Notes under the pieces: model-generated
Told to the model about the DNA's origin: nothing
The model's database searches: none
Seen by the model: only the letters and a program-made list of their open reading frames with translations
From: an uncultured Clostridia bacterium
GTDB lineage: Bacteria > Bacillota > Clostridia > Christensenellales > UBA1242
DNA: 61,988 nucleotides
Direction of reading: 5' to 3'
Assembly: GCA_944351415.1 (NCBI GenBank)
Contig: CALVPQ010000005.1
Location: forward strand, 1-61,988
Shown: piece after piece, positions 1 to 61,988 of the stretch
How positions within the stretch are numbered: the first letter of the stretch is position 1
Layout of the letters: the number at the start of each line of letters is the position of its first letter
Made by a program: the position numbers and the translations under genes

Positions 1-71
1 CTGGTTGGAGAGTGGAGATAAACTCTATTTTTTAGTTTGCTCTGTCGGACAATGATGCAAACTAAGTTTGC

Positions 72-146
72 TGGTGCACCTAGAAGGACTCGAACCCTCG
101 ATAATCGTTCCGAAGACGATTGTGATATCCACTTCACTATAGGTGC
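72..146 (-). tRNA. tRNA-Arg (anticodon UCG)
   Basis: Reverse complement reads GCACCTATAGTGAAGTGGATATCACAATCGTCTTCGGAACGATTATCGAGGGTTCGAGTCCTTCTAGGTGCACCA. It has a 7-bp acceptor stem (GCACCTA/TAGGTGC), a GGTTCGAGTCC T-arm, anticodon loop CUUCGGA and an encoded CCA. Confidence 0.85.
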
Positions 147-392
147 AAAATTTATAAATTTGAAAATAAAAATATTTTTTTATATTTGACCTTATTTGAC
201 CTTAATTTTTTATAAAATTTTATTTATTTTTTATATTTATTTTAAATATTCTTTAAAGATTATTATTTTTATATATTTAAGATAATAATTAAAAGGTTTA
301 AGATATAACTTTTATTTTTCCACTTATGTAGAAAAAGTATTTTTGTTCACAATTTATCCTAAAGAAGAATAAATAATCATGAGGGCAAAATA

Positions 393-842
393 ATGAAATA
401 TAATGATGAGCAAATCCTTAGTCTAGAAGATTATGAAGCTATTGCAAAAGCTTATGCAAATTCGATGAAAAACAAAGGATTCATCTTTGTTCAAGTGGAT
501 AGCAGTGAAGTTAAAACTCTTATTGAGGAGAGTTTTAACTATCTTGCAGAAATAAAAAGTTGTCTTTTTATTATGGGCGGTTTTTTAAATACAGCCAGTT
601 TATATTCACTTAATGAACGACAAATAAAAAAATTACAAATTCTTTTTGACTATTCAAAACCATTTCAACCATTTAGAATGAAACACGATAAAACTTTATG
701 TTTCTTAAAATTTTTAGGGTTAGAAGCCAAACTACACAGAAACCTGCTCGCACTTGCTGATAAAACGAGTTATGAAAGAGAGCTTAAAAAAATTGTTGAC
801 GATAGACTTATAACCCTATCTAATATCTTTATGATTTCATAA
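393..842 (+). CDS. hypothetical protein (149 aa)
   Basis: Intact ORF with no motif I recognise. It converges on and slightly overlaps the next ORF. Confidence 0.45.
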   Translation: MKYNDEQILSLEDYEAIAKAYANSMKNKGFIFVQVDSSEVKTLIEESFNYLAEIKSCLFIMGGFLNTASLYSLNERQIKKLQILFDYSKPFQPFRMKHDKTLCFLKFLGLEAKLHRNLLALADKTSYERELKKIVDDRLITLSNIFMIS

Positions 843-1392
843 AATCTATTGTTTTAGGTATTACGGTATCTATAGTTTTTCTAAATAACACAAATTGTTC
901 TTGTGTATAAGGTTTAGATACATCATCTTCTTCTGCCATATCTGTTGGAAAAATTGAAAGTTCACGAACAAGCATTTTGCAAATATTTTTTCCAATAACA
1001 TAAATAACATTATAGTCATCTATATCATTTTTATATTCAATAGTTTCATAATCATCGCTTTCCATGATTTCATTGTATGCATAACCTAATAAAAATTGCA
1101 ATTTTTCAATAGCAAGCTCGTTTCCGCGTGCAGCTGACACAATTTCCCATTTTAAATATTTTTCATAATTTTCAGGAAGAAGTTGAGGCACACCTGTTTT
1201 ATAGTAGTATGCAAGAATATCCATTGCCACTAAATCCCCTTCTCCTGCTTTTTTCTTTGTTTCAGCAAACTTTTCTTTAAATTTCTGTGGTTGGTTTTCT
1301 ATGTATTCATTCAAGGTTTTTCGTAAATCTGTAAATCCTTTTAATGCATCTTCATAATCAAGATATTCTGGTCTTTTATAAATTCTATTCAT
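829..1392 (-). CDS. hypothetical protein, possibly Sel1/TPR-like helical repeat
   Basis: 187-aa ORF. The segment DILAYYYKTG...KYLKWEIVSAARGNELAIEKLQFLLGYAY resembles Sel1-like repeats. This is a weak call. Confidence 0.45.
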   Translation of the reverse strand: MNRIYKRPEYLDYEDALKGFTDLRKTLNEYIENQPQKFKEKFAETKKKAGEGDLVAMDILAYYYKTGVPQLLPENYEKYLKWEIVSAARGNELAIEKLQFLLGYAYNEIMESDDYETIEYKNDIDDYNVIYVIGKNICKMLVRELSIFPTDMAEEDDVSKPYTQEQFVLFRKTIDTVIPKTIDFMKS

Positions 1393-1464
1393 AATTTTCT
1401 CCCTTACCTATTTTATTATATCATAAGTTTATCTAATATTCGCATATTTTTATAATTTTTTTTA

Positions 1465-2739
1465 TCATTTATTATTTTTTTTGCTTTTTGATATTATTGC
1501 AAGCATTTCATATTCTCCTGTTCTTGCAAACATATCGTAAAGTTCTATACTCTCAATTTTGAACTCGCCTAGCCTTTGCAAATCTCGAACAAGTGTTGCC
1601 ACATTGCATGAAACATATATAAGTTTTTTGAAATTAGTATCTCTTATCGCCTGTATAACTTTTTTATCAACTCCTTTCCGTGGTGGGTCTATTATAATAG
1701 TTTCAAAATTATCAACAAGTTTTGGAAGAATTTCCCCGCAGTCCCCATTTATATTTGTTAGATTTGTAAGATTATTTAATTGTTTTAATAGCTCAGCTTC
1801 CTTATGTTCACTTTTGCCAAGTTCTATTGCTGTTACATTTTTGCATTTCTTACATAACACCCCACTTAAAACACCATTTCCACTATAACAGTTTATAACA
1901 TTTTCGTCGCTTACTTCTTCTAGTATTCTTCTATATAACATATTGCAAACTTCATTATTTACTTGATGAAAACTATATGGAGAAAAACGGCAAGTTAAAG
2001 AAAATTCTTCTTTTTCCAAAAATTTTAATCCACAAACATATATTTTCTTTTGATTGTATGTTTGATAAAGTCCATTATTTATTCCAAGTCTTTTGTATAA
2101 TTGTTTTAAAATATTGTCTTTTAGTAAATTTTTTACATAGAAATTTATAAGACACTCATCGTTTTCTTGCCTTATGATAATGTTTTCAATTTTTTGATAT
2201 AAATTATTTTCCCTAACAAAGTTTTTAATTTCATGCAAAGTATTATTAATCTGCTTTTGCACTAATTCACAGTTATCAATTTCACATATTTCATTGCTAT
2301 TTCTTTTCTTTAGTCCTATCCTTTTATCAGCAACAAATAGTTTGATTTTATTACGATAGCTATAAGGTCTAGGAGAAGAAATAACATTGATTTCGTTATA
2401 ATAATTCAATTTTTTAAGTTGTCTTTCTGCAAGTTCTTTTTTAATTTTCAACTCTTCACTATAATCTATATTTTGATAACTACAGCCCCCACAAATTGAA
2501 AAATAAGGGCATTTTGCTTTAATCCTTTTATCGCTTGGCAAAATAACCTTTTCAAGCTTGCCATGTATAAATTCTTTTTTCTCATCAACAATTTTTAATT
2601 CGACCTGTTCCCCTTTTAGCGCATAAGGGATAAAACAGACTTTTCCATTTAATTTACCTACCCCTTCACCATCATAGCCATAATCAACTATTGTGGTTAT
2701 TATCTTATTTTCCATTGATGTCTTCCAGTTTATTTTCAA
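1465..2739 (-). CDS. 23S rRNA (uracil-5-)-methyltransferase, RumA/TrmA family
   Basis: N-terminal TRAM-like segment (GEGVGKLNGKVCFIPYALKGEQVELKIV), Fe-S cysteine cluster CPYFSICGGCSYQ, and SAM-methyltransferase motifs (DPPRKG, VSCN). The true start may be the internal Met at 2715. Confidence 0.88.
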   Translation of the reverse strand: MKINWKTSMENKIITTIVDYGYDGEGVGKLNGKVCFIPYALKGEQVELKIVDEKKEFIHGKLEKVILPSDKRIKAKCPYFSICGGCSYQNIDYSEELKIKKELAERQLKKLNYYNEINVISSPRPYSYRNKIKLFVADKRIGLKKRNSNEICEIDNCELVQKQINNTLHEIKNFVRENNLYQKIENIIIRQENDECLINFYVKNLLKDNILKQLYKRLGINNGLYQTYNQKKIYVCGLKFLEKEEFSLTCRFSPYSFHQVNNEVCNMLYRRILEEVSDENVINCYSGNGVLSGVLCKKCKNVTAIELGKSEHKEAELLKQLNNLTNLTNINGDCGEILPKLVDNFETIIIDPPRKGVDKKVIQAIRDTNFKKLIYVSCNVATLVRDLQRLGEFKIESIELYDMFARTGEYEMLAIISKSKKNNK

Positions 2740-3301
2740 TATAATTTAAAATTGTTTCTTTTCCATAGCCACTTTGGCTTGAAAAAATAATAAACATTTC
2801 TTCCCTTACCTTTAATTGTTTTGCAATAGCCTGAATACTATTTCTATACTTGCTCTTTGCAATCTTATCGGACTTTGTTGCAATTAGCATAAAAGGCAAC
2901 TGATTATAGATTAAAAATTCCACCATAAGCCTATCTTGCTCTGTTGGTAGATGGCGTATATCCAAAAGCACAAAAATTGTGACAAGAGATTTGGATTCTT
3001 CAAGATATTTTCCAATAAGTCCTGACCATACATCTTGATGTGTTTTGCTTGCTTGTGCATAGCCATAGCCCGGCAGGTCTACAAGTCTAAAAGAATCATT
3101 AATTTCAAAGTAGTTTATCATTTTGGTTTTGCCAGGTGTTGCAGATGCTTTTGCAAGAGATTTTTTATTTGTTAATGCATTTATAAGCGACGACTTGCCA
3201 ACATTACTTCTGCCAACAAAGGCAAATTCAGGCACGCCGTCATCTAAAATATTATTTATATTAGTTACACTTGTTTTATAAACTGCTTTTTTTACTATCA
3301 T
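2705..3301 (-). CDS. engB: ribosome biogenesis GTP-binding protein EngB/YsxC
   Basis: G1 motif GRSNVGKSSLINAL, G3 motif DLPGYGYA, G4 motif TKSDK, and the typical size of 198 aa. Confidence 0.9.
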   Translation of the reverse strand: MIVKKAVYKTSVTNINNILDDGVPEFAFVGRSNVGKSSLINALTNKKSLAKASATPGKTKMINYFEINDSFRLVDLPGYGYAQASKTHQDVWSGLIGKYLEESKSLVTIFVLLDIRHLPTEQDRLMVEFLIYNQLPFMLIATKSDKIAKSKYRNSIQAIAKQLKVREEMFIIFSSQSGYGKETILNYIENKLEDINGK

Positions 3302-3391
3302 GTTTAAATATTACCACAATAAACTTTAAAAAGCAAACTTTTTATTTAAACACCAATCTAATTAATAGTCTTATAACCTATTTTTTTATTG

Positions 3392-3424
3392 TAAAAAAAG
3401 AGAAGTCTTTATTTTGACTTCTCT
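3392..3424 (-). terminator. rho-independent terminator of the 3432..5012 gene
   Basis: 9-bp stem AGAGAAGTC/GACTTCTCT (3399-3407 / 3416-3424) followed by a U-run on the minus strand. Confidence 0.7.
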
Positions 3425-3431
3425 TATATTT

Positions 3432-5012
3432 TTAAGCTTCTAATGTAAATACATATCTTATTGTTATATATGTTACATTTATATCTCTTGCATCAAAGTA
3501 ATCCTTGAAAGTATAATTTCTCATTATCTCATAACTATCTCCAACTGAAATATGTGCATCTCCAAGTATACTATTTGAAAGCCATATATCAGAAAGAGTT
3601 ACTTTTTGATAAGTGCCATCTAAGAATACATACATGCTGTCTAAGTCTATATCGCCAAAGAAGTAGTCATAGAAGTTTGTTTCAAGTTGTGCATAATATT
3701 CTTCTGCTCTATCTTGGAATGCTATATAATCTCCTCCACGTATGTCAATTAACATATAGTTTGTTCCGTCATAGTAGTAAACAGCATCATTTGATAATGT
3801 GTTATCATATAACATTGTTGCTGACCATACTATATCTGGATAGGTGCAATCCCACACAGCATTTACACTTAAGCCATTATTTTCTATAACTGCTGATGCT
3901 AGAGATAGAGTGCCTGATGTGTAGTCATTTCCATTAAGTGTATATGTTACTCCATCATACTCAAATCCAACAAATTCATAGCCAGCTCTTGTTTGTGCAT
4001 AATCTTCAAAGCCTGTTTCAGCATTGTAGTTTATTGTTACAGAATCACTGCTAAGCGCATTATAATTTACAACAACATCATAGTCAAGAGCTGTTTCGCT
4101 AAGATAAATTGCATATTCTCCTACTTCAAATTCAATATTAGAAGCAGTTATTGGTTCTCCAACTGTGTTTACCCAAGCTGTGAATTCATATCCAGGAGTA
4201 AGTGCTCTTTGAACTCTTTCATCATCTTGAGAAATAAGTTGATAGTCTATAAGTGTTTCAGCTGTTACGTAATCTTCTGCTATAACAGTAAGTCTATCTG
4301 TGTCGTAGTATCTTATAATCATCTGATTTGACCATACAGGTCTAAGTATAAGTGTTACAAACTCGCCATTTTCATTTTTATTTGCAACATTAAAATTAGC
4401 AACTGTTGTTCCTGAATAGTTTGAACCTAAACCAGTATAAACATACCAACCTGCAAAATCAGCTCCTATTTGAGGTGTAAGACTTGCAAGTGGTTGCCCG
4501 TATTCTACAGTTTGAACTTCTGTAGTTAAATAATCACCAGCAAAACTTCCAATTTCAGTGCCATCATCATAATTTCCAGTATATTGAATTTGATATTGCA
4601 TAACATTTCTAAGAGCGGTAAGATGTGTTGAACCACTTAATGTGAATGAATAACTTGTTTCAACACACTCGGCATCTTCAGTTCCTACAATTTCTTGTGG
4701 GTTCCCCTCATACCAACCTGCAAATTCATATCCAGTTCCTGTGAAACTTACAGTAACTTCTGTGTTTTTATGCAATGTTATAGATGTAAGAGGCTGTCCA
4801 TTTTCATCGAGTTGTTCTTCTCCATCAACAATAATAACGATTCGAGAACTTCTTTCTCCACTATATTGTTCGTTACCATCGTTGCCACCTTCATATATAG
4901 TAATAGTTGCAGGTGCAGCTTCTGTTACACAAAGTGCAGAACCCACAACAATTAAAGGTATTAACACAATTAATGCACATATTGATAAGATTTTTATTAA
5001 ATGCTTAGACAT
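3432..5012 (-). CDS. membrane-anchored surface protein with Listeria-Bacteroides (InlB B-type) repeats
   Basis: N-terminal TM/signal segment. The G(Y/A)(E/D)F.GW(Y) motif recurs (GYEFAGWYEG, GADFAGWYVY, GYEFTAWVN, GYEFVGFEYDG), as is typical of the Flg_new/List_Bact repeat. Confidence 0.75.
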   Translation of the reverse strand: MSKHLIKILSICALIVLIPLIVVGSALCVTEAAPATITIYEGGNDGNEQYSGERSSRIVIIVDGEEQLDENGQPLTSITLHKNTEVTVSFTGTGYEFAGWYEGNPQEIVGTEDAECVETSYSFTLSGSTHLTALRNVMQYQIQYTGNYDDGTEIGSFAGDYLTTEVQTVEYGQPLASLTPQIGADFAGWYVYTGLGSNYSGTTVANFNVANKNENGEFVTLILRPVWSNQMIIRYYDTDRLTVIAEDYVTAETLIDYQLISQDDERVQRALTPGYEFTAWVNTVGEPITASNIEFEVGEYAIYLSETALDYDVVVNYNALSSDSVTINYNAETGFEDYAQTRAGYEFVGFEYDGVTYTLNGNDYTSGTLSLASAVIENNGLSVNAVWDCTYPDIVWSATMLYDNTLSNDAVYYYDGTNYMLIDIRGGDYIAFQDRAEEYYAQLETNFYDYFFGDIDLDSMYVFLDGTYQKVTLSDIWLSNSILGDAHISVGDSYEIMRNYTFKDYFDARDINVTYITIRYVFTLEA

Positions 5013-5209
5013 AATCCCTCCAATGTTTAGACTTATTATATCACAACTAATTTATTATTTCAATAGTTAAAGTAAAAAAATTTTTAATTTTTAATAAAAT
5101 AATGGTTGTCCTTGCTTTTTATCAATAAAATTCAAAGACCTTCAACTGCTAAAATAAAAATAAGTTATATATTTCTATTATACTCATTATTGGCAAATAT
5201 ATAAAACCA

Positions 5210-5237
5210 CAAAAAAAAAGAAGCCAATTAAGCTTCT
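5210..5237 (-). terminator. rho-independent terminator of 5257..5715
   Basis: Stem AGAAGC/GCTTCT (5219-5224 / 5232-5237) followed by a 9-nt U-run on the minus strand. Confidence 0.6.
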
Positions 5238-5256
5238 TATTCATCATAAAAAATTT

Positions 5257-5715
5257 TTAAAAAGAAGATTTTGTGAAATCATCATCATTTTGAGTGTTTT
5301 CTTTTTCACTTTCTTCAGAAGTTTTTTTACTTTCAGTGGTTATAATTTTTGTTTCTTTGTTCTCTTCTTCAGTTTTTTCATCTTTTTTGCAAAAATCTAG
5401 AATGGCAAAAATTGCAAACACTATGGTTTTTGCAATAACTGAAATAGCACTTAGCCAGATAAGGGCATCACTTGCATCACCTGAATAGGTTTGTGTATTT
5501 GCCATTGTTAGACATGCAGAATAAATTGCTAAAAATGCTTCAACAATTGTGAATATAACAGTTATAACAAAAGCTTTGTGTGAAGTTCTTTTAAGTTCTT
5601 TATCTTCACTTTTAACTATTGTGTAACCACCAACAATAGCAAAAGCAATAATATTTAGATAACCACAAACCCACACAAGAAGTTTTTTCCATCTATTTGA
5701 CCAACCTTCTTTCAT
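5257..5715 (-). CDS. small integral membrane protein with acidic/lysine-rich C-terminal tail
   Basis: Three or four hydrophobic helices followed by the low-complexity tail KKDEKTEEENKETK. No recognised family. Confidence 0.55.
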   Translation of the reverse strand: MKEGWSNRWKKLLVWVCGYLNIIAFAIVGGYTIVKSEDKELKRTSHKAFVITVIFTIVEAFLAIYSACLTMANTQTYSGDASDALIWLSAISVIAKTIVFAIFAILDFCKKDEKTEEENKETKIITTESKKTSEESEKENTQNDDDFTKSSF

Positions 5716-5852
5716 TTTTTCTCCTTTCTTATTTTATATATTCATTTTATAACAATATTGTATAATAATTTTATAAAATTTCAAAATATTTCACAAAAAG
5801 TTATAAAAAAACACAAAATAATCTGCTATATTGTATTATTTTTTTAAAATTA

Positions 5853-5884
5853 TAAAAAAATAAGCATCACTTTTTGATGCTTAT
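5853..5884 (-). terminator. rho-independent terminator downstream of tRNA-Ala
   Basis: 10-bp stem ATAAGCATCA/TGATGCTTAT (5860-5869 / 5875-5884) followed by a U-run on the minus strand. Confidence 0.75.
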
Positions 5885-5887
5885 CTA

Positions 5888-5964
5888 TGGTGGAGAATAA
5901 GAGATTCGAACTCTTGACCTCCTGCTTGCAAGGCAGGCGCTCTAGCCAACTGAGCTAATCCCCC
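5888..5964 (-). tRNA. tRNA-Ala (anticodon UGC)
   Basis: Reverse complement reads GGGGGATTAGCTCAGTTGGCTAGAGCGCCTGCCTTGCAAGCAGGAGGTCAAGAGTTCGAATCTCTTATTCTCCACCA. It folds as a cloverleaf, carries the G3:U70 Ala identity pair, has anticodon loop CUUGCAA and an encoded CCA. Confidence 0.95.
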
Positions 5965-6123
5965 AAGAGCAATATTTAATGCTCTTAAAGATTAACATAT
6001 TTTAAAGAATTTGTCAATAGATTTTAGAAGATTTTTATGAAAAAGTTTGCTAGAAATAAAATTTTTAAAAATCCTTCCCAATTTTTAATACTGGTTTATA
6101 GTATTTTTGAAATTAAACTATAT

Positions 6124-6570
6124 TTAAAGTTCCTTGCTATCCAAAATGATTGTAACTGGTCCATCATTTAAAACATTTATCTTCATATCTGCACCAAAAA
6201 CACCAGTTTTAACTGAAATATTTTCCTTTTCAAGTAAAGTTTTCATATCTTCATATAGTTTGTTGGCTCGTTCTGGCTTTTCTGCTGTTATAAAACTTGG
6301 TCGATTTCCGTGTCTACAATCTCCATATAAAGTAAATTGACTAACAAGAAGTATTTGCCCATCAACATCTTTTATGGATAAATTCATTTTACCTTTTTCA
6401 TCTTCAAAAATACGGAGTTTTGATATTTTTGTTGAAAGTTTTAGTAGGTCGTTCTCTTTATCTTCCTGCCCTATCCCTAAAAAAACAACCAATCCTTTTT
6501 CAATTTCAGAAATAAGTTTCCCATCAACTTTTAAATCTGCTTTCAAAACTCTTTGCACTACTGCCTTCAT
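6124..6570 (-). CDS. dtd: D-aminoacyl-tRNA deacylase
   Basis: MKAVVQRV N-terminus, SQFTLYGD and GNRPSF motifs, 148 aa. Confidence 0.92.
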   Translation of the reverse strand: MKAVVQRVLKADLKVDGKLISEIEKGLVVFLGIGQEDKENDLLKLSTKISKLRIFEDEKGKMNLSIKDVDGQILLVSQFTLYGDCRHGNRPSFITAEKPERANKLYEDMKTLLEKENISVKTGVFGADMKINVLNDGPVTIILDSKEL

Positions 6571-6582
6571 AATTAATCCTTT

Positions 6583-7089
6583 TTAATCTTCATAAAAAAT
6601 AATATGTTCTATTTCAAAATTTCTGTCTTCTAGCTTATCTCTTATAATCGAAGGTTGAAAATTATATTTTCCTATTTCATCAAGAGAAATCCATCTATAA
6701 TCCATATTAACAATCTTATCTCTATCATTTTCGACAAGAGAAAAGTCTTTTTGCTTTTTCTCTTCAATTTCATCAGCTTTTAAAAGATAGAAAAAGCTTA
6801 ATTCATGAAAATCCATCTCTTTCCCTTGGAAAAAGTTTTCGACTATGGCAAATAGATTTTCTACACTAGCGTCTATTCCTGTTTCTTCCTTAAATTCACG
6901 TTCCACAGCCATTTTTGTATCTTCGCCAAGCATAACATGTCCACCTGGACAACACGTAAAACCAGTTTTATTCATTTCAACTATTAATACCTTGTTATTT
7001 CTAATTAGGATACCATTAACCCTAAACTTAAATTTTATTCCTTTTTCTTTATCAATTAATTTTATATCCATTTTTACCCCCTTGAACAA
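6583..7089 (-). CDS. NUDIX hydrolase
   Basis: Nudix box GGHVMLGEDTKMAVEREFKEETGI. The start could be the internal Met (MDIKLI). Confidence 0.85.
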   Translation of the reverse strand: MFKGVKMDIKLIDKEKGIKFKFRVNGILIRNNKVLIVEMNKTGFTCCPGGHVMLGEDTKMAVEREFKEETGIDASVENLFAIVENFFQGKEMDFHELSFFYLLKADEIEEKKQKDFSLVENDRDKIVNMDYRWISLDEIGKYNFQPSIIRDKLEDRNFEIEHIIFYED

Positions 7090-7154
7090 ATATTATACCT
7101 AAAAAATACAGCCATGTCAATAAAATTTTTTTTACACGCTTTTGCCATTAAGTT

Positions 7155-7188
7155 AAAATAAAAAAAATCACTGCCAAAATGCAATGAT
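7155..7188 (-). terminator. terminator at end of alpha operon (after rplQ)
   Basis: Imperfect 8-bp stem ATCACTGC/GCAATGAT followed by a long U-run on the minus strand. Confidence 0.6.
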
Positions 7189-7211
7189 TTTTTAATCAAA
7201 ATTTGTTAATA

Positions 7212-7721
7212 TTATATTAATTCAACGATTGCCATTTCAGCACTATCGCCTCTTCTCTGTCCAAGCTTAACTATTCTAGTATAGCCACCACCTTGACCAT
7301 TCTCTTTATTTCTTGCTGCATATTTTGGTGCATAAAGGTTAAAGATTTTTTCAAGAAGTGGGTGATTAATTCCTTGTGTTCTTGCCTCAAAAGCTTCAAT
7401 TGATTCCTTTGGCTTTCTTTGTTCTTGTCTATCCATAACATAAGCCATTATTGCTCTACGTGCTTGAAGTTTTTTAGGTCCATCATTAGAAACAGTTTTC
7501 TTAACTTTAACTCCCTTTTCATCTTTAATTTCTTTTTGAACTTTTGTGATGTCTTCATAAGAATTGATAGCAAGAGTTAATATCTTTTCTGCCTTACTTC
7601 TAACTGCCTTAGCCCTAGCAACTGTGGTTTCAACTTTTCCAAACCATAAAAGGTCTGAAACAAGTCCGCGTAACATAGAATTTTTTTCTTTACTTGGTCT
7701 ACCTAATTTTGCATTAGCCAT
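7212..7721 (-). CDS. rplQ: 50S ribosomal protein L17 (with internal/C-terminal expansion, 169 aa)
   Basis: GRPSKEKNSMLRGLVSDLLWFGKVETTVARAKAVRSKAEK matches the L17 N-terminal signature. Its position after rpoA also fits. Confidence 0.93.
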   Translation of the reverse strand: MANAKLGRPSKEKNSMLRGLVSDLLWFGKVETTVARAKAVRSKAEKILTLAINSYEDITKVQKEIKDEKGVKVKKTVSNDGPKKLQARRAIMAYVMDRQEQRKPKESIEAFEARTQGINHPLLEKIFNLYAPKYAARNKENGQGGGYTRIVKLGQRRGDSAEMAIVELI

Positions 7722-7742
7722 TATATTTCTCCTTTATAAAGT

Positions 7743-8693
7743 TTAGTCTTCGTCTTTACGAAGTGAAAGTCCATAACTTTCAAGTTTTGCAATAACCTCA
7801 TCAATAGATTTTATACCAAGGTTTTTAACTTTAAGCATATCTCCTCTTGATTTTTTGATAAGGTCTTCAACTGTGTTGATGCCTGCTCTCTTCAAGCAGT
7901 TATATGAACGAACAGAAAGGTCCATTTCTTCAATAGGAAGTTCAAGAAGTTTTACTTGTTTATCTTCTTCGCGAGAAACTAAAATATCGGTGTTTGCGAT
8001 TTGAGCACAAAGTTCAACAAATAAATTAATATGTTCCATTATAATTTTGCCAGCGAGTGAAACAATTTCTCTTGCCGATGTTGTTCCATTTGTTTCAACT
8101 TCAAGTGTAAGCTTATCAAAGTTCACACTTTGTCCAACACGAGTGCTTTCAACATTGAAATTAACTCTCTCTACTGGTGAGAATAATGAATCAACTGCAA
8201 TATAATCAATATCATCAAATTTTTCTTTATTGATAGTGTTTGGAACATAGCCACGTCCATTACCAATCATTAAATCCATATCAAGCACAGCACCATCGTC
8301 CATTGTGCAAATATGAAGGTCTGGATTTAAGATTTCAACATCACTATTTTCTTCAAAATCCCTAGCAGTAACTTCTCCTGCTCCAGTTTTTCTTAAATGT
8401 AAATATGTTACATAATCACGACCAGAGTCTTTGCATTTTACTGCAAGTTGTTTGATATTTAATATAATATCCACAACATCTTCGGTTACTCCACGAACTG
8501 TTGAAAATTCGTGTGCTACACCTGCGATTCTAACTGCAATAGCTGCAGAACCAGGAAGTGCTGAAAGAAGTGTTCTTCTCATAGCATTTCCGAGTGTGAT
8601 ACCATAACCTTTTTCAAGTGGTTCAACTACAAATTTTGCATAAGCACCGTTATCTGTTTCTTCACAAGAAATTCTTGGTCTTTCCATTTCCAT
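7743..8693 (-). CDS. rpoA: DNA-directed RNA polymerase subunit alpha
   Basis: GYGITLGNAMRRTLLSALPG N-terminal domain motif, C-terminal domain LSVRSYNCLKRAGINTVEDL, and operon position. Confidence 0.97.
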   Translation of the reverse strand: MEMERPRISCEETDNGAYAKFVVEPLEKGYGITLGNAMRRTLLSALPGSAAIAVRIAGVAHEFSTVRGVTEDVVDIILNIKQLAVKCKDSGRDYVTYLHLRKTGAGEVTARDFEENSDVEILNPDLHICTMDDGAVLDMDLMIGNGRGYVPNTINKEKFDDIDYIAVDSLFSPVERVNFNVESTRVGQSVNFDKLTLEVETNGTTSAREIVSLAGKIIMEHINLFVELCAQIANTDILVSREEDKQVKLLELPIEEMDLSVRSYNCLKRAGINTVEDLIKKSRGDMLKVKNLGIKSIDEVIAKLESYGLSLRKDED

Positions 8694-8714
8694 AAATAAA
8701 TACCCCCACTTATA

Positions 8715-9341
8715 CTATCTTGAATAGAATTCAACGATAAGTTGTTCTTTAATATCTGCGTCAATATCTTCTCTGCTAGGAAGTGAAAGGATTTTCCCAG
8801 TGAGAGTGTTAGTGTCAAATTCAACCCATTTTGGCATTACAATTTTGCTTCCCTTAAGACCTTTAAACAATTCATTTTCTTGTTTATTTTCTTTAACAGC
8901 AATAATATCTCCTGCCTTAACTATATATGATGGAATATCAACACGTTTTCCGTTAACAGTGATAAGTCCATGATTTACAATTTGACGACATTGTTTTCTG
9001 CTTGCTCCGATGCCCATTCTATAAACGACATTGTCAAGTCTTCTTTCAATTAAAGTAAGCATAACTTCACCGGTAGCACCTTTCATTTTGCTTGCTTTTT
9101 CATAGTATTCATGGAATTGTCTTTCTAGAATACCATACATTCTTTTAACCTTTTGTTTTTCACGAAGTTGAGTGCCGTATTCTGAGAAAGCTACTCTTCT
9201 TTTAGAGTTGCCATGTTGTCCAGGAATTACTGGTCTTCTTTCCATAGCACATTTTTTTGATGTGCATCTTTCGCCTTTAAGAAAGAGTTTGCAACCTTCT
9301 CGTCTACATTGACGGCAATCAGGTTCAATAGTTCTTGCCAT
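8715..9341 (-). CDS. rpsD: 30S ribosomal protein S4
   Basis: N-terminal Cys cluster CRQCRREG...C..KKC, S4 domain RLDNVVYRMG, 208 aa. Confidence 0.97.
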   Translation of the reverse strand: MARTIEPDCRQCRREGCKLFLKGERCTSKKCAMERRPVIPGQHGNSKRRVAFSEYGTQLREKQKVKRMYGILERQFHEYYEKASKMKGATGEVMLTLIERRLDNVVYRMGIGASRKQCRQIVNHGLITVNGKRVDIPSYIVKAGDIIAVKENKQENELFKGLKGSKIVMPKWVEFDTNTLTGKILSLPSREDIDADIKEQLIVEFYSR

Positions 9342-9356
9342 TTAGCCTATCTCCTT

Positions 9357-9758
9357 TTATATTCTTCTAACTTTAGGAGGTCTGCAACCGTTATGAGCGA
9401 TTGGAGATACGTCCTTTATCATGGTTACATTAAGTTCGCAGTTTGCAAGTGAACGGATAGCAAGTTCACGCCCGCTGCCCGGTCCTTTAACAAATACTTC
9501 AACACTCTTAATTCCATGTTCTTTTGCGACTTTTGCTGCATCTTCAACACAAGATTGTGCTGCGAAAGGTGTGCTTTTCTTTGAACCTTTAAGTCCAAGT
9601 TTGCCTGAGCTACACCAAGAAAGAACGTTGCCATCACAGTCTGTGAAAGTTACGATTGTGTTATTAAAAGAAGTTTTAATATGAACTTGTCCAGCAGAGA
9701 TGTTTCTGCTAACTCTTTTCTTTGTTGTCTTTTTGTTTTGTGTATTTTTAGCTGCCAT
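9357..9758 (-). CDS. rpsK: 30S ribosomal protein S11
   Basis: [18 protein letters not shown]...[13 protein letters not shown]. Confidence 0.97.
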
Positions 9759-9769
9759 ATCTATTCTCC

Positions 9770-10147
9770 TTATTTACCTTTCTTTGAGCTTCCAGCTACT
9801 ACTTTCTTAGGACCTTTTCTAGTTCTTGCATTATTTCTAGTGTTTTGTCCACGAACAGGAAGTCCTTTTCTATGACGAACACCACGATAGCAACCTATTT
9901 CGCCTAGTTTTTTAATGTCCATATCGACTTTTTTACGAAGTTCACCTTCAACAATTACATTATGTTCTATATAATTACGAAGTTTAGCAACTTGGTCATC
10001 AGTAAGGTCTTTAACACGAATATCTGCACTGATTTCTGTTGCTTTACAAATTTCATTAGAAGTATGTCTACCTATTCCATAGATGTAGGTTAGACCAATT
10101 TCTAATCTTTTTTCTCTGGGTAAATCTACACCAGCAATTCTTGCCAT
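9770..10147 (-). CDS. rpsM: 30S ribosomal protein S13
   Basis: [26 protein letters not shown]. Confidence 0.97.
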
Positions 10148-10171
10148 TTAACTATTCCTCCATTTTTAAAA

Positions 10172-10285
10172 TTAGCCTTGAACTTGTTTGTGTTTAGGGT
10201 TTTTGCAGATGACCATAACTTTTCCATCTCTCTTTATAACTCTACACTTATCACAAATTGGCTTTACAGATGCTCTTACTTTCAT
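10172..10285 (-). CDS. rpmJ: 50S ribosomal protein L36
   Basis: Absent from the ORF track because it is too short. The minus strand translates to [37 protein letters not shown] (37 aa) between infA and rpsM. Confidence 0.95.
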
Positions 10286-10297
10286 TTTTTCTCCTTT

Positions 10298-10519
10298 TTA
10301 GCCCTTATCACGCCAGGTTATACGACCCTTTGTTAGGTCATAAGGACTCATTTCAACTTTTACTTTATCTCCTTCAAGGATTTTTATATAGTTTTTTCGA
10401 AGTTTCCCTGAAAGATAAGTGAGTATTTCTACGCCATTAGACAAACGAACTCTAAAAGTTGTGTTTGGCAATACTTCTACTACCACTCCTTCAAATTCAA
10501 TTACATCATCTTTTGACAT
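10298..10519 (-). CDS. infA: translation initiation factor IF-1
   Basis: [29 protein letters not shown]...S1-like fold, 73 aa. Confidence 0.97.
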
Positions 10520-10776
10520 TACTCACTCCTTATTTTATATAAAAATTTTCTTATCAAAGCGTTTGCTCTTTCATTCTTATCAAGAACATCGCTTTCGCTT
10601 AAGGTTTCTGCTGAAAAAAGTTTTATATGTTTAAAACTTTTTTTCTTAGGGCGACTTGTCTTAAGCCTTTTACCATCTGATAAATAAGCGTATTTATCAT
10701 CTTTGCCCACAATTATAAATAATTGTCCTTTTTCTTTTCCTGCTAGTGCTATTACAACATTTCCGATTTTATACAT
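10519..10776 (-). CDS. KOW-domain RNA-binding protein (YbzG-like, between map and infA)
   Basis: [23 protein letters not shown] motif. The position is conserved in Bacillota spc-alpha clusters. Confidence 0.75.
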
Positions 10777-10784
10777 ACAAGCCT

Positions 10785-11549
10785 CTAAAGTGTTAATATT
10801 TCAACACCGTCTTTAGTTACATGAACGGTATTCTCATAGTGAGCAGCAGCCTTACCATCTCTGGTTACCACTCCCCAGCCGTCTTCTATGAGCCATACGT
10901 CCTTTCTGCCCATATTTATCATAGGCTCTATTGCAAGACATGCATTCTCTGTTACAATCGGACCATCAGTCACTTTACCATAGTTTGGAACATTTGGTGG
11001 CTCATGCATAGACCTTCCTATTCCATGTCCAACAAGTTCTCGCACAACAGAAAAACCATTTTTTTCTGCATACTCTTGAATTGCATGGCTAACTTCGCCT
11101 AATCTATGTCCGACTTTTAAATGTTTGATACCCTCAAAAAAACATTGCTTAGTGACTTCAATCAGCTTTGCTTTTTCATCTGATACCTTTCCAACAGGAA
11201 ATGTGCGGGTAGCATCTCCATGTAAACCTTTATAGTTTACAACAATATCAATGCTAATTATATCCCCTTCTTTTAAAATGGTTTTTTCGCTTGGAATGCC
11301 ATGCACCACCATGTCGTTTACAGACGCACATATTGATGCTGGGTAGCCTTCATAACCTTTACATGCGGGGAACCCACCACTATCTATTATAAACTTTTCT
11401 ACAAGATTGTCAAGTTCTTTTGTTGAAATACCTGGTTTAATCAGTGTTTCACAATAATTTAGAGCGTCTCGGGTAATTTGCCCAGCTTTTCTCATTAGAA
11501 CCATCTCTGCTGGAGATAAGTTATTCACCTTTTGCCTCCATTTTTTCAA
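10785..11549 (-). CDS. map: type I methionine aminopeptidase
   Basis: MRKAGQI, metal ligands in DIVVNYKGLHGD / HGIG / EPM...E context, 254 aa. Confidence 0.95.
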   Translation of the reverse strand: MKKWRQKVNNLSPAEMVLMRKAGQITRDALNYCETLIKPGISTKELDNLVEKFIIDSGGFPACKGYEGYPASICASVNDMVVHGIPSEKTILKEGDIISIDIVVNYKGLHGDATRTFPVGKVSDEKAKLIEVTKQCFFEGIKHLKVGHRLGEVSHAIQEYAEKNGFSVVRELVGHGIGRSMHEPPNVPNYGKVTDGPIVTENACLAIEPMINMGRKDVWLIEDGWGVVTRDGKAAAHYENTVHVTKDGVEILTL

Positions 11550-12153
11550 GAAAAGTTTTCACAGGCAGATATGTCTGGTCAGGCGAACCTGCCGATGACA
11601 CCTTAAAAAGCCTGTCACTGTAGAAGTTTATGAGTGGTGATGTGTTCTTTTCATAAACTTCCAGACGATTTTTTATAGTCTGCGGTTTATCGTCATCACG
11701 CTGAATAAGTGGAGTTGAACATTTTTTGCATACATTTTCTGGATTATCTTGCACGCTGTAAATCTCTCCACAATTTGGACAAGTTCTTCTTGAAGAAATC
11801 CTTTCTATGATTATCTCATCTGCAAGTTCTACAAGAATAACACTGTCGATTTGAGAAATTTTTTCAAGAGCTTCAGCCTGGGCTATAGTTCTTGGGAAAC
11901 CATCTAAAATAAATCCTTTCTGGCAATCAGGTTTTGATATTCTATCTTTAACTAAATCAACTGTTATCTCATCAGGAACAAGTCCACCGCTTGCCATAAT
12001 ACTTTTAACCTTTTCTGCAAGTGGGCTATTTTCTTTGACGATTGCTCTAAAAAGGTCTCCTGTTGAAATTTGTGGAAGAGCAAAATCTCTTGAGATTTTT
12101 TTTGCAAGTGTGCCCTTGCCACTTCCTGGCGCGCCTAAAAGAATTATTTTCAT
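11521..12153 (-). CDS. adk: adenylate kinase (zinc-lid type)
   Basis: P-loop GAPGSGKGT, LID domain with CPNCG...CKKC, 210 aa. Confidence 0.96.
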   Translation of the reverse strand: MKIILLGAPGSGKGTLAKKISRDFALPQISTGDLFRAIVKENSPLAEKVKSIMASGGLVPDEITVDLVKDRISKPDCQKGFILDGFPRTIAQAEALEKISQIDSVILVELADEIIIERISSRRTCPNCGEIYSVQDNPENVCKKCSTPLIQRDDDKPQTIKNRLEVYEKNTSPLINFYSDRLFKVSSAGSPDQTYLPVKTFLEKMEAKGE

Positions 12154-12176
12154 ATAATCTCCTTTTTTCTCTTTTT

Positions 12177-12307
12177 GTGAAATCTCCGCTAGGCTTTATA
12201 TATTTATATTAATTTTTAAGCTGACTTAATATCAATAACAATAAAAATTAAAACTTATTAAATTAATTTTTAAAATTAACTTTTTTAATTAAAGCCTAGC
12301 ATTTCAC
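12177..12307. repeat. long-range inverted repeat filling the secY-adk spacer
   Basis: GTGAAAT(12177-83)...CTAGGCTTTA(12189-98) is complementary to TAAAGCCTAG(12290-99)/ATTTCAC(12301-07). The arms enclose about 90 nt of nearly pure A/T. Confidence 0.6.
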
Positions 12308-12344
12308 TTTATGCTTTGCAGTTTAAAACTATTTTAGCCTTATA

Positions 12345-13670
12345 TTAACTTAAAAATCCTTTATGATTACGAACAAACATCTGTGCTGAAAGTTGTTTTT
12401 CCAGCTCAAGAGCAACAGAAACAACAATCATAAGTCCAGTTGTGCTAAATGCATTTATCAAAACAGATGCCGCTTGTGCTGCTTCAGATGCTGTTCCTAC
12501 CGCACCACCTATTGCCTTAAATGCAAGTGATGGGATAAGTGCAATTACTGCAAGGAAAATAGCACCAAAGAGTGTTATTCTGCCTGAAATTCTTCCTAGA
12601 TATTCAGCTGTTGGTTTTCCTGCTCTTATACCAGGAATAAAACCACCTTGCTGTTGCAATCTCTTACTGATGTCATCAGGATTAAATGATATTTTTGAGT
12701 AGAAGAATGCAAATACTAGAATAAGAAGTGCAGTCAATACGATATATAGCCATGAGTTCGTTCCAAGCCATTCATTATACCATTCATAAGCTGCTGAATC
12801 TGGCCAAAAAATTGAAATAATAAGTTGTGGAAATGTTAGAAGTGCTGATGCAAAGATTATTGGCATAACCCCTGTTGCATTTAATTTAATAGGAATATGA
12901 TTGCTTTGCCCACCATACATCTTGTTACCCTTAATCTGTTTTGCATATTGCACACGAACTCGCTCTTCTGAACCGTCCATAAATACAATAAGAGCAAAAA
13001 TTAAGATAATTGCAACGATGAATAGTGCAAGATACCATAGATAGGTTATATCTTGAGTGCAAGCTTGTATGATTCCTGCAACTGATGAACCAGCTGATGA
13101 CAAAATACCAACAAAGATAAGAAGGCTTGTGCCATTACCTATTCCAAGGTCTGTGATACGCTCGCCAATCCATACAGTAAACATTGAACCTGCAACCATT
13201 ATGATAACCATTCCGCAACCAATAAGCCATTCAGGTAATGCTGCTGTAAGGTCTGGGTCCATTGCCTCGCTTGCATAGCCAACGACTATACCAACCGCTT
13301 GTGCGATTGCAAGAATAAGGGCTGCAATACGAGTATATAAACTTAATTTTCTTCTGCCGTCTTCACCACTCTTTGAAAGTCTTTCAAGAGAAGGAATAGC
13401 AACGGTCAATAATTGTATAACGATTGATGCTGTGATATAAGGTGAAACACCAAGTGCCAGCACTGAACAGTTTGCAAGTGCACCACCTGACACCATATTC
13501 ATAAGTTCAAAGAAACCAAATGTGTTGCTTTCTCCTAATATAAAGTCTGCATCAAATCCCACGCATGGAAGCCAGCAACCAACTCTATAAATGAAAAGAA
13601 GAAGGAGTGTGGTTAAAATCTTATTCCTAATTTCTTTCACTTTAAATGCGTCAATTATCGTTCTAAACAT
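12345..13670 (-). CDS. secY: preprotein translocase subunit SecY
   Basis: 10-TM protein, 441 aa, GVSPYITASIVIQLL motif, operon position. Confidence 0.97.
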   Translation of the reverse strand: MFRTIIDAFKVKEIRNKILTTLLLLFIYRVGCWLPCVGFDADFILGESNTFGFFELMNMVSGGALANCSVLALGVSPYITASIVIQLLTVAIPSLERLSKSGEDGRRKLSLYTRIAALILAIAQAVGIVVGYASEAMDPDLTAALPEWLIGCGMVIIMVAGSMFTVWIGERITDLGIGNGTSLLIFVGILSSAGSSVAGIIQACTQDITYLWYLALFIVAIILIFALIVFMDGSEERVRVQYAKQIKGNKMYGGQSNHIPIKLNATGVMPIIFASALLTFPQLIISIFWPDSAAYEWYNEWLGTNSWLYIVLTALLILVFAFFYSKISFNPDDISKRLQQQGGFIPGIRAGKPTAEYLGRISGRITLFGAIFLAVIALIPSLAFKAIGGAVGTASEAAQAASVLINAFSTTGLMIVVSVALELEKQLSAQMFVRNHKGFLS

Positions 13671-13673
13671 TTA

Positions 13674-14120
13674 TTATAACTCCTCTACTTTTCCGCCAAC
13701 TTTTTCAATTTTTTCTCTTGCTTGTTTTGTGAATTTTTTAGCTCGGACAGTGAGTGGTTTTGTAAGTTCTCCGTCTCCGAGAATTTTAAGACCATATTCA
13801 CTGCGTTTTCCAATAAATCTTGTTGCATATAAAAGGTCTTGGTCAATAACTGCATTAGCTTCAAATGCTTCAAGGTCTCCAACATTTACACAAGCATATC
13901 TTTTTGAAAAATTCTTGTTATTAAATCCTCTCATTGGGATTTTTCTAATCATTGGAATATTTCCGCCTTCAAAGCCAGGTCTAACACCACCGCCACTACG
14001 TGCGTTTTGACCCTTGTGACCCTTTCCACTTGTTTTACCAATTCCGCTTCCGATACCACGACCAACTCTTACTTTTTTAGTTGTGGCACCTTTTGCTGGT
14101 TTTAAATTTTCAAGTTCCAT
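13674..14120 (-). CDS. rplO: 50S ribosomal protein L15
   Basis: LKPAKGATTKKVRVGRGIGSGIGKTSGKGHKGQ. Confidence 0.97.
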   Translation of the reverse strand: MELENLKPAKGATTKKVRVGRGIGSGIGKTSGKGHKGQNARSGGGVRPGFEGGNIPMIRKIPMRGFNNKNFSKRYACVNVGDLEAFEANAVIDQDLLYATRFIGKRSEYGLKILGDGELTKPLTVRAKKFTKQAREKIEKVGGKVEEL

Positions 14121-14129
14121 TTTATCCTC

Positions 14130-14324
14130 CTACTTTACGTCTTCAACGCGAACAAGGTGAGCCACGTGATGAAGGCTTCCTCTTATTGATGCGTTGTCTG
14201 GGAGCATTCTTGTTTGTCCAAGTTTCTTAAAACCAAGAGCCTCTATAATGAGGGCTTGTTTTTTGTTGTAGCCAATTGTGCTACGAACCCAAGTAACTTT
14301 AAGCATTTTTTCTTTTTCTGCCAT
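14130..14324 (-). CDS. rpmD: 50S ribosomal protein L30
   Basis: MAEKEKMLKVTWVRSTIGYNKKQALIIEALGFKKLGQ. The start was moved to the Met at 14324, which is preceded by a GGAGG RBS. The longer ORF in the track overlaps rpsE. Confidence 0.93.
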   Translation of the reverse strand: MAEKEKMLKVTWVRSTIGYNKKQALIIEALGFKKLGQTRMLPDNASIRGSLHHVAHLVRVEDVK

Positions 14325-14334
14325 GATGCCCTCC

Positions 14335-14943
14335 TTATATCTCTTCAACTGTTTTGCCACGACGACGAGCAATCTCTTCCTTAGTTTTAAGGCTAAGAAG
14401 TCCGTTCATAGTAGCTTTTACGCAGTTCATTTTATTTGAAGAACCATGTCTTTTAGTAACAATGTTCTTAATGCCAGCAAGTTCGATAACTGCACGAGTT
14501 GAACCACCAGCAATAACTCCTGTTCCTTCTGGAGCTGGAAGCATAATAATATCTGTTGCTGAGAATTTCCCAACTGTGTTATGTGGTATTGTGTCGTTTA
14601 CAATAGGAATATTCACAACATTCTTTTTGGCATCGGTTGTGGCCTTTTCAATAGCTGCACTAACTTCTTTGCTCTTACCAATTCCAATACCAACTCGCCC
14701 CTTTCTATCTCCTACAACAACGAGAGCTGAAAAACGAAGGGTTCTTCCACCTTTAACAACCTTTTGAACTCTTCTAACAGATACAACTTGTTTATCAAAT
14801 TCGCTAGCTTCTTTTCTAGGAGCACGTTCTCTTTTATCATCTTTTCTTTTTCCAGAGAAGTTTCCTCTTTTTGACTTAGGTGATGATGTGTTTTCGTTTT
14901 CTTGGCTTGTAACTTCTGCTACAACTTGTTCATTTTCTGCCAT
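14335..14943 (-). CDS. rpsE: 30S ribosomal protein S5 (with ~45-aa N-terminal charged extension)
   Basis: [27 protein letters not shown] and the S5 C-terminal domain [19 protein letters not shown]. Confidence 0.96.
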
Positions 14944-14952
14944 GATGACCTC

Positions 14953-15321
14953 CTAAAATTTGAGTCCAGCTTCTCTGGCACCATCAGCCAAAGCCTGAAC
15001 ACGACCGATATAGATGTATCCACCTCTATCAAAAACAACTTCGCTTATATTCTTTTCCATTGCACGCTTTGCAATAGTCTGTCCTACAATCTTAGCTTGC
15101 TCTGATTTAGATTTTCCTTGGCAAAGAGCTTTAACATCTTTGTCAAGAGTGGAAGCAGAAGCAAGAGTAACTCCCTTTACATCATCAATAACTTGAGCAT
15201 AGATTTGACTTAAACTTCTGTATACACAAAGACGAGGTCTTTCACTTGTTCCAGAAAGTTTTCTTCTTACTCTTTTATGACGAACTACTCTTTCTTGATT
15301 TTTATCTGTTTTGTTAATCAT
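14953..15321 (-). CDS. rplR: 50S ribosomal protein L18
   Basis: [34 protein letters not shown]. Confidence 0.97.
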
Positions 15322-15332
15322 ACGAAGTTCTC

Positions 15333-15881
15333 CTATTTCTTGCCTTTACCGGCTGTTTTTCCGACTTTTCTTATAACTACTTGGTCAGAATATCTGATTC
15401 CGTAGCCATGATATGGTTCTACAGGTCTGATATATTTAACATTTGAAGCAAATTGACCAACTTCTTGTTTGCTTATTCCACTTATAACAATTTCTGTTGC
15501 ACTTGGGCAGTTAACAGTGATTCCTTGTGGAATTTCAACTTCAACTGGGTGAGAGAAACCAAGGTTCATAACAAGTTTATTGCCGCTAACACTTGCCTTG
15601 TAACCTACACCTGAGATTTGAAGTGTTTTCTTAAATCCATCATGAACACCAACAACCATGTTGTGAGCAAGAGCTCTATAAAGACCATGCTTTGCATTTG
15701 ATGATGGAGATTCTTTTGCTATTTCAAAAGAAAGGTTTTGCCCATCAATATTTACTTTAATAACGTTATCAATAGTTTGAGATAAGCTACCTTTTGGACC
15801 TGTGACAGTAAGTGTGTCATTTTCAAATTTTGCAGTTACGCCTGCTGGCATAACAATTAGTTCTTTACCTATTCTAGACAT
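15333..15881 (-). CDS. rplF: 50S ribosomal protein L6
   Basis: [15 protein letters not shown]... is the typical L6 start. The track ORF starts 7 codons upstream, inside rpsH. Confidence 0.95.
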
Positions 15882-15891
15882 AACTACCTCC

Positions 15892-16290
15892 TTACCATAC
15901 ATAAGCGAGCACTTCGCCGCCTACTCCAAGTTTTCTTGCTTCTTTATCAGTAACAATACCCTTGTTTGTAGAGATAATTGCGATTCCAAGTCCGCTTATA
16001 ACTTTTGGAAGTTTATCCTTTTGAGCGTAGATACGAAGTCCTGGTTTAGATATTCTTTTAAGACCTTGTATAACGCTATCGCCAGTTTCATCATATTTTA
16101 AAGTGATAATGATATTTTTGTGTCCAGCTTCTGTAGCTTCTTCATAAGAAGTGATATAACCTTCATCAAGAAGGATTTTAGAAATTGCACGTTTTTCATT
16201 TGATGCAGGAATACTTACTTTGTCATGCTTAACTTGAATTGCATTTCTAATTCTTGTAAGCATATCTGCGATTGGATCTGTAACTAACAT
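15892..16290 (-). CDS. rpsH: 30S ribosomal protein S8
   Basis: [13 protein letters not shown] signature. Confidence 0.97.
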
Positions 16291-16306
16291 TCTTTTCCTC
16301 CTTATC

Positions 16307-16492
16307 TTACCAGCTAGACTTCTTTACGCCTGGGATTTCACCCTTATTGGCGAGTTCTCTGAAGCAAATTCTGCAAATTCCATATTTTCTTAGAACAGCA
16401 TGAGGTCTGCCACATAGAGAGCATCTAGTATACTGACGAGTTTTATACTTTTGTGTTCTTTTTTGTTTTTCAACTAATGCTTTTTTAGCCAT
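16307..16492 (-). CDS. rpsN: 30S ribosomal protein S14 type Z (zinc-binding)
   Basis: 61 aa with the [23 protein letters not shown] CxxC...CxxC motif. Confidence 0.96.
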
Positions 16493-16502
16493 AACTTATC
16501 TC

Positions 16503-17054
16503 CTACTTAGCAAAAGGCAAACCAAGTGCCTTTAAGAGTGCTTTTGCCTCTTCATCAGTTTTAGCGGTTGTTACAAAAGTAATATCAAAACCTCTAATCT
16601 TTTCGACTTTTTCATAAACAATTTCTGGGAATATAAGTTGTTCTTTAATTCCCATAGAGTAATTTCCCTTTCCGTCAAATGACTTATCTGAAATTCCTCT
16701 AAAATCTCTCACTTTTGGAAGAGCGATTGATGTGAGTCTATCAAAGAACTCATACATACGGTCTCCTCTAAGTGTGACTTTTGCACCAATCTTTTGTCCT
16801 TCTCTTAAACCGAAGTTAGAAATTGATTTTTTTGCAACTGTTACAACAGGTTTTTGCCCTGAAATAGCTGCAAGTTCGTCTACAGCGATATTGAAGCTCT
16901 TTGAATTTCCTTTAACTTCACCAAGCCCCATATTTAAAACTATTTTTACAAGTTTTGGAACTTCGTTTACATTTTTGTAATTAAATTCTTTAATAAGAGC
17001 AGGAACAATTTCTTTCTTATACATCTCTAAAATTCTATTTTGTTCTTTTGCCAT
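16503..17054 (-). CDS. rplE: 50S ribosomal protein L5
   Basis: [46 protein letters not shown]. Confidence 0.97.
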
Positions 17055-17063
17055 GTTTTACTC

Positions 17064-17666
17064 CTATTTTGTTTCCTTAGCTTCCGCTGTCGACTTTTTT
17101 GTTGTTTTCTTTGCTGCTGGTTTAGCTGCTGTCTTTTCACTAGCTGTAGCAGTCTTTGTTGTTTTAGCAGTTGTCTTTGTAGTTGCTGTTTTTGTTGTTG
17201 TTGATTTCTTTGTTGTTTGTTTAGCTTCACTTGTTTTAGCAGTCTTCTTTGCAGGTTTTTCTTCTGATGAAGCTGCCTTTAAACTTGCACCTTTAAGTTC
17301 GCTTGCTTTAATTGTTTTCTTAGCTTCTTTCTTTGTTGCTTTAACAAATTCTTTATCAAGAGAAGCCCCACACTTTTTGCAAGCACGGAATTTCTTTCCA
17401 TCAACTTCTTTGTGACCTACTCTTGTTGCCTTGCTACATACTGGGCATACAACCATAACATTTGATGCTTCAATTGGAGCTGGTCTTTTGAAAATGCCAC
17501 CCTTATCTTGTTGTGACCTTGGTTTTTGGTGCTTTGAAACAATATTTACATTTTCAACAAGCACTTTATTTTCCTCAGCATAAACAGCTGTAACTTTTCC
17601 AGTTTTGCCTTTATCTTTTCCAGCGATAACTACAACACTATCGCCACTTTTTATTGTCATCTTCAT
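17064..17666 (-). CDS. rplX: 50S ribosomal protein L24 with ~95-aa K/T/A-rich C-terminal extension
   Basis: KOW motif GDSVVVIAGKDKGKTGKV and zinc-ribbon-like CPVC...CKKC, followed by a long low-complexity tail (KKTAKTSEAKQTTKKSTTTKTATTKTTAKTTKTATASEK...). The start is set at the Met at 17666, 7 nt downstream of an AGGAG RBS. Confidence 0.93.
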   Translation of the reverse strand: MKMTIKSGDSVVVIAGKDKGKTGKVTAVYAEENKVLVENVNIVSKHQKPRSQQDKGGIFKRPAPIEASNVMVVCPVCSKATRVGHKEVDGKKFRACKKCGASLDKEFVKATKKEAKKTIKASELKGASLKAASSEEKPAKKTAKTSEAKQTTKKSTTTKTATTKTTAKTTKTATASEKTAAKPAAKKTTKKSTAEAKETK

Positions 17667-17679
17667 TATGCCGCTCCTT

Positions 17680-18048
17680 TTATATAACATCTGGTGCTAG
17701 AGATATAATTTTCATATATCCCTTATCACGAAGTTCTCTTGCGATAGGTCCGAACACACGAGTTCCTTTTGGTTGCTTTTGGTTATCTATGATAACAGCT
17801 GCATTATCGTCAAATCTGATATGTGAACCATCTGGTCTTCTAAGTCCTTTTGAAGAGCGAACTATAACTGCTTTTACAACATCACCTTTCTTAACAGTTC
17901 CGCCAGGAATTGCCTTCTTTACAGAAGCTACGATAACATCACCAATATTTCCGCTTCTTCTGAAAGAACCGCCAAGAACTCTGATACACATAATTTCTTT
18001 TGCACCTGTGTTATCTGCTACTTTTAATCTTGTTTGAGGTTGAATCAT
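17680..18048 (-). CDS. rplN: 50S ribosomal protein L14
   Basis: [18 protein letters not shown]. Confidence 0.98.
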
Positions 18049-18060
18049 AACTCACTCCTT

Positions 18061-18327
18061 TTACTTAGCTTTCTCTACGATTTCTACAACACGGAAATGT
18101 TTATCTTTAGAAAGTGGTCTTGTTTCCATAATTCTTACTGTATCACCAATTCCGCATTCGTTGTTTTCATCATGAGCCTTGAACTTCTTTGATTTTTGAA
18201 CGACTTTTTTATAGATAGGGCTCTTTACTCTGGAAACGACTTTAACAACAACAGTTTTGTCCATTTTGCCAGCTGATACTACTTCGCCCACACGAGTGAT
18301 TCTTGTTGAGTTTCTACTTGTTTCCAT
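18061..18327 (-). CDS. rpsQ: 30S ribosomal protein S17
   Basis: [11 protein letters not shown]...[36 protein letters not shown]. Confidence 0.97.
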
Positions 18328-18532
18328 TGTTTTCCCCCTTTTCTTGTAATTCTTTTTCTCTTAAAACTGTTTTTACTCTTGCAATATCCTTTTTAACATT
18401 GTGAAGTGCCATAGGATTTGCAAGTGACCTTGTAGCGTGAGAGAAACGAAGATTAAATAATTCGCTGTTAAGCTCTTTAAGCTTTGCGTTTAGCTCTGCT
18501 ACTGTCAAATACTTAATTTCATTAATTTTCAT
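18314..18532 (-). CDS. rpmC: 50S ribosomal protein L29
   Basis: [22 protein letters not shown]. Confidence 0.95.
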
Positions 18533-18965
18533 CTTTCACACCACCTTTTGTAGCATTGTCTTCTTTCTTTATAAACTTAACCTTGCAAGGAAGTTTATGT
18601 CCGGCAAGTCTTAAAGCTTCTTTTGCAACTTCTTCAGACACGCCTTCTATTTCGAAGAGAACTCTGCCAGGTTTTACAACTGCAACCCAGAACTCTGGAG
18701 AACCTTTTCCTGAACCCATACGAGTTTCAGCTGGTTTCTTTGTTACTGGCTTATCAGGGAAGATTTTAATCCAAACTTTACCATCTCTTCTTGTGTAACG
18801 AGTAAGCGCAATACGAGCGGCTTCAATTTGATTTGACTTTATCCAGCATGGTTCTGTGGCAATAATACCATAAGAGCCATAAGTTAAAGTGTTCCCCCTT
18901 GTTGCTTTGCCTGTCATTCTGCCTCTATGAACTTTTCTTCTTTTTACTCTTTTAGGCATCAACAT
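18522..18965 (-). CDS. rplP: 50S ribosomal protein L16
   Basis: [25 protein letters not shown]. Confidence 0.98.
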
Positions 18966-19636
18966 TATTCTTGTCCTCCTTTTTTATCAGACGACCTTTT
19001 GCCAAGGATTTCACCTTTGTAAATCCAGCATTTAACACCAATTTTACCAATAAGTGTGTAAGCTGCCGCTTCACCATAATCTATATCTGCTCTAAGAGTA
19101 TGAAGTGGAACTGAACCTCTGAATTGTTTTTCAACTTGAGATTGTTCATTAGCTTTTGCAAGAACACCTGCAACTTGAACTTTGCAACCCTTAGCACCAG
19201 CCTTCATAATTCTTTCTGCAGCTTGTTTTAAAGCTCTTTTTGCAGCAACACGTTTTTCAAGTTGTGCTGCGATGCTTTCAGCAACAAGTTGAGCATCTAA
19301 ATCTGGTTTTTTAATTTCTTTTACATTTACAAGTAAAAGTTTTACAGGTCTTATTAATTTTTGAACATCTTTCTTAATATTTTCAATACCAGCACCCTTT
19401 GTTCCAATAATCATACCAGGTTTTGCTGTGAAGATATTGATAACAAGTTTGCCCTCTGTTCTCTCTATTGTTATTTTAGAAATAGAGCAAGCTTTATATT
19501 TTTTCATTAAGAAATTCTTTACATCTTGGTCTTCTTTAAGGTTTGCAGCAAAAGTTTTCTTATCTGCATACCAAGTTGAATTCCAGTCTTTGTTTATTCC
19601 AATACGAAGTCCTATTGGACTAACCTTTTGTCCCAT
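18965..19636 (-). CDS. rpsC: 30S ribosomal protein S3
   Basis: [24 protein letters not shown] and a KH domain. Confidence 0.98.
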
Positions 19637-19638
19637 TC

Positions 19639-20028
19639 TTAGCCTCCTACTACTTCATCAAGCACAATAGTGATATGTGAAGTCTTTTTAAGAATAATGT
19701 TGCCTGAGCCTTTTGCTCTTGGACTCATTCTTTTAAATTGTGGACCGCTTGTTGCATAAGCTTCTTTAACAAATAATGTTTCAGCATTTTTGCCCATATT
19801 GTTTTCAGCATTTGCGATTGCACTCTTTAAAACTTTGAGACTTTCAAAAGCGCCCTTATCAGGCATATTTTCAAGTATAGCAACAGCTTCCCCTGCTTTT
19901 TTGCCACGAATAAGGTCTAGAACATAAGTGATTTTGCTTGGGCTCATTCTTACATATTTAGCTTTTGCATAAGGGTATTTTGTCTGTGCTTTTCTTTTCT
20001 CTGCTTTTTGTCTAATTCTTGTAGCCAT
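19639..20028 (-). CDS. rplV: 50S ribosomal protein L22
   Basis: AKAKYVRMSPSKITYVLDLIRGKKAGEAVAIL. Confidence 0.96.
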   Translation of the reverse strand: MATRIRQKAEKRKAQTKYPYAKAKYVRMSPSKITYVLDLIRGKKAGEAVAILENMPDKGAFESLKVLKSAIANAENNMGKNAETLFVKEAYATSGPQFKRMSPRAKGSGNIILKKTSHITIVLDEVVGG

Positions 20029-20037
20029 TATTTACCT

Positions 20038-20331
20038 CTACTTTTTGCCTGTTTTTGTTGCAACACTTGCCGACTTTTTAGTGTGTCCCTTATAAGTTCT
20101 TGTTGGAGAGAATTCTCCAAGTTTATGACCTACCATATCAGCGGTGCAGTAAACAGGGACATGTTTCTTACCATTGTGCACTGCAAAAGTGAATCCTACA
20201 AAATCAGGATATATAGTAGATGCTCTTGACCAAGTTTTAATAGGTCTTTTAACGCCAGATTCTTGCATCTCGGCAACCTTTTTAAGCAAACTTGGGTGAA
20301 CGTAAGGCTTTTTCTTTAATGATTTGCTCAT
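20038..20331 (-). CDS. rpsS: 30S ribosomal protein S19
   Basis: [31 protein letters not shown]. Confidence 0.97.
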
Positions 20332-20342
20332 AGTTTTCTCTC

Positions 20343-21170
20343 CTAATTTATTCTCTTAACCATTAAACGGTTAGTTTTATTCTTTTTCTTTCTTGTCTTA
20401 TAGCCGAGAGCAGGTTTATTCCAAGGTGTGACAGGTGAAGCCATACCAACAGGGCTCTTACCTTCACCACCACCATGCTTGTGGTCATTAGGGTTCATAG
20501 CTACACCACGGACAGTAGGTCTAACACCTAAATGTCTTTTTCTTCCAGCTTTGCCGAGAGAAACAAGTTCATGGTCGATATTACCAACAGTTCCGATTGT
20601 AGCACGACAAGTTAAAAGAACCTTTCTCATTTCGCCACTTGGCAAACGAAGAGTTGCATACTTGCCTTCTTTAGCCATAAGTTGAACTTCAGAACCTGCA
20701 CTACGGGCAAGCTGAGCACCTTTCTTAGGCTCAAGTTCAATATTGTGAATAAGTGAACCGACAGGAATTTTTGCAAGTGGAAGAGCGTTGCCGACTTTGA
20801 TTTCAACTTCTTCCCCGCTCATAACAACATCACCATCTTTAAGCCCATTAGGAGCAATTATATATCTCTTTTCACCATCAGCATAGTTTAAAAGAGCAAT
20901 ATAAGCTGTTCTATTTGGGTCATATTCGATACCTACAACTTTTGCAGGAATGTTGTCTTTATTACGTTTAAAATCGATGATACGATATTTTTGTCTGTTT
21001 CCACCACCTTGGTGACGAACAGTAACCTTGCCTTGAGCATTTCTTCCAGCGTTTTTCTTTTTAACGTCAAGAAGAGATTTTTCAGGCTCTTTCTTTGTGA
21101 TTTCTTCGTAGGAAGAGGTTGTGTAGAATCTTCTTCCAGCGGAAGTTGGTCTGTGTGTTTTAATTGCCAT
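20343..21170 (-). CDS. rplB: 50S ribosomal protein L2
   Basis: [15 protein letters not shown]..., [19 protein letters not shown]. Confidence 0.98.
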
Positions 21171-21188
21171 AATTTAGCCCCTCCCTTT

Positions 21189-21491
21189 TTAAGATAAGCT
21201 GTCGAAGAAGGCGATAGTTTTTGAGTCTGCTGTAAGAGTTACAACAGCCTTTTTGTAATCGCTAGTTTTACCAACTGTTCTTCCAGCCTTTGTGTTTTGT
21301 GTTTTTTTGTGACCTTTTACAATACTTGTGTTGACGCGTGCAACCTTAACATTGAAAAGTTTTTCAACTGCATTTTTGATTTCAACTTTTCCAGCATTTT
21401 TAGCAACGATGAAAGTGTATACTTTGTTTGCTATGCCAGAATAACTTTTCTCAGTGAGAAGTGGTTTTATAATGATTTTTTCGTTTTCCAT
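21189..21491 (-). CDS. rplW: 50S ribosomal protein L23
   Basis: IIKPLLTEKS...YTFIVAKNAGKVEIKNAVEKLFNVKV. Confidence 0.96.
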   Translation of the reverse strand: MENEKIIIKPLLTEKSYSGIANKVYTFIVAKNAGKVEIKNAVEKLFNVKVARVNTSIVKGHKKTQNTKAGRTVGKTSDYKKAVVTLTADSKTIAFFDSLS

Positions 21492-22117
21492 TATTCTGCG
21501 TAAGCCTCCTCTATTTGTTTGATAGCTGCTTCAGTTAAAACAACGTTCTTATTTGCAAGAATCTCATAAGCATTAAGGTTTGCAGCTTCTTCTATGCTAA
21601 GACTTGGAATGTTTGCAGTTGAGAGTTTAATATTTTTATCGTTCACATCGTTTACAACGAGAACTGAACCATTAAACTTGAAAGCATCAACAAATGCCTT
21701 AGCTTGTTTAGTTTTTGGCTCTGCAAAGCCGAAAGAATCAAGAACAACAACTTGACCATCTCTAAGCTTGCTAGAGAGAGCAGAAAGAAGTGCATATCTC
21801 TTCTTTTGCTTGTTTACTTTCTTTGAGAAATCTCTTGGCTTTGGAGCAAATACAATTCCGCCTCCTCTCCATTGTGGACCTTTTGATGAGCCTTGTCTTG
21901 CTCTACCTGTGCCCTTTTGGCGCCAAGGCTTCTTAGCGTGACCTCTTACTTCAGAACGAGTAAGAGTGCTTTTTGTTCCTTGTCTTTGATTTGCATTGTA
22001 TGCAACAACAACTTCGTGAACAAGTGGGATATTTTCTTCCACTGCAAAAAGGTTGTCAGGGAGATTGATTTGCTTAACTTCCTCCGCCTGCATATTATAA
22101 ACTTTAACTTTTGCCAT
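21491..22117 (-). CDS. rplD: 50S ribosomal protein L4
   Basis: RQGTKSTLTRSEVRGHAKKPWRQKGTGRARQGS. Confidence 0.97.
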   Translation of the reverse strand: MAKVKVYNMQAEEVKQINLPDNLFAVEENIPLVHEVVVAYNANQRQGTKSTLTRSEVRGHAKKPWRQKGTGRARQGSSKGPQWRGGGIVFAPKPRDFSKKVNKQKKRYALLSALSSKLRDGQVVVLDSFGFAEPKTKQAKAFVDAFKFNGSVLVVNDVNDKNIKLSTANIPSLSIEEAANLNAYEILANKNVVLTEAAIKQIEEAYAE

Positions 22118-22128
22118 AATCTTCTCCT

Positions 22129-22761
22129 TTACCTTTTAACTGCCTCTTTGATAGTTACAATTGAACCCTTAGGTCCAGGAATAGCACCCTTTACAAGAAT
22201 GATATTTCTTGATGGGTCAACCTTAACAATATCAAGATTTTGAATTGTAACTCTCTCAACACCGTAGTGTCCTGGCATATTTTTATTTTTGAACACTCTT
22301 GATGGAGTTGAGTTTGCACTCATAGAGCCGACTTCTCTATGAACAGGGCCTGTGCCGTGAGTCATCTTAAGACGGTGTTGATTCCATCTTTGGATAACAC
22401 CAGTGAAACCACGACCACGAGTTGTGCCTGTCACATCAACCTTATCACCTTCAGCAAAAATATCAGCTTTGATTTCTTGACCAAGTGAATAGTCTGATGT
22501 GTTTTCAAACTTAAATTCTTTTATAACTCTATAAGTGTCAACTCCGGCTTTTTTGAAAGCACCAGTTCTTGGCTTGTTGACTCTTTGAGCTTTTTGCTTG
22601 TCGAATGCAACGACGAGCGCTTCGTAACCGTCTTTTTCATTGTTCTTAACTTGAACAACTGGGCAAGGACCAGCCTCTACTACTGTCACTGGGACAACCA
22701 AACCTTCTGGAGTGAAGACTTGTGTCATTCCAAGTTTTTTGCCAATAATTGCTTTTTTCAT
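22129..22761 (-). CDS. rplC: 50S ribosomal protein L3
   Basis: IIGKKLGMTQVF, GTTRGRGFTGVIQRWN. Confidence 0.98.
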   Translation of the reverse strand: MKKAIIGKKLGMTQVFTPEGLVVPVTVVEAGPCPVVQVKNNEKDGYEALVVAFDKQKAQRVNKPRTGAFKKAGVDTYRVIKEFKFENTSDYSLGQEIKADIFAEGDKVDVTGTTRGRGFTGVIQRWNQHRLKMTHGTGPVHREVGSMSANSTPSRVFKNKNMPGHYGVERVTIQNLDIVKVDPSRNIILVKGAIPGPKGSIVTIKEAVKR

Positions 22762-22779
22762 ATTTTTGTCTTACTCCTT

Positions 22780-23088
22780 TTATAGTTTGATTTTGATATC
22801 TACACCTGCTGGAAGGTCAATCTTCATAAGAGCATCGACTGCCTTGGCATTTGGTGAGTAGATGTCAATAAGTCTTTTGTGAGTTCTTGACTCAAATTGT
22901 TCACGACTATCTTTGTATTTGTGTGGTGAACGGATAACTGTTACCACTTCTCTATCTGTTGGAAGTGGAATAGGTCCTGCAACCTTAGCACCGAACTTTT
23001 CGGCAGTATCGATAATTCTTTTGCAAGCATCATCGATTAAGGCATGTTCAAAGGACTTTAATTTAATTCTGATAACTTGTGTTGCCAT
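22780..23088 (-). CDS. rpsJ: 30S ribosomal protein S10
   Basis: [14 protein letters not shown]...GPIPLPT...[13 protein letters not shown]. Confidence 0.98.
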
Positions 23089-23452
23089 TAAATATAAACC
23101 TCCTGTAATAGCAAATCTAACCTTATAATATAAATCACTTTAATTGACACATCTGCAAGCCTAAATAATCAAACATTAAAAAGGCAAACAATTCAAGGCT
23201 CGGCAAGCGGACAATAGCAGGAGTTTAGTAGACCTAAATGACTGCTGTTGAACGCTTGACAATAAACGAATAAATGTGAAGCCTTTTTAATGTTTGAATG
23301 ATACACGAACCCGCGTGTGTCACGCTGTTACTCATTAAAAAATGTGATTTAGTGGTTAGCCGCTCGCGGTCGCTGCCGCGAACTTGTCCGCGTAAATTCT
23401 CTTTGATTGCCGGTAATCAAAGTAACCTTACGCATCAACCCATATTTCACAG
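23089..23452 (-). promoter_or_regulatory. long structured 5' leader of the S10 operon (candidate cis-regulatory RNA)
   Basis: Lies between a consensus promoter and the rpsJ start. It contains a locally GC-rich multi-hairpin block (23300-23445; for example GCGTAA..CTTTGATT-GCCGGT-AATCAAAG..TTACGC and CGCGG-TCGCTG-CCGCG). It also contains a 129-nt bulged hairpin closed by a perfect 17-bp stem (23169-23185 / 23281-23297). Confidence 0.55.
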
Positions 23453-23459
23453 CAATAAT

Positions 23460-23488
23460 ATAATAACAAAATTTGAAATAAATGTCAA
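23460..23488 (-). promoter_or_regulatory. sigma-A type promoter for the S10 operon
   Basis: The minus strand reads TTGACA (23488-23483), a 17-nt spacer, then TATTAT (23465-23460). Confidence 0.7.
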
Positions 23489-23883
23489 CGATTTTTTAAA
23501 AGAAAAATATAAAAATTTTAGAAAGTTTTTCTGAGTCTTTTAAAAAAGTTTTATTTAAAACTTGACCTACTCTTTTTCAAAAAAAATTATATGTAACCTG
23601 CTTTATTTTGCTCATATCTATTTTTGCATTTTTTATATTGTAAAAAATATTTTTTTAGGGAACAAATAAAACACCATATTATAAGGATTAAATTATATTA
23701 TAGTTAATATATAAATATAACGTGTTTTAAAAGCTATTATAAATCTTAAAAGCACATAGGCAATTTATCTATAAAAACCAATACCTAAGTTAGTGGTAAA
23801 ATAAATTTCACCTTAATGTTTAAAAAGAAAATTGAAGCCACAAATACATATAGCTATTTGTTTTAAAGGCTATAAACTATAAT

Positions 23884-25581
23884 CTACTTTTTTTTGATGT
23901 TTTTTCTTAATATTAATATAACAGTTATGACAATTACAAATACAAAGAAAATAGAAGCTATAATAATATAAATTAAATTTTGATTATTTGATGGAGATGG
24001 CGAAACTTCTGTGGATAATGTGCTGGCATTGCAATACTCACAAATATTATCGCCATTATCATCTATATGAGAATGAAATGGAAGTTCATCTAAAGTTAAA
24101 ACACTTTCATGATTATAAACTTCTTGCCACATTTCAAGGCTTGAATATTCTTGAGACAACTCTGCCCCAGGTATGGTGTGAATTCCATGCCAATTTAAAA
24201 ACCATGCCCACATTGTGTTTGATTTTTTTGCCTCATCAATATCAAAAAGTGTGCCATTTTCTGTTAAAGCAGTTATTTTAGGAGAATTTGAATAGTTTAT
24301 TGTTTTTGCAAACTGCTGGGCATGTTCATCATAATCTTTTGCTGTGGTATATATATCTTCACCTATAATATCCACATACTCGTCACCTGGATACCAATCC
24401 TTACTTTGACCATTCCATACCCAAATAAGATTGTTTAGTTTATGATAAACCGTCATGCGTTCATACATCAGCTTCCAAAGTTCAATATATGCATCAGCTC
24501 CACCAGAGCCCCACCAAAACCAACCGCCACTAGCTTCATGAAGTGGTCTAAATAAAATAGGAATATCATTTTCAAGCAAAACTTTCAATCTTTCAGAAAG
24601 CATATCAATATCATTTAATAAAAGTAAATACCCTTCACTTGACTTGTCAGCCATTATTGCCGATAAATCTAAATCAACATATTGAGTTCTATAACCCTGC
24701 CAAGCATCTAGGTAATCTCCATTATCACTCTTTTTTAAAAATGGTTCTGGTGCAACCCAGTGCCAACAAAACGTTACTATTCCCCCAGCACCGGCAAACT
24801 CAACAGCACTAGAAATAGAAGTTCTCATATATACTTCCGCATATTCCCCATAATCATCAAAAAATGAAGAATAATAAATTAGGTCAAGCCCTAAAATGGC
24901 GGGAGCTCTTCCAGTTTGCTCAATAATCTTTTGAAAGTCAGGGTCTAACATTCCATGCTCGGTATGCTGACCAGACAAAATATAATTGCCATAACTTGAT
25001 TTTAAAAAGGAATAAAGTTCTTTTGCTTTATCTGTTGCATTATGATTTGAAAGTGGTTGAGTTATATTAAACATATCTTCATACTCAATTAGCCTGGTTG
25101 GACTTAATTTTAAATAGTCAATTCCTATCCAGCCATACAACGGTAGAATTTCAATAGTGTGAATACCTTTTTCAAAAAAATAATCTTCTGTGAACATAAC
25201 TTCTGTAAATATATCTGGAACTGAAACTAAATACTCTTGGATAAGTTCTCCGTCGATTTCAATATAGTTTAACTTTTCAGCTTCGCTTCCACGACTATTT
25301 ACTAAAATATTATAAAATCCTGTTCTTTCTATTTCTATGGTAAATGCAACATGAGTATTTTCGGCATGGCTGGAATCTGTTATTTGCAAATATTGCCCAT
25401 TAGAGCAATTTTCGTCATCAAAAACTACCCCCACAAAATCACTATATTCTGCTTCGTAAATTATATCTTCCGATTGACTATCAGCTTTTGAAGCTGGATA
25501 GCATAATGCAATATTTAAAAATAACATTATAGAAAGGAAGATAAAAATAGTATGCTTTATTTTAATTACAGACCTTTTCAT
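23884..25581 (-). CDS. GH26 family beta-mannanase with N-terminal carbohydrate-binding module and C-terminal TM anchor
   Basis: The GH26 catalytic signature FRPLHEASGGWFWWG and WHWVAPEP are present. There is a signal peptide, a CBM6/35-like segment (YEAEYSDF...NGQYLQ), and a C-terminal hydrophobic helix followed by KKK. Confidence 0.85.
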   Translation of the reverse strand: MKRSVIKIKHTIFIFLSIMLFLNIALCYPASKADSQSEDIIYEAEYSDFVGVVFDDENCSNGQYLQITDSSHAENTHVAFTIEIERTGFYNILVNSRGSEAEKLNYIEIDGELIQEYLVSVPDIFTEVMFTEDYFFEKGIHTIEILPLYGWIGIDYLKLSPTRLIEYEDMFNITQPLSNHNATDKAKELYSFLKSSYGNYILSGQHTEHGMLDPDFQKIIEQTGRAPAILGLDLIYYSSFFDDYGEYAEVYMRTSISSAVEFAGAGGIVTFCWHWVAPEPFLKKSDNGDYLDAWQGYRTQYVDLDLSAIMADKSSEGYLLLLNDIDMLSERLKVLLENDIPILFRPLHEASGGWFWWGSGGADAYIELWKLMYERMTVYHKLNNLIWVWNGQSKDWYPGDEYVDIIGEDIYTTAKDYDEHAQQFAKTINYSNSPKITALTENGTLFDIDEAKKSNTMWAWFLNWHGIHTIPGAELSQEYSSLEMWQEVYNHESVLTLDELPFHSHIDDNGDNICEYCNASTLSTEVSPSPSNNQNLIYIIIASIFFVFVIVITVILILRKNIKKK

Positions 25582-25800
25582 ATTTGTAGTATAACATAAT
25601 TTTTAAATTTGTGAATACTTTTGATATTTTTTATTATAAATATTTATTTTTATAGAAAAATATTTTAAGAAAAATATTTTTTAATTAAATAAAATATAAA
25701 AAAAGAAAAATAAATTTGTAAAAATAATTAAAATTAATTTTTAAATAAAAATTACTATTTTATTTACTAAAATAATAAAAATTTATTAAAAATTTCTTGT

Positions 25801-26379
25801 TTACTGTTTTCTTGGCCTAACACAGAAAATTATAACTTCGGCAACAAAACGAATATCATCTTTGCAATCATTTTTAACCCATTCTGCCACTATGGCTGTT
25901 ATGCCAGCAAGAAAATATTTTGACATATAGCGAATAATGCCATCATCTGACACACCATTTTTCCTACAAATTGGTGTGAAAACATTTTTTATAAGCTTTT
26001 CATCAAAATCATTTATTGGAAAAAGGTGAACATTTGAGTTATATGCCTTGAACATCAATTTATTTTTCTTTATAAATTTAAGGTAGGGAAATAAATATTT
26101 CTGTGAAACAAAAAAATCTCCATCAGTTTGAATTATATTTGGATTTTCGCCAAGCGAGCCAAGTTCAAGATAAAAATCACTGATAGAGTTATCAACTGCT
26201 TCTTTTAATAAGTCAAATGTGTTTTGATAGTGGCTGTAAAATGTGGAACGATTGACACCTGCACCTTTGCAAATTTCGGCAACTGAGATTTCTGAAAAAT
26301 CCTTTTTATTCAGTAGTTGAAATAGTGCTTTTTGCATTAAAAGTGCGGTATTTCTAAACTTTGTTTTACCATTATTCAT
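25801..26379 (-). CDS. TetR/AcrR family transcriptional regulator
   Basis: N-terminal HTH FSEISVAEICKGAGVNRSTFYSHYQNTFDLL. Confidence 0.88.
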   Translation of the reverse strand: MNNGKTKFRNTALLMQKALFQLLNKKDFSEISVAEICKGAGVNRSTFYSHYQNTFDLLKEAVDNSISDFYLELGSLGENPNIIQTDGDFFVSQKYLFPYLKFIKKNKLMFKAYNSNVHLFPINDFDEKLIKNVFTPICRKNGVSDDGIIRYMSKYFLAGITAIVAEWVKNDCKDDIRFVAEVIIFCVRPRKQ

Positions 26380-26455
26380 GAATAACTCCTAAAGAAAACT
26401 AATAAAACAACAAAATTTTATGTTTAATATTCTTTCTTTCAATTATACTATAATC

Positions 26456-26486
26456 ATAATGTAAAAAGCAACTAATGTTGTTTTAA
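26456..26486. promoter_or_regulatory. candidate TetR operator (copy A), palindromic core AAAGCAAC-TAAT-GTTGTTTT
   Basis: The 31-nt ATAATGTAAAAAGCAACTAATGTTGTTTTAA overlaps a minus-strand TTGCTT-18-TATAAT promoter about 60 nt upstream of the TetR start. It is 28/31 identical to 38200-38230. Confidence 0.6.
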
Positions 26487-26600
26487 TAAATTTAAGCAAA
26501 ATATAAAATTTATTATTTGATGTTCCCGCTGATTTGAATAAACTTAAATTATACTTTTGTGACACTACTAGTTTGCAAAAATTCCAAAAAAACTATAAAC

Positions 26601-27803
26601 TTATACCTTTCGTTTAGGTGAAAATAATTTTATTAAAGGGTTATATTTATCTTCTATAATATCTTCTATAACCTTAACCCCTGCCATAGCATTTATTATA
26701 CCATTTGCTCCACAACTTATAAATAGTAATATATTGTTATCAATTTCGCTTTCACCTATAAGTGCTAGATTATTTAAAGTTGTGCCAAAACACCCGCAAA
26801 ACTTATAGTCAACTTTAACTTTGTTTCTTATCTCTGGGAAAAGTTTAAACAAATCTTTTTCTAATTTATCATACTTTTTGTTGCTTTTTCTTTCATTTAT
26901 TGGTTTTTCTTTAAAAGAGCTGTCTTCTCCGCCAAATATTATCCGCCCATCTGGGAGAGACCGCAGATAATGATACGGTGAAACAACATCATGGATAAGT
27001 GCTTTATCTTTCCAAGAAAAATTTTTTATAGGTGATGTTACTATTGAATAAGTTATAAATCTTTCGCATAGCTTACTTTTGCCAAGCACTTCCCAGTTGA
27101 ACCCTGTTGCAATAAGAAGTTTTTTGCAAAAGATTTTTTCTCCAAAGTTTGTGATGGCAATATAGCCATCTTTTGTTTTTTCAAGTTTAGTTATTGCGGT
27201 ATTTTCATATATTCTATCTTGGTTGCTTGAATTTTCAATCATCATTTTTGTGAAAAGATATGGGTTAAATTCGCACCCGCCATTTTCAGCAAATATTCCG
27301 CATTTTATAGGAAATGGAAAAGGATTATTTTTATCATCATAGAGTTTGCATTCAAAACCATGTTTTGCTCTAAAGGCATATTCATCTTTTATCTTTCTTA
27401 CTGAAAAAAGAGAGTTTGTATATAAAAAAGTTGGTCGGCATGCAAAATTACAATTATTGCCATAAATATTTATAAAATCTTCAATTTTTTTGATTGCACC
27501 CTGCCCCATGTTATAAGCTAAAACAATTTCTTCTTCAATCATATATTTTTGAAGGTCTTTTGCAAAGTCATCAAGTTGATATTCAAGCAAAGCTGTTGCA
27601 CAAGATGTGCATGCCATACCAAATCTCCCCTTGTCTACAAGCACAACTTTATATTTTTTTGATAAGAAAAAATTGGCAATCGCACCATCAATACCGCCAC
27701 CTATTATCAATAAATCACAATTTATATCGTTTTCTAAATATCTATATTGTTTTATCTTTGCAACCTTATAACAAAAATATGGTTTGCCTTTAACATATTC
27801 CAT
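26601..27803 (-). CDS. FAD-dependent oxidoreductase (DAO/GlpA-like)
   Basis: Rossmann dinucleotide motif DLLIIGGGIDGAIANFFLSKKYKVVLVDKG, 400 aa. Confidence 0.8.
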   Translation of the reverse strand: MEYVKGKPYFCYKVAKIKQYRYLENDINCDLLIIGGGIDGAIANFFLSKKYKVVLVDKGRFGMACTSCATALLEYQLDDFAKDLQKYMIEEEIVLAYNMGQGAIKKIEDFINIYGNNCNFACRPTFLYTNSLFSVRKIKDEYAFRAKHGFECKLYDDKNNPFPFPIKCGIFAENGGCEFNPYLFTKMMIENSSNQDRIYENTAITKLEKTKDGYIAITNFGEKIFCKKLLIATGFNWEVLGKSKLCERFITYSIVTSPIKNFSWKDKALIHDVVSPYHYLRSLPDGRIIFGGEDSSFKEKPINERKSNKKYDKLEKDLFKLFPEIRNKVKVDYKFCGCFGTTLNNLALIGESEIDNNILLFISCGANGIINAMAGVKVIEDIIEDKYNPLIKLFSPKRKV

Positions 27804-27990
27804 AAATATATTATTAGCAAAAAAATATATAATATTATCGGAAGCCCAAACTTGCTTGTAAGGGCGAGAATGATGGTAACTTAAATATAAAAGATAATTT
27901 TTAAAAAACTAAAATTGATTACAAAATAATAAAAAGAGTGATTTTTTCACTCTTTTATTATGTTAAATTTGTTACTTTATATTATCAAAC

Positions 27991-28563
27991 CTAGATGGCA
28001 GGAGTGCCAGCAATTTGATTGTTTGAAAAGTTAACTGTTTTTTCAGCCTCTAATTTATATCTTCCAGTTTCAGCATAATTTTCAAGTTCATCATCTTCTA
28101 CATTTGGCATAATAATTGTATATTCACGAACACCTTTTTCACCAACGACTACTAAAACAAAACTTCTAGCAATTCCATAATCGCCATCATCTATTTTTTC
28201 ATTTTCAGTGTAAATATATGTGGCATTTGTGCAATCAAAATCTGGTTCTTCATATAATACAAATGCTTCGATGAAGTTATCTTTATCACCTTGTGTAGTT
28301 ACATCATAAGAATAACTGTATTCTATTTCTACGTTGGTTGTATTTAAAGAAATGCCTTCCATAGTTGTTTTATCAAGCAAATCATTTATTGCTATTTGCT
28401 CAGGAAGTGTTATATCATAAACAATATACATCTCAGTGTTTGTTTCGGCGGTTTTAACAAAAGTAGATAATTTTAAACTAGAAACATAACCATTTTCTGC
28501 AGTGCCTAAATCCCAGGTATAGGATTTGATTTCACTATATGTGCTCAAATAATTTGTTTCCAT
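27991..28563 (-). CDS. C-terminal repeat module of the upstream lipoprotein frame (separate ORF only because of one in-frame TAA)
   Basis: Same reading frame as 28696..30165, with no other stop in the 132-nt gap. IKSYTWDLGTAENG... parallels IKSVRWDIGSSTNT... in the upstream ORF. Confidence 0.6.
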   Translation of the reverse strand: METNYLSTYSEIKSYTWDLGTAENGYVSSLKLSTFVKTAETNTEMYIVYDITLPEQIAINDLLDKTTMEGISLNTTNVEIEYSYSYDVTTQGDKDNFIEAFVLYEEPDFDCTNATYIYTENEKIDDGDYGIARSFVLVVVGEKGVREYTIIMPNVEDDELENYAETGRYKLEAEKTVNFSNNQIAGTPAI

Positions 28564-28695
28564 AAAAGTATAAACTGTTTGAAGATTTGTTTTGATTTGG
28601 TCTGAAAAATAGTAAAGGGCTGTGTTAATATCGTCAACAGTATAGGTGTCTTTTACATATTCTTTTTCGGTGTAAATATTTTCATTTTCAACATA

Positions 28696-30165
28696 TTAAA
28701 TTTCGTTAACTTCTGCACTACTTAGGTTTGCAATCGTTTCTTCATCTGTTGCACCTAATACTACCTCAACTGAATATTCGACATATACATTCTCTCTGCA
28801 TATTGCAACTATATAAATTGTTTTGTTTAATGCACCAACCACATCTTCGTTAAATTCTATCATAACTTGACTATTTCCCGGAACACTTACTTTGTCTTCC
28901 AATGCTTCAGTTAAACTCTGCCTATAAAATTGTTCTCTTGCATTATATTCAAACTCTATTTCTTCATCTGCATTTATTGTTGCATTTTCTATTGCAGTTG
29001 ATGCAGATAAATAATCATTTGCAATATCATTCAAGTTTATTGGTTCTGCATATTCAAATATAACTCTATGATATGTTTCTTTGCCAATAACAGTGGCATC
29101 TTTAATTGTAAATTCAAATGAAACACTTGGAATTGTTGTGTTAGTGCTGCTCCCAATATCCCAACGAACAGATTTGATGTTATCTTCATCATACTGACCA
29201 ATCACTTTGGTTATGGCAGTGTTTGTTTGTGCCTTTAAGAAATTTTGCACTGTTTCAATGTGGTCTTGAAGAAGCTCTTCAACATTTTTGATAGGGTCAA
29301 CAAATGGTGGGATATAAATATCTTCTTTTTCAAAAGCTTTTTTAATAATATATGTTCCGACTTCAGTTATATCAGTTGTTCCAACAACTCTATAATTGCT
29401 CGGGTCTGCAACACTTGCAATAAGCTCTTCTTGAGAATCTTGATTTTTTATTACTACATCATAGGATTTTATATAATTTTCTGTTTGAACAATAAGTTCA
29501 AATCTTCTACTTGCATACATAAACATTCCGCCATCAAAAGGATAATCTATGTCTCCAGTAAATTTTGTTATAAGGCGGATTGTATTTTCACTAGAACCTA
29601 AAGTATTTTTAATAAATGCTTCTGAAAGTTCATCAAATCTTGCATCATTAAAAGCATCATAGGTTGTTGAATATTCTGTTGTTATTGTTGCATTATCCGC
29701 ATATTCAGCAAGCGCTGTTGAGTTTTCATCATATTCAGCAATCATATTTAAACTTATACCCGTTTCAAAAGTCATTTTATTAATTGCATACAAACGGCTA
29801 TATTCATCATCTGCGGTTTTGTATGTGAAAATAACTTTAACAGAGTCTAGTGTTGTTTGAGTTCCATCACCCAAATCATAAGTAGTGTCTAAAAGATTGC
29901 TCTCATCATAGCTAGTGGTTGTGAACTTGATTGCATCTTCAAAAACTTCGTTATCTAAAAATTTAGTCGTGGAAGTTGCATAGTCAGAAACAAGTGCAGA
30001 AACATTCTCAACATTTATTGGTTTTTCTCCACATGCAGAAAGTGTTAGCCCTGCGCCTAGCATAAAGCCAAATGCCATTATGCTTGCAAAAATTTTATTT
30101 TTAGATTGCCCTTTTACCTTTTTATTTTCAACATCTTTTACAAATATATTTGCTTTCTTTGACAT
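28696..30165 (-). CDS. surface lipoprotein with internal repeat modules
   Basis: Signal peptide with lipobox LTLSAC-GEK. The mature part is acidic and T/N/Y-rich. The frame ends at the TAA at 28696-28698. Confidence 0.75.
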   Translation of the reverse strand: MSKKANIFVKDVENKKVKGQSKNKIFASIMAFGFMLGAGLTLSACGEKPINVENVSALVSDYATSTTKFLDNEVFEDAIKFTTTSYDESNLLDTTYDLGDGTQTTLDSVKVIFTYKTADDEYSRLYAINKMTFETGISLNMIAEYDENSTALAEYADNATITTEYSTTYDAFNDARFDELSEAFIKNTLGSSENTIRLITKFTGDIDYPFDGGMFMYASRRFELIVQTENYIKSYDVVIKNQDSQEELIASVADPSNYRVVGTTDITEVGTYIIKKAFEKEDIYIPPFVDPIKNVEELLQDHIETVQNFLKAQTNTAITKVIGQYDEDNIKSVRWDIGSSTNTTIPSVSFEFTIKDATVIGKETYHRVIFEYAEPINLNDIANDYLSASTAIENATINADEEIEFEYNAREQFYRQSLTEALEDKVSVPGNSQVMIEFNEDVVGALNKTIYIVAICRENVYVEYSVEVVLGATDEETIANLSSAEVNEI

Positions 30166-30424
30166 AAGAAAAACTCCTTTTTAATAAGTTCATTTTAGCA
30201 TAAATAAAAAATAAAAACAATATTTTTTTTAATTTATAAACATATAAATCTTATAGTGATTTTAAAAATGGTTTGATAAATTGCTTACATAATCAAAAAG
30301 TTCAATTTTAAAAATATATTTATATAAACATTTTATTTAATACTTTGAAGATTTTTGTTATTATTGTATAATACTTTTGATATTATTGAAAATTGGCATA
30401 ACAAAATAAACAAAGGAGAAAGCC

Positions 30425-30904
30425 ATGATTTCGTTCAAAGAAGAAGGAAAAAAATTTAATTACCGCGTGGGAGCTATTATTTTAAACCATGACAGAACAA
30501 AAATATTATTACATACTATAAAGGGCTATGGTTTTTATTTGCTCCCTGGTGGCAGAGTGGAATGGCTGGAGAATTGTGAACAAGCTATCAAACGTGAGTT
30601 AGAAGAAGAACTGGGACTTATAAACACAAAGCCTAGAGCAAGAATATTTATGGAAGATTTTTTTATTTTTAATAATATTGAGTTTCAAGAAATTTCAACA
30701 AATTTTGTTGTTGAACTAGAAAAAGAGCATAAATTATTTAAACAAAAAGAAGAATTTTGTGGCAAAGAAGGTGAAAAATATTTATATAAATGGTTCGACA
30801 TTAAGGATATAGACAATATTGTAATAAAGCCAGAAATATTGAAAAATATTATTAAAAATTATAATAAAGCCTTCGAATATATTGTTTTAGATGAAAGACA
30901 ATAG
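30425..30904 (+). CDS. NUDIX hydrolase
   Basis: Nudix box GGRVEWLENCEQAIKRELEEELGL. Confidence 0.85.
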   Translation: MISFKEEGKKFNYRVGAIILNHDRTKILLHTIKGYGFYLLPGGRVEWLENCEQAIKRELEEELGLINTKPRARIFMEDFFIFNNIEFQEISTNFVVELEKEHKLFKQKEEFCGKEGEKYLYKWFDIKDIDNIVIKPEILKNIIKNYNKAFEYIVLDERQ

Positions 30905-30952
30905 CTATTATAAGTGTTTTACCCTTACATAAATTTAGTTTGATAATAAAAA

Positions 30953-30987
30953 AAGATTAATCAAAAACATAATTGATTAATCTTTTT
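30953..30987. terminator. bidirectional terminator between convergent genes
   Basis: 12-bp stem AAGATTAATCAA/TTGATTAATCTT flanked by an A-run and a T-run. Confidence 0.7.
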
Positions 30988-31011
30988 ATTTTAATTATTT
31001 GTTATGTTTAT

Positions 31012-33246
31012 TTAAGCTGCTTGTATTGTTTCAAGACCAAGCACTGCACCTACGTGGTTAACTTGTCCACCTATTGGATAAACCATAAATAGAAGGTTGC
31101 CATCTAGATGGTTAGCTGTTCCAGCATCATTAACAAAAGTTAAACCTGTTCCATTAAACACAGACACATCACCTGCATTAGTCATAAGAACTGGTGCTTG
31201 ATATTGACCAGCAGCTAAAGCTGTATTAACTGTTTGGCTATAAGTTGAGAAAGCCACATTTGTTTGGCTCTCTGCTCCCCAGAGGAAATCACCATAGAGT
31301 GTTTCTTGTGAAGCTAAGTATCCTTGGTCCATAATAAGACATATTAAATTGAGATAATCATTTGTTTCGCCATTAACTTCGCGTTCGTAAACCATAGTGT
31401 TTTGATAGAAACTAAAAGCATAATCCATTTGCATAAGTCTTGTTACTATTGAAGCAGCAACATCACCTTGCATTGCAAACCAAGCTTCGTTTCCAGTTAC
31501 ATAACTTTCAATAACTGTGTTATCATCAATTGTTACGCCAGCATAGCGAACACCCTCATTTGTTTCCATATCGTCTTGTTTTCCATCAGCATCACTTACA
31601 AGGAATATTGCAGGTCCGCCAAAACGTTTGAATTCAGAATTTTCAATTGTTATATTATCAGAAGCAAAAGCAAATAGTGCTGAGTTGAAACAGTCGTAAG
31701 TTTTTACATAATCAAGGTGCATATTACCAACATCATTAAATTGTGTGCTTTCTGGATACCATGCAATAAGAAATTCTTTTGCTATACAATTGTCAACATA
31801 AGTTGTTCCATGCATTGATTTTACAAGAATAAGCCCACCTGATGCGGTAAGAAGTTGATTTTCATCTACACCTTCACCTGCTGAAAGAATATTACCAGTG
31901 TTTCCAATTGTGTTTAAGTTTTTGATTGTTGCACTGTGGGTTGATGTGTTGTCTAGCAGTCCACTAAATGCAAATACTGTTGAGTGCCCTGCTTCATGGT
32001 CGTTAAGACTATCATAAACAAAGCCTGTTTTTCTTGTGTTTGATAAACCTACAGGAATATCAGTAAGGTCTAGCATAAAGTAGTTTCCATTTACAACAAA
32101 GTCATCATCAAGTAAGTGAGAATAAAGGAATGAATAATCTCTTAATGAACCAGCAGCATAACTGCTTTCAGTTGAAGATACAAAAAACTCTTCTGGAAGG
32201 TCGCTTGGTGTTACTTCGATGTTATCATGGAAATATATACCATTTACAGCTGAAAGTTCTGTTCCAAATTTTTCTTGAAGATATTCTTCCCATAAAAGGT
32301 AAAAGCTTCTTTCTTCATAGCCACTTGAACCTGGGAATATTGCTTGTGATGTTGCTCTTGCATATCCAGTTGCATCTACATCTGTAAGATTTATTCTTGC
32401 AAGGTCAAGTGCATCATAGGCATTCCAACCATCTTCAACCTTGAAGGTGAAGGTGACAGGGCTGATTTCTGCGCCATCTGCTGCGGTTGTAAAGTCAGTC
32501 ATAGTCATAACGATTTCAAAGGTATTGCCAACTGCTTGTTCTGTGAAATCAAACTCAAAGTTTGAATATGTATAATAGTTTTCATCACCTGTGACTTCTG
32601 CTCTTGAGCTTCCATCAATAAGGTATACTCTGACATTTACGTTAAAATCGTCTGGAACTACTATACTTATACTACCTGAACTTTTTAGTATATAAGTTAC
32701 GTCTGGCTTGAACTTGAAGGCATTGTCGTCACCTACTGTATAAGCTTCTGTAGTGTTATAGAAAGCATCTTCGTGTGTTGTTGATGAAATGTTTGTTTTA
32801 TAAGTTGTTACAAACTGAGGTTCAAGGAAACTTGCCACGTCATAAATAAGGTTTTGATTATCTGAAACCTCAATATTTCCGAGTGTCCATTCCCCATCAA
32901 AGCCTACAACAGCACAAGTGATAGTGTAGGTTCCTACTGTAAGTGCTCCACCAGTCATAGCTGAAAGCCCATCAGTGTATAGAATGAATTGAGTGTTCTC
33001 TTGAGCTTCTTCCACTGGAACATCAACTTCTTTCACTGTTAGAGTTGCAGCCTCTTCATTATCATAGGTAACATCTAGGGTAACTTCATCAAAACTTACC
33101 GTATCTGTCACGTGATAATAACTTGGCAGATTATTTGCCTGAACTGTTTCAACAGCCTCTGGACCATTATCCCCACAACCGACAGTGAAAATACCTACAA
33201 AGGCAAGAAAGCCAATACAAGCTAAAGATAAAAGTTTCTTTTTCAT
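31012..33246 (-). CDS. large surface lipoprotein (744 aa), function unknown
   Basis: Signal peptide with lipobox FTVGC-GDN. The protein is acidic, T/N/Y-rich and beta-rich, with possible beta-helix-like repeats (NITIENSEFKRFGGPAIFL). Confidence 0.7.
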   Translation of the reverse strand: MKKKLLSLACIGFLAFVGIFTVGCGDNGPEAVETVQANNLPSYYHVTDTVSFDEVTLDVTYDNEEAATLTVKEVDVPVEEAQENTQFILYTDGLSAMTGGALTVGTYTITCAVVGFDGEWTLGNIEVSDNQNLIYDVASFLEPQFVTTYKTNISSTTHEDAFYNTTEAYTVGDDNAFKFKPDVTYILKSSGSISIVVPDDFNVNVRVYLIDGSSRAEVTGDENYYTYSNFEFDFTEQAVGNTFEIVMTMTDFTTAADGAEISPVTFTFKVEDGWNAYDALDLARINLTDVDATGYARATSQAIFPGSSGYEERSFYLLWEEYLQEKFGTELSAVNGIYFHDNIEVTPSDLPEEFFVSSTESSYAAGSLRDYSFLYSHLLDDDFVVNGNYFMLDLTDIPVGLSNTRKTGFVYDSLNDHEAGHSTVFAFSGLLDNTSTHSATIKNLNTIGNTGNILSAGEGVDENQLLTASGGLILVKSMHGTTYVDNCIAKEFLIAWYPESTQFNDVGNMHLDYVKTYDCFNSALFAFASDNITIENSEFKRFGGPAIFLVSDADGKQDDMETNEGVRYAGVTIDDNTVIESYVTGNEAWFAMQGDVAASIVTRLMQMDYAFSFYQNTMVYEREVNGETNDYLNLICLIMDQGYLASQETLYGDFLWGAESQTNVAFSTYSQTVNTALAAGQYQAPVLMTNAGDVSVFNGTGLTFVNDAGTANHLDGNLLFMVYPIGGQVNHVGAVLGLETIQAA

Positions 33247-33336
33247 AGTATCTCCTTTTAATATGCATATTTTAGCATATTATTTGCAAAAATCTAAATA
33301 AATAATTAACATTTTTAAAATTTTTTTTTAATGTTA

Positions 33337-33762
33337 CTATAAGCATACAATTGTAACAGTATCGGAAAGCTTAGAACCATCGGTGGTTGTGATTGTAAGA
33401 CGCACTGTTCTAGGAGAGAAGAAAATCACCTCTCCTGTTTGCGATACTTGAGCATAATAGCCAGTTGTGCCATCTTCATTAGTGTATGTATTGTTTATAA
33501 GTGAAAAACTTACACCATCAGGGTATGAAGCATTGGTTGGGGTATAAGAATATTCTATTATCACACTGCTATAACCTTCCGTTTCATTAAATTGCAAGGT
33601 TAAATATTTATTTTGACCAACTATTTGGTCGTAGTTTGTTATAGAAATCGACGTCATATAAACTTGAAATTGGTCAACAGAAATTTGCAACCCAAAAAAG
33701 GTTACAACTATAACTGATATTAGATAAATCACACCTATTAAAAATATAACCGACTTTTTCAT
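33337..33762 (-). CDS. small membrane-anchored extracellular protein (141 aa)
   Basis: A single N-terminal TM helix followed by a T/S/Y-rich beta-type domain. Its start codon abuts the stop of the upstream permease. Confidence 0.6.
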   Translation of the reverse strand: MKKSVIFLIGVIYLISVIVVTFFGLQISVDQFQVYMTSISITNYDQIVGQNKYLTLQFNETEGYSSVIIEYSYTPTNASYPDGVSFSLINNTYTNEDGTTGYYAQVSQTGEVIFFSPRTVRLTITTTDGSKLSDTVTIVCL

Positions 33763-35406
33763 TTATATCTCCCTAAACAAAACCTTTGTTTTATAATAAA
33801 ATAAATAACATCTAAGAACAAGAAAAGCAAGAGCGACAAAGAAAAGTTTTATCCAAACACCACCCAAGCCGTCCATCAAGAAAAATAGAGCAAGCCCAAA
33901 GCAAAGCATACTTAAAATAAAAGCAAGAATGGTGGACTTAATTTCATTTGAATTTACAGTTACCACACCCTCTAACTTATACTTATTATTTTTAGGATTA
34001 AGAAAGTCAAGTTCGGCAGACCAAAGCAGATGAACTATCATAATAAACCACATCATAAAGAAAACAAATATGCCATTTCCGCCTAAGTTTGTTTTTGCTA
34101 GAAAGATAGATGAAGTTACAATAAGGATTAAAGTGCTTGTTATAAAGTTATAGAACAAATATGGCAATAAAATTTGAAGTGGCTTTTTGGGTTTTGTTTT
34201 GTTTAGCATACCTGCCTCTCCATCTCTGCTGAAAATATATGAAACACTTATGTTGTGTGCCAAGACGAATAATAATATCACCAGTATATTAAAAGATATT
34301 GTTAAATAATCCCCCATAAGACGAGTGTTTATTGCCGAATAAATTGCATTTAATAGCAAAATGGCAATAGGTGCAATCACTGCCGTTGATAAAGTTACAG
34401 TTAAAACACTTGAATTTCTAAGAGATTTTTTACATTCATATAAACAACTTGAAAATAATCCACCATATTGATAGTTTGGCTTGTTTTTCCTTTCTTTGGT
34501 GTTATCAAATTCAAACTGACGAGAAGCCATTTTTAAATACAGTGGTCTTGATATTAGAAAGTTTAAAAGAGCAAGAACTAAAATCACTGCAATCATCACT
34601 AAAAGAACAATATAGGAATACTCTGTGAAGAAGGTGACTTGCAGATTATCATAACTGCCACATAGAAAGATTACAAAAGCATAAAAAATAAAGAATTTAT
34701 CGCTAAACCATGATAAAAACTCGCGTATTACCCTAGAGACTGAGCGCCAGCTTTGAATAAGATTTATATCCTCTGGAATCGCAGCAATTGCATAAACAAC
34801 AAGAGTTATTACAAGTGCTAATATAACAAACAATAGAGCATACTTTAAAAAAGAATATCTATTTAAAAAACGTATAATAAAGTTTACTGGGAAGGATAAA
34901 AGCCCACCTATTAGCACTGGAATAAGTGTATAGACTGTTATCATTACAGGAAGCCATAGAAAATAATATATTGGCAACCCGGAAAGCAGACCATAAGCAA
35001 AAAATATTGGCACAACGAAGGTGAAACTACGTTTTACTTCATTAATATAAAAGACAACAAGTTTTGATAAAAATAGACAACTTGAATTAACTGGATATGT
35101 AAGAAAAATTTGATTATCTTTAGCATAGTATAAAGTTTTGCTAAGTCCTATCATACATGTAAACAGACTAATCAAAAATATCACAGTAAAAATCACACTC
35201 ATAAGACTGATAGGAAGATGATTGATTGCTGAAAAAATATTAAGTCTTTGGCAAAGATACAAAACTACATAGGCAAGGGCTGTTACTGCAACAAAACCAA
35301 GGAGTGCAAAAATAACTTTAAAAAGCAATTGTTTTTTACTTTTTAAAAATGATAAGTCTATCTTTTCTTTAAGTTGCATAAGCACCAGTGTTTTAAATTT
35401 ATTCAT
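33763..35406 (-). CDS. polytopic membrane protein, putative ABC-exporter permease component
   Basis: 547 aa with at least 10 hydrophobic helices. It lies immediately downstream of an ABC ATPase-containing gene. Confidence 0.65.
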   Translation of the reverse strand: MNKFKTLVLMQLKEKIDLSFLKSKKQLLFKVIFALLGFVAVTALAYVVLYLCQRLNIFSAINHLPISLMSVIFTVIFLISLFTCMIGLSKTLYYAKDNQIFLTYPVNSSCLFLSKLVVFYINEVKRSFTFVVPIFFAYGLLSGLPIYYFLWLPVMITVYTLIPVLIGGLLSFPVNFIIRFLNRYSFLKYALLFVILALVITLVVYAIAAIPEDINLIQSWRSVSRVIREFLSWFSDKFFIFYAFVIFLCGSYDNLQVTFFTEYSYIVLLVMIAVILVLALLNFLISRPLYLKMASRQFEFDNTKERKNKPNYQYGGLFSSCLYECKKSLRNSSVLTVTLSTAVIAPIAILLLNAIYSAINTRLMGDYLTISFNILVILLFVLAHNISVSYIFSRDGEAGMLNKTKPKKPLQILLPYLFYNFITSTLILIVTSSIFLAKTNLGGNGIFVFFMMWFIMIVHLLWSAELDFLNPKNNKYKLEGVVTVNSNEIKSTILAFILSMLCFGLALFFLMDGLGGVWIKLFFVALAFLVLRCYLFYYKTKVLFREI

Positions 35407-35453
35407 TGCCCTACATTTACCTTTTACTTGATTTTTTATAATTTCAATTAATT

Positions 35454-37892
35454 TTATTTTTTTGAATTATTTTCGTTTTTTTCTGTATTTTTATCTACTT
35501 TTTTCACATTTTCATCAACTTTTTCTACATTTTCATCTGTTTTTTCTACTTTTTTATTTTTATCTTCCGAATTTTCGTCTGACAATTGATTTCTTGTTTT
35601 TGCCAATTTTTTCTGTTTTCTTTTCTCTTTAAATCTTTTCAACCAACTCTCTTTTTCTTCAAAAAATTTGCTTTCAGCTGGCGGAGAAGAAATTTCTTTT
35701 TCCTCTACCATCTGTGCATCAATATCATCGCTCTCTATTAAATTGAGATAATATTTTTCAAGGCTAATTTTTTTCTTCTTAAGTTCTTTAAGAGTGGCAC
35801 TTTCTATGATTTGTCCATTTTTTATAATGACTATTCTATCACAAAGTTTTTCAACAATATCTATAATATGACTGGAAAAGAACACTATATTGCCCTTCTT
35901 GGCATGTTCCTTCATACACTCTTTAAGCTCAAAGATAGAATTAGGGTCAAGCCCAGTAAAAGGCTCGTCTAATATCCACAATTTTGGTTCATGCACAAGA
36001 GCAGCAATAATGGTAATTTTTTGTTTCATTCCGTGTGAATAAGTTCTGATTTTATTATCAAAAGCTTCTTTTAAATTTAAAATGGTGACATATTTTTCTA
36101 TACGCTCTTGACGGTCTTCTTCGCTTACACCATAAATATCGGCTATATAGTTTATATATTCTCTTCCAGTTAGGTTTTCATAAAGTGCGTAATGGTCTGG
36201 CACATAACCAAACTGCTGTTTTGCCTGCAAAGGCTGTTTTTCAATATCATAACCATTAATTTCTATACTACCCTTACTAAGTGGCTGTATGCCTACAATA
36301 CACTTTATAAGTGTGCTTTTACCCGCACCATTTGAACCTAAAAAGCCAAGAATCTCGCCTGCATTAATTTCAAACGAAGCATCGGCTAGTGAATATTTTT
36401 TGTTGTTTCCATATCTTTTATAGGCATTTGTAACAACAAGTTTATTAACACTTTCGCTATTCATACAACTATCAACCTCCTTTTGACCATATTTTAAACA
36501 AAGTATATTTTCATCAAGTTTGATTTTTTTATTTTTTTCAGCAAGTCTATAATAAAAGTCTTGAAATTGGAAGAGCCAAACATACAAAAACCACATTCCA
36601 AGTCCCAAAATAACATAAACCACAAAAAATAAAAATTGATATAATGGATAAAATGTGAAGGTAAGCGAACCAATATTAAAAGACCAAATATAGTTTCTTG
36701 TGTTTTCTGCCCATCGTCCAAGCTTTGAAACAATAAAGTCAGAATTTAAAAAGAAGAAGTCAACCGATGTGTCGTAATTTTCAAACCATGCATTTACAAT
36801 TAATACCAGTAAAAAATAAATTAAAAATCCAATCATCGAATATTTGAATTCACGTAGCTTTGGTCGTTTGTATATTCCTAGAAGAATAATTAAAACTGGC
36901 ATTATAAATGCCATAGAGTGATTTATCCAAAATCTGACAACATTTGGAACAAAGAAACCAAAATTATCATTATAATTAGGCATGAGCATTGCAAGAAATG
37001 CACCTAGCACATTTATAAATAAGGTGAAATAGAAGAGTTTATCAAGTCTAAAAATCAAGCATAATGGAACTATAAACATGGCGGTGTTACAAAGGTGAAG
37101 AGGCCAACGTGTTGGCTGAATAAATATGGCAAAATCATAATTATAGCAATAAGACACCATGGTTACTAATGAAATATATAATAATGCCATGCGGATATAT
37201 TCTCTATCTTTAACCCTTTTTAATAGAAAATACATTACTATTAAAAAGATAAAAGCAAGGTAAAGATAAACTCTATGATAGAAAGATAGATTTTTTATAT
37301 CGGTGGTATTAAAATTTCCAAAAAAAGCCTGAGGCAGATATGGTGGAACGGATAAAATTAGCACTACTGGTAATGCAATAAGCATCTCTATAAGGTCTTT
37401 TTTAGACATTTTTAAAAAATTGTTTGTGATGAAAAGATAAAGACTATATAAAAGAGAAAGTGCCACTTCTATTGCCAAAAATGCTCCAGCAAAGGTGATA
37501 TTATAACTGCCTGTTTGTGAGTATATCAGTTGCAAGAGCATTCCACTATTAACAATATTTACAAATAGACAAAATGTTTTTGCATAATTCTTAAGAATAT
37601 TATACTTAAAAAATGGTTGTAAAATCAGTATAACTACCGAGGCTATAGAAAACCACATCTGCAAACAAACAATAGCACAAAGAAAGGAAGAATTAAAAGG
37701 GCTGTTTTCTTTTAATGAAACCACTCCATTTAAAAGATTGTCCGAGGCAAGATAACGAATAAAAAAAACTAGTGCTAAAAATAAAGATAGCCCTTTCATG
37801 ACAATATTTTGTTTTTTATCAATCTGTTTCTTAAAAATAAAATATAATGCAATAACAACAACAATTGTTGCTCCATAAATTATGTAGCCCAT
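35454..37892 (-). CDS. fusion protein: polytopic membrane domain (YwaF/TMEM164-like) + ABC transporter ATP-binding domain + charged repeat tail
   Basis: Residues ~1-460 have many TM helices and include RWPLHLCNTAMF, similar to the LPLHLC motif of the YwaF family. Residues ~480-720 carry Walker A GSNGAGKST, signature SHGMKQK and Walker B LWILDEP. The C-terminus has VEKTDENVEKVDENVKKVDKN repeats. Confidence 0.75.
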   Translation of the reverse strand: MGYIIYGATIVVVIALYFIFKKQIDKKQNIVMKGLSLFLALVFFIRYLASDNLLNGVVSLKENSPFNSSFLCAIVCLQMWFSIASVVILILQPFFKYNILKNYAKTFCLFVNIVNSGMLLQLIYSQTGSYNITFAGAFLAIEVALSLLYSLYLFITNNFLKMSKKDLIEMLIALPVVLILSVPPYLPQAFFGNFNTTDIKNLSFYHRVYLYLAFIFLIVMYFLLKRVKDREYIRMALLYISLVTMVSYCYNYDFAIFIQPTRWPLHLCNTAMFIVPLCLIFRLDKLFYFTLFINVLGAFLAMLMPNYNDNFGFFVPNVVRFWINHSMAFIMPVLIILLGIYKRPKLREFKYSMIGFLIYFLLVLIVNAWFENYDTSVDFFFLNSDFIVSKLGRWAENTRNYIWSFNIGSLTFTFYPLYQFLFFVVYVILGLGMWFLYVWLFQFQDFYYRLAEKNKKIKLDENILCLKYGQKEVDSCMNSESVNKLVVTNAYKRYGNNKKYSLADASFEINAGEILGFLGSNGAGKSTLIKCIVGIQPLSKGSIEINGYDIEKQPLQAKQQFGYVPDHYALYENLTGREYINYIADIYGVSEEDRQERIEKYVTILNLKEAFDNKIRTYSHGMKQKITIIAALVHEPKLWILDEPFTGLDPNSIFELKECMKEHAKKGNIVFFSSHIIDIVEKLCDRIVIIKNGQIIESATLKELKKKKISLEKYYLNLIESDDIDAQMVEEKEISSPPAESKFFEEKESWLKRFKEKRKQKKLAKTRNQLSDENSEDKNKKVEKTDENVEKVDENVKKVDKNTEKNENNSKK

Positions 37893-38199
37893 TCGACACC
37901 TTTAACTTCACTATTTTAACACAATATTCTTATTATGTCAAGATATAACAAAATAAATTATAATAACAAAAAAAAATATTTTTTTCAAAGCTATAGAAAG
38001 TATGTTTATATTTGTTTGAAAATATTGATTTTTAAAAATTATATGAGTTTTTAAAGTTTACTTAAACAGACTTTCATTATAAAAGGCTGTATTTCTAGTT
38101 TATATTATCTTAGCAGAAATAAATCACATAAAAATTTGAATAAACCAACACATTTATGTTTTTATGTTGGATATATTTTAGAAAATTTATATTACAATT

Positions 38200-38230
38200 A
38201 TAATGTAAAAAACAACTAGTGTTGCTTTAA
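38200..38230. promoter_or_regulatory. candidate TetR operator (copy B) overlapping the ABC operon promoter/5' UTR
   Basis: ATAATGTAAAAAACAACTAGTGTTGCTTTAA begins inside a TATAAT -10 box and ends at the AAGGAG RBS of 38243. It is 28/31 identical to 26456-26486. Confidence 0.6.
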
Positions 38231-38242
38231 AAGGAGAAAAAA

Positions 38243-39145
38243 GTGAATGCAATAGAAATTAGAAATCTAAGCAAGAGTTTTCGTCGTCTTTGTGCAGTTG
38301 ACGGACTTAATATGACCGTTCCAGTTGGTGCAATCTATGGCTTTATTGGCGAGAATGGAAGTGGTAAATCTACAACTGAAAAACTAATTTGTGGGCATCT
38401 TGTTAAAGATTCTGGCGAAATTAAACTCTTTGGAAAGGACTACACTGACCCCGGTGTGAGAGCAAAAGTTGGTGCACTTATTGAAAATGCCGGTTGTTTT
38501 CCAAATTCAAGTGTTTGGGATAATCTTATGATGCAGGCAATTAATCTTGGTTTAAAAAATCCTTCTGAAGAAATTAATCGTGTGCTTAAAATCGTGAGAA
38601 TGGAAAATTCAGCAAAAACTAAATTTAAAAACTGCTCTCTTGGTATGAAACAGCGAATTGGAATTGCTATGGCACTTCTTGGAGAGCCTGCTCTTCTTAT
38701 TCTTGACGAGCCAATAAATGGGCTTGACACCGACGGAATGAGAATTATGCGTGAAATACTTGTGGACATTACACAAAACTATAACTGCACCATTCTTATT
38801 TCCTCTCATATTTTGGGAGAACTTGAAAAAATTGCCACTCATTACGGAATAATTCGCCAAGGCAAAATGATACAAGAACTTTCGGCAAAAGAAATGGAGG
38901 CACGTTCTAGAGTTTTTGTCTCTCTAAAAGTGGATAACATCAAAAAAGCAATTGAGGTTTTATCTAAAAAATTTAAGAATGTTAAACTTGAAGAAGATTA
39001 TCTTCGAGTTTACGACGAAGAAAATACCGAAGAGATTATTAGCTGTCTTTTAGAAAATGGAATTAATGTTAGCCAGATGAAGAAAAACAAAGTTGGGCTT
39101 GAAGAATACTATATTGAACTTATGAGTAAAAAGGAGGCAGAATAA
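38243..39145 (+). CDS. ABC transporter ATP-binding protein (lantibiotic/bacitracin-protection type), copy 1
   Basis: GTG start after an AAGGAG RBS. Walker A GENGSGKST, signature SLGMKQR, Walker B LLILDEP. Confidence 0.88.
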   Translation: MNAIEIRNLSKSFRRLCAVDGLNMTVPVGAIYGFIGENGSGKSTTEKLICGHLVKDSGEIKLFGKDYTDPGVRAKVGALIENAGCFPNSSVWDNLMMQAINLGLKNPSEEINRVLKIVRMENSAKTKFKNCSLGMKQRIGIAMALLGEPALLILDEPINGLDTDGMRIMREILVDITQNYNCTILISSHILGELEKIATHYGIIRQGKMIQELSAKEMEARSRVFVSLKVDNIKKAIEVLSKKFKNVKLEEDYLRVYDEENTEEIISCLLENGINVSQMKKNKVGLEEYYIELMSKKEAE

Positions 39146-39146
39146 A

Positions 39147-39959
39147 ATGGATAAAGAAAAAACACTAGATTTTAAATCGCCATCTTTCTTTCAAAGACTA
39201 AAAGGAATGCTTGGAGTTGACTTCTATAGACTTTTTCACACACCTATGTTTTATATCTTTCTTGGCATTGCCGCTATTATTCCTGCTCTCGTTTCCATGG
39301 GAAACACTGGAGAAACCGCAGGACTATTTACAAATGCTTGGCAAATTATCGCTTCCGATAGCCCACTTTATGTGGTAAATAACATTGGCCAATATGCAAA
39401 TATGAATATGGTGTTTATCTTTGGTGGAATAATGATTTCTATTTTTATTGGTCATGATTATAAAAGTGGTTATGTTAAACAACTTTTTACCACTCATGCA
39501 AAAAAGCAAGATTATATGATGTCTAAAACGACAGTTGGTGCATTTTCCATGATATGTATGTGTGGAACTTATCTAATAGGCGGAGTTTTATCTGCCCTAT
39601 TCACAGGACTGCCTTTCACAGTAAATGCAGGCTCTCTTATCTGCGCACTGCTTGGCAAACTTATTATGAGCTTAGGCTGGGCAAGTTTATATACCTTTAT
39701 TAATGTGATTTTCCGTAGAAAGTTTGGCATTTCAATTGCTCTTTGTTTTGTGCTAGGAACAGGAATCCCTGTGATTGGTGCTGCCGCTCTATTTGGTAAT
39801 AGCCCTGTGCTTAATATATTTTTATATGGCTCTTCGGTAAATGCTTGTTTATCTGCAAATTTTGTGACAGTTATAATTTGTTTGGCAGTTTCGACTGCAT
39901 GGGCAGTTATATATAATTTACTTGGCTCGTGGATACTATCAAAACGCGATGTCTATTAA
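39147..39959 (+). CDS. ABC-2 type permease, copy 1
   Basis: 6-TM protein translationally coupled to the ATPase. GHDYKSGYVKQLFT motif is shared with copy 2. Confidence 0.75.
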   Translation: MDKEKTLDFKSPSFFQRLKGMLGVDFYRLFHTPMFYIFLGIAAIIPALVSMGNTGETAGLFTNAWQIIASDSPLYVVNNIGQYANMNMVFIFGGIMISIFIGHDYKSGYVKQLFTTHAKKQDYMMSKTTVGAFSMICMCGTYLIGGVLSALFTGLPFTVNAGSLICALLGKLIMSLGWASLYTFINVIFRRKFGISIALCFVLGTGIPVIGAAALFGNSPVLNIFLYGSSVNACLSANFVTVIICLAVSTAWAVIYNLLGSWILSKRDVY

Positions 39960-39971
39960 AGGAGATAAATT

Positions 39972-40868
39972 ATGAACGCAATTGAAATTAAAAATTTAAC
40001 AAAGACCTTTGGACAAAAAATAGCAGTTGATGGACTTAATATGACTGTTCCTGTTGGTGCAATCTATGGTTTCATTGGGGAAAACGGAAGTGGTAAATCT
40101 ACAACTGAAAAACTTATCTGCGGACTGCTTGTGCCAGATGGCGGAGAAATCAAGCTGTTTGGAAGAGATTATACCGACCAAGATGTGCGTGCAAAAATTG
40201 GCGTGCTTATTGAACAACCCGGTTGTTTTCCAAATATGAGTGTTTGGAATAATATGATGCTTCAAGCCACTAACCTTTCCATCAAAAATCCTGAAGAAGA
40301 AGTGAGAAAAGTTTTAAAAATTGTGCGAATGGAGGGCTCTGCATCGAACAAATTTAAAAATTGCTCTCTTGGTATGAAACAGCGAATTGGAATTGCTTTT
40401 GCACTTCTTGGAGAACCTGCCCTTTTAATTTTAGATGAGCCAATCAACGGACTTGATGCAGACGGCATGCGAATTATGAGAGAAGTTTTGGTGGATATAA
40501 CTAAAAATTATAACTGCACTGTGCTTATTTCTTCTCACATTTTGGGCGAACTTGAAAAAATAGCCTCGCATTATGGAATTATTCGTGATGGGGAAATGAT
40601 TAAACAGATGACTGCAGAAGAACTTGATAAAAACTGCCCAACTTATGTTGCCTTAAAGTCAAAAAATATGGCACAAACAAAAATGTTACTTGAAAAAAAA
40701 TATTCTCGTATTAAAGAAGAGAATGAATATTTGCGAGTTTATGATGATGTTAAGGCAGAAGAAATTGTGAATTATCTTTATAAGAACAATATATTTGTTA
40801 CTGAAATTAAAACAGATAAAATAAGTTTAGAAGAATACTATATAGATTTAATGAAGGAGGCAAAATAA
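39972..40868 (+). CDS. ABC transporter ATP-binding protein, copy 2 (paralog of 38243..39145)
   Basis: Long identical stretches with copy 1 (VDGLNMTVPVGAIYGFIGENGSGKSTTEKLICG, FKNCSLGMKQRIGIA, LGEPALLILDEPINGLD). Confidence 0.88.
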   Translation: MNAIEIKNLTKTFGQKIAVDGLNMTVPVGAIYGFIGENGSGKSTTEKLICGLLVPDGGEIKLFGRDYTDQDVRAKIGVLIEQPGCFPNMSVWNNMMLQATNLSIKNPEEEVRKVLKIVRMEGSASNKFKNCSLGMKQRIGIAFALLGEPALLILDEPINGLDADGMRIMREVLVDITKNYNCTVLISSHILGELEKIASHYGIIRDGEMIKQMTAEELDKNCPTYVALKSKNMAQTKMLLEKKYSRIKEENEYLRVYDDVKAEEIVNYLYKNNIFVTEIKTDKISLEEYYIDLMKEAK

Positions 40869-41659
40869 TGGAAATGCAGTTTAAAAAACAAAGTTTTGAA
40901 AAAAGACTTACAAGTATGCTTAAAGTTGATTTCAAGAGACTGTTCCTTTCACCACTTGTCTACATTTTATGCGGAATTTCTCTTGTGCTTCCAATTTTAA
41001 TCCTTGTTATGACAAGCATGATGGGTGGAACAAGTGTTGACCCAACTACCGGCGTTGAAACCACAGTTGAAACATTTACTAATGTCTGGCAGGCAATAGG
41101 TTCAACAGGCTCCGCTATGAGTATGGACTTAACAAGCATGTGCAATATAAACCTAATGTTCTTTTTAGTGGCAATTTTTGTTTGCATCTTTGTTGGTGAT
41201 GATTTTAGAAGTGGCTATGCAAAAAATCTTTTTACAGTGCGTGCTAAGAAAGTTGATTATGTTCTTTCAAAAACTATAGTATGCTTTATTGGCGCTGTTG
41301 CAATGTTTTTACTTTATTTTATTGGTGCCATGATAGGTGGTGCAATTGCGGGTTTATCTTTTTCAACTGAAGGGTTTGGTGCCGGCGGAGTTATTGCTTG
41401 TTTTATTTCAAAAATTTTTATATCTCTAATCTTTGTTTCAATAGCAATAATATTTTCAACAGTTGCAAAACAAAAATTATGGCTCTCTATTCTCTGTTCA
41501 CTAGGTGCTGGTATGCTCTTGTTTACAATGATTCCAATGATTGCACCACTTTCAGCTGGAATTTTAAATGTGATTATGTGTATAGCAGGCGGAATGATAT
41601 TTGCAATAGGTCTTGGGGCATTAAGTAATTTAATTTTAAATAAAACAAGTTTAGTTTAA
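40868..41659 (+). CDS. ABC-2 type permease, copy 2
   Basis: 6-TM protein with GDDFRSGYAKNLFT motif. It is much more diverged from copy 1 than the two ATPases are from each other. Confidence 0.75.
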   Translation: MEMQFKKQSFEKRLTSMLKVDFKRLFLSPLVYILCGISLVLPILILVMTSMMGGTSVDPTTGVETTVETFTNVWQAIGSTGSAMSMDLTSMCNINLMFFLVAIFVCIFVGDDFRSGYAKNLFTVRAKKVDYVLSKTIVCFIGAVAMFLLYFIGAMIGGAIAGLSFSTEGFGAGGVIACFISKIFISLIFVSIAIIFSTVAKQKLWLSILCSLGAGMLLFTMIPMIAPLSAGILNVIMCIAGGMIFAIGLGALSNLILNKTSLV

Positions 41660-41735
41660 ACTTGCTTAAATAAAAAAATTAAGCATATTTTCTTTTTGCA
41701 GTGGCAAAACTGGAAATCACTTCAATTTATGTTGG

Positions 41736-41753
41736 ATAATTTCTAGAAATTAT
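41736..41753. promoter_or_regulatory. perfect 18-bp palindrome ATAATTTCTAGAAATTAT
   Basis: Exact dyad symmetry in the intergenic region, immediately followed by AAAAAAA. It may be a protein-binding site. Confidence 0.35.
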
Positions 41754-41960
41754 AAAAAAACAGAAATAACAAAATATTAAACGACAAAAAAGGGTTTAAT
41801 TATGACAACAAATATTATTAAAAAGAAAAAACATCAAAATGCTATTACCATGAAAGATTTTAAGCAGTTTTTGAGTGCAAAATCTTTTAAAGAACAACTT
41901 ATGATTATCACAATTCATTCACAAAAAAATCAAGAAAATATTAAAAAAGGAGAAAAAACT

Positions 41961-42314
41961 ATGAAAAATCAAGAAAAAAAAGAAAATTTTATAAAAAGGG
42001 CATTTAAAGATATGGCTGAAAATGCAAAAGCTCAACATCAAGTTGATAAGGCAAATTTTGAAGCAGTAAAAGCAGAATCAAAGGCAAATTTTGAAGAAAA
42101 CCGTGGCACTATCACTTTAAAACGTGCAAAAGAAAATGCAAAGCAAAGTTGGGAAGATGCTCACCTATCTCCAAGTGAAAGAACAGCAAAAATTCGCCAA
42201 GAACAGGAAAAACAAATTGAAGAGGCAAGCACCAGAATTGCAGAGGCACAAGTTAGAATAGCCAAAGCACAAGAAATAAGAGCAGAAGAAAAAACAAAAA
42301 ACTTAAAGAAATAA
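41961..42314 (+). CDS. small K/E/A-rich coiled-coil protein (117 aa)
   Basis: The start is set at MKNQEKK, preceded by an AAAGGAG RBS. The upstream 53 codons of the track ORF lack an RBS. Confidence 0.55.
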   Translation: MKNQEKKENFIKRAFKDMAENAKAQHQVDKANFEAVKAESKANFEENRGTITLKRAKENAKQSWEDAHLSPSERTAKIRQEQEKQIEEASTRIAEAQVRIAKAQEIRAEEKTKNLKK

Positions 42315-42401
42315 ATCTTTAAGTTTTTATTATAATATAAAAATAAAATTAAAAAAATTAATAATCCAAATATGGTGACTGCAAATAAGGTGAAAAGAAA
42401 A

Positions 42402-43679
42402 TTAATGGTGTTTATTTAAAGCACTTAAAAAACGTCTATTGATTTCTTGTTCTCGTGTTAAAGAATGCAATAATAGTCCATTTAGAAACTCACCATAATA
42501 ACTACTTGGAATGTTTGTTTGTTTATTTTCAAAATCTTTAAAGTATTTGTATAGTTCGTAGTATGTTACTACAACATATTTATCACTATCTTTTAACTCT
42601 GATAACTCAGAATAGTTAGGAACAAATAAGAAGGTTAATATCTTTGCATTTTTAAAGTTTTCATTATTAGCTTTAATTTTTTTAGCAAACTCTTTATATT
42701 TATCCAGTTGAGAATGTTTAACATTTTCTTCTTCATATATGCCGTTTAATAAAGAATTTATTTTATTTTCAATTATAACAATATAATCTTCATTATATAG
42801 TAATAAATCTAACCTTCCTTTATGAGAGGTGTCTGTTGTTGACTTTTCTTTTGCAATTTCAAAGCCTTGCAAAGATAAATTATAATCTTTTCTATTGCAT
42901 TTTTTTAATAGCCAATTTACAAAAGCTTTTCTATTATCTTTTCTATCATTTTCATTACCACTATTTAAAATATTATAAAACATATTTGTAAATGCTTGTT
43001 CGCTGTGTTCTTTACCGATAAAATGCATAAAGCTTTTATTGTTTATTTCTGGTCCCTTCGCTGTTAAATCAACCTTTAACAGCTTGAAATTTTTAAAGTT
43101 TTTGGCATCGACAATTAGCTTATTTAATTGTGAGTTTTGATTAGAATCTCCACCACAATAACCATAGAAAAAAGAGCGTCCTGGCTTTTCATTTTCTAGA
43201 ACAATCACGTTAAAATTTTTACTTTCTAATTCTTTTATCTTGTTTTGTTGTTTTTCTTTAAATCTTTTATTTACTGCAGGCACAATATATGTTTTTTTAG
43301 GTGGCTTTTTTAAGTTGCCACTTGGCACTTGATATGTAACATGACAAAAAGGCTTATCTGATATAATATTACTTTGGTTAAATTCTATTTTCTCTAGAAC
43401 TTTTCCACCATATTTTATTTTGCTAGCCAAACTATTATCAACCTTTGTAACACCTAGTGCTATGGCAAGAATAGGATATGCATATTTCTCTGAAGGTCCT
43501 AAAAGAATAACATGGTCGACATCACTAGCCCCTTCTCCTTTATCAGGATTAAAAATAAAACTTTCTTCACCGTCATCTGGCTTGTAAAAATTGATAATTT
43601 CATGACCAATATTGTCTACATTATATCTACCAATATACATTTTGCTAAATAAAATCTTCGTCTTGTTATCTTTCGTCAT
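42402..43679 (-). CDS. two-domain protein: unknown N-terminal domain + C-terminal PD-(D/E)xK nuclease (PDDEXK_4-like)
   Basis: The C-terminal half has FMHFIGKEHSEQAFTNMFYNIL, then GRLDLLLYNEDYIVIIENKINS (D...E.K catalytic pattern), then SQLDKYKEF. This layout is typical of the PD-(D/E)xK family that starts with an E..HS..F helix. It is the last gene of the four-gene cassette. Confidence 0.6.
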   Translation of the reverse strand: MTKDNKTKILFSKMYIGRYNVDNIGHEIINFYKPDDGEESFIFNPDKGEGASDVDHVILLGPSEKYAYPILAIALGVTKVDNSLASKIKYGGKVLEKIEFNQSNIISDKPFCHVTYQVPSGNLKKPPKKTYIVPAVNKRFKEKQQNKIKELESKNFNVIVLENEKPGRSFFYGYCGGDSNQNSQLNKLIVDAKNFKNFKLLKVDLTAKGPEINNKSFMHFIGKEHSEQAFTNMFYNILNSGNENDRKDNRKAFVNWLLKKCNRKDYNLSLQGFEIAKEKSTTDTSHKGRLDLLLYNEDYIVIIENKINSLLNGIYEEENVKHSQLDKYKEFAKKIKANNENFKNAKILTFLFVPNYSELSELKDSDKYVVVTYYELYKYFKDFENKQTNIPSSYYGEFLNGLLLHSLTREQEINRRFLSALNKHH

Positions 43680-43729
43680 TTTTTCCCTTTTTATAATTTT
43701 AAAATTAATTTTTTTATATTATAATTCAA

Positions 43730-44290
43730 TTAAAATTTATCTTTTATAATTTCATAATACATATTAACATTTTCAGTCGTTATATTTTCAAATTGATTAT
43801 GATGTGTTATTAAACTTTTTGCTCTTAACTTCCCACAAATTATGTCTTGCACAATTAAATTTTCACATTCCATTTCGTCGCACAACACCTCAACCATTTC
43901 ACAATCAAGTTTTGTCGCCTCAACCTTTCCTTTTGCTCGCAGTTCATCAAATATTTCGCTTTCATCTTTTAATATAACATTGTTAGCATACAATCTGCCA
44001 ACTCTAAACTTTTTATTTACAATAATGTTATTCGCCCAAAATGAATAGCAAATAGGTTCAGCAAAATCTATATCTGGCAAAAGACCTTCACCCCTTTTTG
44101 TAACCTTTACAGTTTCAGGTGTTTGAAAGTCCATCACTCCAAAAGGTATTTCAACATTTATCACAATATCGGCAAGTTTATCATTTTCAATAAACTTGTA
44201 TAATTTAACATTGAATTTCCTATCTTGTTTTTTAGGTATGGTTTGAAATATATATTTGTCCAAATCTTCCAAACTATTTATTATTATCAT
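43730..44290 (-). CDS. hypothetical protein (186 aa), third gene of cassette
   Basis: No recognised motif. The C-terminal half has a repetitive hydrophobic pattern (ANNIIVNKKFRVGRLYANNVILKD...) suggestive of a beta-solenoid. Confidence 0.5.
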   Translation of the reverse strand: MIIINSLEDLDKYIFQTIPKKQDRKFNVKLYKFIENDKLADIVINVEIPFGVMDFQTPETVKVTKRGEGLLPDIDFAEPICYSFWANNIIVNKKFRVGRLYANNVILKDESEIFDELRAKGKVEATKLDCEMVEVLCDEMECENLIVQDIICGKLRAKSLITHHNQFENITTENVNMYYEIIKDKF

Positions 44291-44318
44291 GCTTTCTTCC
44301 TATTTTTTTATGTAATTT

Positions 44319-45308
44319 TTAATTTTTATAATTTTTTTGCATTATTTCTATATTTTTTATAATTTCATCTCTTGTTTCCTGTGGTGAAATTAATTCTATA
44401 GTTTCTCCATATTGTAGGCACCAATAAATTAGTGCTTGTTCGTTCACCTTAACGTCAGCATATAAAATATTGTCTTTCATATATAGTCTAGCATTTGTTC
44501 CAAACCACTCAATAATAAATTCCGCTGAATATTCACTTAAAATTTTTAATGTTGCATTGACGGTCTTATTGTGAAACATATAGATATTTTGATTTGCATA
44601 TTCTGCCATATCAACACCCTTTTCACAATTCTTTAACTTAGTAATTGGTTTGACTGGTGTGTCTAAAATTTTGATGTTTGAAATAAGTTCAACTTTGTAG
44701 TTTGCTATGTCATCAAAAAAATCAAGGTTACAAACAAGGTAATATCTACCTTGACTGTTAATCATAAAATATGGGTTTATTATATAACGTTTTTGCCGTT
44801 TTTGCTCGTTTTTCTCTTTGTCAAAATAAAAACGGTTATAATTAAATTCAACCTGCTTGCCATTTTCAATAGCCTCATTCAATATATCTATTGTATAAAA
44901 TAATTGTTTTTGATTCGTTCGGACAATTTGGTCTGACTTATAAATATATTTATATCTTTTTCTATCATTCAAACTTAAAAAACTTGAAAGTTTCTGTGAT
45001 AATTTTCTTGAATGCTCACTATCAATAGACTTACTTGAGAACACAGCATCAATTAAATATGAAATTTCACTTTTTTCAAACTCACGTTCCCCTAAATAGC
45101 ACCCTTTTCTTGTTTTTACAATATCAAAACCAAAATCCATTAAACTATCAATTGTAGAACTAATAGATTTTCGCTCAAGTTCCAAACCAAATTTATTATA
45201 TACTTTTTCAATAATCTGTTCTTGTTTTAAAAAATGATTTTCATCACTGTATTCTTTTAATATTGATAAAATACATAGTGGTGAAAGTTTTTTATTATTA
45301 GGAAGCAT
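44319..45308 (-). CDS. wHTH-WYL domain transcriptional regulator (BrxR/CapW-like architecture)
   Basis: N-terminal winged HTH (LCILSILKEYSDENHFLKQEQIIEKV...ERKSISSTIDSL). The central WYL-type block is VEFNYNRFYFD...RYIINPYFMINSQGRYYLVCN. The start is set at the Met at 45308 after a GGAGGGG RBS. Confidence 0.7.
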   Translation of the reverse strand: MLPNNKKLSPLCILSILKEYSDENHFLKQEQIIEKVYNKFGLELERKSISSTIDSLMDFGFDIVKTRKGCYLGEREFEKSEISYLIDAVFSSKSIDSEHSRKLSQKLSSFLSLNDRKRYKYIYKSDQIVRTNQKQLFYTIDILNEAIENGKQVEFNYNRFYFDKEKNEQKRQKRYIINPYFMINSQGRYYLVCNLDFFDDIANYKVELISNIKILDTPVKPITKLKNCEKGVDMAEYANQNIYMFHNKTVNATLKILSEYSAEFIIEWFGTNARLYMKDNILYADVKVNEQALIYWCLQYGETIELISPQETRDEIIKNIEIMQKNYKN

Positions 45309-45359
45309 ATTTTCCCCTCCAATTTCACTATACCACAATAGCTAAAACTTACAAAATAT

Positions 45360-47357
45360 TTAACTATGAAAACCAAAAGAAAATTTATCAACCTTTCTTA
45401 TGGGCATATCAATATCTTCTGGCAACAGCTCTCTTATTTTTGAAGTGTGAAGAAGATTGCCGTTTACAAGCCTTGTTGCTTGTTTCATTCTTGCCTTCTC
45501 AAGGAGATTTCTTATAAATCTGCCATTTCCAAAATTTTTATCATCTTTATTAAATGCGATAATTTCCCTTATTTTTTCTTTGCACTGCGAGATGTCTATA
45601 TCCATTTTTATTGCATAATATTCAGCAATTTTAACAAGTTCTTCTTCACTATAATCAGGAAATTCCACTTCAAAAGCTATTCTACTTCTCAATCCCGCAT
45701 TTCTCTCTAAAAATTTTTGCATCTTGTCTTTATAACCTGCAAAGATTACAACCATGTTTTCTCGATTGTTTTCCATCTCTTGAACAATTGCGCTGATTGC
45801 CTCGTCGCCATATAAGCCATCTTTCCCATCACATAGAGAATATGCCTCGTCAATAAAAAGAACGTTCCCAATTGCTTGTTTAAAAAGTTCCTGAACTTTT
45901 GGTGCTGTGCCACCAACAAATTTGCTAACAATATCCGCCCTTCCAACTTCTATTAATTTTCCATTGGAGAGCAAATTTTCTTCTTTCATAATTTTCGCTA
46001 TAATTCTTGCAACAGTTGTTTTTGCCGTTCCAGGATTGCCAACAAAACACATGTGTCTACTAAACGGCATAATCTTCATATTTTCACTCTTATAAGCTTG
46101 TTGCAATTTTGAATAATTGATAAAATCAGCAATAATCTTTTTGATATTATCAAGCCCTATTAAATTATTAAGTTCATTATAACTATCTTTTGTAGACACC
46201 TTTTCAATAATTTTTTCTTCTTTTACAAACATAGAGTATTGGGGAAATTGAACAGTTTTCATATAATTTTTATGCCAATTTTTAAAAATATCTTCAAGCT
46301 CAAATGTTTTATATAATTTATTGGGTTCAATTAAATCAAAAAGGCTTTGTGTTTCTTGAATATTATATTTACATGCAAAATTATTTAAAAAATTCTTAGC
46401 CATTTCATCATGTAATGCTGTGTCAAGCACTTCAACAAAAGACAAATCAGATAAATAGTTTTTTATGTAATTTAACTGTCCATTCTTAACCGAATAAAGT
46501 TGAAATATTAATGTTATTTCATTTTGAACAACTTTACAAGTCCGGCAAATTGTTTCAAGCACTTCCATTTCTCTTGAATAACAATCTGTTTCATCTATTT
46601 CTATATTTGATGATATAACAACAACCCCTCCGTCGTTCATTCTTAAAACTGAAAGAATTTCAAAAAACAAATCAATTCCTGAGTAGCGTAGGTGTTCAGG
46701 ACGAAGTATTGTATACTTGTCCCTAAGCATTCGCCCATTTGAATGTAAGGCATCAACTAAAACCTTAACCGCTTCATTTCCCACTGTTTCTCTCATATTC
46801 AATATATAATGAACAGGAACTCCAAAAGCATTGTTTTTTCTCGGAGCATATATTCTTTTGATTTCTTCTTTCAGTTGGTCATTTAATATATGTTTATCAC
46901 AAAAATCTAATATTTCATCTTGCTTGCTATATTCCCTGCTTATTATATATTCCTTATAATGTCTATGAAGCCCAAATTTTATATCATATTTTGCCTTAAT
47001 ATCATTTATATTTTCTATGAAATTATTTTCTTCTGCCTGTTGCAAATCATCAATTAATGTATCCACACTTATCTCTTTTTTGCTAAAAAAATCTAAACTA
47101 CCTTCAAAACTTTTAATAAAATCTTCTGCGACTTTATTTACCATATCAATCGTATCAATTGATTTTTGAAAGATAACATCGAACATTAATTTATCTATAT
47201 CATCTTTAACAACAAACAAAAAAATGTCGTCATCTTTTTTTTCATTATGAAATTTCTTATAAACAAGCATATCTTGTTTTATCATCTCATCAATAAAATT
47301 TTTATCATTAAATATTTCTCCATTTTGTTTTAGATATGTAAATTTATAAAAAAACAT
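45360..47357 (-). CDS. AAA+ ATPase, SpoVK/CbbX-like C-terminal module with ~430-aa uncharacterised N-terminal region
   Basis: Walker A GNPGTAKTT, Walker B VLFIDEAYSL, sensor region VVIFAGY and GLRSRI. The N-terminal two-thirds has no recognisable motif. The start is set at MFFYKF after an AAAAGGAG RBS. Confidence 0.75.
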   Translation of the reverse strand: MFFYKFTYLKQNGEIFNDKNFIDEMIKQDMLVYKKFHNEKKDDDIFLFVVKDDIDKLMFDVIFQKSIDTIDMVNKVAEDFIKSFEGSLDFFSKKEISVDTLIDDLQQAEENNFIENINDIKAKYDIKFGLHRHYKEYIISREYSKQDEILDFCDKHILNDQLKEEIKRIYAPRKNNAFGVPVHYILNMRETVGNEAVKVLVDALHSNGRMLRDKYTILRPEHLRYSGIDLFFEILSVLRMNDGGVVVISSNIEIDETDCYSREMEVLETICRTCKVVQNEITLIFQLYSVKNGQLNYIKNYLSDLSFVEVLDTALHDEMAKNFLNNFACKYNIQETQSLFDLIEPNKLYKTFELEDIFKNWHKNYMKTVQFPQYSMFVKEEKIIEKVSTKDSYNELNNLIGLDNIKKIIADFINYSKLQQAYKSENMKIMPFSRHMCFVGNPGTAKTTVARIIAKIMKEENLLSNGKLIEVGRADIVSKFVGGTAPKVQELFKQAIGNVLFIDEAYSLCDGKDGLYGDEAISAIVQEMENNRENMVVIFAGYKDKMQKFLERNAGLRSRIAFEVEFPDYSEEELVKIAEYYAIKMDIDISQCKEKIREIIAFNKDDKNFGNGRFIRNLLEKARMKQATRLVNGNLLHTSKIRELLPEDIDMPIRKVDKFSFGFHS

Positions 47358-47394
47358 AATTTTCTCCTTTTGTTTACAAGGCAATATTAACACC

Positions 47395-47422
47395 AATAAT
47401 GTCCAAAAAAAAGGACATTATT
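47395..47422 (-). promoter_or_regulatory. 10-bp perfect inverted repeat upstream of the AAA+ gene
   Basis: AATAATGTCC-A8-GGACATTATT lies 38-65 nt upstream of the start codon at 47357. It may be an operator or a 5'-UTR hairpin. Confidence 0.4.
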
Positions 47423-47655
47423 TAAAAAATGGAATTTGATATTTGCTATCTTGTATATTTGTAAACATAAACTATAAAATTTTTATAGAATTTATAATTT
47501 TAAGCACAAAATAGATAGCATTATGTTATAATGGACTTATAAATTTAAAAAGCTATATTATAATTTAAAAAATGAAAAAGGTGTTGCATCTAAAGAATGG
47601 TATGCATCACATAAAGCTATTAAGATTATAACACAAAAACAAAAGGAGAAAAGAT

Positions 47656-48000
47656 ATGCTAATTAAAATTGGAAGCACCACACTTGATGCCACACTTGTT
47701 GATAATTCTTCAACGAGAGCCTTAAAAGAACTTTTGAAAAAGAACCCTATCACGATTTCTATGAGCGACTACTCAAACTTTGAAAAAGTTGGCACTCTTC
47801 CAAAAACGTTGCCACGTAATGATGAATTTTTTAGAACTCAAGCTGGTGATTTAATATTATATCAAGGCAATCAATTTGTTATTTACTATGACACAAATGC
47901 ATATAGTTTTACTCGTCTTGGGAAAATTCAAAATATTACTCAAAAAGAGCTAAAATCATTACTCGGAAAAAGTGATGTGACGGTCACATTGTATCTTTAA
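47656..48000 (+). CDS. cyclophilin-like fold protein (small, ligand-binding type)
   Basis: 114 aa. The pattern ...LDATLVDNSSTRALKELL...AGDLILYQGNQFVIYYD...YSFTRLGKI is typical of cyclophilin-like 2 family proteins. Confidence 0.55.
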   Translation: MLIKIGSTTLDATLVDNSSTRALKELLKKNPITISMSDYSNFEKVGTLPKTLPRNDEFFRTQAGDLILYQGNQFVIYYDTNAYSFTRLGKIQNITQKELKSLLGKSDVTVTLYL

Positions 48001-48076
48001 GGTTGACTATGAATTTGCAAATAAAATGCATATAAATAGAAAAATAGAAAGGGTCAACGACCTAAGGAGGAAAATT

Positions 48077-48613
48077 ATGAAAATTGTTGTTTTAATTGGA
48101 AGTCCAAATAAAAATGGCTCAACAAACTTAATTGCAAAGGAATTTGAAAAAGGCGCTCTTGAAGCTGGTCATCAGGTTGTTATGATTGACGTTGCACACG
48201 CAAATGTTGGAGTTTGCGGTGGCTGTGTGGCTTGCGGATATAACGGCCCTTGTGTAAGAAAAGATGATATGGAAATGATAAAAAAGGAAATCCTAAGTGC
48301 AGATATGCTTGTTTTTGCCACTCCACTTTACTATTATGGAATGTCAGCTCAACTTAAAAAAGTTGTTGATAGATTTTGTTCCTTTAACAGTCCACTGCAG
48401 GCTAAACGAATGAAATCCGCTCTACTTGCAGTTGCATGGAATAGTGACAACTGGACATTTGAAGCTCTTGAGAGCCATTATAAAACTCTTGTTCGTTATC
48501 TCAACCTTAAAGACCAAGGAATGATTCTAGGGCGTGGCTGTGGAACTCCTGGAATGACTGCTCATTCGTCTTATATGAATAAAGCATATCAACTTGGTAA
48601 AAGTTTAAAATAA
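48077..48613 (+). CDS. flavodoxin-like NAD(P)H-dependent FMN reductase / iron-sulfur flavoprotein
   Basis: MKIVVLIGSPNKNGSTN start after a GGAGG RBS. Cys cluster CGGCVACGYNGPC and ATPLYYYGMSAQLK. Confidence 0.8.
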   Translation: MKIVVLIGSPNKNGSTNLIAKEFEKGALEAGHQVVMIDVAHANVGVCGGCVACGYNGPCVRKDDMEMIKKEILSADMLVFATPLYYYGMSAQLKKVVDRFCSFNSPLQAKRMKSALLAVAWNSDNWTFEALESHYKTLVRYLNLKDQGMILGRGCGTPGMTAHSSYMNKAYQLGKSLK

Positions 48614-48727
48614 AAAATAATTAAAAAATTAAAAAATATAAAAATTTAATTAAAAATCATTAAAAATTGTGAATAATCGCTTAATTTCTAATTTTTTTTA
48701 AAAAAAGAACAAAAAATAGGAGAAAAT

Positions 48728-49675
48728 ATGACAATCGATTTTCATGCGCACCCTGTGACAGAGCAGTTTCGTGCAGGGCTTGAATATTTAGGAATAGACC
48801 CTATTATTGCAGATGGATTTTCTTTGCCAAAGTGGAGTATAGAAGAGCATTTAAATTTTATGAAAGAGGCAAATATTGATTTGACAATTTTATCTGCTCC
48901 AGCACCACATATCTATAATGGCGATAACAAAAAATCATGCGAAGTTGCAAGAAAAATAAATATTGCTATGGCGAAAATCTGTCAAGACTACCCTGACAGG
49001 TTTAAATTTGTTGCGAATGTTTCTTTGCCAGATGTTGAAGGTGCAATTAAAGAAGCAAGGTTTGCAATTGAGAATTTAGGAGCAATTGGTGTTAAGCTTG
49101 CTACAAACAACTTTGGTATCTATTTAGGTGACAAATCTTTTGACCCTTTTATGCAAGAGCTTGACAAAATGCATGCACTTGCAATAATTCACCCATGTAG
49201 AGCAATGGAATATCCTAAAAATGCAATAACTGGAAAGGTTGCTGCTGCGATGTTTGAATACCCTGCCGACACAACAAGAGCAGTTTTAAATATGATTTCA
49301 AATAAGGTGATGACAAGATTTCCAAATATTCGTTTTGTTGTGCCACACGTGGGTTCGTTTTTGCCATATATGCTTCAAAGATTTGAAGGCATATCAAATA
49401 TTCTTTCTTCGCTTGGAATGATGGATAAAATTGATGCTAAAAAAGAATTTGAAAAATTATATTTTGATATTGCAGGTGACCCAGAACCTGTTGCTCTTGA
49501 TATGCTAAGTATGGTTGTTGATAGAGATAAAGTTGTCTATGGCAGCGATTTCCCATACTCTCCAGCAAAGATTATAATTTCTAAGAAAGAGCATTTTGAG
49601 AAAAATAAAAAATATAAAGAGTTTTCAAAACAAATATACACCACAAATGCTGAAAATCTATTAAAAATTAATTAG
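48728..49675 (+). CDS. amidohydrolase-2 family metal-dependent hydrolase/decarboxylase
   Basis: IDFHAHP metal-binding start, HPC, HVG and GSDFPY motifs. Confidence 0.75.
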   Translation: MTIDFHAHPVTEQFRAGLEYLGIDPIIADGFSLPKWSIEEHLNFMKEANIDLTILSAPAPHIYNGDNKKSCEVARKINIAMAKICQDYPDRFKFVANVSLPDVEGAIKEARFAIENLGAIGVKLATNNFGIYLGDKSFDPFMQELDKMHALAIIHPCRAMEYPKNAITGKVAAAMFEYPADTTRAVLNMISNKVMTRFPNIRFVVPHVGSFLPYMLQRFEGISNILSSLGMMDKIDAKKEFEKLYFDIAGDPEPVALDMLSMVVDRDKVVYGSDFPYSPAKIIISKKEHFEKNKKYKEFSKQIYTTNAENLLKIN

Positions 49676-49755
49676 TTTTAAAAAAAGTGTTAAAGCAAAA
49701 TACTGTTAACACTTTTTTATTTTTATAATTTTTTGTTCTTTGTTTATGTTGAAAG

Positions 49756-50085
49756 TTATTTCATATTCGCGGTTATATCAAGAAGTATCAAATCTTCTTG
49801 TGTGTTATTAAATATTTCGTGTGTGCTTCCAATAGGGCAATAATGAAGCTGCCCTTTGCCTACAATTTCTTCGGTGCCATTTATTATGATTTTTGCCTGT
49901 CCTGAAAGCACATAAATAAATTCATTGTTATTTTGAGTATGCTTTCCCATTGACGAATTTGGTGATAAGACTGCCCTTATTATTTTGCAATTATCGTCAA
50001 TAAACATTTTTGATTTTATAAATCCTGTTCCGCCATTCATATTTTCAACTTCTACTGTTTTTAGTTCTTCAAAATCAATTTTCAT
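49756..50085 (-). CDS. cupin domain protein
   Basis: 109 aa with a G.H.Q...E...G......H-type cupin pattern (MGKHTQNNNEFIYVLSG...PIGSTHEI). Confidence 0.7.
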   Translation of the reverse strand: MKIDFEELKTVEVENMNGGTGFIKSKMFIDDNCKIIRAVLSPNSSMGKHTQNNNEFIYVLSGQAKIIINGTEEIVGKGQLHYCPIGSTHEIFNNTQEDLILLDITANMK

Positions 50086-50241
50086 TTTATCTCCTTTTTA
50101 CAAATATATTATAGCATATCAACTTTTTTTGCGTTAAAAATTTAATAATTATTTAAAATTTTATAAATTAGTTTGCTTTATTTTTCTATCAATCTTTGAT
50201 ATAATTATACTAATAAAAAACTACAAAAAAAAGGACGTTAT

Positions 50242-51090
50242 ATGAAAATTGGATTAGTTGATGTTGGCGGTGGAATAAGAGGAATATATGCCACAGGTGT
50301 GTTAGATTATTGTATAGATAATGGAATAAATTTTGATGTGACTGTCGGTGTGTCTGCGGGAAGTGCAAATATTGCATCTTTTTTAGCTCACCAACGCGGA
50401 CGTAACTATGTTTTTTATACAGATTATCTATTTAGAAAGGAGTATGCAAGCCTGCGAAATTTTATTTTTAAAAAGTCTTATATTGATATGGATTATGTTT
50501 ATGGCTCATTAAGTAATCATGACGGTGAAAATCCTCTAAATTACACTGCAATAAAAGATAATCCTGCCAAGTTCTACATTGTTGCAACAGAGGCTGACAC
50601 AGGAGAAGTGAAATATTTTGACAAAAGTGATTTGGCTCAAGATAATTATGACCCTTTGAAAGCGTCTGCGTCCATACCATTTATTTGTAAGCCTTATGAG
50701 ATAGATAACAAAAAATATTATGATGGCGCTTTAAGTGACCCTATCCCAATTGAAAAAGCCTTTTCGTGTGGGTGTGATATTGTGATTCTGATTTTAACAA
50801 AGCCAGAGTCAACAATAAGAAAATCAAACAAGGATAAAAAACTTGCTTTCTTTATTCGTAAAAAATATCCAAAAAGTGCAGAAGCATTGAAACTTCGAGC
50901 AAAACGATACAACGAAGGTGTAGCATTAGCTCAAGAATATGCAAAACATGGTAAACTTTTGATTGTTTCGCCAGACAGCACTCTCGGAGTTGATACCCTT
51001 ACAAAAAACAAAGAAGCGATAAAAAAACTCTATGAAAAGGGATATAAAGATGGAGAAAAAATAAAAAAATTTTTGCAAAAAACTGTTTAA
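50242..51090 (+). CDS. patatin-like phospholipase
   Basis: Oxyanion GGGIRG, nucleophile elbow GVSAGS, catalytic DGAL. Confidence 0.88.
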   Translation: MKIGLVDVGGGIRGIYATGVLDYCIDNGINFDVTVGVSAGSANIASFLAHQRGRNYVFYTDYLFRKEYASLRNFIFKKSYIDMDYVYGSLSNHDGENPLNYTAIKDNPAKFYIVATEADTGEVKYFDKSDLAQDNYDPLKASASIPFICKPYEIDNKKYYDGALSDPIPIEKAFSCGCDIVILILTKPESTIRKSNKDKKLAFFIRKKYPKSAEALKLRAKRYNEGVALAQEYAKHGKLLIVSPDSTLGVDTLTKNKEAIKKLYEKGYKDGEKIKKFLQKTV

Positions 51091-51128
51091 AAAAAATAAC
51101 TCGCTGGGAATTATAGCGAGTTATTTTT

Positions 51129-51803
51129 TTATTCATTATTCCAAATTTTTTCAAACTCTTTTGGCACTTCTTGAATAAAGTTTTCTTTGCCCACAATATC
51201 AATAAGTGAAGTTTTCATTGTGACAGGGATATTCTTTGCTTTAGCCTGGTTTACAACATTCATAACCCACTCTTTTTTAGGAATAATTTTGCCTTTACGA
51301 TTGCCCGTTTCAGCACCAACCACAATCCAATCAATATTTTCTAAATCAAGGCTCCCCACATCTTCAAAAAGTGGTTCAAATGTGATATGATAGTGCTTTG
51401 CCTTAACATTCTTTTTAAACTCTGTTATTCTTCCTGCTTCTTTCTTTGTGGTTACAGTCACACCAAGCCAAACATTGTCAAGGTCAGTTGAATAATGACA
51501 AAGTTCAGGACGTTTTGTGAGCAAAATATACTCGTGCTGTGGATTATCCCTAAGTGCTTTAAAAATTTTGTCGCACCAGTCATTTTTGCACCAACTTGAA
51601 AAGTCACTCATACTTGTGATTAGCATAACTCGTGGCTTGCCTTTGTAGAGTTGTGGGAGGCGACTCTCCATAAGTGTTGGGACATTAAAATCTGGAATGT
51701 GTTTAAAGCGTTGGTTGATTTTTCTTGCATAACAATAACTGCAACCAATATCACAGCCCATAACAGGGTTAAAAGTTTTTACAAGTTTAATCCTATCTTC
51801 CAT
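51129..51803 (-). CDS. DUF5131 (phage Gp37/Gp68-like) protein with CX3CX2C motif, paralog 2
   Basis: NPVMGCDIGCSYCYA, LLTKRPE, WLGVTV, FEPL, DWIVVGAETG. The start is probably MEDRIK (51803), overlapping the MarR stop. Confidence 0.7.
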   Translation of the reverse strand: MEDRIKLVKTFNPVMGCDIGCSYCYARKINQRFKHIPDFNVPTLMESRLPQLYKGKPRVMLITSMSDFSSWCKNDWCDKIFKALRDNPQHEYILLTKRPELCHYSTDLDNVWLGVTVTTKKEAGRITEFKKNVKAKHYHITFEPLFEDVGSLDLENIDWIVVGAETGNRKGKIIPKKEWVMNVVNQAKAKNIPVTMKTSLIDIVGKENFIQEVPKEFEKIWNNE

Positions 51804-52227
51804 TATCTTTCTCCAAATTTTCAATTATTTTTTTTAGAGTGTTTTCAAAATTTTCAATTTGCTTATCGGTGAAATTTTTATAAAAGACTTCTTCCATTTG
51901 CTTTGTTACATCAAGATAATCTTCTTGAAGTGCCTTTGCCTTGTCTGTTAGCGAAACAATTGTTTCTCTTTTATCTTCTTTGCTTGCAGTTCTCTTAATG
52001 AGCCCTTGCAGTTCCATTCGCTCTAGCATTGCAGTTAAAGTTGTTTTGGCAAGTTTTGTAAGTTTTGAAATTTGTTTAATGGAAATATTATTATTATTCC
52101 ACAAAATATATAAAATTCTGCCTTGTGCACCATTAAATTCATCAACACCTTTTGCTTTTAAAATTCTTTCAAAGGTTCTATCAGAAAGTTGCTTTACTTG
52201 ACTTATTAAAAATCCACCATTACTCAT
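51793..52227 (-). CDS. MarR family transcriptional regulator
   Basis: Winged HTH ISIKQISKLTKLAKTTLTAMLERMELQGLIKRTASKEDKRETIVSLT. Confidence 0.88.
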   Translation of the reverse strand: MSNGGFLISQVKQLSDRTFERILKAKGVDEFNGAQGRILYILWNNNNISIKQISKLTKLAKTTLTAMLERMELQGLIKRTASKEDKRETIVSLTDKAKALQEDYLDVTKQMEEVFYKNFTDKQIENFENTLKKIIENLEKDNGR

Positions 52228-52889
52228 ACTTCTTCTCCTAAAAATGATTTTGGCATTTCCTGTATAAACTCATCTTCATTAAAGGCGCAAATCAAATCTT
52301 CTTTCATAAAAACAGGAATATTCTTCTCTTTTGCTTGATTTACAATATTTAAAACCCATTCCCGTTTGGAAATTGATTTGCCTTTTCGATTGCCCGTTTC
52401 TGTGCCAACAACAATCCAATCAATATTTTCTAAATCAAGACTCCCCACATCTTCAAAAAGTGGTTCAAAAGTTAGGTGATAATGCTTTGCCTTAACATTT
52501 TCAAAAAGCTGTTTAATCCTAACTTTTTCTTTTGCAGTTGTGATTGTCACACCAAACCAAGCATTGTCGGGCGCGGTTTGTATATTCAATCTTTCAGGTC
52601 GCTTTGTCAAGAAAATATATTGAGTTTTAGGATTTTGCTTTATCTTTTCAAATGTTTTTTCCACCCATTCATCTTTCCAGCCTGACAAATCACTCTGCCC
52701 TGTGAGTAGATATGCCGAATATTTTTTATTATCAAGCAGTCTTAATTTACTTTCAAAAAATGTTGGAATGTTAAAGTCTGGAATACTCCTAAATCTTTTG
52801 CAATTATTCCGTGCATAACAATAGCTGCAACCGATGTCACAGCCGATAACAAGATTTATATTTTTAATTTTATCCTTAATACAATACAT
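52224..52889 (-). CDS. DUF5131 (phage Gp37/Gp68-like) protein with CX3CX2C motif, paralog 1
   Basis: VIGCDIGCSYCYA, FLTKRPE, WFGVTI, FEPL, DWIVVGTETG. Confidence 0.7.
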   Translation of the reverse strand: MYCIKDKIKNINLVIGCDIGCSYCYARNNCKRFRSIPDFNIPTFFESKLRLLDNKKYSAYLLTGQSDLSGWKDEWVEKTFEKIKQNPKTQYIFLTKRPERLNIQTAPDNAWFGVTITTAKEKVRIKQLFENVKAKHYHLTFEPLFEDVGSLDLENIDWIVVGTETGNRKGKSISKREWVLNIVNQAKEKNIPVFMKEDLICAFNEDEFIQEMPKSFLGEEV

Positions 52890-52895
52890 CTAGAA

Positions 52896-53399
52896 TTAAC
52901 CTTTTTTTGCTGATGCAAACTCTGCATAACCATTCCAGCCGAAAGTTCCGTTTTCACTTTCATCAACATAAACCTTTCTAATATCACAAAGGTGAATAAT
53001 GTGGTCATCTGCGTCCAAAGTTTCACAAACACTACCTACAAAAGCAAGTCTTGTGTGTTTTGGCACAGAAATACTTGTTCCGTCCAATTTTTGCATTTCA
53101 ATCCCAAATTTTTCAATCTTGTTTGTATCTCTGCCACTCGAAGTTCCACACGCAATCAATTTGTTGGCAATATCAATTCCAGGGAGTGCCACAACCACTT
53201 CACGATTTTTCTTTAAAAGTTCAAGAGTGTATGCACCCTTGTTAAGTGAAAACATAATTTTACCAGGGTTTGTTGAAGCAAAGGTCCAAAAGGCAAGAGT
53301 TGCCATATTGGTTGTGCCATCTTCCTTTTGTGAACAAATAAAAGTTAATGGATTTGGTGAAGTAAACACCGGTGCTTGTGCAATTTTGATTTCTTTCAT
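52896..53399 (-). CDS. flavin reductase-like (FMN-binding split-barrel) protein
   Basis: 167 aa with the pattern PNPLTFICSQKEDGTTNMATLAFW...VVALPG typical of flavin reductase domain proteins. Confidence 0.7.
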   Translation of the reverse strand: MKEIKIAQAPVFTSPNPLTFICSQKEDGTTNMATLAFWTFASTNPGKIMFSLNKGAYTLELLKKNREVVVALPGIDIANKLIACGTSSGRDTNKIEKFGIEMQKLDGTSISVPKHTRLAFVGSVCETLDADDHIIHLCDIRKVYVDESENGTFGWNGYAEFASAKKG

Positions 53400-53558
53400 A
53401 AAAAACTCCTTTAAAAATAAATTAGTTCTATATAGAACAATAAAATAATACCATATAAAACTAATTATGTCAACTAAATTTATAAAAATTTATACAAACA
53501 AAAAAAAAGTGTTAAAAACAAATTTGCCGATAGCACTCTTTTATTTTATATATAATAT

Positions 53559-53637
53559 ATATTATTTCTTCGTTTTGTGTTGAAAGATACTAACAAAAGA
53601 AATTAAAATAAAGAAAAGTTTTCTTTTGGTTATCTAA
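53559..53637. repeat. 79-bp direct repeat, copy 1
   Basis: ATATTATTTCTTCGTTTTGTGTTGAAAGATACTAACAAAAGAAATTAAAATAAAGAAAAGTTTTCTTTTGGTTATCTAA is 78/79 identical to 55511-55589. Confidence 0.9.
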
Positions 53638-53652
53638 TGCAACAATATATTT

Positions 53653-54213
53653 TCATTCTAATCTTAATGAATATGATTTAATTATCAATTCTATCAAATT
53701 ATATAGTTTATCCGCAATCTCGGTCGGTCTTTCTTTTTTGCCATTTTTAAGCCAAAGAGATAGTATTCCACCACCGCCAAAACTTAAAAACTTTTTTAAA
53801 AATTCCTGTTCATTTTTATCCACCTTAGGCAAGTCAATATTTAAGCTTGTCAATTTTTCAAAGCACAATTCAAAACTCTTTAACCTATATAAATTATCGA
53901 TATTGCTAGAAAAAAGCAGAATATATTTTTCACTATTGTCATAGACATCTTGAAAAGCGCTACGAATTGCTTCTTTTAAACTGCAATTGTCATATTTTTC
54001 TTTCATTTTTTTAGCTATTTCTTCGATTGCTTCGTTTACTAACTTTTCATATAAATCAAAAGAACTTGAATAGTGCTTATAAAAAGTAATACGATTTATA
54101 CCAGCATTTTCACAAATACTTTTTACAGTTATTTTACTTAAATTGTTATTTTTTAATAAATCTAAAAAACTATTTTCAATAAGAATTTGCGTATGTCTTG
54201 CCCTTTTGTCCAT
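53653..54213 (-). CDS. TetR/AcrR family transcriptional regulator
   Basis: HTH LSKITVKSICENAGINRITFYKHYSSSFDLY. Confidence 0.88.
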   Translation of the reverse strand: MDKRARHTQILIENSFLDLLKNNNLSKITVKSICENAGINRITFYKHYSSSFDLYEKLVNEAIEEIAKKMKEKYDNCSLKEAIRSAFQDVYDNSEKYILLFSSNIDNLYRLKSFELCFEKLTSLNIDLPKVDKNEQEFLKKFLSFGGGGILSLWLKNGKKERPTEIADKLYNLIELIIKSYSLRLE

Positions 54214-54366
54214 AAAAAATGTCCCTTTTAGAAAAGATTATTTACATTTCTGCATATTGTGTAGTCAATATGACCAATGTTGAAGGAAATTGCAATTGAC
54301 TTTGGCTACACCTGTTTATTATAATATTTATAGTAGTTATTGTCAACTGCTATAAGGAGATATAAA

Positions 54367-54675
54367 ATGGAAGAACAAGAAGATAAGTTAAGGAAGGTGG
54401 CAAAAGAGCGAGTGGCAAACAAGTTAGGGCTTTTAATTCACGCCATTTGCTGGCTAATAATTTCGGTAATTATAATAATCGTTGTTCCTGAGCAAGAAAT
54501 GGGTGTAAGGATAGGCGTTTTAGTTCTTGGTTTTTGGGGAATTTGTGTTGTTATTCACGCAGTTTGTGTTTACTTTATTTTACGAAAAACTTCTGGAAAG
54601 AAAACAGAAAAGTCTTTCGATAAAATGGTAGATAAAGAATATGAAAAATTAAAATCAAAACAGGACAAAGAATAA
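54367..54675 (+). CDS. 2TM-domain membrane protein
   Basis: The start is set at MEEQEDK after an AAGGAG RBS. Two hydrophobic helices are preceded by KERVANKLGLLIHAICW, as in 2TM family proteins. Confidence 0.6.
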   Translation: MEEQEDKLRKVAKERVANKLGLLIHAICWLIISVIIIIVVPEQEMGVRIGVLVLGFWGICVVIHAVCVYFILRKTSGKKTEKSFDKMVDKEYEKLKSKQDKE

Positions 54676-55430
54676 TGATTGGTTTTTACTATTTAGACTT
54701 TTTAGAAAAAAGTTTTGATGTAAAAAGCAAAACATCACGCAAAAATTATTGGGTGGTATTTTTAATAAATGCCACTCTTTCTATTATCTTGGTTAGCATT
54801 GGACTTGCCATTCCACAAGGCACTCCTCTGCAAATTTATATAGGTATTTCATCAATCATTGCAACTCCACTTTTTGTGCCTTTCTTTACTGCTATTGCAA
54901 GAAGATTAAACGATGTGGATATTTCCAGAAAGTATATGTGGTTTTTACTAATTCCATTTTTTGGATATATACCTTTTATTTTCTTGTGTGCCAAAAAGTC
55001 GAAATATAATGAAGCTGAAGATTTCAGTAAATATAAAAAAGGCTTTTCTTCAATAGTAATAAAAAAGATTGTAAATAGCATTCTCACTGTGTTCCCGTTT
55101 ATCTATTTTGCGTATTCAATTTACAAATTGATAACAGCAACAGGCAGTGTTGAAATTGGACTTAACGCTTCTTTGTTGTCAATATCCTTTATTATTTGTA
55201 TTTCAACTATAATTGAACTTAAAACTACAAAAGTTTCAAAGTTTTTATCTGTTTGGAAATTTATTCAAAAACTAACAACATTGTCAGGCGCAATTTTATC
55301 AATAATTCTTTATCACAACTCTCAAAATTTTGTTGATGCAGTTATGGTGGTTTATTTTTACTTTTATGTGATGATTATTCCCATAGTCCTTGTTTTTGAT
55401 TTATATAAACTAGCAAAAAAGAAAGAATAA
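54675..55430 (+). CDS. DUF805 family membrane protein with extra C-terminal TM region
   Basis: SRKNYWVVFL...AIARRLNDVDISRKYMWFLLIPFFGYIPFIFLC matches the DUF805 (YhaH-like) RRLHD motif. Confidence 0.7.
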   Translation: MIGFYYLDFLEKSFDVKSKTSRKNYWVVFLINATLSIILVSIGLAIPQGTPLQIYIGISSIIATPLFVPFFTAIARRLNDVDISRKYMWFLLIPFFGYIPFIFLCAKKSKYNEAEDFSKYKKGFSSIVIKKIVNSILTVFPFIYFAYSIYKLITATGSVEIGLNASLLSISFIICISTIIELKTTKVSKFLSVWKFIQKLTTLSGAILSIILYHNSQNFVDAVMVVYFYFYVMIIPIVLVFDLYKLAKKKE

Positions 55431-55510
55431 AATTTTTTACTTAACAAAAGAAAAATGAGCATTGCAATATTAGTTTGCTTTGCTCTTTTTATATTTAATA
55501 ATATTATTTT

Positions 55511-55589
55511 ATATTATTTCTTTGTTTTGTGTTGAAAGATACTAACAAAAGAAATTAAAATAAAGAAAAGTTTTCTTTTGGTTATCTAA
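55511..55589. repeat. 79-bp direct repeat, copy 2
   Basis: 78/79 identical to 53559-53637. Its last 8 nt overlap the stop region of 55582..56094. Confidence 0.9.
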
Positions 55590-56094
55590 AATTTTCGGGG
55601 TTTATAACTCTCACTCTATTTCCATTTTGTTTTGCAAAGCGGACAGTGTTTCCTGTTCCGCTTGGTTTACCATTCCAACAAGCAATACAAATGGAAGAAT
55701 GGTCCACCATATATTTATTTCGGTCATTCATACAAGTTGGTGTGTAATGGTCGGACAATATGATAACATCATCACACCTTTTCAAAATATTTTTATATCT
55801 TTTTTGCTGGTCGGGCTTCCATTTCAGTTCCTGCCCAACACAAGGCACAACAGCAATAACTTTGATGTTGTGCCTTTTTCTTAATTCAAGCAAAATCTCT
55901 GCACCAATCATATCAAAGCCTTCCGCCATACCTGTCAAAAAAGTTGTTATGCCAAACTCAATTGCACCAACAAAAACTTTTCTCACTTCTTCCTTAAATC
56001 TTAAACAACTCTCCCTGTTTTCATCATATCCCCAAGGTAGTGATTTTGGGCGATGCCCTGTCAAACAAATTGTTTGTTCTTTAACTATATTCAT
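55582..56094 (-). CDS. SLOG-fold DUF1273 (YpsA-like) protein
   Basis: CLTGHRPKSLPWGY...FLTGMAEGFDMIGAEILLELR...VVPCVGQELKW matches the YpsA/DUF1273 pattern. Confidence 0.75.
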   Translation of the reverse strand: MNIVKEQTICLTGHRPKSLPWGYDENRESCLRFKEEVRKVFVGAIEFGITTFLTGMAEGFDMIGAEILLELRKRHNIKVIAVVPCVGQELKWKPDQQKRYKNILKRCDDVIILSDHYTPTCMNDRNKYMVDHSSICIACWNGKPSGTGNTVRFAKQNGNRVRVINPENFR

Positions 56095-56213
56095 ACCATA
56101 TCCTTTTAAAGCAATAATTGCTATAAATATTATATGGCATCATATTAGGCAGTTGCAACTAAAATGGCTTCAAAATAGGCAATAATTATTTTGTATTTTG
56201 GAGGGTTGCAATT

Positions 56214-56636
56214 ATGACTGATTTTATTACACTTGTAAAAGAAGTTTTAGAAGAAAAAGGAATGTCAACTCAAAATTTGTTTGATGATGGTGTTATTTCT
56301 GAGAATACTTTTTACAAATACAAGCATCGCTATCCAAATTTAACAACATCACTTAAAATTGCAAACTATTTATGTGTGAGCGTTGATTATTTATTTGGTT
56401 TAAGTGATGAAAACAAATTTAAGCCTTATTCGCTCGAACAAAAGAATTTGTATAATAACATTGTTTCTTTAATAGAAAACTCAAAAATATCTCAACGGAA
56501 ATTTAGTAAAGATTTAAACTATTCAAGAGTAAATTTGTTGCGTTGGAAGAAAGGCACAAGTCCAAATGTGCAATCACTAATTGAAATATCCAAATATTTC
56601 AGCATTCCAATAGATGATTTGTTAGATAAAGAATAA
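56214..56636 (+). CDS. XRE-family helix-turn-helix protein (two HTH units)
   Basis: Two Cro/C1-type segments (TTSLKIANYLCVSVDYLFGL and NVQSLIEISKYFSIPIDDLL). Confidence 0.75.
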   Translation: MTDFITLVKEVLEEKGMSTQNLFDDGVISENTFYKYKHRYPNLTTSLKIANYLCVSVDYLFGLSDENKFKPYSLEQKNLYNNIVSLIENSKISQRKFSKDLNYSRVNLLRWKKGTSPNVQSLIEISKYFSIPIDDLLDKE

Positions 56637-56751
56637 TAGTCAAAGAAGTAAGTTTTGTTTGCTTCTTTTTTGTTATGTAAAAATTTTTATTAATTTTTTA
56701 AAAAAAATTGCTAAAATAGACCCCACGATATTAAAAATAGGAAACAAATAG

Positions 56752-56967
56752 GTCAAGACAACAATCACAACATATAACTCTGTTGACAAAAGTTATTTTG
56801 ACAAAGCAACAAAAGTTTTCAATGAGCAATATAAGATCGAACAACAAGAGGATAAATATAACTCTCTTGACGATGATGAACTCGACTGGGAACTAGAACA
56901 ACTTTTGAGAGAAAAGGAGGAAAGAGAAAGAAGAAAACGAAAAAAAGAAAAAGATTTTGAAATGTAA
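56752..56967 (+). pseudogene. possible 5'-truncated gene remnant (71 codons, no start codon)
   Basis: Open frame VKTTITTYNSVDKSYFDKATKVFNEQYKIEQQEDKYNSLDDDELDWELEQLLREKEERERRKRKKEKDFEM* contains no ATG, GTG or TTG start. Confidence 0.3.
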
Positions 56968-56985
56968 AGTATTTTTGCAAAAGTG

Positions 56986-57013
56986 TTGATTTTTTCATAT
57001 TTTGTGATATAAT
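56986..57013 (+). promoter_or_regulatory. tyrS leader promoter
   Basis: TTGATT (56986-91), a 16-nt spacer, then extended -10 TGATATAAT (57005-13). Confidence 0.65.
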
Positions 57014-57034
57014 ATAAAATATAAGGAGTAAAAA

Positions 57035-57082
57035 ATGACAAAGACTTTCGCATTAAATTCATATTATTACTACTACATTTAA
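57035..57082 (+). CDS. Tyr-rich leader peptide MTKTFALNSYYYYYI (15 aa)
   Basis: ATG lies 8 nt after an AAGGAG RBS. Codons 10-14 are TAT TAT TAC TAC TAC and the stop is TAA at 57080-82. It lies directly upstream of the tyrS attenuator hairpins. Confidence 0.7.
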   Translation: MTKTFALNSYYYYYI

Positions 57083-57126
57083 ATTGCTATATGTAGGAGT
57101 TTTTGCGAGAAATAAAAATAAAACAT

Positions 57127-57164
57127 CTGCCATATAGCAATTAGCTGTGTGGCAGTTTTCTTTT
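57127..57164 (+). terminator. attenuator terminator 1 of tyrS leader
   Basis: 12-bp stem CTGCCATATAGC / GCTGTGTGGCAG (two G-U pairs), 5-nt loop AATTA, then TTTTCTTTT. Confidence 0.7.
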
Positions 57165-57170
57165 AAATGG

Positions 57171-57213
57171 AACATCTGTCACAAATTTTGATTCTTGGCA
57201 GATGTTTTTTATT
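57171..57213 (+). terminator. attenuator terminator 2 of tyrS leader
   Basis: 11-bp stem AACATCTGTCA / TGGCAGATGTT (one G-U pair), 14-nt loop, then TTTTATT. Confidence 0.7.
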
Positions 57214-57226
57214 AAAAGGAGACCTT

Positions 57227-57277
57227 ATGTTTTTTAGAAAAACCTACGCCCTTATGGGCGTGAAAAATTACTTATAG
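57227..57277 (+). CDS. possible second small uORF MFFRKTYALMGVKNYL (16 aa)
   Basis: ATG after an AAAGGAGA RBS. It contains the GC hairpin ACGCCC-TTAT-GGGCGT (57246-57261). Translation is unproven. Confidence 0.3.
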   Translation: MFFRKTYALMGVKNYL

Positions 57278-57313
57278 AACAAAAATATGATAAAATAATA
57301 AAGGAGAAAAAAT

Positions 57314-58540
57314 ATGTTTAATAAAAATGGATTTGAGTTGTTGGAAGAACGTGGATTTGTTTTTCAAACCACTCATAGAGAAGAAATAAAAAAAATATTA
57401 AGTGAAAAGTCGATTACTTTTTATATTGGTATTGATCCAACTGCTGATGATTTGCATATTGGACACTTTTTTGGGTTAAGAATGGCACGAATTTTGCAGG
57501 ATTGCGGACATAAGTGCATTGTGCTTGTTGGTGGAGCTACCGCTTTAATTGGGGATCCTACAAACAAAAGTGATATGCGAAAAATGCTTTCAAAAGAAGA
57601 AGTTGCTCGAAATGCAAATGAAATAAAAAGCATTCTAAATAGATTTGTTAAAACAACAGGTGATAATCCTGCAATAGTTGTAGATAATGCTGATTGGCTA
57701 AAGCCTTTGGGCTATATTGATTTTCTACGAGAAGTTGGTGTGCATTTTAACGTAAATGAAATGCTAACAAAAGATCTATACAAAAATCGTCTTGCGAAAG
57801 GAGGATTAACTTTTATGGAAATGGGTTATATGCTTATGCAGGCTTTTGATTTTGTTCATCTAAATGATAAGTTTAATTGCATTCTTCAAATTGGTGGATC
57901 TGATCAATGGGGAAACATTTGTGCTGGTGTAGACCTTTCGAGAAAAATGAATTTTCAAAATGGAACACATAGACCTTTAATGATGGGGCTCGTTTGTCCG
58001 CTCCTAACAAACGCGGAAGGAATAAAAATGGGAAAAACAGAAAAGGGGACATTGTGGGTTTCCAGAAGTAAAACATCTGCTTTTGAGTTTTTCCAACATT
58101 TTGTGAATTGTTTAGACGCCGATGTTGAAAGATTGTTAAGATTTTTTACAGACCTGCCAATTGCCGGAATTAAAAAAATGTGTAAAGAAGATATTGTTGA
58201 AGCCAAAAAATTTATGGCTTTTAAAACTACCGAACTTGTTCATGGAACTGCAGAAGCATTGAAAGCACAAGAAACTGCTAACAATCTTTTTATAAGCGGG
58301 AATGCTGATGATATGCCACGAGAAGTAATTATTTGCGAAAAACAAATAAACATTTTAGATTTTTTGTCCAAACTTAGCATAATAAAATCCAAATCGGAGG
58401 CTCGCAGGCTTATTGAACAAGGTGGTATTTTAATTGAAAATGAAAGGAAAAATAATATAAATGAAGTTTTACAAGTTAAAAATGAAATGGTTGTAAAGAA
58501 AGGTAAAAAGACTTTTGTTAAAGTTATAGTAAAAAAATAG
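57314..58540 (+). CDS. tyrS: tyrosine--tRNA ligase
   Basis: HIGH motif (DDLHIGHF), KMSKS-type KMGKT, C-terminal S4 domain SKSEARRLIEQGG, 408 aa. Confidence 0.95.
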   Translation: MFNKNGFELLEERGFVFQTTHREEIKKILSEKSITFYIGIDPTADDLHIGHFFGLRMARILQDCGHKCIVLVGGATALIGDPTNKSDMRKMLSKEEVARNANEIKSILNRFVKTTGDNPAIVVDNADWLKPLGYIDFLREVGVHFNVNEMLTKDLYKNRLAKGGLTFMEMGYMLMQAFDFVHLNDKFNCILQIGGSDQWGNICAGVDLSRKMNFQNGTHRPLMMGLVCPLLTNAEGIKMGKTEKGTLWVSRSKTSAFEFFQHFVNCLDADVERLLRFFTDLPIAGIKKMCKEDIVEAKKFMAFKTTELVHGTAEALKAQETANNLFISGNADDMPREVIICEKQINILDFLSKLSIIKSKSEARRLIEQGGILIENERKNNINEVLQVKNEMVVKKGKKTFVKVIVKK

Positions 58541-58694
58541 TTACTGTTGCAAATTGTTGCAAATATATCAGTTTTAGATAGTTCTATAAAGATTTAGACC
58601 GAAAGTAGAATTAGATTATTTTCGGTCTATTTTTTTGCTAAAATTTGTACCAAAAAACATTTGCAACAAATTTTAGGTACATTTGCAACAGTAA
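58541..58694. repeat. nested inverted-repeat element (4 copies of TGTTGCAAAT) enclosing the tyrS terminator
   Basis: Outer arms TTACTGTTGCAAAT (58541-54) / ATTTGCAACAGTAA (58681-94) are perfect. Inner arms TGTTGCAAAT (58555-64) / ATTTGCAACA (58659-68) are also perfect. Confidence 0.75.
58596..58637 (+). terminator. tyrS rho-independent terminator
   Basis: Stem AGACCGAAA/TTTCGGTCT (58596-604 / 58620-28) followed by ATTTTTTT. Confidence 0.8.
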
Positions 58695-58808
58695 AATGAT
58701 AAAATTTTAATGTTTATAAATTTGTATTTTTATGTTTTATGTTTTAAATTTAAAATCGCTATAATCCCCTATTTATAAGGCATATAGCGATTTTTTAAAT
58801 AAAAAAAT

Positions 58809-58827
58809 GAGAGCAAAATTTGCTCTC
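58809..58827 (-). terminator. terminator downstream of the tRNA fragment
   Basis: Stem GAGAGCA/TGCTCTC followed by a U-run on the minus strand. Confidence 0.6.
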
Positions 58828-58832
58828 AAATT

Positions 58833-58877
58833 TGGTAGAGATGAGTGGACTCGAACCACCGACCCCCACCTTATCAG
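58833..58877 (-). pseudogene. 3' fragment of a tRNA-Ile(GAU)-like gene (anticodon loop to CCA); candidate att site
   Basis: Reverse complement CTGATAAGGTGGGGGTCGGTGGTTCGAGTCCACTCATCTCTACCA matches tRNA-Ile from the anticodon loop CUGAUAA through the T-arm GGTGGTTCGAGTCCACT and CCA. The sequence upstream of it (TATTTATT) cannot form the 5' half. Confidence 0.7.
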
Positions 58878-59118
58878 AATAAATATTTTTTATTCAAAAA
58901 TTAAACACTTTATCACAAAACCTTATATTTTATATATCGTATAGACTTTGAAAAATAAATTTGTTGTCAAATAATTTTACGACTTGACAACAGTTGACAG
59001 CAGAAGTACTTAAATTGAGCAACTATGACTATATAAAACTATCTAAAACTTTAAAAAACTGTTTAAATTTTTTATAACATAAATTTCCCTTATCGGCAAA
59101 ATTAAAATGTTTATTTGC

Positions 59119-59147
59119 TTGACTTTTTGCCGATATTTTTATATAAT
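59119..59147 (+). promoter_or_regulatory. promoter of GNAT gene (probable leaderless transcript)
   Basis: TTGACT (59119-24), 17 nt, TATAAT (59142-47). The ATG starts 7 nt after the -10 box and no RBS is present. Confidence 0.55.
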
Positions 59148-59153
59148 GCAAAT

Positions 59154-59624
59154 ATGGAAATCGTTGAATATAAAGCAAAATATAAAGAAGATGTTAAAAA
59201 TATTCTTGTCGAACTTCAAGAATATATTGTTTCTATTGATCATTGGCATTTAAATATAATAACGCCAGATTACAGAAAAAAGTATTTTGAAAAGACAATA
59301 AAAAATTGTTCAGTCATTTTCTTAGCAATTGAAGAAGAAAAAGTTATAGGTTTGATTTGTGGCAATCTAATTAAATATGACAAATATGATTTGTGCGATT
59401 ACACTTGTCCTAAAACGGGGCACATTGAAGAACTTATTGTAAGCAAAAATACAAGAAATAAAGGTGTCGGACAATTATTATTAAATAAAATGGAATATTA
59501 TTTTAAATCTATTGGTTGTGAATATTGTCATATTGATGTTTTTGAGCCTAATGAAATTGGAAAGAATTTTTATTTAAAAAATAATTATACAACAAGAATG
59601 AGAAGTTTATCTAAAAAATTGTAA
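59154..59624 (+). CDS. GNAT family N-acetyltransferase
   Basis: IEELIVSKNTRNKGVGQLLL acetyl-CoA-binding motif (R/Q-x-x-G-x-G). The start is set at MEIVEYK. The TTG start in the track lies inside the promoter. Confidence 0.8.
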   Translation: MEIVEYKAKYKEDVKNILVELQEYIVSIDHWHLNIITPDYRKKYFEKTIKNCSVIFLAIEEEKVIGLICGNLIKYDKYDLCDYTCPKTGHIEELIVSKNTRNKGVGQLLLNKMEYYFKSIGCEYCHIDVFEPNEIGKNFYLKNNYTTRMRSLSKKL

Positions 59625-59633
59625 GGAGAAATT

Positions 59634-60521
59634 ATGAAATATCTTTCAGTTAGTGAAGTTGCGAAAAAATGGAGTTTGAGCGAAAGGTCAGTTCGAAATT
59701 ATTGTGCGAAAGGCAGAATTAAAGGAGCTTTTTTAACAGGTAAAACTTGGAATATTCCAGAAGATGCTATAAAACCTAATAGAGTTGATGAAAGAAAATT
59801 TAGCGATAACGAACTTTTGAATATTTTAAAAGAAGAAAAAGATATGCGTCTTAAAGGAGGAATATATCATAAAACACAAATTGCATTAACATATAATTCA
59901 AATCATATTGAAGGTAGCACTCTCACAGAAGAACAAACAAGACTTATATTTGAAACAAATACAATTGGAGAAACAAAAGGAGTTAAAGTTGATGATATTG
60001 TAGAAACAAATAATCACTTTAAATGTTTTGACCTTATTATAGATAATGCAAAGAAACCCTTAACTGAAAAATTCATAAAAGAACTACATTTTACCTTAAA
60101 AGTTGGAACAAGTGATAGTTTAAAATCTTGGTTTAATGTTGGTGATTACAAAAGTCGCCCAAACGAAGTTGGTGGTAATGAAACTTGTCAACCCGAGAAT
60201 GTCGCAAAAGAAATGAAACAACTGTTGACAACATACAATTCGCTAAAAGATAAAACTATAGAAAATATTATTGAATTTCATTATCATTTTGAAAATATAC
60301 ACCCTTTTCAAGATGGCAACGGTAGAATTGGTAGACTTATAATGTTTAAGGAATGTTTAACAAACAATATCGTTCCATTTATTATAGAAGATGAAATAAA
60401 AATGTATTATTATCGAGGACTAAGAGAATGGCAAAACGAAAAAGGCTTTTTAATAGACACTTGCCTTTCAGCCCAAGACAAATACAAAAAATATTTAGAT
60501 TATTTCAAAATAAATTACTAA
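59634..60521 (+). CDS. Fic family protein with N-terminal excisionase/MerR-like HTH
   Basis: Canonical Fic motif HPFQDGNGRIGR. The N-terminus is LSVSEVAKKWSLSERSVRNYCAKGRI. Confidence 0.9.
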   Translation: MKYLSVSEVAKKWSLSERSVRNYCAKGRIKGAFLTGKTWNIPEDAIKPNRVDERKFSDNELLNILKEEKDMRLKGGIYHKTQIALTYNSNHIEGSTLTEEQTRLIFETNTIGETKGVKVDDIVETNNHFKCFDLIIDNAKKPLTEKFIKELHFTLKVGTSDSLKSWFNVGDYKSRPNEVGGNETCQPENVAKEMKQLLTTYNSLKDKTIENIIEFHYHFENIHPFQDGNGRIGRLIMFKECLTNNIVPFIIEDEIKMYYYRGLREWQNEKGFLIDTCLSAQDKYKKYLDYFKINY

Positions 60522-60534
60522 AAGGATTTTATTA

Positions 60535-61173
60535 ATGGTTAAAAGATTATCTAGAAAACAGCAAAAAGTTATAAGAAATGTGGCTCACAACATTATAAAT
60601 TATTGGCACAAAGAATTAAAAAGAAATTATGTTTTTACTCAAAGAATAGTGGGCTCAGGAGCGTTAGGGACTATGCTCGTTGATAATAATGGAGATTATG
60701 ATATAGATTACCAAATTTTATTAACTAGCAAATCTAAAATAGATTTATCAAATGCAACCCAAATAAAAAACGATTTTTTTAAATCTTTGCAATCTTACAA
60801 GGATGATAATCATAAGGTTGTAAAAATTGAAAATTCAACCACCGCAATTACTTACAAGTGTTTAAGTAACGGACAAAATTTTCATATAGATTTTGTGATC
60901 ATCAAGACATTTCCACAAAATAATCAAATTATTAGGAGAAACATAAAAGAAGAAACGATAACTAAAAATGAATTTACTTGGAATACATTGCCAAAATATA
61001 ATGAAGCATACAAGATTTTTAGGAGTTGGACCATTGATAAAAAGACTAAGTTTATTAAATATTTATTGCCAAAGAAAATAAAAGAAAAAGAAAAAAATGA
61101 AAATGATCCAACAAAAATTTCATCATCACAATTATTTATAAGAGAGGTAAATAATTATGACAATAAAAAATGA
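60535..61173 (+). CDS. minimal nucleotidyltransferase (MNT/SMODS-like)
   Basis: Pol-beta-type motif RIVGSGALGT...NGDYDIDY (GS...D.D). 212 aa. It overlaps the downstream HEPN gene by 17 nt. Confidence 0.65.
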   Translation: MVKRLSRKQQKVIRNVAHNIINYWHKELKRNYVFTQRIVGSGALGTMLVDNNGDYDIDYQILLTSKSKIDLSNATQIKNDFFKSLQSYKDDNHKVVKIENSTTAITYKCLSNGQNFHIDFVIIKTFPQNNQIIRRNIKEETITKNEFTWNTLPKYNEAYKIFRSWTIDKKTKFIKYLLPKKIKEKEKNENDPTKISSSQLFIREVNNYDNKK

Positions 61174-61720
61174 AATATTAGATTATGATAAACACAAAGA
61201 TGATATTGATAGGTGGGTTAATGTTAAAGGAGAAGTGAAGTATTTAGAATTTGTTAAAATGTTAAAAAACAATCAAATTGACTGTAAATGGGGAACCGTT
61301 TCTGATTTATATAGATATGATAAAAGATTGCAAATTAACCTTTTTAAGTACATGTCATTCTTTGAAGAATATATAAGAGCAAAGTTGTGGAATAGCAACA
61401 AATTTAAAAAGTATAAAGACTTAAATAAAAAATCTATGAATGAATTGATCATTTATATTTGTAGGAATAAAAAGTTATTACAAACAAATTTTAATGATGT
61501 ATATATAGAACAACTTTACAATATTAAAAAAATTAGAAACACAATAAGCCATAACGATATAATATTAAAATGCCACAATAATAAAAATGATTATAAACAT
61601 TTGATAAAAGATTTATATTTTGCCTTACCACAAGAATATAAAGAAAATTTTAAAAACGACATTATAAAATGTGGGGTTGAATTAAATATAAATAAAATAT
61701 TTGTTGTTGATTTTACATAA
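61157..61720 (+). CDS. HEPN-type Abi_2 (AbiD/AbiF-like) protein
   Basis: R-x4-H HEPN motif in IKKIRNTISHNDIIL, plus YDKRLQINLFKYMSFFEEYIRAKL, which is typical of the Abi_2 family. Confidence 0.65.
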   Translation: MTIKNEILDYDKHKDDIDRWVNVKGEVKYLEFVKMLKNNQIDCKWGTVSDLYRYDKRLQINLFKYMSFFEEYIRAKLWNSNKFKKYKDLNKKSMNELIIYICRNKKLLQTNFNDVYIEQLYNIKKIRNTISHNDIILKCHNNKNDYKHLIKDLYFALPQEYKENFKNDIIKCGVELNINKIFVVDFT

Positions 61721-61794
61721 AAATCAAATATTGTAAATGAAAAATAGTGAAAATATGTTATAATGAAAGTGCTAATACAATGATAGGAGAAAAT

Positions 61795-61988
61795 ATGAAT
61801 AATACAAAAATAAATAATCACGCAAATTTAATTTGGAGCATTGCAGATAAATTAACAGGAGTTTATAAACCACATGAATACGGGCTTGTAATTCTGCCAA
61901 TGACAGTTTTAAGAAGATTTGATATAATTCTTGAAAAAAACAAACAAGAATTTTTAGATAAAACCAAAACAATCTCAAAAGATAATGC
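61795..61988 (+). CDS. hsdM: type I restriction-modification methyltransferase subunit HsdM (N-terminal part, truncated by window end)
   Basis: MNNTKINNHANLIWSIADKLTGVYKPHEYGLVILPMTVLRRFD matches the HsdM N-terminal domain pattern. An AGGAGA RBS precedes it. Confidence 0.75.
   Translation, partial: MNNTKINNHANLIWSIADKLTGVYKPHEYGLVILPMTVLRRFDIILEKNKQEFLDKTKTISKDN

Follow-up and report, generated by a model that had tools for sequence, protein, structure and literature searches.

The leader of tyrS analyzed here (positions 56986-57313) lies in a 62-kb stretch of a contig from an uncultured gut Clostridia bacterium, and this whole stretch is called the window below. The tyrS product matches the TIGR00234 tyrS model (377.5 bits), and the region upstream of the gene holds two predicted promoters, two short ORFs and a series of overlapping helices (Table 1). 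We compared it with 34 testable tyrS loci of the same clade, from low-GC gut Clostridia of the Christensenellales type, whose TyrS proteins are 70-98% identical; all the sequences come from metagenome-assembled genomes. Statistics on the first leader ORF (ORF1) refer to 34 leaders, and pairing counts and stepwise folds refer to 33 aligned leaders.

Table 1. Features of the tyrS leader region, with positions in the window
Feature	Position	Strand	Details	Source
Promoter P1	56986..57013	+	TTGATT 56986-91, 16-nt spacer, TG-extended TATAAT ending 57013	
Shine-Dalgarno of ORF1	57023..57028	+	AAGGAG	RBS-like motif upstream of ATG in 34/34 leaders
Leader ORF1	57035..57082	+	ATG 57035, stop TAA 57080-82, product MTKTFALNSYYYYYI	
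Anti-antiterminator stack	57046..57110	+	outer helix 57046-52 / 57104-10; middle helix 57055-60 / 57097-102	
Hairpin 1:2	57073-78 / 57091-96	+	alternative register 57069-78 / 57091-100	minimum-energy fold
Antiterminator 1 (AT1)	57082-93 / 57131-42	+	12 bp; takes terminator 1 5' arm and loop	
Terminator 1 (T1)	57127..57164	+	12-bp stem 57127-38 / 57144-55, then UUUUCUUUU at 57156-64	terminator scan
Antiterminator 2 (AT2, relay)	57148-55 / 57176-83	+	T1 3' arm with T2 5' arm	
Terminator 2 (T2)	57170..57210	+	12-bp stem 57170-81 / 57196-207, U6 at 57205-10	folds
ORF2	57216..57277	+	RBS AAGGAG 57216-21, ATG 57227, MFFRKTYALMGVKNYL and stop	
Hairpin 3	57246..57261	+	ACGCCC-UUAU-GGGCGU; begins within ORF2 Tyr codon	
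Proximal promoter P2	57268..57296	+	TTACTT, 17 nt, TGaTAAAAT (extended -10)	
tyrS	57301..58540	+	RBS AAGGAG 57301-06, ATG 57314, stop end 58540; 408 aa	ORF list

ORF1 contains five consecutive tyrosine codons (TAT TAT TAC TAC TAC, 57062-76). Its ATG is conserved in all 34 leaders and lies about 10-15 nt from the inferred P1 start in the window, and the ORF is 15 codons long in 32 of them, with five tyrosines in 26 and at least four in 32. The gap between its stop and the GCUAUAUG core of the AT1 5' strand is 2-4 nt in 30/34 leaders. The N-terminal half of the peptide varies freely among the relatives. In their nucleotides, the tyrosine run and the sequence flanking it hardly vary, so selection on the codons cannot be fully separated from selection on the RNA sequence, and some synonymous TAT/TAC exchanges are found in the unpaired tyrosine codons (L008 and L009).

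The element is kept in 33 of the 34 testable relatives, with the tyrosine-run ORF in 32 loci and a variant run (YYWWTY) in L035, while L033 has lost the leader and retained P2 and tyrS. The genes upstream of the leader differ in almost every locus, and the linkage between leader and tyrS persists. Chance can be excluded as an explanation of the element, since the folding energy of the 300-nt leader is -79.5 kcal/mol and that of shuffled sequences -46.5 +/- 4.1 (z = -7.99, 0/200 as good), the terminator scan found 5 terminator-like sites in the region where 0.8 were expected, and ORF1 is the only RBS-preceded short ORF of the 62-kb window with a same-residue run that is intergenic and upstream of a gene. 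No second copy of the leader motif was found in the 62-kb window.

P1 is the top promoter-like site of the region 56500-58800 (10/12, with the TG present), and its equivalent, TTGACT-17-TATAAT, ranks top in L014, L009 and L029. P2, which was overlooked by an earlier note on this DNA, is predicted from the sequences to be a conserved proximal promoter just upstream of tyrS, as the relatives' alignment keeps TTGAAA/TTGGAA-16/17-TGnTAWAAT between hairpin 3 and the tyrS RBS, and the site is the second-best promoter match, with TG, in the same three loci. As tyrS has its own promoter, any attenuator upstream of it would add to expression and not be its sole control. A caveat is that, with P2, tyrS need not depend on read-through from P1.

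Alternative folds of the leader and the absence of a T-box

The elements, their conservation, their covariation and the order in which they fold are direct observations. The pairs of the terminated fold are 90.7% paired in register (30-47% when slid), with double changes at 13 pairs, and those of the antiterminated fold are 92.2% paired in register (25-45% when slid), with double changes at 7 pairs. An unbiased RNAalifold consensus of the leaders consists of hairpin 1:2, T1 and T2. Hairpin 1:2, whose pairs are 96% kept, is retained in L035 through compensating changes, and the U5 that follows it (57100-04) is a likely pause site. T1 has 95% of its cells paired and four pairs with double changes, and T2 has 93% and six pairs, respectively. 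AT1 keeps 91% of its pairs, and in L028 and L044 an A-U pair has become G-C through a double change; AT2 is paired in 95% of cells across the 33 sequences. In L017 and L020, both terminators have changed in concert, with the T1 3' arm still complementary to the T2 5' arm, and the leaders of L007 and L029 likewise have cross-complementary terminators, with unrelated stem sequences. The pairs of the outer helix could not be counted, because MAFFT misaligns its 3' strand in a variable spacer; by eye only, covariation is seen there, for example UUUACACUAA / UUAGUGUAAA in L031 and L036.

Stepwise folding without a ribosome mask gave T1 and T2 in 24/33 sequences and hairpin 1:2 in 30/33. With the tyrosine codons masked, AT1 and then AT1 plus AT2 formed in 33/33, AT1 with at least 11 bp in each. 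In the window, with the leader masked, AT1 forms as soon as the RNA extends to 57143 (-19.1 kcal/mol), and for the RNA ending at 57185 AT2 belongs to the minimum-energy fold (-31.3 kcal/mol). At full length, with the leader masked, the minimum-energy fold is again T1 and T2 (AT1 and T2 in several relatives). According to these folds, the relay from T1 to T2 works only kinetically, and the kinetics were not simulated.

The earlier note had described most of this architecture, and its positions hold. The promoter TTGATT-16-TGnTATAAT is in the sequence and is the best-scoring site of its region, the AAGGAG RBS and the 15-codon ORF with five tyrosine codons (57062-57076) and a stop at 57080 lie where it placed them, and its segment 1 (57069-78) does pair 9/10 with 57091-100. 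The perfect complementarity it had noted between 57083-93 and 57131-41 extends to the 12 bp of AT1, and the terminator scan recovers T1 as proposed, a 12-bp stem followed by U4CU4. The 8-bp pairing of the T1 3' arm with 57176-83 is confirmed with one G-U pair included, and the second terminator with its U-run has a stem one base pair longer than noted. The note had also inferred that the relay defeats both terminators and had suggested folding the leader with its segments masked; the predicted order, AT1 and then AT2, stood in 33/33 sequences, and defeat of T2 did not carry through to the full-length minimum-energy fold, in which T2 returns. Conservation of the tyrosine run and of the pairings in orthologous leaders, which it had proposed as a check, was found with compensatory changes across the 33 aligned leaders.

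The tyrS gene of Bacillota is a textbook T-box gene. No T-box (RF00230) was found at the gathering score in the 62-kb window, none of the 16 Rfam matches with E values up to 10 in 56850-57450 is a T-box, and no site in the window comes within 3 mismatches of the T-box sequence AGGGUGGNACCGCG, in agreement with the earlier claim that the leader lacks it. The covariance-model scan that had been advised gave the same absence in about 440 kb of DNA from the clade loci, and the model does detect T-boxes directly upstream of tyrS in the two nearest outgroups (L045, 97 bits; L038, 90.8 bits). The curated Rfam families (release 15) gave no above-threshold match to the leader; the highest-scoring ones, freshwater-2 with 23.8 bits (cut-off 49.9) and the trpB motif with 23.6 bits (cut-off 59), look like chance and were rejected as its identity.

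A second mini-ORF and sister leaders in the clade

Downstream of T2 lies a second mini-ORF, ORF2, with a single tyrosine codon (UAC at 57245-47). Its RBS and ATG are conserved, and an in-frame tyrosine codon is found at +18, +21 or +24 in about 30 relatives. Hairpin 3 starts within this codon. No other GC hairpin of this type occurs in the 62-kb window, and about 32 loci have one upstream of tyrS, with a stem that covaries (CG to UA) and a loop of 3 to 10 nt. Judged by sequence comparison, ORF2 and hairpin 3 are a conserved module, also missed before. Several ordinary roles for hairpin 3 were ruled out. It is not a transcription-factor operator, because its stem covaries and its half-sites lie anywhere from 3 to 10 nt apart; it lacks the U-tract of a terminator on the + strand; the folds show no partner near the tyrS RBS that would make it an RBS-sequestering helix; and it is no generic repeat, with one occurrence in the 62-kb window. 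As an antisense terminator it is flagged by the scan in the window, L014 and L029, but the U-run is missing in many of the Tyr leaders and in the Asn leaders. Read-through transcripts would carry ORF2, whose translation is inferred, with its tyrosine codon abutting the hairpin. The module resembles a further checkpoint that is specific for a codon, with an output not yet established: a stalled ribosome might open the hairpin, the 5' end might be protected, or a pause might be resynchronized.

Leaders of this kind are not restricted to tyrS. Leaders with asparagine runs precede aspS(ND)-gatCAB and asnA in the same clade, and a WWRW leader without a second mini-ORF precedes trpS; threonine and proline leaders (thrS and proS) are probable. 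The Asn-leader loci came from a query with the clade AspRS, which served better than a search of the TyrS flanks; in the +/-10 kb flanks of the TyrS relatives, no other synthetase was found except in L181 (trpS). The gene after the L007 leader, of which only 32 residues are available, gave no HMM match and resembles ProRS by eye only. L026 and the Asn leaders L182, L184, L186 and L187 have a single terminator. In the ORF2s of the Asn leaders and of the Thr and Pro candidates, a cognate codon stands next to the second hairpin, so that the codon-hairpin junctions read UAC/UAU-GCCC...GGGC for Tyr, AAU/AAC-GCC...GGC for Asn, and ACC-C...GGGU and CCA-CCC...GGGUGG for the Thr and Pro candidates. A metagenome pattern search (TACTACA-N4-14-GCTRTATGTAG, at least 120 stretches), filtered by a preceding pair of Tyr codons or by the T1 motif, was discarded as carrying no regulon information: the T1 motif was absent among the matches listed, and the three matches that passed either filter look like chance.

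From these comparisons, the tyrS leader is one of a putative lineage-wide set of leader-peptide attenuators, which the earlier note did not recognize. We can further suggest, with slightly less than even confidence, that the clade replaced its T-boxes by one modular, two-stage, ribosome-read leader on tyrS, aspS(ND)-gatCAB, asnA and probably thrS and proS, and that trpS carries a leader of this general type in a simpler form. In the first stage, a mini-ORF with a codon run would drive either one terminator or two cross-complementary terminators in relay; in the second, another mini-ORF would present one "specifier" codon, for the amino acid of the run, directly against a GC hairpin. If so, specificity could be reprogrammed by a codon swap, much as a T-box is by its specifier, and the second stage would be a codon-specific sensing device of an undescribed kind. 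That the hairpin-adjacent codon of ORF2 is cognate in four specificities points to such a device, for which no mechanism has been described.

Proposed mechanism and rival explanations

A leader-peptide attenuator should have a 5' ORF with a Shine-Dalgarno sequence and start codon, a cluster of cognate codons, an intrinsic terminator between this ORF and the structural gene, an alternative antiterminator that excludes the terminator, and a geometry that couples stalling and stopping of the ribosome to the folds. ORF1 (with translation inferred), its five consecutive tyrosine codons upstream of tyrS, T1 and T2, and AT1 and AT2 meet the first four requirements. The geometry is met too, as the stop abuts the AT1 5' strand and the tyrosine codons overlap segment 1, and this remains a geometric inference because the sizes of the ribosome footprint come from established knowledge. 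We therefore consider it likely, in the absence of transcript, ribosome-profiling or reporter data, that the region 56986-57313 is a transcription attenuator of the ribosome-mediated, leader-peptide kind, specific for tyrosine and acting on P1 read-through into tyrS. The trp/pheM-type reading put forward earlier thus gains support from comparative data, namely the conserved ORF and pairings and the T-boxes of the outgroups.

In the proposed mechanism, polymerase would start at P1 and a ribosome would translate the 15-codon leader at the extreme 5' end of the transcript. With ample Tyr-tRNA(Tyr), this ribosome should reach the stop and cover 57082-93, and when no ribosome is present the 1:2 stack would sequester the same strand. 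With 57082-93 unavailable, T1 would form, and any polymerase that escapes it would meet T2. Under a shortage of charged tRNA(Tyr), the ribosome would stall at 57062-76, breaking hairpin 1:2 and freeing 57082-93 to pair with the emerging 5' arm of T1 (AT1); the orphaned 3' arm of T1 could then capture the 5' arm of T2 (AT2), and polymerase, having passed both U-tracts, would continue into tyrS, supplementing basal transcription from P2. Translation of the ORF, selection of the fold by stalling and the rise of read-through in vivo are all inferred. As the signal would be charged tRNA(Tyr), the loop would keep TyrRS activity in homeostasis, in the manner of pheM and pheST. In B. subtilis, polymerase has been reported to outrun ribosomes (PMC13323073, PMC7858274). 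If true here, such outrunning would hamper sensing by a leader peptide unless the hairpin-plus-U5 pause resynchronizes polymerase and ribosome.

The well-scoring, conserved P2, the L033 locus and the persistence of T2 in the masked full-length minimum-energy fold would also fit a leader that is a separate small unit, either an sRNA or a gene for a tyrosine-rich micropeptide, closed by two fail-safe terminators, with tyrS transcribed from P2 only. We find this quite improbable, as plain terminators have no need of AT1 and AT2, which are conserved with compensatory and concerted changes, the element is always linked to tyrS despite its differing upstream genes, and a 15-residue peptide that varies freely in its N-terminal half is unlikely to be a functional product. 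The codons of the sister leaders, moreover, track the gene downstream (Asn for aspS-gatCAB and asnA, Trp for trpS). A narrower doubt concerns the relay, since T1 alone might be regulated and T2 be an unregulated back-up whose similarity is left over from a duplication; T2 does win thermodynamically once fully transcribed, and L026 and the Asn leaders named above work with one terminator. This is unlikely in our view: an efficient unregulated second terminator would cancel the regulation at the first, and the complementarity of the T1 3' arm with the T2 5' arm holds in 95% of cells across deep divergence and follows the concerted changes of L017 and L020. Its recurrence with unrelated stems in L007 and L029 makes the cross-complementarity look like design rather than accident.

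Two further alternatives accept control of tyrS by the leader and differ in what is sensed. The near-invariance of the UAU/UAC repeats in their nucleotides and the classical control of tyrS by tRNA in Bacillota might suggest that tRNA(Tyr) or a protein is sensed directly, without translation, by a degenerate T-box-like or a TRAP/PyrR-like element with the UAC repeats as binding site. This is hardly tenable given that no T-box model match or T-box sequence was found in the window, that the Shine-Dalgarno sequence, ATG, 15-codon frame and a stop 2-4 nt before the GCUAUAUG core are all conserved, and that sister leaders swap the codons of other amino acids into the same layout. TRAP sites, in addition, are spaced triplets, unlike the contiguous ones found here. 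The remaining possibility is that the leader reports a general slowing of translation by antibiotics or stress, as leaders of the erm or vmlR type do, and not tyrosine specifically. The AT1 strand would be freed wherever in the last third of ORF1 a ribosome stalled, and Bacillota do have multilayer leaders responsive to ribosome inhibitors (PMC9226507); five conserved consecutive codons cognate to the downstream synthetase, and sister leaders with codons cognate to their own genes, leave little room for it, and we rate it as very improbable.

Comparison with known systems

A close parallel to the proposed tyrosine attenuator is pheM of the E. coli pheST operon, a short ORF with phenylalanine codons, exclusive antiterminator and terminator folds and charged tRNA as the signal. 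Both share an ORF of codons cognate to the synthetase, exclusive folds and homeostatic control of a synthetase, but pheM is a phenylalanine leader of a gammaproteobacterium with one terminator, whereas the tyrS leader belongs to Bacillota, has two interlocked terminators and adds a mini-ORF, a hairpin and a proximal promoter; no similarity between the two was found in sequence or by Rfam models. The trpL leader of the E. coli trp operon has two regulatory codons and four segments and controls a biosynthetic operon. It shares with the tyrS leader the placement of the codons within segment 1 and of the stop immediately ahead of segment 2, the 2:3 antiterminator, the 3:4 terminator, and the 1:2 hairpin followed by U residues as a likely pause site. 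The tyrS leader differs in having five codons, in controlling a synthetase, and in needing a relay of six segments (2:3, then 4:5) against its second terminator. This interlocked double terminator shows how sensing by the ribosome can be tightened.

Leader-peptide attenuation is considered rare in Bacillota, and no published tyrosine leader peptide was found in the literature searched. In the Bacillus cereus group, histidine leader peptides have been predicted upstream of hisZ and of the hisS paralogues (Naville & Gautheret 2010, PMC2965389), and attenuators with a His leader have been predicted at the his operons of Firmicutes (PMC9413887). They share with the tyrS leader the replacement of T-boxes by a leader peptide in Bacillota and their status as predictions of comparative genomics, and those of PMC2965389 also sit at a synthetase-type gene. 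The amino acid and lineage differ, the His leaders have a single terminator and no codon-bearing second mini-ORF has been described for them, whereas here several genes of one clade are involved (tyrS, trpS, aspS-gatCAB, asnA and, probably, proS and thrS). The ilvD leader of S. aureus, with a Leu/Ile-rich attenuator peptide and genetic support, is a further case of leader-peptide attenuation in Bacillota where B. subtilis uses a T-box (PMC5794164). It differs in preceding a biosynthetic operon, in its 26-aa mixed-codon peptide, in an antiterminator that pairs with the poly-U tail and in the lack of a tandem relay (PMC5794164).

Last, the T-box of B. subtilis tyrS (RF00230) and the leader described here share the gene, the charging of tRNA(Tyr) as the signal and read-through of a terminator as the output. 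The proposed sensor in our case is the translating ribosome, not a contact between tRNA and RNA, and the leader has neither Stem I nor a specifier loop. Such leaders escape the Rfam-based annotation of gut metagenome-assembled genomes. If our reading is right, the job of the T-box on tyrS is done by a leader peptide throughout a clade of uncultured gut Clostridia, and since the nearest outgroups carry T-boxes at the same gene, the clade offers a clean natural case of the replacement of one sensor by another.

The tyrS leader and its distribution

An earlier note had proposed that tyrS is preceded by a trp-style tyrosine attenuator instead of a T-box, and the elements on which it drew, a promoter (P1), a ribosome-binding site (RBS), a leader ORF with a Tyr run (ORF1), and two terminators (T1 and T2), all match the re-read sequence. 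The predicted fold energy of the 300-nt leader is -79.5 kcal/mol, whereas shuffled sequences give -46.5 +/- 4.1 (z = -8). A further terminator closes the tyrS transcription unit.

Features of the tyrS region and positions of the Asn leaders in relatives' loci (L numbers)
Feature	Position	Strand	Basis or remark
P1	TTGATT 56986-91, 16-nt spacer, TG-extended TATAAT to 57013	+	Top promoter-like site in 56500-58800
ORF1 RBS, AAGGAG	57023-28	+	Sequence
ORF1, 15 codons, MTKTFALNSYYYYYI	57035-57082	+	Sequence
ORF1 Tyr codons, TAT TAT TAC TAC TAC	57062-76	+	Sequence
AT1 (antiterminator)	57082-93 / 57131-42		
T1 stem, then UUUUCUUUU	57127-38 / 57144-55	+	Terminator scan
AT2 (relay), T1 3' arm / T2 5' arm	57148-55 / 57176-83		
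T2 stem, then U6	57170-81 / 57196-207	+	Predicted folds
ORF2 RBS, strong	57216-21	+	Sequence
ORF2, encodes MFFRKTYALMGVKNYL	ATG 57227	+	Sequence; between T2 and tyrS
ORF2 single Tyr codon	57245-47	+	Start of hairpin 3
Hairpin 3, ACGCCC-UUAU-GGGCGU	57246-61	+	Sequence
P2, sigma-70-type, TTACTT-17-TGaTAAAAT	57268-96	+	Between hairpin 3 and tyrS RBS
tyrS	57314-58540	+	TIGR00234, 377.5 bits
Strong intrinsic terminator, 14-bp stem, U7 tail	58595-58629		~55 nt past tyrS stop codon
HPnc0260 / partial tRNA region	58739-58885		
Asn leaders	L026:2904-3330; L035:462-800; L182:5126-5418; L184:7714-8000; L185:1-253; L186:9591-10000; L187:9752-10000		

A TyrS scan with one genome per species gave 53 loci. 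Those with TyrS 70-98% identical belong to low-GC gut metagenome-assembled genomes labeled uncultured Clostridia/Clostridiales, Christensenellales, "Ca. Onthoplasma" (Christensenellaceae per NCBI), "Ca. Caccovivens," or "Ca. Caccosoma," with the best match (98%) in the human-gut genome MGYG-HGUT-04512 and sporulation genes in the flanks of clade loci. All of the sequence evidence comes from metagenome-assembled genomes. The leader recurs in these relatives, with its stem pairing kept and compensatory changes present: an RBS-preceded ORF with a terminal Tyr run lies 170 to 530 nt 5' of tyrS in 32 of the 34 clade loci with sufficient upstream DNA. The ORF is 15 codons long in 32/34, with five Tyr codons in 26/34 and at least four in 32/34, and its stop codon lies 2 to 4 nt from the antiterminator-strand core GCUAUAUG in 30/34. 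The peptide is freely variable in its N-terminal half. One variant (L035:2664-2711, MTTILTSNLYYWWTY) has two Tyr, two Trp, Thr, and Tyr and preserves the 1:2 hairpin (the anti-antiterminator) through compensating changes; it could be a drifted or a mixed-specificity leader. Almost every locus has different genes 5' of the leader, which indicates that leader and tyrS move together.

The claim that no T-box is present was borne out, as the Rfam scan of the window gave no T-box at the gathering score, a permissive scan (E up to 10) of 56850-57450 gave 16 matches of which none was a T-box, and the T-box consensus had zero matches in the window at ≤3 mismatches. No T-box was found in the clade tyrS loci, or in 147 kb of additional DNA from the clade with the genes for Asn-, Thr-, Pro-, and Trp-type leaders. 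The nearest outgroup tyrS loci carry one directly upstream (L045, 97 bits, TyrS 54% identical; L038, 90.8 bits, 56%). Metabolite riboswitches are kept in the clade although no T-box was seen, with SAM-I riboswitches at L014:2352-2443 (minus strand) and at L177:7833-7920, the latter upstream of a SAM synthetase gene.

Several other features were observed around tyrS. An open frame of ~71 codons (56753-56967) with a Lys/Glu/Arg-rich C-terminal tail (...KEERERRKRKKEKDFEM*) lies just upstream of P1, lacks any ATG, GTG, or TTG as a start codon before 56905, and is common to the window and relative L001 only; it could be the remnant of a gene or begin at an unusual codon. Downstream, an Rfam HPnc0260 match (67.4 bits, 58739-58871, plus strand) overlaps the apparent 3' two-thirds of a minus-strand tRNA gene (T-arm and ...CTCTACCA, ~58836-58882). 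ARAGORN called no tRNA at this site in the window, and L001 has two intact tRNAs at the equivalent position. This region and the downstream genes (59115-61720) may represent the scar of an integration event at a tRNA, together with the inserted island. In the clade member L036, the 5' part of an OLE RNA (RF01071, 134.6 bits, 6957-7224), truncated by the contig end, lies ~2.7 kb downstream of tyrS.

Alternative pairings and folding order

Pairing was counted in an alignment of 33 tyrS leaders, for which an unbiased RNAalifold consensus recovered the 1:2 hairpin, T1, and T2. In the terminated fold, 90.7% of cells are paired, against 30 to 47% with the partner slid by 1 to 3 columns, and double-sided changes occur at 13 pairs; in the antiterminated fold (AT1 plus AT2), the values are 92.2% against 25 to 45%, with double-sided changes at seven pairs. 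In the alignment, two relatives (L028 and L044) have GCUGUAUG in place of GCUAUAUG and also CAUACAGC in place of CAUAUAGC, which turns an A-U pair of AT1 into G-C. Another (L020) has CUG changed to CCG in both T1 and T2 5' arms, with CGG replacing CAG on the 3' side of T1, and L017 has CUGCCA changed to CUACCA in T1 and T2 alike. By these concerted changes, the T1 3' arm remains complementary to the T2 5' arm, which neither terminator needs for its own stem. Absolute covariation is modest because the sequences are highly conserved, and the slid controls are the stronger evidence. Given the near-invariant Tyr run, selection on codons and selection on RNA are confounded.

A stalled ribosome was mimicked in stepwise folds by masking the Tyr codons. 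AT1 formed (-19.1 kcal/mol) once the T1 loop was reached, AT1 and AT2 together (-31.3 kcal/mol) once the T2 5' arm had emerged, and the minimum-energy fold returned to T1 and T2 only once the whole of T2 was transcribed, an order followed by all 33 leaders. Without a ribosome, T1 and T2 formed in 24 of them and the 1:2 hairpin in 30. The earlier note had the relay defeating both terminators; the successive formation of AT1 and AT2 agrees with this, whereas the full-length fold reverts to T1 and T2. As AT1 plus AT2 exists only at intermediate lengths, the relay is kinetic and not thermodynamic.

Taking established ribosome footprint sizes, a ribosome whose A site holds a Tyr codon would have its edge at ~57074-86, breaking the 1:2 hairpin and leaving 57082-93 mostly or wholly free, while one on the stop codon would cover up to ~57093 and block AT1. 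The 1:2 hairpin and the conserved U-run that follows it (57100-04) might plausibly act as a pause that lets the ribosome catch up. This inferred geometry fits the classical attenuation model, and the attenuation reading is the best supported, through the conserved alternative pairings and the masked folds. We consider it probable that the leader is a classical ribosome-mediated attenuator predicted to sense charged tRNA(Tyr) and to act in addition to P2, the proximal promoter of tyrS, in the absence of transcript or assay data. Our confidence in the kinetic relay from T1 to T2 itself, which was not assayed, is only somewhat above even. B. subtilis is reported to show runaway transcription (PMC13323073, PMC7858274), which, if it also applied in this lineage, would leave ribosomes less able to keep pace with polymerase.

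The proximal promoter and the second mini-ORF

P2 and ORF2, the second mini-ORF, were overlooked by the earlier note. In relatives P2 reads TTGAAA/TTGGAA-16/17-TGnTAWAAT, and it ranks second behind P1 among promoter matches in L014, L009, and L029. Among the 34 testable loci, only L033 is without the leader: it has lost P1 and ORF1 along with the two terminators and ORF2 (L033:2850-3000), and hairpin 3 (ACGCCCGTTTGGGCGT) and P2 remain, preceded by an unrelated terminator-like hairpin. This natural deletion indicates that tyrS can rely on P2, and the conservation of P2 implies that read-through from P1 supplements a basal promoter.

The RBS and ATG of ORF2 and hairpin 3 are kept in ~30 relatives, with the Tyr codon in frame without exception, at +18, +21, or +24, and a variable stop position. 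Hairpin 3 occurs once in the 62-kb window; it could be thought a protein operator, but its covarying stem and its loop of 3 to 10 nt among relatives point to an RNA element. It has neither a U-tract nor an alternative partner for either arm, and none of the predicted folds sequesters the tyrS RBS. ORF2 is lacking in the L185 tyrS leader and broken in L021, so some genomes can do without the module. The module is very probably codon-specific and translated, although there are no translation data. The read-out of its state has not been established, and the candidates are inferred: a stalled ribosome whose A site is occupied by the specifier codon could keep the hairpin open or protect the downstream mRNA against 5' decay, or the hairpin could be a polymerase pause released by the ORF2 ribosome.

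Leaders of other specificities and known systems

Clade DNA was scanned for two patterns, RBS-preceded residue-run ORFs with terminators behind them and mini-ORFs that lead into GC hairpins, and relatives of the clade AspRS were then fetched as additional loci. Judged from sequence, the tyrS leader is one member of a leader family. Asn leaders lie 5' of aspS(non-discriminating)-gatCAB in L026, L182/L183, L184, L186, L187, and L185 (5' part cut off) and before the asnA operon in L035. Their ORF1 has 6 to 8 Asn codons, followed by one terminator (L026, L182/L183, L184, L186, and L187) or two (L035). In ORF2, an Asn codon stands directly 5' of a GCC...GGC hairpin in 7/7 independent loci (SNAVAGE, GNAHSGQ, SNALAGE, SNALLGG, TNAHGGA, FNAVAGE, and INAVAGE). 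In L184, AAC GCC CAU AGU GGG C is in essence the Tyr hairpin of L002 and L020, UAC GCC CAU AUG GGC G, except for the first base of the codon. The ORF2 of L185 also contains another hairpin, with Asn-Asp codons before it.

Two leaders with the common ORF1 N-terminus MKNAVVxQLNI combine two cross-complementary terminators with a following ORF2, and their stepwise folds pair the T1 3' arm with the T2 5' arm at intermediate lengths. The one downstream of tyrS in L029 (4286-4538; ORF1 MKNAVVSQLNITTTTILF) contains the Thr run ITTTTI, and the Thr codon ACC of its ORF2 begins the hairpin ACCC-GAAA-GGGU; the contig stops before the gene behind it. That of L007 (5904-6341; ORF1 MKNAVVLQLNIVPAPTTDLL) contains PAPTT, and in its ORF2 (...TPPVMGG) Pro-Pro codons make an arm of the hairpin CCACCC-GUUAU-GGGUGG; the gene behind it has an N-terminus resembling ProRS, by eye only. 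The relay design, and likewise the rule that a cognate codon abuts a hairpin, turns up repeatedly in independent leaders of unrelated sequence. Counting families and not sequences, a cognate hairpin-adjacent codon in four specificities has a chance of ~(1/20)^4 and is very unlikely to be accidental. In L181 (3935-4170), the RBS of trpS (TIGR00233, 340.8 bits) is directly preceded by a single terminator, upstream of which lies the 10-codon leader MFNSFIWWRW; there is no ORF2, and from sequence alone this is classed as a leader-peptide attenuator for Trp.

The leader-attenuation systems pheM-pheST and trpL of E. coli are functionally the closest to the tyrS leader. Precedents in the Bacillota are the His leaders at hisS paralogues of the B. 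cereus group (PMC2965389) and before his operons (PMC9413887) and the Leu/Ile attenuator of S. aureus ilvD (PMC5794164). A full-text literature search with incomplete coverage did not find a Tyr leader peptide, leader-peptide control of tyrS, or an Asn leader for gatCAB. Relative to these systems, what is new in the tyrS leader is the amino acid, the gene, the lineage, the two-terminator relay, and the appended codon-specific module.
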